Assembly (NCBI GenBank): GCA_951406725.2
Contig: CATOCA020000001.1
Coordinates: 4,464,001-4,528,000 of the forward strand
Reading direction: 5' to 3'
Source of the DNA: Octopus vulgaris
Taxonomy: Eukaryota
DNA length: 64,000 nt
Shown: positions 1 through 64,000 of the stretch, one piece after another
Numbering within the stretch: position 1 is the first letter of the stretch
Layout: the number at the start of each line of letters is the position of its first letter
Program-made: the position numbers and the translations under genes
The notes under the pieces: generated by a model
Told to the model about the DNA's origin: nothing
Seen by the model: only the letters and a program-made list of their open reading frames with translations
Database searches by the model: none

Positions 1-1
1 G

Positions 2-689
<688 letters not shown>

Positions 690-789
690 NNNNNNNNNNN
701 NNNNNNNNNNNNNNNNNNNNNNNNNNNNNNNNNNNNNNNNNNNNNNNNNNNNNNNNNNNNNNNNNNNNNNNNNNNNNNNNNNNNNNNNN
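690..789. other. Assembly gap (100 N)
   Basis: Exactly 100 N, typical of a scaffolding join of unknown size; flanks need not be adjacent or co-oriented. Confidence 0.99.
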
Positions 790-860
790 AAAAAGAAACA
801 AACATTATTGAAAACGTAAAAGAAACAGATTTGGATATTCCAGATCCAATGGGGACTTAC

Positions 861-1015
861 CTCCGAACTGCCTTATGCAGTGGTGTGTCTCCCTTTTCGT
901 CCACCACATTGGCATCGATGCCATTGTGACCCAACAACAGCTTGACAATGTGCAAGGATCCCCACCAACAGGCCCGGTGCAGCGGTGTTTGACCATCTTC
1001 ATTTCGAGGATTCAC
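861..1015 (-). CDS. Ankyrin-repeat protein, coding exon 4 (gene continues into gap)
   Basis: tttatcag|GTG acceptor and AG|gtaagt donor; 155 bp, phase 0 to 2; VNPRNEDGQTPLHRACWWGSLHIVKLLLGHNGIDANVVDEKGDTPLHKAVR carries two TPLH ankyrin motifs. Confidence 0.92.
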
Positions 1016-1350
1016 CTGATAAAGAAAAGTATAAAAACATTAAAAATGGTGTCTGAAAGGGGAGTCGGGTGGTGAAGAATTAAAAGAAAAACTCACAGAA
1101 AAAGAGAAGAGAAGGAATGAAATTAATTAAACAGGTGGAATGATTGGGGTGGGGAGTAGTTAATGGAGATTTCTATTGTATATACACACACGCGTATACA
1201 CACATACATATGTACATATAAATATATTTATATACATACACACACAAACACACGCATATAGGATGAATAACTCAATAAATAAACACATAGAGCAGCAAAA
1301 TGTGTGTGTGTGTGTGTTCGCGTGTGTGTGTGTGTTCATAGTTACATTTA

Positions 1351-1835
1351 TTCTTTTATTCTTGCATTTGTGTCAGTCATGTGACTGTGGCCATGCTGGA
1401 GCACTGTCGTTAGTCGAGCAAATCGACCCCAGTAAGCCTAGTACTTATTTTATTCGTTTCTTTTGCAGAAACGCTAGTTTACGGGGACGTAAACACACCA
1501 GCATCGGTTGTCAAGCGATGTTGGGGGACAAACACAGACACACAAACACACGCACATACACACAGAGACACATAACACACACACACATACACAAACTCAT
1601 ATGTATATATATATATATGTACACACACACTCACACATATATAGATTTATACATATTTATATATATATACATACGACGAGCTTCTTTCAGTCTCCATCTA
1701 CCAAATCCACTCACAAGGTTTGCTCAGCCTGGGGCTATAGCAGAAGACACTTGTACATTTTGCCATGCAGTGAAAATGAACCGGGAACCATGTGGTTGGT
1801 AAGCAAGTTACTTACCACACAGCCACACCTGCGCC
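1351..1835 (-). mobile_element. tRNA-derived SINE, family A (GGCGCAGGAGTGGCTGTGTGGTAAG head)
   Basis: Matches the many other copies in the window: head with A/B-box-like motifs, internal (TA/TG)n, tail CAGTCAAATGACTGAAACAAG. Confidence 0.85.
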
Positions 1836-1840
1836 TCTCT

Positions 1841-1910
<70 letters not shown>

Positions 1911-1914
1911 AGAT

Positions 1915-2308
1915 CTTTTTTACTCTTTTGCTTGTTTCCATCATTTGACTGTGGCCATGCTGGAGCACCGCATTTAGTCGAGGAAATTGCCACCAGGACT
2001 TATTATTTGTAAGTCTAGTACTCATTCTATCGATCTCTTTGCCGAACCGCTAAGTTACGGGAGCGTAAGCACACCAGCATCGGTTGTCAAGCGATGGTGG
2101 GGAACAAAGACGCACACTCAAACACACATATATATATACATATATATAACGGGCTTCTTCCAGTTTCCGTCTACCAAATCCACTCACAAGGCTTTGGTCG
2201 GCCCGAGGCTATAGTACAAGACACTTGCCCAAGGTGCCACTAAGAGGGACTGAACCCGGAACCATGTTGTTTATAAGCAATCTACTTACCACACAGCCAT
2301 CCCTGTAC

Positions 2309-2309
<1 letters not shown>
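1915..2309 (-). mobile_element. SINE family A
   Basis: Near full-length copy by similarity to 21703-22140. Confidence 0.88.
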
Positions 2310-2360
<51 letters not shown>

Positions 2361-2592
2361 TGTTGCATGTTCCTCATGAAGCTTTTTAATATAAATATTT
2401 CTTAATGAAATTTTCTGAAAATCCATCCCTTTCAATGTCTTAATCAACAATTATCTCTGGAGTTGTGATTGGTTTGAATCTAATCAAATGCTTCCGTTTT
2501 CTCAACATAATAGTCATCGAAAATCAATGATTATCATTAAAAAGTAGGAAACACAAGAAAGTTATGGGGAAAAAATACGTGGGCTCAGGAAG

Positions 2593-2633
<41 letters not shown>

Positions 2634-2648
2634 ACATACTCATATATA

Positions 2649-2693
<45 letters not shown>

Positions 2694-2695
<2 letters not shown>

Positions 2696-3004
2696 GAGCA
2701 CTCCGTCAGTGACGACGACGAGGTTCCCCGCTGATCTGATCAACGGAACAGCCTGCTCATGAAATTAACGTGCAAGTGACTGACCAATCCACAGACACGT
2801 GTATCTCAGGGAGATTCAGCGTGACACAGAGTGTGACAAGGCAGACCCTTTGAAATACAGGTACAACTCATTTTTGCCAGCTGAGTGGACTGGAGCAACG
2901 TGAAATAAAGTGTCTTGCTCAAGGACACAACGCGTCGCCGGGAATCGAACTCACAACCTTACGATCGTGAGCCGATTGCCCTAACCACTTAGCCACGTGC
3001 CTTC
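2694..3004 (-). mobile_element. tRNA-derived SINE, family C (GGCGCGTGGCTTAGTGGTTAGG head)
   Basis: Head TGGCTAAGTGGTTAGG...GAGTTCGATTCCC (A/B boxes), tail ending GACGGAGTGCTCC; between (TA)n tracts. Confidence 0.85.
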
Positions 3005-3385
3005 ACTTATATATATATATATATATATATATACATACTAATATAGGATGAAGTTTTTTTTACAGAAAAAATATTCCATAAAAAAATGTGGCAGCATATT
3101 AAAATAACTTTACAGTTAAATTATAAACAACTTATAAATAAGGGCTAAAGAAAAGTATTTCAAAGCCAATTTGCTGATAAGAGACTTTTAAATCGTCAAT
3201 TTCCACATATTATTTACTCGCTACAGAAAAAAAAACACGAAGAACTGAAACCGGGAGAAGCCGGACGATAGAATGTTTTTTAAAAAGTTCGTTATTTCTA
3301 TATTGAATCAATTTCGAAATTAATCTCATAATAGATTCTTTCGTCTTCAGTAGAACATACGAAAGGATATAAATAAGATACTTAC

Positions 3386-3431
3386 CTCACTGCCCCGAGA
3401 TAGTAAGATCTCCACAGGATGAGGTCGACCA
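3386..3431 (-). CDS. Ankyrin-repeat protein, coding exon 3
   Basis: ctctcag|T acceptor and GAG|gtaagt donor; 46 bp, phase 2 to 0; encodes (G)GRPHPVEILLSRGSE and bridges exons 2 and 4 in frame. Confidence 0.88.
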
Positions 3432-3504
3432 CTGAGAGTAAAAGATAGAAACATTGACTAATTTACATTAAATATGAAAATATTTTGGCTTTGAGACGAA
3501 ACAT

Positions 3505-3968
3505 TATCGTCATCATCATCATCATCATTATCACCTGCACTATTATCATCAATATCGTGTTCATCAACATCATTACCATCATCATCATTGCCACCACCTC
3601 CATCATTGACAAAATCATCATCATCATCATCGCCATCATCATCATCGCCATCATCGCCATCATCATCATCGCCATCATCATCATCACCATCTTCATCACC
3701 TGCACTATTATCATCAATATCATGTTCATCAACATCATTACCATCATCATCATTGCCACCACCTCCATCATTGACATAATCATCATCATCATCATCATCA
3801 TCAAAGCCTTCATCATCATCACCCTCATTGCCAACACCATCATCATCATTAACATCTTCGACATCTCCAATATCATCATAATCAATATTATCATCATTCA
3901 TTACTACTATAATCATAATCATCATCATCATCAACACCATCATCAACAGCAAGATCAACCTCATTAAT

Positions 3969-4019
<51 letters not shown>

Positions 4020-4202
4020 GTCATCATCATCGTCATCGTCATCATCGCATCTATCATCATCATCAACAGCAAGATCAACCTCTATCATCATCATCATCAT
4101 CATCATCATCATAATAATAACATCATTATCATCATAATAATTACATCATAATCATCATCATCATCGTCATCATCACGATAATCATCATAATAATCATTGT
4201 CG

Positions 4203-4233
<31 letters not shown>

Positions 4234-4725
4234 TATTATCAACATCTTCATCATCTTCATCATCGTCGTTATCATCATCATCATCATGGTCGTCATCATC
4301 ATAATCATCATCATCATCATCACCATCACCATCATCAGCTTCATCATCGTGGTTATCATCAACATCATAATCATCATCATCATCATCATCAACACCATCA
4401 TCATCATCAGCTTCATCATCGTGGTTATCATCGTCATCATCATAATCATCATCATCATCGTCGTCATCATCATCATTCATCGCCACTATAATTATAATCA
4501 TCATCATCGGCATAATCACAGTCATCCTCATCATCGTCGTTATCATCATCAGCAGCAGCAGCATCATCATCACCATCATCATCATCATCATCATCATCAC
4601 CATCATCGCCTCCATCATCATCATCATCAACATCAACAACACCATCATCATGATCGACATCATCAATACCGTCATCGTCATCATCATCGCCGTTATCATC
4701 ATCATCATCGGGATTGTTATGATTG
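3505..4725. repeat. Degenerate (CAT)n/(ATG)n trinucleotide array (intronic)
   Basis: Direct reading; contains internally duplicated blocks (e.g. CACCTGCACTATTATCATCAATATC at ~3532 and ~3697). Confidence 0.97.
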
Positions 4726-4911
4726 AATAATGACTAATGACTTAGATCGATGACTAAAGAGAAGCTTGTTGTTGTTGTTGTTGTTTGCTAGTCTGCTGTT
4801 GTGATGTTGTCCCACAACTCTGGCCTGTTTGGATATTGAACCTGTGTCTGCAATTGCAACAAATTTACAAACAAAAACACATCTGCAGATTTTACTTGAT
4901 TCTCAACTTAC

Positions 4912-5069
4912 CCAAACACAGCCAAATGCAAAGCTGTCTCACCCCATCTGTTTTTCGCTCCTAACTTCGCACCAGCTTTTATCAAAATGTCGATGATTCT
5001 TCTATCGGCGCCCTTATAACAGGCAAACATTAAAGGAGTTCGTCCATCTCCATCAATAGGTTTATTAAT
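4912..5069 (-). CDS. Ankyrin-repeat protein, coding exon 2
   Basis: cattacag|ATT acceptor and GG|gtaagt donor; 158 bp, phase 0 to 2; INKPIDGDGRTPLMFACYKGADRRIIDILIKAGAKLGAKNRWGETALHLAVFG. Confidence 0.92.
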
Positions 5070-5111
5070 CTGTAATGAAGAAAGTGAGGACATGTGAAAT
5101 AGAGAAATTCC

Positions 5112-7920
5112 ATTTTCTCTCTCTCTCTCTCTCTCTCTCTCTTTTCTCTCTTTGTCTCTCACTCTCTTTCTCGTTTTCTTTCCTCTTTCTCTCCTTCATT
5201 CTCTCTCTATCTCCCTCTTTCATTTCTCTCCTTCTCTTTCTTTTCTCACTTTCTCTCTCTTTCCCCTTTTTCTCTCTCTTTCTTTCTTTCTCCTCTCTCC
5301 GTGTCTCTTTTACTCTCTCTCTCACTGTTCTCTCTTTGTCTCTCACTCTCTTTCTCGTTTTCTTTCCTCTTTCTCTCCTTCTTTCTCTCTCTATCTCCCT
5401 CTTTCATTTCTATCCTTCTCTTTCTTTTCTCACATTCTCTCTCTTTACCCTTTTTCTCTCTCTCTTTCTTTCTCCTCTTTCCGTGTCACTTTTACTCTCT
5501 CTCTCTTTTGTCTCTTTGTCTCTCACTCTCTTTCTCTCCTTCTTTCTCTCTCTATCTCCCTCTTTCATTTCTATCCTTCTCTTTCATTTCTCACTTTCTC
5601 TCTCTTTCCCCTTTTTCTTTCTCTCTTTCTTTCTCCTCTCTCCGTGTCTCTTTTACTCTCTCTCTCTCTCTGTTCTCTCTTTGTCTCTCACTCTCTTTCT
5701 CGTTTTCTTTCCTCTTTCTCTCCTTCTTTCTCTCTCTATCCGCCTCTTTCATTTCTTTCATTCTCTTTCTTTTCTCACTTTCCCTCTCTTTCCCTTCTCC
5801 TTCTCTGTCTTTATTTCTCTTTCTCTCTCCCTCTCTCTTCTTTTCTCTCTTTCCCATTTTCCTCTCCTCTCTTTCTCTCTCGTTTCCTTCCTCTTTCTCT
5901 TTTTCTTTTTTCTCTTATCTTTCTCTTTCTCTATTTCTCAATTTCTCTCTTTCTCTCTCCGTATCTCTCTCGCTTTCATTTCTTTCTCTTTCCCTTTTTC
6001 TTCTCTCTCTTTCTTTCTCCCTCTCTCTTCTTCCTCTATTTCCCTCTCTCTCATTCGTTTCTCTCTTTTTCCATTTTACTTTTCTCTGTTTCTCTCTTTT
6101 TCTTTCTCTTTCTCTCTTTTTCCATTTCTCTTTCTTTATCTCTCTCTCTCTATTACTTTCCTCTCTTTCTTTCTCTCTCTATCTCCTTCACTTCTTCTTT
6201 TCTCTCTTTCACCCAAACTTTTTTTTTCTTCTCTCTTTCTCTTTTACTTTTATCTCTTTCTCTCTCTTTCTTTCTGTGCTTCTCGTTGCCTTTTCTCTCA
6301 TTCACCCTCTTTCTCTTTTAGTTGTCTCTCTTTCTTTGATGTCCTTTCTCTCTCCCTTTCCTCTCACTTCTTCATTCATTCTCTCACATTTGCTTTTCTA
6401 TCTTTCTCTCTCTATGTCTCTTACCCTTTGTTTTCTCTTTCTCTCCCTTCCCTTCCCCTCCCTCTATTTTCTATCTTTCTTCCTCTCTCTCTATTTCCCA
6501 CTCTATTTTCTTTCCTATATTCCCCTCTTTCCATCTCTGTTTCCTTTCTCTCTCTATCTCTTTCTTTTCTCTCTTTCGCTCGTTTTCTTTGTCTGTTCTC
6601 TCTTACTCTCACATTTCTTCATTCTCTCTCTCTTTCTTGTTCTCGTTTCTTTTCTCTCTCTTTCTTTTCTCGCTCTCTCGCTTTTTTCTCCTTCTTTCTC
6701 CCTCTCGTTTTCTTTTTCATCCTTCTTCCTCTCTCTCACTCATTCATTTCTCACTTTCTTCCTCTCCTTTCTTTTTCTCTCTCTTTCTTTCCTCGCTCTC
6801 TCACATTTTCTCTTTCTTTCTCCCTCTCCTTTTCTTTTTATCCTTCTTCCTCTCTCTCACTCTTTCATTTCTCTCTTCCTTCCTCTCGTTTCATTTTCTC
6901 TCTCTTTCTTTTCTCGCTCTCTCGCTTTTTTCTCCTTCTTTCTCCCTCTCGTTTTCTTTTTATCCTTCTTCCTCTCTCTCACACTTATTTCTCTCTCTCT
7001 TCCTCTCGTTTCTTTTTCTCTCTCTTTCTTTTCTCGATCTCTCGCTTTTATCTCCTTCTCCCTCCCTCTCGTTTTCTTTTTATCCTTCTTCCTCTCTCTC
7101 ACTCTTTCATTTCTCTCTTTCTTCCTCTCGTTTCTTTTTCTTTCTCTCTTTCTTTTCTCGCTTCTCGCTTTTTTCTCCTTCTTTCTCCCTCTCGTTTTCT
7201 TTTTATCCTTCTTCCTCTCTCTCACTCTTTCATTTCTCTCTTTCTTCCTCTCGTTTCTTTTTCTTTCTCTCTTTCTTTTCTCGCTTCTCGCTTTTTTCTC
7301 CTTCTTTCTCCCTCTCGTTTTCTTTTTATCCTTCTTCCTCTCTCTCACTCTTTCATTTCTCTATTTCTTCCTCTCGTTTCTTTTTCTTTCTCTCTTTCTT
7401 TTCTCGCTTCTCGCTTTTTTCTCCTTCTTTCTCCCTCTCGTTTTCTTTTTATCTCACTCTTTCAATTCTCTCTTTCTTCCTCTTGTTTCTTTTTCTCTCT
7501 CTTTCTTTTCTCGCTCTCTCGCTTTTTTCTCCTTCTTTCTCCCTCTCGTTTTCTTTTTATCCTTCTTCCTCTCTCTCACTCTTTCATTTCTCTCTTTCTT
7601 CCTCTCGTTTCTTTTTCTCTCTCTTTCTTTTCTCGCTCTCTCATTTTTTCTCCTTCTTTCTCCCTCTCGTTTTATTTTTATCCTTCTTCCTCTCTCTCAC
7701 TCTTTCATTTCTCTCTTTCTTTCTCTCGTTCCTTTTTCTCTCTCTCTTTCTTTCCTCTCTTGTTTTTCTTTTTTCAATCTCATTCTCTTTATCTTTTCTC
7801 TCCCTCTTTCTCTGTTTCGTTTCTCTTTTTGTCTTCTCTATAATTCTCTCTCAATTTTCCTTTTCTTTCTTCTATTTTTCTATTCCTCTCTTCTTTTTTC
7901 TCTTTCTTTTTCTTTCTCTC
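5112..7920. repeat. 2.8-kb polypyrimidine (CT-rich) tract with cryptic ~120-bp tandem units
   Basis: Almost exclusively C/T on +; the unit CCCTCTCGTTTTCTTTTTATCCTTCTTCCTCTCTCTCACTC recurs at ~120-123-bp spacing from ~6690 to 7700. Confidence 0.95.
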
Positions 7921-8137
7921 TTGTACTTGTTTCAGTCATGAGACTTCGGCCATGCTGGGGTTCCTCCTCGGTTTTGTCTTTTATGTGTGGTACCTTTCCT
8001 GTTTATTTAGCACCAACCTATAGCTCTCTTTTGCTTCAGGGCTAAGTAACAGGGATGCAAATACACCAACACCGCTTATCAATTACCAGTTAGGGACACA
8101 CTCTAGCATAGATACACAAGCATACATACACACACAA

Positions 8138-8168
<31 letters not shown>

Positions 8169-8189
8169 CGAGTTAATAACACCTGTAAG

Positions 8190-9540
8190 GATGTGTTTTA
8201 TTTATTCACCAAAGCGAATGGAGCCTGCAGAAAGCTCTTATATCTGTCACACTTCCGTTCATGGGCCTTGTTATAACCCGCTCCCTACGTGACTGTTCGT
8301 TGAATTATGATAATTTTCTGGGCCTTTTCAGGCCACAGAACCACATCAGTCCTCAGTGTTGTATGGATAACCTGGGGAAACTGCAATCTTTTCCCTAAGT
8401 CTACCTTCATATCCCATGGTTGAGACCCTTGCAGCAAGCTGTGTATTGCTTTTGCTGGCTTTACTGGTTTCTGTCCCTCTTTCACGAACTTAATTGCGGC
8501 AGTTATCTTCCCTTGGTGATGATGTTTCTCACACCTTTACTGCTCCAGGGTGTGAGCAAGTATTTGTATCTGCCCTGAGAAAGTGTTATTCTGCACCCTA
8601 CCAGGATGTGTGCCAGAGTGCCCCTTTCCCACAAAGTCTACACAGCTGGTCTTCCCTCAAACCCTATTTGTACAGGTTTGTTGGCGTCGGGAGTGTGTCA
8701 TACATCGCTCCAGGAAGGAAGGAGATGTGCAAAGGCTCCAGCCTCCACAGGTCAGTCCATGTGAGCTTTCTCTCAGGGAGATCCCATTTAGTCCATGCAC
8801 TCAGAGATATCAACTCCACAGCTCTTGATTTCCTTTTATCTTCCTCCTGGTACCGAACCGCTGTCTCGGTCATAGCCCGCCTCTTCCTGGTGTCTGCTTT
8901 CTTCCATTTTTGGAAATAGAAAGAGCCAAGTCCCTGGCGACACCAACATGTAGCTCCAATTATGGCGCGTAGCTCCAGCATGCCTTCAGCCGGAGCGACA
9001 GCAGTGCTAGTTACCCACACCTTGTGGTAATACCTGCATGTCTGACAAGCTCGTCCTTAGACACTCTGTACATCATTACATTACATTTTGCTACTTTAAA
9101 TTCCTCCATTAAATACGACAGGGGAAGTTTTAGCCTTCCAGAACTTATGGACAGGCCTACTGAAGTGAAGCTTGGGAAACTCCTAGCAATCTTCGGAGGT
9201 ATTTAGTTATCTTTCTCTCCACCCTTTCCACACTTGGAACGTCATACAGCGTCAGCAACCATATGAGTCTTGGGAGCATTCTGTGTTGGTAGAGCCATGC
9301 CCTAAACTTTCCTGGAAGCCCTGATCTATCAATCCTCATCCGCCACTCCTCTGCTTGCTTTACAATTTTGGTGACATTGCTTCTCTCTGACAGCGACTTG
9401 TCAAACATCTTTACAAGGCATTTACTAGGATTTACCTCTATTGATGGAATACTCCTAGCACTTGGAGCCTGATTTTGTTTGTTACCTTATTGCCCTCCCT
9501 GATTACCATGCTCCCCGAAATGCTTAGGAAGATGGTTCAA
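8190..9540 (-). mobile_element. Decayed non-LTR retrotransposon with restriction-like endonuclease (HERO/NeSL-like), 3' part
   Basis: Frameshifted fragments: IDRSGLPGKFRAWLYQHRMLPRLIWLL (post-RT), KLTWTDLWRLEPLHISFL..YDTLPTPTNL, a CRLC zinc knuckle, and MKVDLGKRLQFPQVIHTTLRTDVVLW..KIIII (degenerate RPD..E RLE motif). Confidence 0.8.
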
Positions 9541-10885
9541 TTCATGCATAAGCTCAATGAAGAGAAAGAAAACCACTTTTTGTTTGTCACTGAATCTAAT
9601 ACAAAGTAATTATTTGAGACTAGATATCTGTGGGAACTTCTGGATGACACCAACTTCTGTTGAATATGTTCAAAATGTGAAAAAGTGGATACAAATGAAA
9701 GGAAACGATGGGGGAATAAAAACATAAATAAGGCAGTGCTTCATTTTAAATTAAGTGCTTCGTTAGTACTTTGTAGCCATACAAAATGTTAAAAGGTGTG
9801 AGTTGTTCATACACAACTGTATTACATCTGTTTAGACAATATCAACATCATGTGGAGGAAAACACCTACCATCACAAAGTGGCAGACATACACCCACCAT
9901 TGAATTACAGGTATGATGGTCATCAAGAAAATAAAGGATGCTTCTTTCTGCATTTCACCATCTGTCAGCTCTCTTCACTCCTAATTTAAAACCAAGATTT
10001 CTGGTCTCCTACCAACAGAATCTCAATAAATTTAACAGAATCATCCTACTAACTGCTTCATAACCATGATGGTCCTATACTAGGGATTCTCAAACCTTTT
10101 AAATATGGTTTCTTTTCATTTACCAAGGAATTCTCAATGTCCCTTTCCTTGCTACGACTCTATATAACACATAATTAATGTCGTTTCAATTAATACTAGA
10201 TTAGAATAATTTCCCTCTCGATCCTAGTCTTGACATGGGTGACTACTTACCACAGAACCTTCACCAGAATAAGTGAATACTTGATGCTTCACCACTTAGT
10301 TTTCTTTACTGATCCAACCGTTGATACATAGCTTCAGTTAAACTCAGGTACACATTCTTTGTGTTTCATATATACATAACCTCATATGCTATTTTCCCAC
10401 AGCGCCCCGACACATGGGTAGTACTGACCTCACTGGGAAATCCTGCTCAATATTCCTGCAGACAATATCTTATCGAGTGACTACCATCCAGTCATTCTAA
10501 CTTCCAATGTTTCAATTATGAAGTAAAAAGTCACAAACAACCATCATATTTGTCCCTTTAGGTATCTTTCATTATTCAATGCTCACCAGTACAATTTTAT
10601 AAAGCCAGATCAAGAGGGGCTTGGTACCTGTGTGACACACCAGTGTTTTCATATGTTTGACAAAATCTGCATAAAATGGTGTAGCCCTTCACTTCAGTAA
10701 AACCTTCGTCTATGTATGGCAAGAGGACTTCTTTAAAAAGTCACCATTTATCTACGGACTCCATCTGTTTCTCATCTTATCTGAAAATTTCATATCAGAA
10801 TACTCCCTTGCAGTGTGTGATGATGGGTTTCTCTCTCATTCACATTCCATCTACTTTGCCATGCTCAAAATTTGGTCAAGAATAA

Positions 10886-11102
10886 TATTCTTTTCTACTC
10901 AAGGCACAAGGCCTGACATTTTGGGGGAGGGGGCCAGTCGATTAGACCGACCGCAGTAGGCAACTAGTACTTAATATTTCGACCTAGAAAGGATGACAAG
11001 AAAAGTCGACCTCGGCGGAATTTGACCTCAGAACGTAAACACAGACGAAATACTGCTAAACATTTCACCTGGCGTGCTAACGCTTCTGCCATCTCGCTGC
11101 CT
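10886..11102 (-). mobile_element. tRNA-derived SINE, family B (GGCGGCGAGCTGGCAGAAACGTTAGC head)
   Basis: Core TTCTGAGTTCAAATTCCGCCGAGGTCGACTTT shared with many copies; flanked by a TTGGTCAA repeat (possible TSD). Confidence 0.85.
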
Positions 11103-11268
11103 TGGTCAATACTTTTATTATAATATTAATGGCGATTAGAGGAAAGAGATGGAGAAAGAAATGAAATATTATGGAGAAATATATGCAGTTAGTTTGAAGT
11201 TTTCAAATTGCGTATAAAATAATAAAGAAATAGGCAAATTTGAGAAAGCAATAAACAGAACAACTTAC

Positions 11269-11346
11269 TTGGCCTGGCTCCTCCTCAAGTAAGATTTTCA
11301 ATCCTTCCACATCATTGTTTCTAATTTTATTAACGATTGAGGCCAT
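11269..11346 (-). CDS. Ankyrin-repeat protein, first coding exon
   Basis: tttattcag|AAGAC ATG G (acceptor at 11352, GACATGG start context) and CAA|gtaagt donor; 78 coding bp, MASIVNKIRNNDVEGLKILLEEEPGQ; phase 0 joins exon 2. Confidence 0.82.
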
Positions 11347-11908
11347 GTCTTCTGAATAAAAGATGTCAAAAAAAGATTAAAACAGTTTTGAAAAACTAAT
11401 AAAATGAGTTAAACGACAATAAATAGAAATTGATGGTTCTAAAATCTTGCATAAGATAACATTGATATTGTAAACTTCAGTTTATCTAAAGTATTATTCA
11501 TAGCTGAATGTTCTTCTTGACACTAATAAACCTAACAACAGTCATTGTGGTGTGTCTCTAGGCTAGATTACAGATTGACTGGTTACTATTAAACCCTCAA
11601 TATTGGAATGTACAGTCTGTTGATCAGCTACGTAGAGGCAGCGTACATGTTGAGCTATAAATCTGTGGATCATACCCCAGCTACGGTAGAGGGCACTTTA
11701 CATCAAAGACAAACTGATTCTCCAAAGAAAGGTAACTTTACGAAAAATAGTAAAAGAATCAATGAAACCAAGTTTGTTCAATAAAACCTCCTGTATTGAT
11801 CTTTGTCGAAACACTAGCAAAGTAGATGAGATCGAATCAGAAACTATCAACAAGTGCTTACTTTATAGATTTTTGCAAATATCTTTATAAAATCATTTAA
11901 TAAATTTC

Positions 11909-11944
<36 letters not shown>

Positions 11945-12168
11945 TCACCATCACCATGTAACGTCCATGTTTCATCCATTTATGAGTAAGATGGATGGCA
12001 GGAGTCGGCCGGGTACCCTGGGCTACTGTCTATTTTGGCAGGGATTTTACAGCTGGATGCCCTTCCAAACGCCAACCACCAGTTTTGTCCCACTGTATGA
12101 CACCTTGGGCAAGTACCCAGTGAAAGAACTGCCAAAATGAAGTGTTTGTGTGGGTGTGTGTGTGTACC

Positions 12169-12217
<49 letters not shown>

Positions 12218-12219
<2 letters not shown>

Positions 12220-12629
12220 CTCTTACTCTTTTACTCTTTTACTTGTTTCAGTCATTTGACTGCGGCCATGCTGGAGCACCGCCTTTAGTCGAGCAAATCG
12301 ACCCCGGGACTTATTCTTTGTAAGCCCAGTACTTATTCAATCGGTGTCTTTTGCCGAACCGCTAAGTGACGGTAACATAAACACACCAGCATCGGTTGTT
12401 AAGAAATGCTTGGGGGACAAACACAGACACACAAACACACACACATATATATTTATATATATATATGCGACAGGCTTCTTTCAGTTTCCGTCTACCAAAT
12501 CCACTCACAAGGCATTGGTCGGAACGGGGCTATAGCAGAAGACACTGGCCCAAGATGCCACGCAGTGGGACTGAACCCGGAACCATGTGATTGGTTAGTA
12601 AACTACTTACCACACAGCCACTTGTGCGC

Positions 12630-12630
<1 letters not shown>
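12218..12630 (-). mobile_element. SINE family A, full length
   Basis: Complete head-to-tail match between (TA)n tracts. Confidence 0.9.
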
Positions 12631-12704
<74 letters not shown>

Positions 12705-12755
12705 TATATATATATATATATATTATTATATATATATATATAAATATATATATAT

Positions 12756-13318
12756 AACAATGATAAATATCAATGTGAGTTATATATAGTAGCGGTAACA
12801 CAACGTGACGTATTTTTGCCATTTCAATATGGCTAAACCCTAAGGGTGGATGCTACTGTAGTTTTTAGCCCCAGGAGGACACACTCCTCCAGCTGGCCAT
12901 AGACACACTTTCTGTGTCCTGTCAGTATTTGTAAAGGGAAGTCATCCTTCCCGTCTTCAACTTATGATACACACGGACTCGAGTTTCAAGGTATTGACCT
13001 CTCGTCAGCGTGTGACAATCATAGTTGTCGCCGAGAATTAGATTTCCTTCACAAATACTTATACTTTTTCCAGCGTCCACTGTCGCTGATATTGAAAAAG
13101 TGACATCAAACAATGATAAATATCAATGTGAGTTATATACAGTAGCGGTAACACAACGTGACGTATTTTTGCCATTTGACTTCCCTTTGCAAATACTGAC
13201 AGGACACAGAAAGTGTGTCTATGGCCAGCTGGAGGAGTGTGTCCTCCTGGGGCTAAAAACTACAGTAGCATCCACCCTTAGGGGTTAGCCATATTGAAAT
13301 GGCAAAAATACGTCACGT
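12756..13318 (-). mobile_element. Non-autonomous hammerhead-containing retroelement (retrozyme / Penelope-like pLTR) in (TA)n
   Basis: 353-bp monomer with a 69-bp direct repeat (12756-12824 = 13109-13177), a 142-bp inverted copy (12803-12944 vs 13177-13318), a 47-bp unpaired tail and (TA)n on both sides. Confidence 0.82.
12970..13014 (-). ncRNA. Minimal type I hammerhead ribozyme
   Basis: Minus strand: CACACG-CTGACGA-GAGGT caat ACCTT-GAAA-CTCGAG-TC-CGTGTG = stem I, CUGANGA core, stem II, GAAA, palindromic stem III, GUC site, stem I'. Confidence 0.9.
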
Positions 13319-13869
13319 ATATATATATATATATATGTATGTATATGTATATGTATTTGTGTGTGTGTGTGTGTGTGTGTTTCCATTTGCTGTTACTGAA
13401 AATTGCTCAGCAATGAACGATTTGATTATCATTTTCCCTGTTAATAGACAAACCATTGGAATAAGTGATCCCTTGAACAACAGGTAAGGGTTAATAACAT
13501 GAAGGGGATCCAGATGCAATTAGAATGGATCAATAATATACTCATACAACCCATGGTAGTATGGAGAAAAGCTGTAAAATGATTGCTTTATATGCATATA
13601 CGTACATATATAAGTCTATGTATGTGTATTCTCGTTTACATGTGTGAGTAGCTGTATGGCATAGTGATTCCGGTGTTACCCTCACAATAGCTAGATCGTG
13701 GGTTTGATTCTTGCAATACCCTTCCTTTCCCAAGACTTCCGAATGTTCGCCTGCTTTCCTAACCAGTGGAGTGGCATCATTGAAAACGTCAAACAATGTA
13801 AAGCACATTGTGACCAGTGATGTGTAACATCTGGCAGTATACTCGATCATGTGACTACATGATTATATA

Positions 13870-13937
<68 letters not shown>

Positions 13938-14016
13938 CGTGTGTGTGTGTGTCTTTTGTTTTCTGTAAATTTGTCTGTGTGTGTGTGTGTGTGTGCGTGT
14001 GGGTTGGGGTACTTAA

Positions 14017-14159
14017 GGTTGGAATTTGAAACTATTTCTTGTGAAGGGTATCGACTTGTAACCTTTAATTAAGATCTTAATACATAAGCATTACGAAAGA
14101 TGTTTTATGAATACATTTGTGTACACTACACACGGAGACAAAGGCCAGATGACTGCTAG
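14017..14159 (+). mobile_element. Helitron-like 3' end fragment
   Basis: Ends GGAGACAAAGGCCAGATGACTG-CTAG|T; duplicate of 15667-15809. Confidence 0.55.
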
Positions 14160-14411
14160 TATATATTATACATACACATATATACATACGCATAGCAGAC
14201 TTAATAACATAGGCTAAGAGAAGAATAAGATAGGGAGGAAATGGAGGAAGCGAGGTATTGAAATAAACACTGGGTTTACAATTTGAAGTTCGGAAGTGTG
14301 GAAGTTGTAAAGATAATTTATGGACAGGTCAGAAAGAAAGCTAAAACAGCAAATGGAGTGGGAGGGAGTTACAGTTACAGACAATAAATACATGAAACTT
14401 GACTTTATCAC

Positions 14412-14487
<76 letters not shown>

Positions 14488-14504
14488 TTATATTCAGTTT
14501 TAAA

Positions 14505-14834
14505 AGTCTTTCACATGTTTCAGGCATTTGACAGCGACCATTCTGTAGCACCACCTCGAAAGGTTCTAGTTGAACAAATCAACCCCCGGACATTTTTTCA
14601 GCCTAGTACTTATTCTATCGGCATCCTTAAGCGAACCGCAAAGTTATGGTGATGTAAACACACCAACACCGGTTGCCAATCGATGATGAAGAGTCCATAT
14701 AAACACACAAGTATATATATATGCGACGGGCTTCTTTCACTTCCCATCTACCAAATTCAATCTCAAGGCTTTAAGGGATTGAACGCAGAACCATGTGGTG
14801 AGGAAGCAAGCTTCTTACCACACAGCCATTCCTG
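14505..14834 (-). mobile_element. SINE family A, diverged
   Basis: Degenerate but collinear with family A. Confidence 0.7.
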
Positions 14835-15379
14835 TGACTATATACACAGATATATACATATATGAATTTTGTAGTGTCCAGGGAGTCATTATGCCAATAT
14901 CATTAACACACGCACTGGTTCGATTCCACTTCTTTATTGTTTGTCAATATTTAAATTCATTTGTTTTCAAAATATTTTCTTTTCTAAGATGAACATAATT
15001 TTTGCACAATTCATCGATGAACGAAATGTAAAGAAACATACAGGCACGAACACACATTTACCCACTCACACACACACACACACAAGCATATGCATAGGTG
15101 TATATAAATATGTATGCGTATGTATGAGTGTATACACATACATACACATACGTACATATAGATGTATAATGATAAATGAAAATTTATTGAATCGATTTTT
15201 ATGAAGTTTGGTAAACGAATGAAATAAAGTCACGTGATTGAATTTAGAAACAACAAAAATGAATTGCATGTTACGGGATTTATTGTGGAATTTTTTAAAG
15301 ACATTTTACTTCAGAACATTCAGTATAATGCGTAGAAGACAACATAACATTTTTCAATCATCTGGAGCTCAAAGCTCCC

Positions 15380-15809
15380 GAAGTTGAAGGTCTATGGAGA
15401 CACAAGAAGAAAGGCAGGACAGGCACGGAGACAAAGAAATGTCGTAGAGACACAACAGCAACAGGAAGTAAAACATCAGTTTCAAACAACTAGTCAAGCC
15501 TACTGGAGGGAACAAGAGACACCAGAGGGGAAACGACAGAGGTTCGAGTCTCAAGCCATTAGAAAATCCAGCTTAAGAGAATATACGTTAACAGAACAAC
15601 TTCAAAGTAACGCAGATAGAAATGCCTGCTCAAGAGAAGAGGAAACATCAAAGTAACGACAAGTCAGGTTGGAATTTAAAACTTTATCTTTTGGAGAGGA
15701 GCGACTTGTCACCTTTAACGAAGATCTTAATACATAAGCATTACGAAAGATGCTTTATGAATACATTTGTGTAGAGTACACACTGGGTCAAAGGTCGGGT
15801 GACTGCAAG
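15380..15809 (+). mobile_element. Helitron-derived relic with STPR-like (ETxEqR..RL) coding remnant
   Basis: Frameshifted METQEERQDR / REQETPEGKRQRFESQ..REEETSK*RQVRLE repeats followed by a hairpin-like GGGTCAAAGGTCGGGT and CAAG|T (CTAG|T in the mirror copy at 44433). Confidence 0.5.
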
Positions 15810-15924
15810 TATATATTACACACACATACACATAGTAGACTTAATAATATAGGCTAAGAGAAGAATAAGAGAGGGAGGAAATGGAGGAAGCAGAGGCCTT
15901 GAAATAAACACTGGGTCTACATTG

Positions 15925-16169
15925 AGGGAAAATAAGTTGAAAAACAGCACCAGAAGATCTGACCACTCTGATTTGTTTAAAATCAAAAGTGGTCAACCAG
16001 ATGTGAAGTCTTGTGAAGCCACATACATTAGATCAACTAGAAGACAGATTCACCACAGACTGAAAAAGCATTCCTTCAAGACCACACCACCCAGGGCTTT
16101 ATTCTAACAATGTCAATATTGCCAAGGGAAATATCGCACCAGGATTATAGAAAGAGGCGTAGATGATGG
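15925..16169 (+). mobile_element. Penelope-like element GIY-YIG endonuclease relic
   Basis: LFKIKSGQPDVKSCEATYIRSTRRQIHHRLKKH...ALF*QCQYC resembles the VYKIxC..C..xYIGxTxR.L..R..EH...A...H motif; stop codon; truncated by a SINE. Confidence 0.65.
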
Positions 16170-16510
16170 AAGCACTCCGTCGGTTACGACGACGAGGGTT
16201 CCGGTTGATCCGATCAACGGAACAGCCTGCTCGTGAAATTAACGTGTAAGTGACTGAGCACTCCACAGACACGTGTACCCTTAACGTAGTTCTCGGGGAT
16301 ATTCAGCGTGATACAGTGAGTGACAAGTTCGGCCCTTTGAAATACAAGTACAACAGAAATAGGAAGTAAGAGTGAGAGAAAGTTGTGGTGAAAGAGTACA
16401 GCAGGGATCACCACCATCCCTGCCAGAGCCTCGTGGAGCTTTAGGTGTTTTCGCTCAATAAACACTCACAACGCCCGGTCTGGGAATCGAAACCGCGATC
16501 CGACGACCGC
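16170..16510 (-). mobile_element. SINE family C
   Basis: Tail GACGGAGTGCT and B-box GGTTTCGATTCCC; mirror at 43732-44066. Confidence 0.85.
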
Positions 16511-16820
16511 TGATATCAACCACTGAATGACAAAGATCCACTTCTTTAGAAGCACAGCACGAAGTTTGAAGCTCTGAAGTGAGCCAGACGAATGGAATCA
16601 TTTACTGCATTCAGGAATATTAATCGCTACTTGTCAATTATACACATAAAATTAAAAATTAATGTAAAATATTTCCTTTTTTTAGCTGAAGGCAGAAATT
16701 TATTGTAGAGATTGCATTAAATTATATGAAGAAAAAAAGATTTTATATTTTTTATATTCCTGTAAAATTGACTTACAAATTAAAATATTTCCTTGAAATA
16801 TAAAATTCCATCAGGTATAA

Positions 16821-17214
16821 TCTTTATATATAAAAGTAAGGTTGTGTGTCTGCCTCCTACGATTTAGATTCCTAACTACTCCCACATTTTGCGGTGCAGT
16901 TTAACCAAAACCGGTTATCTTATAGTCGTGATTCATATCGAGCCCTTCTGGGTATTAGCGCGCGTCTACGGTGAGTCTACCATTTAAAAAAAATTTACCA
17001 TCATTTTTTCCATTTTAATGCATTTTTTCGCTATTATATAAGGGAAGTAACTCTCTAAAAATGTCTACGATGAGTCAACGATTTTTAAAAAAAATTATCA
17101 TCATTTTTTTCCCATTTTTAATGCATTTTTTGGCTATTTTTTGGCTATAACTCTCTAAAAATGCTTAATAGTTATTTCCCTTACAAACCCAAGCAACGCC
17201 GGCGATACTGCTAG
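16821..17214 (+). mobile_element. Non-autonomous Helitron
   Basis: A|TC 5' end (TCTTTATATATAAAAG), subterminal GC-rich hairpin-like CCCAAGCAACGCCGGCG, CTAG|T 3' end, inserted between A and T with no TSD. Confidence 0.8.
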
Positions 17215-17342
17215 TTAGGTATAATTTTCTTCCTTTAAATTTCCTCACATATATTTATTTCAACCTTTCTATTCTTATAAAAATGCAGGACACATTTTTA
17301 TAGTTTATATAATGGCTTGAGAAAAACATAAATGGGAATAGA

Positions 17343-17359
17343 AGAGCATTTGTATGTGC

Positions 17360-17409
<50 letters not shown>

Positions 17410-17417
17410 CATTTGTA

Positions 17418-17470
<53 letters not shown>

Positions 17471-17483
17471 CATTTGTATGTGC

Positions 17484-17535
<52 letters not shown>

Positions 17536-17570
17536 CATTTGTATGTGCATATATATATATATATATATAT
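17343..17570. repeat. Compound minisatellite: [GAGCATTTGTATGTGC-(AT)n-(AG)n] x~4
   Basis: Direct reading; mirrored at 43381-43655. Confidence 0.9.
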
Positions 17571-18175
17571 TGGTAAAAACGGTAAGATAACAAAAGAAAG
17601 AAAGAGACCTCAATATTATGTAAATAGAGGAAATTCTCTATAAAATAATATGTTACAATTACTCAATAGAATATTCTATGTAATATGCTTCCATATTAAA
17701 TTTTTCTGTGTGTAAGAGTCCTCAACCGATGTGAGGCGATAAACCAAAAATCCGTATTAGCTCTTAGTGAATATATATATAAATGCACAAATAATTTACA
17801 TTATTAAAACATGCTATAAATTAATAATTACTGACTAATTAGAGTAGAAATACGTACATGACTTTTAAAAAAATATTTGGATTTATGATTGATTAAATAC
17901 CCAAGGCTAAGCTCCAGCGTGGCCACAACCCAATGCTTTAAAAAATAAAACGCATGACCCACATATCATATGTATAACTTGAAATCTCTCCACCACCAAC
18001 ACCGTTTAGTCTCTTAATCTCTCCCTCTCCCTCTCTTTCTCTCTCTATAAACGACAAACCAACTTTTCAATTATTATTCACCTCTTTCTCCTTTACAAAT
18101 CTACACTTTTATATAATCATTTTATTTCCTCATCTATTCTACTGGTAATTCCAGAGAAATCAAACATAATTTCCT

Positions 18176-18395
18176 ATTCTACTCTCGGTACAAGACCCGA
18201 AATTTTGGAGGAGGAGGCCAGTCGATTAGGTCGTATTAGTACGTAACTGGTACTCAATTTATCGACAGCGAATGGATGAAAGGCAAAATTGACCTCGGCG
18301 GAATTTGACTTCAGAACATAAAGACAGACGAAATACCGCTTAGCATTTCGTAAATTTTTTTTTTCCCACAAGGGGACAACACAGAGGGGACAGTA
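18176..18395 (-). mobile_element. SINE family B (partial)
   Basis: Family B core; mirror 42338-42552. Confidence 0.8.
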
Positions 18396-18479
18396 CAATC
18401 TGATATGGGGTCAGATTTAACGTATGAATCGACACAAAGATGGATTTTAAAATTTTACATAAATATGAAGAGTTCGGAT

Positions 18480-18720
18480 GATAAAATATACAACATTACA
18501 GAATAGAGTGGGGAGGACGGGATGTGCTTGGACCCCACGAGCGCTGCCTCCCCACTGATGCTTTGGGTTCATCCTGCAATGTATTCATGCAGTTCCATCC
18601 GTACCCCGCTTTCGGGCGACATTCTTCCATCGATCTTGAAACATTTTCGCGGACAGGCATTTTCTCTCAAACCCTATTTTCCTTAGGTGGAAGGTGGAGA
18701 AATTAAACAACCCAGGGGCA
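18480..18720 (-). mobile_element. Probable 3' end of an L1/Tx1-like LINE
   Basis: Minus strand FHLRKIGFERKCLSAKMFQDRWKNVAR resembles the C-terminal ..F..RW.. motif of L1/Tx1 ORF2, followed by an A-rich tail; recognition from memory only. Confidence 0.35.
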
Positions 18721-18821
18721 GAGATAGAATGCCTATTATTAACCCTATTTTTAATTCACACAGCAGTTTAGAGACTCCGCCGTTCGTGCATAATAAACTT
18801 TATAATCATTCTAAACAATAA

Positions 18822-19045
18822 GGCGGCGAGTTGGCTGAAACGTTAGCACGCCGAGCGAAATGCGCAGCCGTATTTCGTCTGCCGTTACGTTCTGAGTTCA
18901 ATTCCGCCGACTTTGCCTTTCATCGTCGACTTTAAATAATACCAGTTACCACTTTCTATCGTTTCTGGGTCCTCGTGTTTATTAAATAAGTACCAGTAAC
19001 GCCGGATCGATTTGCCTTTTCTTTTCGGGGTCGATATAAGTACAG
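18822..19045 (+). mobile_element. SINE family B (3' part garbled)
   Basis: Intact head, scrambled tail; the mirror copy 41695-41902 is clean. Confidence 0.8.
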
Positions 19046-19339
19046 TTACGCTGGGTCATTAATCTTAATTTTCAAGTCCTTGTGCCAAAGAAGAAATAAT
19101 AATTCTAGACAACGTGAAATAATCCTCAGAAGACATCCATCTGATAGATAATATTTAAGATTGCGAGAAAACATATTTAATGCATTCCACATCAAAATGT
19201 TAACATAGGATAAAGAAGTGGGGAGAGAAATGTATGCAGTCACCCACTTTTTGAATGTTTAAACAATTCATACTGTTATATAAATAATATTTAAAATACG
19301 AGAACAATTACATTTAGATGTAAAATTAAAGAAATAGTC

Positions 19340-19737
19340 TTTTCTACTCAAGACACAAGGCCCCAGATTTGGTGGGAGGTGGCCAGTAGATAAGTGTAAT
19401 ACCAGTACGCGACCAGTACGAAAGGATGAAAGGCAAAGTCGACCTCGGCGGAATTTGAACTCAGAAAATAAAGACAGACGAAACATCGCTAAGTGTTTCG
19501 CCCGGCGTGCTAACGTTTCTGCCAAGCTAGCTGCCTTTTCTTTTCTACGATAGGCACAAGGCGAGGGAACCAGTTGATTGGATAGACACCAGTATGCAAC
19601 TGGTATTTAATTCATCGACCCCAAAAGGATAAAGGGTAAAGTCAACCTCGGTGGAATTTGAACTCAGAACGTAAAGACGGACGAAATGCGTTGCAGCATT
19701 TCGTCCGGCGTGCTAACGTTTCTGCCAGCTCACGCCT
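19340..19737 (-). mobile_element. Two tandem SINE family B copies
   Basis: Two heads (ending 19535 and 19737); mirror 41053-41450. Confidence 0.85.
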
Positions 19738-19851
19738 TAAATTAAATAAAAATTATTTTCTACTCTAGGCACAAGGGGAGGGAGCCTGATGCTCGAGAAA
19801 AATTTTAAACTCTTGTACATATATACATACATACATACATACATACATACA

Positions 19852-19921
<70 letters not shown>

Positions 19922-20409
19922 TAATCCAAACAAGAAAGCACAAAAAACACAACAACGAGAGGACGTGGAACAAATATAGTATTATTGGACGCTCAGGAAA
20001 GAAGGAAAGATCCAGAGAAGGGAAGACAGAGGGAAAAAAATCGTATATATATATATATATATATTCGTAAACTCTATTTCCAGCCCTTCTACATTTGTAT
20101 TTCTCAAGATAAGATTCAAGACAAGAAAATTTTTTTTACCTTATTTCAAATGGTTTCGATGCTGGAGAAGCTTGGGATTCGTGTTTCCTCACGAAGCGAA
20201 AGGATATAAATGTTTCTTAGTTAGTTAATAAGCAGGAGGTGACTACTCTTATTCAATTTCGTGCCACACCCTGACTAACACGAAATCTTTTATTTAAATT
20301 TGAATGCTTTTTACAATTTGTCATGTCAAAGTATAATTCAATTCATTTCGTATGACGTAACCTCTCCATAATTGTCTGAAAACCTATGTGCATATATATA
20401 TATATATGG

Positions 20410-20452
<43 letters not shown>

Positions 20453-20562
20453 GTGTGTGTGTGTGTGTGTGTGTGTACATATGTATGCAGATTATATAAA
20501 ACCCACTTAAATCTTGTCAAACCAGTTTTCTTGTTAAATGTTCATACACACACACAAAACTG

Positions 20563-21026
20563 ACCCCCACTACCCCGCCCTGTCCCTAGCTACATTCAGA
20601 TGGCTGATCCCCCTTATGTTATAGAGCAGTTACTGTTTATATCTCGCTCAGAGATTTATTATTGTTGTCGAACGGTTTTTCTACATCAGTGACTGTGGTT
20701 ACTGTGAAAATCCATATATATCCAGCCTGTAGAGGAAGTCCCTCAACGAAGAACGGTGCTTACCATGCGTTGATAAGAGGCAAATACCTCGAAACCGGTC
20801 CGTATGTAGTATCCGTATCTTCGGGGAGGCTGATCTCCCTTTGCAGGCTGGCAAGGACACCGAGATGGTGTCAGCCCTTCTGGTGACGTTGATGATCGCA
20901 TGGGGCTAAATGCATCAGTAACACCCCCACTACCCCGCCCTGTCCCTAGCCACATTCAGATGGCTGATCCCCCTTATGTTATAGAGCAGTTACTGTTTAT
21001 ATCTCGCTCAGAGATTTATTATTGTT
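20563..21026 (+). mobile_element. Non-autonomous hammerhead-containing retroelement (360-bp monomer + 104-bp terminal redundancy)
   Basis: 20563-20666 repeated at 20923-21026 (period 360); ends TTTATTATTGTT-(AT)n; collinear homology with the minus strand of 12756-13177. Confidence 0.82.
20764..20806 (+). ncRNA. Minimal type I hammerhead ribozyme, U3-A8 variant
   Basis: CATGCG-TTGATAA-GAGG caaata CCTC-GAAA-CCGG-TC-CGTATG. Confidence 0.82.
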
Positions 21027-21041
21027 ATATATATATCTATA

Positions 21042-21658
21042 TATATATTATATTAAATTAGAGATAAAACCACTATTAGGCAAATCAAACAGTGAAAAAC
21101 ATAAGCCAATACATAAAATTAATTTAAAAATATAAAAGTTAAAATTTAAAAAATTATTTAAATAATTTGAACTTATAAATTTTAAATATATATATATACA
21201 AAAATATATATATATATATATGTGTGTGTGTGTATGTATGTATATTTTTATATTTATATATTATTTTATTTATTCATTTATTTTAATTAATTAATTTATT
21301 TATTTATTTATATAATAATTAAAAAAAATTGATAAATAAATAATTAAATATATTAATTAATAAACAAATTAATAAATAAAATAAAATATAAATATAAAAG
21401 ATACATACACATATATATATATATATATATATATTTGTATATATATATATTTAAAATTTATAAGTTTAAATTATTTAAAAACTTTTTTAAACTTTAACTT
21501 TTATATATTTTTAAATTAATTTTATGTATTGGCTTATGTTTTTCACTGTTTGATTTGCCTAATAGTGGTTTTATCTCTAATTTAATATAATATATTTATA
21601 CTATAAAATTGGATTTAATCCTAAATCTAATTTTTCCCTGCAATTTTGGATTTATTCC

Positions 21659-21662
<4 letters not shown>
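21042..21662. mobile_element. AT-rich foldback element (~550-bp hairpin plus ~66-bp tail) in (TA)n
   Basis: TTAAATTAGAGATAAAACCACTATTAGGCAAATCAAACAGTG (~21052) is inverted at ~21543-21584; arms meet near 21310; unpaired tail 21596-21662; mirror 39128-39750. Confidence 0.75.
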
Positions 21663-21702
<40 letters not shown>

Positions 21703-21704
<2 letters not shown>

Positions 21705-21867
21705 CGCAGGAGTGGCTGTGTGGTAAGTAGCTTGCTTACCAACCACACGGTTCCGGGTTCAGTCCGACTGCGTGGCATCTTGGGCAAGTGTCTTCTGCTA
21801 TAGCTTCGGGCCGACCAATGCCTTATGAGCGGATTTGGTAGACGGAAACTGAAAGAAGCCTGTCGTC

Positions 21868-21917
<50 letters not shown>

Positions 21918-22140
21918 GTGTGTGCTTGTGTGTCTGTGTTTGTCCCCCTAGCATTGCTTGACAACCGATGCTGGTGCGTTTACGTCTCCGTCACTTAGCG
22001 GTTCGGCAAAAAGAGACCGATACAGTCTAACAAAGAATAAGTCCCAGGGTCGATTGGCTCGACTAAAGGCGGTGCTCCAGCATGGCCGCAGTCAAATGAC
22101 TGAAACAAGTAAAAGAGAAAAAGAGAAAAGAGAAAAAAGA
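21703..22140 (+). mobile_element. SINE family A, full length
   Basis: Complete copy; mirror 38641-39078. Confidence 0.9.
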
Positions 22141-22918
22141 GACATATATATATATATATATATATAAGACGGGCTTCTTTCAGTTTCCGTTCACCAAATT
22201 CACTCACAAGAGTTTGATGGCCCAAGGCAACAGTAAACACACTTGCCTAAATAGCCTCACACGCTCTTTCTCTCCTTCTCTCCTTCTCTCACTCTCTCTC
22301 TCTCCCCTGGTGTGTTTATGTCCGCGTAACTTACCTGTTCGGCAAAACAGATCGATAGGATAAGTACACGGCTTACAACGGATATGTACCCGGATTGATT
22401 TGTTCGACTGGAGGCGGTGCTGCCGCATGGGTCCGGTTAAATGCCTCAAAAAATAGGGGAACGAATAAAAGAATATAGAGAAAGATGGATGTGGCTGTAT
22501 ATAGAGTTGTTTACTGGGATAGAAGTATAATTTTTTTTTATAAAAGCGACTTCAGTTGTTAATGTTAAGTCAAGTGTAACAACACTCTTCGCTTATTGTG
22601 GCATAAGTCACACAAACACCTTTTCTTCGATTCGCACACACACAGGCACACCTGTTTCATACTAACAATTACTACTAGAGACACACTCAATGACTTGTTA
22701 GTAATATTTATAACTATTCCTTGGTAATTTACATTCTGGGTTCGAATCCCGTCACCTTTTATCATTTGAGGGTCGATACAATTCTCTCAAGATTAACTTT
22801 GGCGTCGATATAATTAATTAGCAAAAGTTAAAACCTTATAATTGTAGTAAGCAGAATTATTTGTAGCTCGAGGTGCACCTTGTAGATGATTATTCTATTT
22901 ATATAAGGACGTAGGGTG

Positions 22919-23477
22919 TAGGCGCGTGGCTTAGTGGTTAGGGTGTCAGCATCATGATCGCATGATTGTGGTTTCGATTCCTGGACGGGGCGACGCGTTG
23001 GGTTCTTGAGCAAAACACTTCATTTCACGTTGCTCCAGTCCACTCAGCTGGCAAAAATGAGTAACGCTGCGATGGACTGGCGACCCCTCCAGCTGGGGAT
23101 CACATACGCCATTGAAACCGGGAAACCGGGCCCATGAGCCTGTCTAGGCTTTAAAAGGGCGAATTTATTTTGTGAGGCGCAATGGCTCTGTGGTTAGGGG
23201 AGCGGACTCGCGGTCGGAGGATGGCGGTTTCGATTCCCAGACCGTGTATTGTGTGTGTTTATTGAGCGAAAACACCTAATGCTCCACGAGGCTCAGGCAG
23301 GGTGTGGTGGCGAAGCCCTGTTCTACTCTTTCGTCCCAACTTTCTCTCATACTTTCTTCCTGTTTCTTTGGTAACGCTGTGATGGACTGGCGTCCCGTCC
23401 GGCTGGGGAACACATATGCCACATAAACCGGGAAACCGGGCCCATGAACGCTGACTAGGCTTGAAAAGGGCGCATAA
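22919..23477 (+). mobile_element. Two adjacent family C-related SINEs
   Basis: tRNA-like heads at 22919 and 23174, shared tail CCGGGAAACCGGGCCCATGA..TAGGCTT.AAAGGGCG; mirror 37295-37854. Confidence 0.82.
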
Positions 23478-23920
23478 AAAGATACGGACAGAGAATGGCA
23501 CAGAGAGAACGAGTGTGAGTGAAAGAGAGGGAGAGTTTGAGTGAGGGCAAAACAATCTCATAAACCCCACTCCCAAGGAAGAGAAACTATGAGTTACTTC
23601 TACACGTCCTCTTGGAGATTATGTGAAGTTAATTTCACATGTGCCCCCGTCCAACTCCCGCATCTGGAGCCCACTTCTCTCTTGACTTCCATACCTCTGT
23701 ATCTATTCTTGGCCTTTACTTTTCACGGGTTGCACCCTATAGTATTTCTGTTTTACTTCCATCAAATCAGTTATGGTCATTTCCACCATGGTAACAAGCT
23801 CCTATCTTCTTCCTTACTAATTCTTCAGATCCTTTCAACCAAAACAGCTTCGTCATCAACATTTATTCTTGTTAGATAGTAACATTATCGTTAATAATAT
23901 TTATATATCTTGTATATATA

Positions 23921-24099
23921 GGCGCAGGAGTGGCTGTATAGGCGCAGAAGTGGCTGTGTGGTAGGTAGCTTGTTTACCAACCACATGGTTTCGGGTTCAG
24001 TCCCACTGCGTGGCACCTTGGGCAAGTGTCTTCTACTATAGCCTCGGGCCGACCAAAGCCTTGTGAGTGGATTTGGTAGACGGAAACTGAAAGAAGCCC

Positions 24100-24134
<35 letters not shown>

Positions 24135-24360
24135 TGTGTGTGTTTGTGTCTGTGCTTGTCCCCCTAGCATTGCTTGACAACCGATGCTGGTGTGTTTATG
24201 TCCCCGTTACTTAGCGGTTCGGCAAAAGAGACCGATAGAATAAGTACTGGGCTTACAAAAGAATAAGTCCCAGGGTCGAGTTGCTCGATTAAAGGCGTTG
24301 CTCCAGCATGGCCGCAGTCAAATGACTGAAACAAGTAAAAGAAACGAATAAAAGAAAAGA
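23921..24360 (+). mobile_element. SINE family A with duplicated 20-bp head
   Basis: GGCGCAGGAGTGGCTGTATA-GGCGCAGAAGTGGCTGTGTG; mirror 36412-36853. Confidence 0.9.
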
Positions 24361-24407
24361 AACGAATATATAGATATATGTGTGTGCGTGTACATATATA
24401 CTACTAT

Positions 24408-25287
24408 GGCACTCCGTCGGTTGAGACGAAGAGGTTTCCAGTTGATCCAGTCAACGGAAGACTACTCGTGAAATTCTTTTCTACTCTAGACACAAGATCC
24501 GAAATTTTAGGGGAGTGGGCCATCGATTAGATCTACACCAGTACGAAACTTGTACTTGATTTATCTACACCGAAATGATGAAAGGCAAAGTCGACCTCGA
24601 CGGAATTTGAACTCAGAAAGTAAAGACAGACGAAATACCTATTTCTTTACTACCAACAGGGGGCTAAACAGAGAGGGGCAAACAAGGACAGACATAGGTA
24701 TTAAGTCGATCATATCGACCCCAGTGCGTAACAGACCCTTATTTAATCGACACCGAAACGATGAAAGGCAAAGTCGACCTCGGCGGAATTTGAACTCAGA
24801 AAGTAAAGACAGACGAAATACCTATTTCTTTACTACCAACAGGGGCTAAACACAGAGGGGACGAAAAAGGACAGACAAACGGACGAAGTCGATTATATCA
24901 ACCCCAGTGCGTAACTGGTCCTTATTTAATCGACCTCGAAACGATGAAAGGCAAAGTCGACCTCGGCGGAATTTGAACTCAGAACGTAGCGACAGACGAA
25001 ATACTGCTAAGTATTTCGCCAGGCGGGCTAACGTTTCTGCCAGCACGCCGCCTTAGACTCTTCGTGAAATTAATATGCAAGTAGCTGAGTACTCCACAGA
25101 CACGTGTACCCTTAACGTAGTTCTCGGTGAGATTCAGCGTGACACATAGTGTGACATGGCTGGCCCCTTTGAAATACAGGTACAACAGAAACAGGAAGAC
25201 AGAGTGAGAGAAAGTTGTGGTGAAATAATACAGCAGGGTTCGCCACCAGCCCTTGCTGGAGCCTCGAAGAGCTTTACGTGTTTTAGT
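24408..25287 (-). mobile_element. Family C SINE split by a trimeric family B insertion (24476-25054)
   Basis: 17-bp imperfect TSD AGACT(AC/CT)TCGTGAAATT at 24459-24475 and 25055-25071; mirror 35487-36365. Confidence 0.82.
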
Positions 25288-25502
25288 TTAATGAACATTT
25301 GCGATGAGTTGGACTTTATTTCACATTCCTTGACAAGAATGACTCACCCTGCGATGGACTGTTGTCCCGTCCATATGCGGAATATATATGCCAAGGTAGA
25401 CTGTTCCCAAGCGTCTAGCTGCCAACAGAAGTAACTTTATTTACTATTTATATATGTATATATATGTGTATGTATATGTGCGTATATATGTATGTATTTG
25501 CT

Positions 25503-25800
25503 TGCTTTTTAAGTCTAGTATTTATTCTATCGGAGCTTTTGCCGAACCGCAAAGTTACGGGGACGTAAACACTACAGCATTGGTTGTGAAGCGATGGTGC
25601 GGTGACAAACACAAACACAAACATATATATATATATATACATCCGATGGGCTTCTTTCAGTTTCCATCTACCTAATCTACTCACAAGGATTGGGTCAGCC
25701 CGTGGCTATAGAATAAGACACTCACCAAAGGTGCCTCGCAGTGAGATTGAACTCAGAACAATGTGGTAGGTAAGCAAGCTTCTCACCACACAGTCACGTG
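25503..25800 (-). mobile_element. SINE family A, diverged
   Basis: Collinear with family A; mirror 34972-35270. Confidence 0.75.
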
Positions 25801-25882
25801 TCACTTTTCAACTTTCTATATATGAATGTATATATTTGTCTATATAAATATATTGTTATGAGCACACGTACATCGAGAAATG

Positions 25883-25945
<63 letters not shown>

Positions 25946-26255
25946 TACACACATACATACATGCACAGATATATACAGAAACACAAACACAACAAAATCG
26001 AAGTAGTCGCCCACACGCATGCACGGGCACACACACACAAAGCGTCAATTACTGCTATGTCTTGATAACCACATATCCTGTTGGTATTATTTATAGTTAT
26101 TTGCTGGAAGCCTACATTCTGGGTTCGAATTCTATTATTCAACACTAAATTATCATTTCAGGGTTGACGAAATAACAACTATGAAACTACATATATATAT
26201 AAGTATGTATGAAAGTATATATTCATCCACTCTCACTAATGAAGGTGGGTAAATG

Positions 26256-26293
<38 letters not shown>

Positions 26294-26335
26294 TATATAT
26301 TTGCATGTATATATATATATATATATATTCATATA

Positions 26336-26387
<52 letters not shown>

Positions 26388-26438
26388 TATATACATGCAT
26401 GTATATATATATATATATATACATACACATATACATAC

Positions 26439-26500
<62 letters not shown>

Positions 26501-26539
26501 GTAAATATATAGATATATATATACACACATATATACACG

Positions 26540-26613
<74 letters not shown>

Positions 26614-27549
26614 TATATATATATTGTTAAAATCATCATAGCATATTTCTAAGGAGTTGTTTTGCTGCTATTTCTAGCATTTAAATTGTCTTCCACAACG
26701 TCCTTCTTTAGTGGGAGAGAGTCAGACAGAGAGTGAGGAAGAGTCAAAAAGAGAGTGAGAATGAACATTGAACAGCTTTATAGAGAGGGGGATTAGATAA
26801 ACTAGATTGTCTACCTGTTTTATTCTCTCCCTCACTCTAAGTCTAATTATATATGTATTTATTTCTCCCTCTGCTTTCATTCAATCTATTTCACCCTCTC
26901 TTGATCTCTTATTCTATTTCTCTTCCACTCTCTCTCTCTCTATCATTCTCACCCACGCATTTTCTTGTCGCTTTCCATAAAATTTTAAACATGGAGAGTA
27001 GACAAAAATTTAGATTTCAATACATATGGCTTCTATTCGTCTGAATTGTTCAAACACGCCCCAGCTGGAACATGTTATATACATATACCACATATAATTA
27101 TACACAAATCATGTATATATATACACGAAATTATTAAAATTATGAAAAAGAGTATCTAAGAGATACCATCATACTAGACATAGCAGCCAAAACTTGAGTC
27201 TAAAACCACCTTAAATGTTCACACCAGGAGAGTTTTGGCCCACTGTATGACACCTTGGGCAAGTACCTTCTTCTATGTGTGTGTGTGTGTGTATGTTTCC
27301 ATTTGCCTTTACTGAAAATTGCTCTGCAATGAACGATTAGATTATCATTTTCCCTGTTAATAGACAAAACATTGGAATAAGTGATCCCTTGAACAACAGG
27401 TAAGGGTTAGTAACATGAAGGGGATCCAGATGTAGAAAGAACGGATCAATAATATACACACACACACACACACATACACACACAAACGTATACACACACA
27501 CACATTCAGTTTTAATTTATAGACACACATTAATTTACAGGGTACAACC

Positions 27550-27743
27550 TAAGACGAGTGGTCCCCGTGCGCACAATCGTGTACAAGCGCATCCGAGGAA
27601 GCTAGTCGTGACTAGTCGATCCTTACTTTGTGTTTTTGTGTTTCATTTACTTTGCTAGGTAGTCGTTGTAGGATCGACTAGTCACGACTATCTAGCGCGC
27701 GTGCGCGAGTAAACGAGTGCGCGCACCAGGACCACTCTTCTTA
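27550..27743. mobile_element. MITE-like GC-rich palindrome
   Basis: TIR TAAGACGAGTGGTCC / GGACCACTCTTCTTA and an internal perfect inversion TAGTCGTGACTAGTCGATCCT / AGGATCGACTAGTCACGACTA; mirror 33044-33237. Confidence 0.72.
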
Positions 27744-28179
27744 ATTAAATGGTATCTAGTTTCCACAGCGGAGAAATCCACCCTTGTTAAAACATCTACA
27801 CAAAACCACACCATTTCAGGCTGACTTAACAGAGACCCTACTCTGTGTTACCTCCATCTCTGTCCCCCACAAAGCGGCCACGCTCTTGTAAGTTTCGTAA
27901 CGAAAAACAAAAGCATTAATTTCCTGATCTCATAATTGGATCACGCACTTTTACGATAATTAATATCGTATCATTAATTTATAGACACACAGACAGAGTT
28001 TAAGATGAAAGGATGTTCATTCAAGCGTTAAATGGTCCCAAATGAAATAAAAATGAATTTACCTCAGTTTAGTTTTAAACAGTTGCAACGGATCCGGGGT
28101 CCCAATTAATTTCAAATTTTCTGTTGCCGGATCTAAGTTCGATGGCAAGTAAGCGGAGATAACTCTCGAAATATAAGCG

Positions 28180-28466
28180 GAGTTGGGGTATGTGTTAAGT
28201 AGCCTGCGTACCAAGCACATGGTTCCGTGTTCAGTCCCACTGCGTCGCACCTTGGGCGAGTGACTTCTACTATAGCCTCGGCCGACCAAAGCCTTGTGAG
28301 TGGATCTGGTTGACGGAAACTGAAGAAAGCCCCGTCGTAAATATGTACATGTTTGGCCCGAGACTATAGTAGAAAACACTTGCCCAAGCTGCCACACAGT
28401 GGGACTGATCTCGGAACCAGGTGGTTGGTAATCAAGCTACTTACCACTCAGCCACTCCTATGCCTA
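28180..28466. mobile_element. Two inverted family A SINE 5' halves
   Basis: + head 28180-28338 and - head 28352-28466; mirror 32327-32612. Confidence 0.75.
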
Positions 28467-28540
28467 CAGTCTCAAAGACTGACAATTATTTTAGAATTCT
28501 CTATCTTATATTTTGTTTACACGCCCCCATACATATATAT

Positions 28541-28631
<91 letters not shown>

Positions 28632-29592
28632 GTAAACTCTATTTCCAGTCCTTCTACATTTGTATTTCTCAAGATTCAAGACAAGAAAATTGTTTTTACC
28701 TTATTTCAAATGGTTTCGAGACGCGTGGTTCCAAGTGTCCTTACGAAGCGAGCTGTAATGAATATGTGTTTGTTACTTATTTAATAATCAGGAGGTGACT
28801 ACTCTGATTCAATTTCGTGCCACACCTGACTAACACGAAATCTTTTATTCAAATTTGAATGCTCTTTACAATTTGTCATGTCAAAGTATTATTCAATTCA
28901 TTTCGTATGACGTAACCTCTCCATAATTGTTTGAAAACCTATGTGCATATATATATATGGATAAGAATATATATATATGCGTATGTGTGTGTGTGTGTGT
29001 ACATATGTATGTAGATTATATAAAACCCACTTAAATCTTGTCAAACCAGTTTTCTTGTAAACTTTTCATACACACATACAAAACACAGCCACACCCACAC
29101 TGATTTTGTGCTCATGATTTCGAATTCCAGCTTTGAGGTCCTGAAACAAATACCTAATTTCAAATTGTTCCAGTCAACAGAGCTGAAAATAAATAACCCT
29201 GTGTTCGACTGGTTCCCTGTTTAGGGAGAATGTCATTGTCTTGGTCACTTATAAACCTTAGTCCTGAAAACAGCGTCAAGAATTGCAGTGTGACCAGCAA
29301 GAAATAATGACGTCCGATTATCCGGACGGTTGAGTGACTATATAAATATATTATGCATGTATGTATGCATGTATGTGTGTGTATGTATGTATGTATGTAT
29401 GTATGAATGCATGTATGCATACATGGTTATCTATGTATTATGTGTATATGCATGTACGTATGTGTTATATATGTATGTATGTACGTATGTATATATGTAT
29501 GTGTGTGTATATGTATGTATTATGTGTATAAGTATGTATATGTAAGTGTTACGTATGTATGCAAGCATGTATATATATATATATATATATGC

Positions 29593-29634
<42 letters not shown>

Positions 29635-29970
29635 TATGTGAAAATGTATGTATGTATGTGTGTATGTATGTATATGTGTACGAATGTATGTTTGCATACA
29701 TGGGTATATATGTATTATGTGTATATGCATGTACGTACGCGTTATATATGTATGTATGTACGTACGTATGTATAAATGTATTACGTATGTATGCAAGTAT
29801 GTATATATATATATATGTATGCATGTGTATATATATATATATATATATATGTATTATGTGAAAATGTATATATATATATATATCCCTTCTTTCCTGAGCG
29901 CCCAATAATACTTTATCTGTTCCGCATCCTCGCGTTGTTGTCTTTTGTTTTCTTGTTTGGATTAACTTTA

Positions 29971-30001
<31 letters not shown>

Positions 30002-30021
30002 CTCTCTCTCTCTCTCTCTCT

Positions 30022-30328
30022 CTTGGGCAAGTGTCTTCTACTATAGCCCCGGGCTGACCAATGCCTTGTGAGTGGATTTGGTAGACGGAAACTGAAAGAA
30101 GCCTGTCGTATATATGTGTGTGTGTGTTTGTGTGTCTGTGTTTGTCTCCCTAGTATTGCTTGACAACCGATGCTGGTGTGTTTACGTCCCCGTCACTTAG
30201 CGGATCGCCAAAAGAGACCGATAGAATAAGTACTAGGCTTACGAAGAATAAGCCCCAGGGTCTATTTGCTCGACTAAAGGCGGTGCTCCAGCATGGCCGC
30301 AGTCAAATGACTGAAACAAGTAAAAAAA
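30022..30328 (+). mobile_element. SINE family A (5'-truncated), innermost left arm
   Basis: Starts after (TC)n at CTTGGGCAAG; ends GAAACAAGTAAAAAAA. Confidence 0.88.
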
Positions 30329-30475
30329 TAGAGTATATGCATATATACACACACATATGTAGATGCATATACTCAACATTTAGACATACTAAACGACTTA
30401 TACGTAAGTGTCTAAAAGTGTATGTGTATGTAGATGCTTATATATAAATATATATATATACATATATATATATAT
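30329..30475. other. Unique spacer / symmetry centre of the giant palindrome
   Basis: Only unpaired segment between the arms; contains its own short inverted repeats. Confidence 0.9.
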
Positions 30476-30779
30476 TTTTTTTTACTTGTTTCAGTCATTT
30501 GACTGCGGCCATGCTGGAGCACACTGCCTTTAGTCGAGCAAATAGACCCTGGGGCTTATTCTTCGTAAGCCTAGTACTTATTCTATCGGTCTCTTTTGGC
30601 GATCCGCTAAGTGACGGGGACGTAAACACACCAGCATCGGTTGTCAAGCAATACTAGGGAGACAAACACAGACACACAAACACACACACACATATATACA
30701 CAGGCTTCTTTCAGTTTCCGTCTACCAAATCCACTCACAAGGCATTGGTCAGCCCGGGGCTATAGCAGAAGACACTTGC

Positions 30780-30784
<5 letters not shown>
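30476..30784 (-). mobile_element. SINE family A, innermost right arm
   Basis: Reverse complement of 30022-30328 with a few differences. Confidence 0.88.
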
Positions 30785-30824
<40 letters not shown>

Positions 30825-30941
30825 AGTTAATCCAAACAAGAAAACAAAAGACAACAACGCGAGGATGTGGAACAGATAAAGTATTATTGGGCGCTCAGGA
30901 AAGAAGGGATATATATATATATATATATACATTTTCACATA

Positions 30942-30977
<36 letters not shown>

Positions 30978-31165
30978 GCATACATATATATATATATACA
31001 TACTTGCATACATACGTAATACATTTATACATACGTACGTACATACATACATATATAACGCGTACGTACATGCATATACACATAATACATATATACCCAT
31101 GTATGCAAACATACATTCGTACACATATACATACATACACACATACATACATACATTTTCACATA

Positions 31166-31205
<40 letters not shown>

Positions 31206-32167
31206 GCATATATATATATATATATATACATGCTTGCATACATACGTAACACTTACATATACATACTTATACACATAATACATACATATACACACACATA
31301 CATATATACATACGTACATACATACATATATAACACATACGTACATGCATATACACATAATACATAGATAACCATGTATGCATACATGCATTCATACATA
31401 CATACATACATACATACACACATACATGCATACATACATGCATAATATATTTATATAGTCACTCAACCGTCCGGATAATCGGACGTCATTATTTCTTGCT
31501 GGTCACACTGCAATTCTTGACGCTGTTTTCAGGACTAAGGTTTATAAGTGACCAAGACAATGACATTCTCCCTAAACAGGGAACCAGTCGAACACAGGGT
31601 TATTTATTTTCAGCTCTGTTGACTGGAACAATTTGAAATTAGGTATTTGTTTCAGGACCTCAAAGCTGGAATTCGAAATCATGAGCACAAAAATCAGTGT
31701 GGGTGTGGCTGTGTTTTGTATGTGTGTATGAAAAGTTTACAAGAAAACTGGTTTGACAAGATTTAAGTGGGTTTTATATAATCTACATACATATGTACAC
31801 ACACACACACACACATACGCATATATATATATTCTTATCCATATATATATATGCACATAGGTTTTCAAACAATTATGGAGAGGTTACGTCATACGAAATG
31901 AATTGAATAATACTTTGACATGACAAATTGTAAAGAGCATTCAAATTTGAATAAAAGATTTCGTGTTAGTCAGGTGTGGCACGAAATTGAATCAGAGTAG
32001 TCACCTCCTGATTATTAAATAAGTAACAAACACATATTCATTACAGCTCGCTTCGTAAGGACACTTGGAACCACGCGTCTCGAAACCATTTGAAATAAGG
32101 TAAAAACAATTTTCTTGTCTTGAATCTTGAGAAATACAAATGTAGAAGGACTGGAAATAGAGTTTAC

Positions 32168-32258
<91 letters not shown>

Positions 32259-33043
32259 GTATGGGGGCGTGTAAACAAAATATAAGATAGAGAATTCTAA
32301 AATAATTGTCAGTCTTTGAGACTGTAGGCATAGGAGTGGCTGAGTGGTAAGTAGCTTGATTACCAACCACCTGGTTCCGAGATCAGTCCCACTGTGTGGC
32401 AGCTTGGGCAAGTGTTTTCTACTATAGTCTCGGGCCAAACATGTACATATTTACGACGGGGCTTTCTTCAGTTTCCGTCAACCAGATCCACTCACAAGGC
32501 TTTGGTCGGCCGAGGCTATAGTAGAAGTCACTCGCCCAAGGTGCGACGCAGTGGGACTGAACACGGAACCATGTGCTTGGTACGCAGGCTACTTAACACA
32601 TACCCCAACCCCGCTTATATTTCGAGAGTTATCTCCGCTTACTTGCCATCGAACTTAGATCCGGCAACAGAAAATTTGAAATTAATTGGGACCCCGGATC
32701 CGTTGCAACTGTTTAAAACTAAACTGAGGTAAATTCATTTTTATTTCATTTGGGACCATTTAACGCTTGAATGAACATCCTTTCATCTTAAACTCTGTGT
32801 GTCTATAAATTAATGATACGATATTAATTATCGTAAAAGTGCGTGATCCAATTATGAGATCAGGAAATTAATGCTTTTGTTTTTCGTTACGAAACTTACA
32901 AGAGCGTGGCCGCTTTGTGGGGGACAGAGATGGAGGTAACACAGAGTAGGGTCTCTGTTAAGTCAGCCTGAAATGGTGTGGTTTTGTGTAGATGTTTTAA
33001 CAAGGGTGGATTTCTCCGCTGTGGAAACTAGATACCATTTAAT

Positions 33044-33237
33044 TAAGAAGAGTGGTCCTGGTGCGCGCACTCGTTTACTCGCGCACGCGCGCTAGATAGT
33101 CGTGACTAGTCGATCCTACAACGACTACCTAGCAAAGTAAATGAAACACAAAAACACAAAGTAAGGATCGACTAGTCACGACTAGCTTCCTCGGATGCGC
33201 TTGTACACGATTGTGCGCACGGGGGCCACTCGTCTTA
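33044..33237. mobile_element. MITE-like palindrome (mirror copy)
   Basis: Reverse complement of 27550-27743. Confidence 0.72.
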
Positions 33238-34279
33238 GGTTGTACCCTGTAAATTAATGTGTGTCTATAAATTAAAACTGAATGTGTGTGTGTGTATACG
33301 TTTGTGTGTGTATGTGTGTGTGTGTGTGTGTATATTATTGATCCGTTCTTTCTACATCTGGATCCCCTTCATGTTACTAACCCTTACCTGTTGTTCAAGG
33401 GATCACTTATTCCAATGTTTTGTCTATTAACAGGGAAAATGATAATCTAATCGTTCATTGCAGAGCAATTTTCAGTAAAGGCAAATGGAAACATACACAC
33501 ACACACACACATAGAAGAAGGTACTTGCCCAAGGTGTCATACAGTGGGCCAAAACTCTCCTGGTGTGAACATTTAAGGTGGTTTTAGACTCAAGTTTTGG
33601 CTGCTATGTCTAGTATGATGGTATCTCTTAGATACTCTTTTTCATAATTTTAATAATTTCGTGTATATATATACATGATTTGTGTATAATTATATGTGGT
33701 ATATGTATATAACATGTTCCAGCTGGGGCGTGTTTGAACAATTCAGACGAATAGAAGCCATATGTATTGAAATCTAAATTTTTGTCTACTCTCCATGTTT
33801 AAAATTTTATGGAAAGCGACAAGAAAATGCGTGGGTGAGAATGATAGAGAGAGAGAGTGGAAGAGAAATAGAATAAGAGATCAAGAGAGGGTGAAATAGA
33901 TTGAATGAAAGGCAGAGGGAGAAATAAATACATATATAATTAGACTTAGATTGAGGGAGAGAATAAAACAGGTAGACAATCTAGTTTATCTAATCCCCCT
34001 CTCTATAAAGCTGTTCAATGTTCATTCTCACTCTCTTTTTGACTCTTCCTCACTCTCTGTCTGACTCTCTCCCACTAAAGAAGGACGTTGTGGAAGACAA
34101 TTTAAATGCTAGAAATAGCAGCAAAACAACTCCTTAGAAATATGCTATGATGATTTTAACAATATATATATATATATTTATCTATCTATCTATATATATA
34201 TATATATATGTGTGCGTGTGTATATATATATATACGTGTATATATGTGTGTATATATATATCTATATATTTACATATAC

Positions 34280-34333
<54 letters not shown>

Positions 34334-34476
34334 GTATGTATATGTGTATGTATATATATATATATATATACATGCATGTATATATGTGTGTGTATATATA
34401 TATATATATATATGTATGTATATATGTATGTATATATGAATATATATATATATATATATATACATGCAAATATATA

Positions 34477-34512
<36 letters not shown>

Positions 34513-34836
34513 CATTTACCCACCCTCATTAGTGAGAGTGGATGAATATATACTTTCATACATACTTATATATATATATGTAGTTTCATAGTTGTTATTT
34601 CGTCAACCCTGAAATGATAATTTAGTGTTGAATAATAGAATTCGAACCCAGAATGTAGGCTTCCAGCAAATAACTATAAATAATACCAACAGGATATGTG
34701 GTTATCAAGACATAGCAGTAATTGACGCTTTGTGTGTGTGTGTGCCCGTGCATGCGTGTGGGCGACTACTTCGATTTTGTTGTGTTTGTGTTTCTGTATA
34801 TATCTGTGCATGTATGTATGTGTATATATATGTATA

Positions 34837-34889
<53 letters not shown>

Positions 34890-36411
34890 ATTTCTCGATG
34901 TACGTGTGCTCATAACAATATATTTATATAGACAAATATATACATTCATATATAGAAAGTTGAAAAGTGACACGTGACTGTGTGGTGAGAAGCTTGCTTA
35001 CCTACCACATTGTTCTGAGTTCAATCTCACTGCGAGGCACCTTTGGTGAGTGTCTTATTCTATAGCCACGGGCTGACCCAATCCTTGTGAGTAGATTAGG
35101 TAGATGGAAACTGAAAGAAGACCATCGGATGTATATATATATATATATGTTTGTGTTTGTGTTTGTCACCGCACCATCGCTTCACAACCAATGCTGTAGT
35201 GTTTACGTCCCCGTAACTTTGCGGTTCGGCAAAAGCTCCCGATAGAATAAATACTAGACTTAAAAAGCAAGCAAATACATACATATATACGCACATATAC
35301 ATACACATATATATACATATATAAATAGTAAATAAAGTTACTTCTGTTGGCAGCTAGACGCTTGGGAACAGTCTACCTTGGCATATATATTCCGCATATG
35401 GACGGGACAACAGTCCATCGCAGGGTGAGTCATTCTTGTCAAGGAATGTGAAATAAAGTCCAACTCATCGCAAATGTTCATTAAACTAAAACACGTAAAG
35501 CTCTTCGAGGCTCCAGCAAGGGCTGGTGGCGAACCCTGCTGTATTATTTCACCACAACTTTCTCTCACTCTGTCTTCCTGTTTCTGTTGTACCTGTATTT
35601 CAAAGGGGCCAGCCATGTCACACTATGTGTCACGCTGAATCTCACCGAGAACTACGTTAAGGGTACACGTGTCTGTGGAGTACTCAGCTACTTGCATATT
35701 AATTTCACGAAGAGTCTAAGGCGGCGTGCTGGCAGAAACGTTAGCCCGCCTGGCGAAATACTTAGCAGTATTTCGTCTGTCGCTACGTTCTGAGTTCAAA
35801 TTCCGCCGAGGTCGACTTTGCCTTTCATCGTTTCGAGGTCGATTAAATAAGGACCAGTTACGCACTGGGGTTGATATAATCGACTTCGTCCGTTTGTCTG
35901 TCCTTTTTCGTCCCCTCTGTGTTTAGCCCCCTGTTGGTAGTAAAGAAATAGGTATTTCGTCTGTCTTTACTTTCTGAGTTCAAATTCCGCCGAGGTCGAC
36001 TTTGCCTTTCATCGTTTCGGTGTCGATTAAATAAGGGTCTGTTACGCACTGGGGTCGATATGATCGACTTAATACCTATGTCTGTCCTTGTTTGCCCCTC
36101 TCTGTTTAGCCCCCTGTTGGTAGTAAAGAAATAGGTATTTCGTCTGTCTTTACTTTCTGAGTTCAAATTCCGTCGAGGTCGACTTTGCCTTTCATCATTT
36201 CGGTGTAGATAAATCAAGTACAAGTTTCGTACTGGTGTAGATCTAATCGATGGCCCACTCCCCTAAAATTTCGGATCTTGTGTCTAGAGTAGAAAAGAAT
36301 TTCACGAGTAGTCTTCCGTTGACTGGATCAACTGGAAACCTCTTCGTCTCAACCGACGGAGTGCCATAGTAGTATATATGTACACGCACACACATATATC
36401 TATATATTCGT

Positions 36412-36638
36412 TTCTTTTCTTTTATTCGTTTCTTTTACTTGTTTCAGTCATTTGACTGCGGCCATGCTGGAGCAACGCCTTTAATCGAGCAACTCGACCC
36501 TGGGACTTATTCTTTTGTAAGCCCAGTACTTATTCTATCGGTCTCTTTTGCCGAACCGCTAAGTAACGGGGACATAAACACACCAGCATCGGTTGTCAAG
36601 CAATGCTAGGGGGACAAGCACAGACACAAACACACACA

Positions 36639-36670
<32 letters not shown>

Positions 36671-36853
36671 CGACGGGCTTCTTTCAGTTTCCGTCTACCA
36701 AATCCACTCACAAGGCTTTGGTCGGCCCGAGGCTATAGTAGAAGACACTTGCCCAAGGTGCCACGCAGTGGGACTGAACCCGAAACCATGTGGTTGGTAA
36801 ACAAGCTACCTACCACACAGCCACTTCTGCGCCTATACAGCCACTCCTGCGCC
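36412..36853 (-). mobile_element. SINE family A (mirror)
   Basis: Reverse complement of 23921-24360. Confidence 0.88.

Positions 36854-64000: not shown

Follow-up and report, generated by a model that had tools for sequence, protein, structure and literature searches.

A young 353-nt hammerhead retrozyme of Octopus vulgaris with two start sites, its probable copying by a Penelope-type enzyme, and a LINE that targets it

The genome of Octopus vulgaris harbors a young 353-nt retrozyme which is likely copied in trans by a Penelope-type enzyme, from two fixed priming points on one RNA that is itself probably circular. One copy lies in the 64-kb stretch of DNA analyzed here (hereafter the window). 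Our sequence-only reading had proposed a non-autonomous retrozyme with the Penelope-type arrangement of direct repeat, inverted arm and tail in (TA)n, and both the structure of the copies and the covariation among them support this proposal. The sequence data thus support the assignment of the element to the non-autonomous, Penelope-type non-LTR retrozymes, an already known kind. Taken alone, it is an ordinary member of a class in print; the additions made here are the rule that governs its ends, together with the single template, and a site-specific LINE.

Anatomy of the Retrozyme Copy in the Window

The features of the copy are collected in Table 1. The anatomy first proposed (353-bp monomer, repeats, tail and (TA)n) matches base for base. 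The 69-bp direct repeat (12756–12824 and 13109–13177, spacing 353) presents one mismatch, and the 142-bp inverted arm pair (12803–12944 and 13177–13318) presents two. Arm A, with 422 nt, exceeds one unit, and the inverted arm overlaps it by 1 nt. No ATG ORF of at least 30 aa lies wholly within the monomer, save a 41-aa frame entering the TA flank, and the repeat junction is crossed by a 38-aa frame.

The copy differs from the family majority at 7 positions. Position 12988 is U in this copy and C in most others. The insertion and its flanks are duplicated on the same contig, 2.77 Mb away (locus L002, G000:C31:1706144), and the duplicate, which has C at 12988, shows only this single substitution relative to the window copy, at the foot of helix II; the change therefore postdates the insertion.

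Elsewhere in the window, positions 1–689 hold tandem 84-bp units coding for C2H2 zinc fingers, which run into an N gap. Positions 15527–44715 constitute an inverted duplication of about 29 kb centered near 30400, with arms mostly 93–100% complementary, which is either a real palindrome or an assembly artefact. Positions 48900–62000 are a long (GA)n-rich tract followed by almost pure A/T low complexity.

Table 1. Features of the retrozyme copy, in positions of the window
Feature	Position	Strand	Remark
Left (TA)n target microsatellite	12633..12755		
353-nt monomer	12756..13108	minus	Minus strand is the RNA sense; cDNA arm begins at monomer position 1 (start site A)
47-bp tail	12756..12802	minus	Equals the spacing of start site A (monomer 1–8) to site B (monomer 40–56)
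Type I hammerhead	12970..13014	minus	Helix I of 6 bp, CUGACGA, helix II, GAAA, short helix III, GUC
8-nt palindrome of helix III	12977..12984	minus	Predicted dimer interface; palindromy retained via compensatory changes in relatives
Private C-to-U change	12988	minus	Foot of helix II, CpG context; not in duplicate locus L002
20-bp LINE target (monomer 260–279)	13015..13034	minus	Empty here; elsewhere in the family, flanks the L1/Tx1-type LINE as its duplication
69-bp beginning of second unit	13109..13177	minus	Terminal redundancy
142-bp inverted arm (monomer 48–189)	13177..13318	plus	Begins at site B, 13318
Right (TA)n/(TATG)n flank	13319..13356		

Genome-Wide Distribution of the Family

The genome searched comprises 2.8 Gb in 227 contigs, and for two of its retroelement proteins the nearest named homologs are octopod. 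The monomer gave at least 164 matches, a count drawn from the 40 scored among 2235 candidates, and most of them are 97–99% identical. The 20-nt ribozyme core has 479 exact matches genome-wide against none for the reversed control, so the hammerhead is not a chance motif. A motif common to the monomer and to its older relatives gave 4952 matches, that is about 5,000 units including relatives. The copies diverge from the majority by 1.2% on average and occur in tandem, with arms of up to 2122 nt, at dispersed loci on many chromosomes. The family thus presents the structural attributes of retrozymes: a non-coding unit of 353 nt (150–450 nt in the class), one type I hammerhead per unit, and dispersed tandems. 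Copy number and flanks also bear out the sequence-only reading, as copies are many and a TA-rich flank was found at 103 of 118 arm starts.

For the analysis of insertions, 81 distinct ones were retained, about half picked by similarity and half by position. Left out before this count were 8 loci overlapping the same insertions, the segmental duplicates L002 and L017, the second copy in L031, the LINE composites L059 and L082, and the fragments L083 and L084. Two hammerheads 6.3 kb apart on contig C9, considered as terminal repeats of a Penelope-like element (PLE), turned out to be a segmental duplication. Locus L083 also contains, at 5530–6050 (minus strand), an element of about 500 bp that has several motifs in common with the monomer, among them the 5′ half of the hammerhead, but in rearranged order; it is possibly a differently permuted ribozyme.

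Among the papers listed in our search of the openly accessible literature on octopus Penelope and hammerhead elements, none concerned this element. An earlier entry for the retrozyme or the LINE family may exist, for example in Repbase.

The Hammerhead Ribozyme

The hammerhead is the sole site in the window that passes the core-plus-stem-I scan, and its predicted cut falls between 12976 and 12975 on the minus strand. It had been described as a textbook minimal type I hammerhead. Type and strand stand, but it is not minimal: helix I has 6 bp, helix III 2 bp with a palindromic tetraloop and helix II 4–5 bp, which makes it a canonical metazoan type I hammerhead in the terms of PMC4209133, whose account of the minimal form gives no helix III and a long helix II. 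Infernal with Rfam, suggested as a check, returned no hammerhead match for the window or the region, neither at the gathering score nor at E ≤ 10; the reality of the motif was therefore judged by comparison of its relatives.

In an alignment of 20 sequences, with relatives 72–96% identical, 93% of the cells are paired and 8 of the 20 pairs show double changes. The core pair C3-G8 is CG in 15 sequences and UA (U3-A8) in 5, the inner pair of the palindrome flips between GC (11 sequences) and CG (7), and helices I and II also show double changes among relatives. The core is thus kept across the 20 sequences, with compensatory changes, as the first description had expected of the copies. None of 500 shuffles reached the covariation score, this control being lenient as related sequences can beat it without structure, and slid controls pair at 23–52%. 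In 10 of the 20 sequences, the pair at the foot of helix II does not form.

As the core and the palindromic helix III covary across subfamilies, the hammerhead is likely an active, dimer-type ribozyme, and likely under selection. Covariation of this sort is expected of a working dimer-type hammerhead (PMC4209133). Fold prediction gave a core mostly inactive in the monomer, helix II having a probability of 0.01 for the window copy and of about 0.3 for a majority-type copy. The monomer fold is strongly self-paired (z −6.3), and the predicted dimer fold with paired palindromes lies 4.9 kcal/mol above the MFE. Among the Xenopus dimers reported in bioRxiv 10.64898/2026.07.22.740005, 8 of 9 were without cleavage.

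Two Fixed Start Sites

The arms begin at two places. A total of 111 of 118 arm starts fall either at monomer 1–8 (or 352), which we call site A, or at 40–56, site B, and the two sites are about 46 nt apart. Simple two-arm insertions, consisting of a partial tandem and an inverted 5′-truncated copy, account for 42 of the 81, and both ends could be classified in 37: the combination is A+B in 36, B+B in one and A+A in none (p = 2.8e-10). The position-sampled loci L050–L095 gave A+B in 14 of 14 classifiable insertions. Single-arm insertions (n = 34) start at B in 27 cases, at A in 5 and elsewhere in 2. Also, among 9 loci inspected, two insertions outside (TA)n are flanked by target duplications of 12 and 13 bp.

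A tail equal to the distance between two internal start sites, with extension of both strands, has been described by Frangieh et al. (PMC11167929), and a tail at one end only was noted by Craig et al. (PMC8557442) and Arkhipova et al. (PMC3846280). The contribution of this family is the strict A/B pairing of the ends, together with a single template.

The arms are 5′-truncated at scattered points, and the length of the inverted arm differs between loci. This variation in length and in start site, together with the truncation and the covarying core pair, speaks against a satellite or an inverted-repeat DNA element with a hammerhead-like motif present by chance. The silence of Rfam and the inverted ends of many copies would suit such an element, which we nevertheless find scarcely credible.

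The junctions between arms are not hairpins (fold-backs), and some of them show microhomology. The arm ends lie within 20 nt of each other in 2 of 37 insertions (4.3 expected), the longer arm is A in 17 two-arm insertions and B in 19, and the arms overlap exactly by at least 3 nt at the junction in 9 of 37 against 5% expected. These figures bear on the published proposal that the inverted arm of Penelope stems from antisense self-priming by fold-back (PMC3846280), not from a second nick. Fold-back also predicts alleles common to both arms, such as those described below; however, the ends here are not hairpin-like, either arm can be the longer one, and the 19 cases with a longer B would need a stop exactly at A, in mid-template. 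Fold-back is in our opinion improbable for this family.

Nature of the Template

The two arms of an insertion carry the same variants. Minor alleles are common to both arms in 43 of 45 cases against 11% (326/2880) for random arm pairs. Counted from substitutions only, the distances are 0.74% within arms, 0.77% between arms and 1.68% between loci. Also, 12 rare alleles, in 7 of the 37 loci, are fixed in both arms. Considering the fixed A/B ends, the variants common to both arms and the lack of fold-back, the sequences suggest that both nicked strands prime on one RNA, that is, twin priming on a single template.

The template was first proposed to be circular or multimeric, which agrees with the variants common to the units of one insertion and with the 116 of 131 arms that read through the predicted cut site, a count biased by the choice of loci for holding the core. 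Arms stopping at the predicted cut site number 2 against 3 expected. Within single insertions, 11 rare alleles are fixed across 3–6 units, and most of them were seen at no other sampled locus. We consider a circle the likeliest template, with fair though incomplete confidence. Retrozyme circles of 170–400 nt have been described, and their role as template of retrotransposition is put forward as a proposal in PMC7229834.

The main competitor is an uncut linear multimer transcribed from a tandem parent locus; in that case no circle would be copied and the ribozyme would be dispensable for mobility. We hold this to be less probable than the circle. In the in vitro system of the anole element, the RNA used was uncleaved, and mutation of the hammerhead left insertion unaffected (PMC11167929). 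Young uniform parents would also yield uniform daughters. Moreover, an allele is present in at least two but not all units at 13 sites, and the arrays in L004, L041 and L042 look mosaic. Some arrays are therefore not derived from one uniform circle, and these few mosaics demonstrate a part for switching between templates or for multimers as well. On the other hand, the 11 alleles fixed in 3–6 units need a bottleneck of one unit somewhere in the lineage, and the covariation of core and palindrome makes it likely that the ribozyme is under selection. A cyclic contig in run X6 also argues for the circle: this run, only guessed to be RNA, contains one self-closing contig of 383 nt (353 + 30), a pattern that a tandem transcript or DNA would give as well. 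The LINE body described below is almost uncovered in X6, which says nothing on LINE expression. None of the sequencing runs is on record as RNA.

Candidate Autonomous Partners

The link between the retrozyme and PLEs rests on the insertion signature, not on homology. No autonomous element sharing sequence with the monomer was found in 20 loci of one PLE family, taken as the best-scoring candidates. Among the 50 best-scoring loci of GIY-YIG PLEs, two (L253 and L259) carry a retrozyme relative next to a Neptune-like ORF, in both cases as a separate insertion. The PLE-like ORF in L083, considered as a partner, is 2.8 kb away from the hammerhead-bearing relative at that locus and is part of a different, AT-rich family, which has ORFs of about 840 aa and is not similar to the monomer. 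A second young PLE family (L115–L134) codes for asparagine-rich proteins of about 840 aa in AT-rich ORFs; the core-plus-stem-I scan passed no hammerhead in it.

By its behavior, the best candidate is a very young GIY-YIG family (L243–L258, L262) with many intact 781-codon frames, which targets (TA)n and which we provisionally term Neptune-like. Its 765-aa protein presents an RT followed by a C-terminal GIY-YIG domain; upstream there is an additional ORF of some 470 aa, and the terminal repeat contains a hammerhead-like motif of the U3-A8 type. Copies end in (TA)n at either of two sites spaced by 40 nt, and in 3 of 3 inverted copies both sites are used, one at each end. A link to the Naiad elements mentioned in the first description is not supported, as Naiads are without a canonical hammerhead (PMC8557442), and the (TA)n family found here has its RT before the GIY-YIG domain.

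A LINE Inserted in the Retrozyme

Two of the position-sampled retrozyme copies ran into a LINE. Its full-length copies are 5.34 kb long and flanked by a 20-bp duplication of monomer 260–279; the two sides differ at 0–1 positions in 9 of 11 copies and both carry subfamily-specific alleles. Fifty LINE 3′ ends were tagged, and the first 30 by position were read. Among these 30, 27 pass into a retrozyme relative some 20 nt before the hammerhead, on its upstream side; a single insertion accounts for two of the 27, as its two arms. Two further ends retain a target remnant, and one is off-target. Target alignments score 111–497 against at most 40 for shuffles, and 20 of the 27 have an intact-looking core that begins 19–24 nt past the end of the LINE. 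The 27 of 30 compare with the more than 20% of flanks by which target preference is recognized in PMC4494074.

Targets were clustered at 22 loci, 8 of the 30 being omitted (3 without target, one second arm, 4 with deletions). They form 8 clusters at 90% identity, with a median identity of 81% against 95% for the LINE ends, and in 24 of the 71 pairs with LINE identity of at least 97% the targets are at most 85% identical. Diversity is thus much greater among the targets than in the LINE, so that its insertion has been repeated and site-specific: in at least 8 subfamilies, the near-exclusive target of the LINE is a site that precedes the hammerhead by 20 nt. A single chance insertion into a retrozyme, amplified since as a composite, would account for L140, where the LINE is present in both arms and the composite was thus moved by the retrozyme ends, and for the many copies with broken ORFs. 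Yet it accords poorly with the incongruent identities of target and LINE, with the subfamily-specific alleles of the duplications, with the tandem LINEs of L147 and L212, between which a single target copy lies, and with 5′-truncated copies that the target follows (L141, L147, L197), and we judge it improbable.

ORF1 of the LINE presents a zinc knuckle and ORF2 the order APE, RT and zinc finger, with human L1 ORF2p as best solved match. There is no named Tx1 reference among its homologs, and we call it L1/Tx1-type. Since 17 of 19 LINE 3′ tags run into monomer 279–1 and stop at A or B in (TA)n, and one copy has an intact 1129-aa ORF2, one could think that this LINE is itself the partner enzyme source and that its 3′ end gave rise to the retrozyme as a SINE-like derivative. 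This view is largely refuted by the retrozyme sequence on both sides with the 20-bp duplication, which places the LINE inside the monomer; in L138, moreover, the LINE lies in another target with its own short duplication and no retrozyme, and the tail and inverted arms match the local GIY-YIG family. It is therefore very improbable.

There is no poly(A) run where the LINE meets its target, and this junction is 59 nt away from the predicted hammerhead cut. In L150 (3171–3264) and L145, the sequence upstream of the LINE is from another retrozyme subfamily than the sequence downstream, and in L150 about 95–105 nt upstream of the LINE are of the young retrozyme type. This mixture hints at a start of LINE transcription within the upstream retrozyme, or at a switch of template.

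Other transposons are already established as targets of some Tx1 families (PMC4494074), and the same paper also lists unnamed satellites among Tx1 targets. Our literature searches found no paper on a hammerhead element as target of a Tx1 LINE; the search that joined Tx1, Penelope and target specificity led to a paper on Utopia.

Proposed Mechanism and Comparison with Known Systems

We propose that tandem units are transcribed, of which there is a weak hint in RNA. Two hammerheads would then pair via the palindromic helix III and cut after GUC, as fold and covariation suggest, and a host ligase would close the 353-nt circle, as may be supposed from the literature. A Penelope-type enzyme would make staggered nicks 12–13 bp apart at (TA)n on both strands, the spacing being that of the duplications at the two non-TA sites. 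One 3′ end would prime at B; roughly every second event would also involve priming by the other 3′ end at A, 46 nt off. The cDNAs would pass the cut site for up to 6 units and be joined head-to-head, often at short microhomology, which would give the arrangement observed in the DNA and, in the window copy, an arm A of 422 nt and an arm B of 142 nt. The autonomous LINE targets the site 20 nt upstream of the hammerhead and is sometimes carried by the retrozyme ends, as in L140.

In L1 twin priming, two primers on one RNA give a head-to-head inversion with microhomology joins, and the second primer anneals at variable internal sites. In the octopus element, neither start varies in this way, the two being fixed, and an arm may be longer than one unit.

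The metazoan non-LTR retrozymes of mussel (350–390 nt) and axolotl (331/353 nt) share with the octopus element a non-coding tandem unit of about 350 nt, one type I hammerhead with a short palindromic helix III, a self-paired fold and thousands of copies (PMC7229834). Unlike them, the octopus element has insertions so young that the two fixed start sites, the inverted arms and the (TA)n target can still be recognized; a term search of the main text of PMC7229834 gave no "inverted", "microsatellite" or "octopus". Non-autonomous PLEs (bioRxiv 10.64898/2026.07.22.740005; MRC1-type of Chlamys, PMC8557442) are alike in their tandem and inverted insertions, tail, microsatellite bias and coexisting autonomous PLEs, but the octopus element is without a sequence match to a PLE terminal repeat. 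The Poseidon element PAc of Anolis (PMC11167929) also presents two internal starts that define the tail, cutting and extension of both strands and an AT-rich target. Its tail is 30–40 nt against about 46 nt here, and the in vitro results given for PAc show no difference in start site between strands, whereas the two ends of octopus insertions almost always differ.

The octopus LINE resembles the target-specific Tx1 LINEs (Tx1L into Tx1D, Tx1-Mar into Mariner-N4, Keno into U2; PMC4494074) in its zinc-knuckle ORF1, its APE-RT-zinc finger ORF2, its single site in a multicopy element and its hitch-hiking. Unlike theirs, its target is a ribozyme-bearing retroelement, hit 20 nt from the hammerhead. 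To the targets of sequence-specific LINEs it adds one of a new kind, and it provides an endonuclease whose 20-bp site is defined.

The origin of the tandem, inverted and tailed insertions of Penelope elements is called open in PMC8557442 and PMC11167929. A short young family offers many clean insertions and a sharp prediction, namely opposite strands, opposite start sites and one RNA, which suits the existing in vitro system with a 353-nt substrate. More speculatively, a dimeric Penelope-type enzyme might give each strand its own start site while rolling round the ribozyme-made circle, and the LINE might have become specialized for a site beside the hammerhead so that the host ribozyme, 59 nt downstream, trims its read-through RNA, which would then need no poly(A) tail. 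If this tentative scheme is true, it would explain the inversions and tails of Penelope elements, and the LINE would be one that borrows the ribozyme of another element.

Follow-up and report, generated by a model that had tools for sequence, protein, structure and literature searches.

Hammerhead-bearing retrozyme-like repeats with a Penelope-type insertion footprint in the Octopus vulgaris genome

Two non-coding insertions and their families

The window, a stretch of 64,000 nucleotides of Octopus vulgaris DNA, contains two insertions, A and B, built from monomers of 353 and 360 nt. Insertion A (12756-13318) consists of a long arm and an inverted arm. The long arm (12756..13177, minus strand; locus L001) comprises monomer positions 285-353 followed by a full monomer (12756..13108) and stops at the long, or tail, end. 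The inverted arm (13177..13318, plus strand) covers monomer positions 165-306 and stops at a short end. An earlier note on this DNA had given A as 12756-13177, which describes the long arm but overlooks the inverted one. (AT)n tracts adjoin the long end (12633..12755) and the short end (13319..13356). Within the full monomer, on the minus strand, a rod-like hairpin of about 130 nt (12922..13060; z -6.3) carries at its tip a type I hammerhead motif (12970..13014) with the core CUGACGA, a self-complementary loop 3 and a predicted cut after GUC at 12976. The tail, running from the short end (monomer position ~306) to the long end (353), lies at 12756..12802 on the same strand.

Insertion B is a single 5'-truncated arm on the plus strand (20563..21026; locus L031), in which positions 257-360 precede a full monomer (20667-21026) that reaches the long end and is followed by (AT)n. 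Its rod-like hairpin (20721..20850; z -6.5), type I hammerhead motif (20764..20806) and tail (20982..21026) are all on the plus strand. Here the core is UUGAUAA (U3-A8), not CUGANGA; loop 3 is again self-complementary and the predicted cut follows GUC at 20800. A second copy of B (39762..40229, minus strand) lies within a 22.8-kb hairpin; it arose through the inverted duplication 19068-41722 and does not count as an insertion of its own.

The periods, coordinates, strands, anchors and stems listed in the earlier note are all present in the sequence. However, stem II GAGGT/ACCTT belongs to the window copy of A alone, since most sampled A copies have ACCTC, and the 3' end TTTAT(C/T)ATTGTT-(AT)n, a real fixed end, has a second fixed end about 45 nt upstream that had been overlooked. 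No frame of at least 120 aa lies within A or B, in agreement with their description as non-coding; a single microsatellite frame overlaps the final 34 bases of A.

A degenerate GIY-YIG-like relic (15904..16104, plus strand) is unlinked to A or B. The earlier note had placed it at 15925-16169 and proposed that a GIY-YIG Penelope-like element (PLE) mobilises the repeats. The relic exists but was rejected as a helper. It has no Pfam match, and the GIY-YIG match of a homologue, at E 0.008, falls under the cut-off. Most of the relic's 39 matches lie on the contig that carries it, a single weak RT fragment was found among 60 related loci, and its surroundings share with A only a 29-nt AT-rich match.

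The claim that A and B are collinear homologs holds well beyond the hammerhead. Global alignment of the two monomers gives 234 identities over 390 columns and a score of 570, versus 193 ± 24 in 500 dinucleotide shuffles (z 15.6). When the two hammerheads are excluded, the score is 458 versus 166 ± 21 in dinucleotide shuffles (z 13.8). First-look searches returned 2,235 candidates for A and 1,944 for B, spread over many contigs, and exact matches to the hammerhead pattern number 3,694 in the genome and 0 in the control. Across families, monomer periods are 351-363, and subfamilies of this hammerhead repeat superfamily differ by up to 46%. A search with the oldest copy led to 908 candidates of an old family, about 80% identical and sharing the two ends, whose loci were scanned for hammerhead motifs only. 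Head-to-tail arrays reach 9 monomers without any ORF; with thousands of copies, this bears out independent amplification.

The repeats share with animal non-LTR retrozymes a type I hammerhead motif per unit, dispersed high-copy head-to-tail repeats of ~170-400 bp, no coding capacity, and autonomous PLEs within the same genome. The RT plus GIY-YIG ORF between pLTRs that characterizes an autonomous PLE was not found in them. A and B are probably young subfamilies of a long-lived, protein-free superfamily of this kind, as one part of the joint reading developed below.

A covarying rod beneath the hammerhead

The hammerhead sits on the tip of a covarying 130-nt rod, absent from the earlier note, which had nonetheless argued for selection on RNA structure. 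Over 20 representatives, 41 pairs are 94.5% paired and 16 of them show double changes, as against 0/500 shuffles. In tree-based counts, pair-preserving double changes on one branch exceed expectation both in the hammerhead (8 versus 0.9 ± 0.9) and outside it (6 versus 0.6 ± 0.8), which supports that argument. Because the MAFFT alignment loses register in the outer rod and at a GGGA/UCCC hairpin, these helices were left out of both tests and duplex energy was used instead: the duplex of the outer rod strands within their own pairing has -18.0 kcal/mol, versus -9.3 and -6.8 kcal/mol for duplexes across groups (17/20 representatives). RNAalifold run on the MAFFT alignment did not recover the rod. 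The local GGGA/UCCC hairpin, which competes with the rod, was dropped.

A DNA-level origin, in which a minisatellite or palindrome-prone repeat was spread by recombination and structure is a side effect, would account for the tandem arrays. Part of the rod would equally form a DNA inverted repeat, and segmental duplication accounts for the copies on contig C31. Nevertheless, we consider this origin highly improbable. The short insertions are scattered over many contigs, and their 3' ends are fixed while the 5' ends vary. The sense strand folds better than the antisense in 5/5 families, and both the changes that tolerate G.U and the tertiary covariation at C3-G8 (position paired in 20/20 representatives) are features of RNA.

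The ribozyme call rests on motif and covariation, since Rfam reports no hammerhead at A or B with E up to 10; over the whole window, none occurs among the 150 of 168 matches listed. The matches listed are mostly of microsatellites to microRNA models. In a hand count of the first 100 motif matches, 92 have a perfectly palindromic loop 3. Self-complementary loops were seen in seven different sequences, with predicted self-duplex energies of -8 to -11 kcal/mol. The cores of the same 100 matches are canonical or compensated in 41 and carry weakening variants in 56 (42 U4C and 14 U3.G8), while the 10.1-11.1 pair is broken in 10/20 representatives. Hence, cleavage may be weak in successful subfamilies. 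Canonical or compensated cores are retained in A, B and E.

Insertion footprint, template and candidate helpers

In the 138 regions sampled, 72 insertions are two-armed. The 3' ends are fixed at two sites about 45 nt apart and the 5' ends are variable. The arms pair a long with a short end in 63 insertions, two short ends in 1 and two long ends in 0, with 8 unclassified. (AT)3+ adjoins 142/171 arms, as expected from the (TA)n targeting proposed earlier. A partial tandem plus an inverted 5'-truncated arm, and a microsatellite target, are features of non-autonomous PLEs, and these mirror-image insertions suggest copying by a Penelope-type retrotransposon enzyme. The proposed PLE mobilisation therefore finds support in the footprint, but not in the local relic.

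This footprint is identical to that of truncated PLE copies, and the monomers could then be mere stumps (pLTRs) of an unsampled full-length PLE. Xenopus retrozymes match pLTRs in the consulted sections of a recent preprint (10.64898/2026.07.22.740005), and our helper search by sequence scored 150 of 6,136 GIY-YIG candidates, with 30 of those inspected first. No autonomous PLE sharing the 3' end, which the earlier note had suggested looking for, was found among these sampled families. However, the long end joins position 1 of the next monomer directly, in arrays of up to 9 units. The 5' flanks of 77 single-armed pieces have no ORF-like sequence in common; they share just segmental duplicates, one Helitron-like carrier and three other pairs. 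In addition, a self-contained rod plus hairpins is kept across subfamilies up to 46% apart. The stump explanation is largely refuted and, in our view, very unlikely. Homology beyond the hammerhead, tree-based covariation and ORF-less arrays are the reverse of the three outcomes that the earlier note had named as fatal to its proposal.

Two young Neptune PLE families, with RT and GIY-YIG ORFs, hammerheads and (AT)n ends, are present in the genome. Their intact ORFs are of 781 aa (8/20 loci) and 775 aa (6/20 loci). Neither family has sequence similarity to the retrozyme (tail versus tail, p 0.12-0.67), and neither protein has a match in the window. Their tails measure 26 and about 30-36 nt, versus 45-47 nt in the retrozyme. 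The 775-aa family lies one (AT)n tract away from insertions of families D or D2 in 3/24 regions, versus 0/114 others (Fisher p 0.005, post hoc); beside its own 3' ends, a young retrozyme was found in 0/30 cases. We retain this adjacency as a weak lead to a helper.

The arms also record their template. Minor family alleles are present in all monomers in 137/152 cases and in both arms in 91/98; the 15/152 mixed cases are largely CpG, end or alignment effects. The two arms of insertion L255 together hold 12 monomers, every one of which carries the same three private variants, and both arms exceed one monomer in 17 insertions. Among private variants in arrays, 97 are singletons and 8 are common to only part of the array's monomers. 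Passages through the cut site are intact in 180/189 cases, and stops near it (5/96) match the 5.4 expected. Stops at the short-end site are 16/96 versus 10 expected (P 0.04), and 7/45, not significant (P 0.17), in a position-sampled subset. One haplotype in both arms, with uninterrupted read-through of the cleavage site, fits reiterative copying of a circle. A 383-nt contig self-closes with a 30-nt overlap in X6 and X8, two of four runs guessed to be RNA, but it does not set a circle apart from a tandem, as a tandem transcript would give the same contig. Likewise, reads joined at GUC, suggested earlier as a check, cannot discriminate circles because genomic tandem arrays hold the identical junction.

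With moderate confidence, we propose that retrozyme RNA, likely as a circular monomer, is copied into (AT)n tracts in trans by a Penelope enzyme, likely of the Neptune type. The starting point is the head-to-tail arrays without ORF observed in the genome, and monomer sequence in the runs guessed to be RNA may reflect transcripts. Neighbouring hammerheads are predicted to pair through the self-complementary loop 3 and to cut at GUC. By analogy with mussel and axolotl, the monomer would then be ligated into a circle. By analogy with anole PLE, the endonuclease would nick both (AT)n strands and reverse transcription would begin from two fixed internal positions separated by 45 nt. Given the arm pattern, each site would prime one strand. 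The two cDNAs, copied from one haplotype, may span several monomers through the cleavage site and stop variably, and their head-to-head joining would leave the tail on one arm only.

The same element and PLE helper could also operate on an uncleaved linear multimer transcript, the hammerhead being a vestige or a pairing device and any circles by-products. According to the sections consulted of PMC11167929, anole PLE can insert in vitro without cleavage, and reads ending at its cut site are absent. In octopus, U4C or U3.G8 occurs in over half of the hand-counted cores, and family D, which has U4C, supplies the longest sampled arrays (9 monomers). The lack of stops at the cut site fits equally, and a homogeneous multimer would yield the same haplotype pattern and self-closing contig. 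The 8 private variants confined to part of an array also weigh against our main proposal. However, an array cannot grow by the copying of a linear template, and yet the long homogeneous arrays are young. The scarcity of mutations shared by part of an array, relative to singletons, and of mixed family alleles argues in the same direction, as do the cores retained in A, B and E and the circles reported for mussel and axolotl retrozymes (PMC7229834, relevant sections). We therefore judge a linear template unlikely.

Returning to the circular template, a more specific model can be put forward, tentatively, as twin-primed rolling-circle reverse transcription. The Penelope enzyme, with two subunits, would cut both (AT)n strands; its two active sites would begin at the two fixed positions of a single circular ribozyme RNA, one per strand, each rolling independently. 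The helper might recognise the conserved fold rather than the sequence, letting the lineage persist through 46% divergence. The parasite and one young Neptune family would both have moved to a weakened core (U4C with U.U) with the dimer-forming loop kept.

Comparison with known systems

No description of such elements in cephalopods was found in the literature searched, but their kind is not new. The class, the mollusc unit size, the U3-A8 and U.U variants and the link to PLEs are already in print, as the consulted parts of three reports show (PMC7229834, PMC4209133 and bioRxiv 10.64898/2026.07.22.740005). Like the animal non-LTR retrozymes of Cervera and de la Pena 2020 (PMC7229834, here and below as far as its consulted text goes), the octopus elements have tandem non-coding units, a type I hammerhead, thousands of copies and a palindromic loop 3. 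Mussel units there measure 350-390 bp and axolotl units 330/350 bp, the U.U mismatch at the stem II base also occurs in one axolotl family, and PLEs are proposed as helpers. In contrast, cleavage and circles were demonstrated in that work, whose main text includes no cephalopod, while for the octopus elements both are predicted. The two-armed insertions, the pair of fixed ends and the extended rod that bears the hammerhead found no counterpart in it.

Retrozymes as non-autonomous PLEs (Li, Clavereau, Pollet 2026, 10.64898/2026.07.22.740005; consulted sections) are alike in co-occurring with PLEs, in their monomer, dimer and multimer copies and in their proposed trans mobilisation. That study covers 35 genomes, with no mollusc, and its evidence is pLTR homology (24/57 Xenopus families match a known element), unlike in octopus, where no such homology was found. 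It suggests local amplification by unequal crossover, whereas octopus insertions carry one haplotype in both arms; 8/9 Xenopus dimers did not cleave.

EN+ PLEs (Neptune, Poseidon, Naiad, and non-autonomous Chlamys such as MRC1) share with the octopus element partial tandems, an inverted 5'-truncated arm, microsatellite targets, a tail often at a single end, a hammerhead with palindromic loop 3 and U3-A8 variant, and non-autonomous multicopy head-to-tail forms, according to the parts consulted of PMC8557442, PMC11167929 and PMC4209133. The same parts describe Naiads as lacking canonical hammerheads. The octopus element differs in having no ORF, a tail of 45-47 nt versus 30-40, and no 3'-end similarity to any sampled autonomous family. 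The PLE tail itself has been explained as two RT start sites (PMC11167929, consulted section).

The discovery is modest in that the class was known in a mollusc and the footprint in PLEs. What we describe adds a member to a class already known, that of animal non-LTR retrozymes or non-autonomous PLEs. Its footprint is unusually easy to read: start sites, arms and template haplotype are legible across thousands of short insertions of young age. Retrozyme mobilisation, the circle as template and the origin of the PLE tail and inversion are questions left open by the cited papers, as far as consulted. With intact ORFs for two candidate enzymes, and with natural variants of the ribozyme, the octopus system makes the mobilisation questions testable in vitro.

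Two diverged hammerhead monomers and their RNA fold

The two window insertions A (minus strand, 12756-13177) and B (plus strand, 20563-21026) are partial tandems with periods of 353 and 360 nt. Their homology, proposed in the earlier note, spans the whole monomer (identities in 234/390 alignment columns); z is 15.6 relative to shuffled sequences and still 13.8 once the hammerheads are removed. Both carry a type I hammerhead motif, which an Rfam search at A and B did not report. A window-wide scan found the hammerhead motif only in A, in B and in a duplicate of B at 39762-40229, located inside a 22.8-kb hairpin. A further, inverted arm of A (13177-13318) stops 47 nt before the end reached by the other arm. 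The hairpin (19068-41722), whose arms are 98% identical with differences that include homopolymer lengths, is flanked by more inverted blocks reaching about 13300 and 46700; it could reflect either a genuine palindrome or an assembly that folded back on itself. On contig C31, the B locus recurs in no fewer than seven near-identical copies. At window positions 1-689, eight 84-bp units lie in tandem and resemble C2H2 zinc-finger coding repeats.

Across 20 real representatives, the 41 pairs tested were 94.5% paired, with double changes in 16, a level reached by 0/500 shuffles. Since this control takes no account of kinship, changes were counted on a tree: same-branch, pair-preserving changes of both partners numbered 8 inside the hammerhead (versus 0.9 ± 0.9) and 6 outside it (versus 0.6 ± 0.8). 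Circular folding predicts, in 5/5 families, a 130-nt rod capped by the hammerhead, and the rod alone gives folding z values of -5.9 to -6.5. The rod strands diverge strongly among groups, yet each pairs with its own partner. The outer rod duplex, a region found in 17/20 representatives, reaches -18.0 kcal/mol with its own partner versus -9.3 and -6.8, the own partner ranking first in 12; the inner one reaches -22.8 versus -13.7.

A hand count of the first 100 motif matches gives 92 with a perfectly palindromic loop 3, and the palindromes comprise seven different sequences; PMC4209133 gives such a loop as a known sign of dimeric hammerheads. The catalytic core is less strictly kept: those of the first 100 matches, also hand-counted, are 30 canonical, 11 U3-A8, 14 U3.G8, 42 U4C and 3 other. 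The same source lists U3-A8 as a variant of Penelope-like element (PLE) hammerheads, and PMC3088659 reports lowered activity for U4C and tolerance of U10.1-U11.1. In columns 250-256 and 294-312 of alignment A1, a near-invariant TAGCC can pair with either GGCTA on its upstream side or TGGCT on its downstream side. It lies immediately ahead of the short end, a fixed 3' end at monomer position ~306 (the long end being at ~353). This could be a switch at the start of reverse transcription (RT), a point on which covariation is uninformative because TAGCC is near-invariant.

Family size and insertion footprint

First-look candidates numbered 2,235 for A and 1,944 for B, the best full-length ones being 94-100% identical. 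A hammerhead-spanning pattern gave 3,694 exact matches (control, 0) and an 18-nt anchor 14,938 (control, 1). One variant accounts for ~45 of the first 100 anchor matches, and 8/10 loci read with it are a Helitron-like element bearing a 60-nt fragment. Full-length monomers from 180 loci (60 taken by best score, 120 by position along contig C1 up to 68 Mb) form nine clusters, at most 46% apart and 0.9-3.7% divergent within. Older copies go down to 70-80% identity. The lineage is an old one with young branches.

The non-autonomous carrier, labelled Helitron-like by its end features (5' TC, 3' hairpin and CTAG), lies at about 16819-17215 in the window and has copies at loci L171, L177, L181, L188 and L190-L193. 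The 60-nt retrozyme fragment, which terminates at the short end, is present in many genomic copies but absent from the one in the window. The fragment is likely an old insertion later multiplied by its carrier, perhaps thousands of times. At L242 (G000:C1:11167300-11170300), a 119-bp tandem array of seven units, each a retrozyme 3' fragment, tail and short AT tract, is apparently the birth of a minisatellite. Very short insertions, with little beyond the tail end, were seen at L078 (2650-2691) and L090 (2407-2433), one with an inverted copy.

The 138 merged regions contain 72 two-armed insertions. In 63 of these (four being segmental duplicates), one short-site arm is combined with one long-site arm; short+short was found once, in a three-part locus, long+long never, and in eight one arm could not be classed. 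(AT)n adjoins 142/171 arms. The retrozyme insertions match the pattern that PMC8557442 describes for PLEs, with partial tandem repeats, one arm inverted, microsatellites as targets and a tail that is often present at one end only. PMC11167929 maps a PLE tail to two internal RT start sites; the PLE protein concerned, for which a dimeric state is predicted, nicks both DNA strands and extends them. The same two-end rule is observed in 5/5 two-armed copies of one young family of the Neptune PLE type. Taking both template models considered below together, the family is very probably real, abundant, selected for structure and, by its footprint, PLE-mobilised.

RNA evidence and the template

None of the sequencing runs that contain the family is annotated as RNA; four were guessed to be so. 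In two of these, X6 and X8 from the same study, A is represented by one 383-nt contig that differs from locus L016 by a single base. The two ends of the contig share a 30-nt overlap, so that the monomer closes on itself. A large comparison run has A in pieces of ~100 nt. The contig is a homogeneous cyclic sequence, not proof of a covalent circle.

The template was studied on insertions with 93% or higher identity to a reference and with duplicates excluded (30 of A, 24 of B and 16 of the U4C subfamily D). The divergence inside single arms, from one arm to the other and from one insertion to another was 0.64, 1.02 and 1.54% for A, 1.43, 1.19 and 3.68% for B, and 0.31, 0.17 and 2.47% for D. Minor family alleles occur in all monomers in 137/152 cases and in both arms in 91/98. 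Where at least three monomers overlap, variants private relative to this sample, which covers a few per cent of family members, are shared by all monomers in 18 cases, by some of them in 8 and confined to one in 97. The 12 monomers of L255 show no internal substitution across both arms, and both arms exceed one monomer in 17 insertions. RT stops are not in excess at the predicted cut site (5/96, 5.4 expected), and 180/189 passages across it are intact. Together, the shared alleles, the lack of excess stops and the intact passages indicate a template of one haplotype, continuous through GUC, either circular or a multimer that is homogeneous and uncleaved. A linear multimer would provide this continuity, but copying from it cannot make arrays longer, and the mosaics it could pass on are seldom inherited; on both grounds we lean towards the circle. 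Two loci show alternation: one site in L270 (1-4801) reads G, A, G, A, G across five monomers, and, in one arm of L287 (1-5501), monomers one and three carry a two-base variant. Such period-two patterns, seen in these two cases only, would be expected if the template were a dimeric circle.

Candidate helpers and known retrozymes

The window GIY-YIG relic, suggested earlier as helper, proved to be a piece of an endonuclease from another family; it is degenerate and shows no connection with A or B. A genome search gave 6,136 GIY-YIG candidates, 150 of which were scored. Two young PLE families (L151-L158; L352, L358, L359, L362, L368, L369) have a CxxxxCxxC linker followed by a C-terminal GIY-YIG, and are of Neptune type by the description in PMC8557442. 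Intact ORFs of 781 aa (8/20 loci) and 775 aa (6/20 loci) score just below the Pfam cut-off for RT and above it for GIY-YIG, a 574-aa piece representing the second. Both families carry hammerheads (cores UUGAUAA and CCGAAGA, palindromic loops) and (AT)n ends. On comparison, their sequences showed no resemblance to A and B, which also have longer tails. In the 775-aa family, the core is U4C with U.U in 30/30 copies, as in D; the family also shows weak adjacency to D. Cleavage at GUC, the circle and the helper are predictions or candidates, and the family is of value chiefly as a test system.

Our literature search found no paper on cephalopod retrozymes, although supplements, subscription papers, Dfam or Repbase may hold such an element; cephalopods go unmentioned in the searchable supplements to PMC4209133, and the consulted part of a cephalopod repeat survey (PMC8967140) mentions Penelope but not hammerheads. 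The class itself is already described: according to PMC7229834, cleavage and circles of animal non-LTR retrozymes were demonstrated in coral, mussel and axolotl, and retrozymes are presented as non-autonomous PLE derivatives in 10.64898/2026.07.22.740005. A and B would be further members of these animal non-LTR retrozymes.
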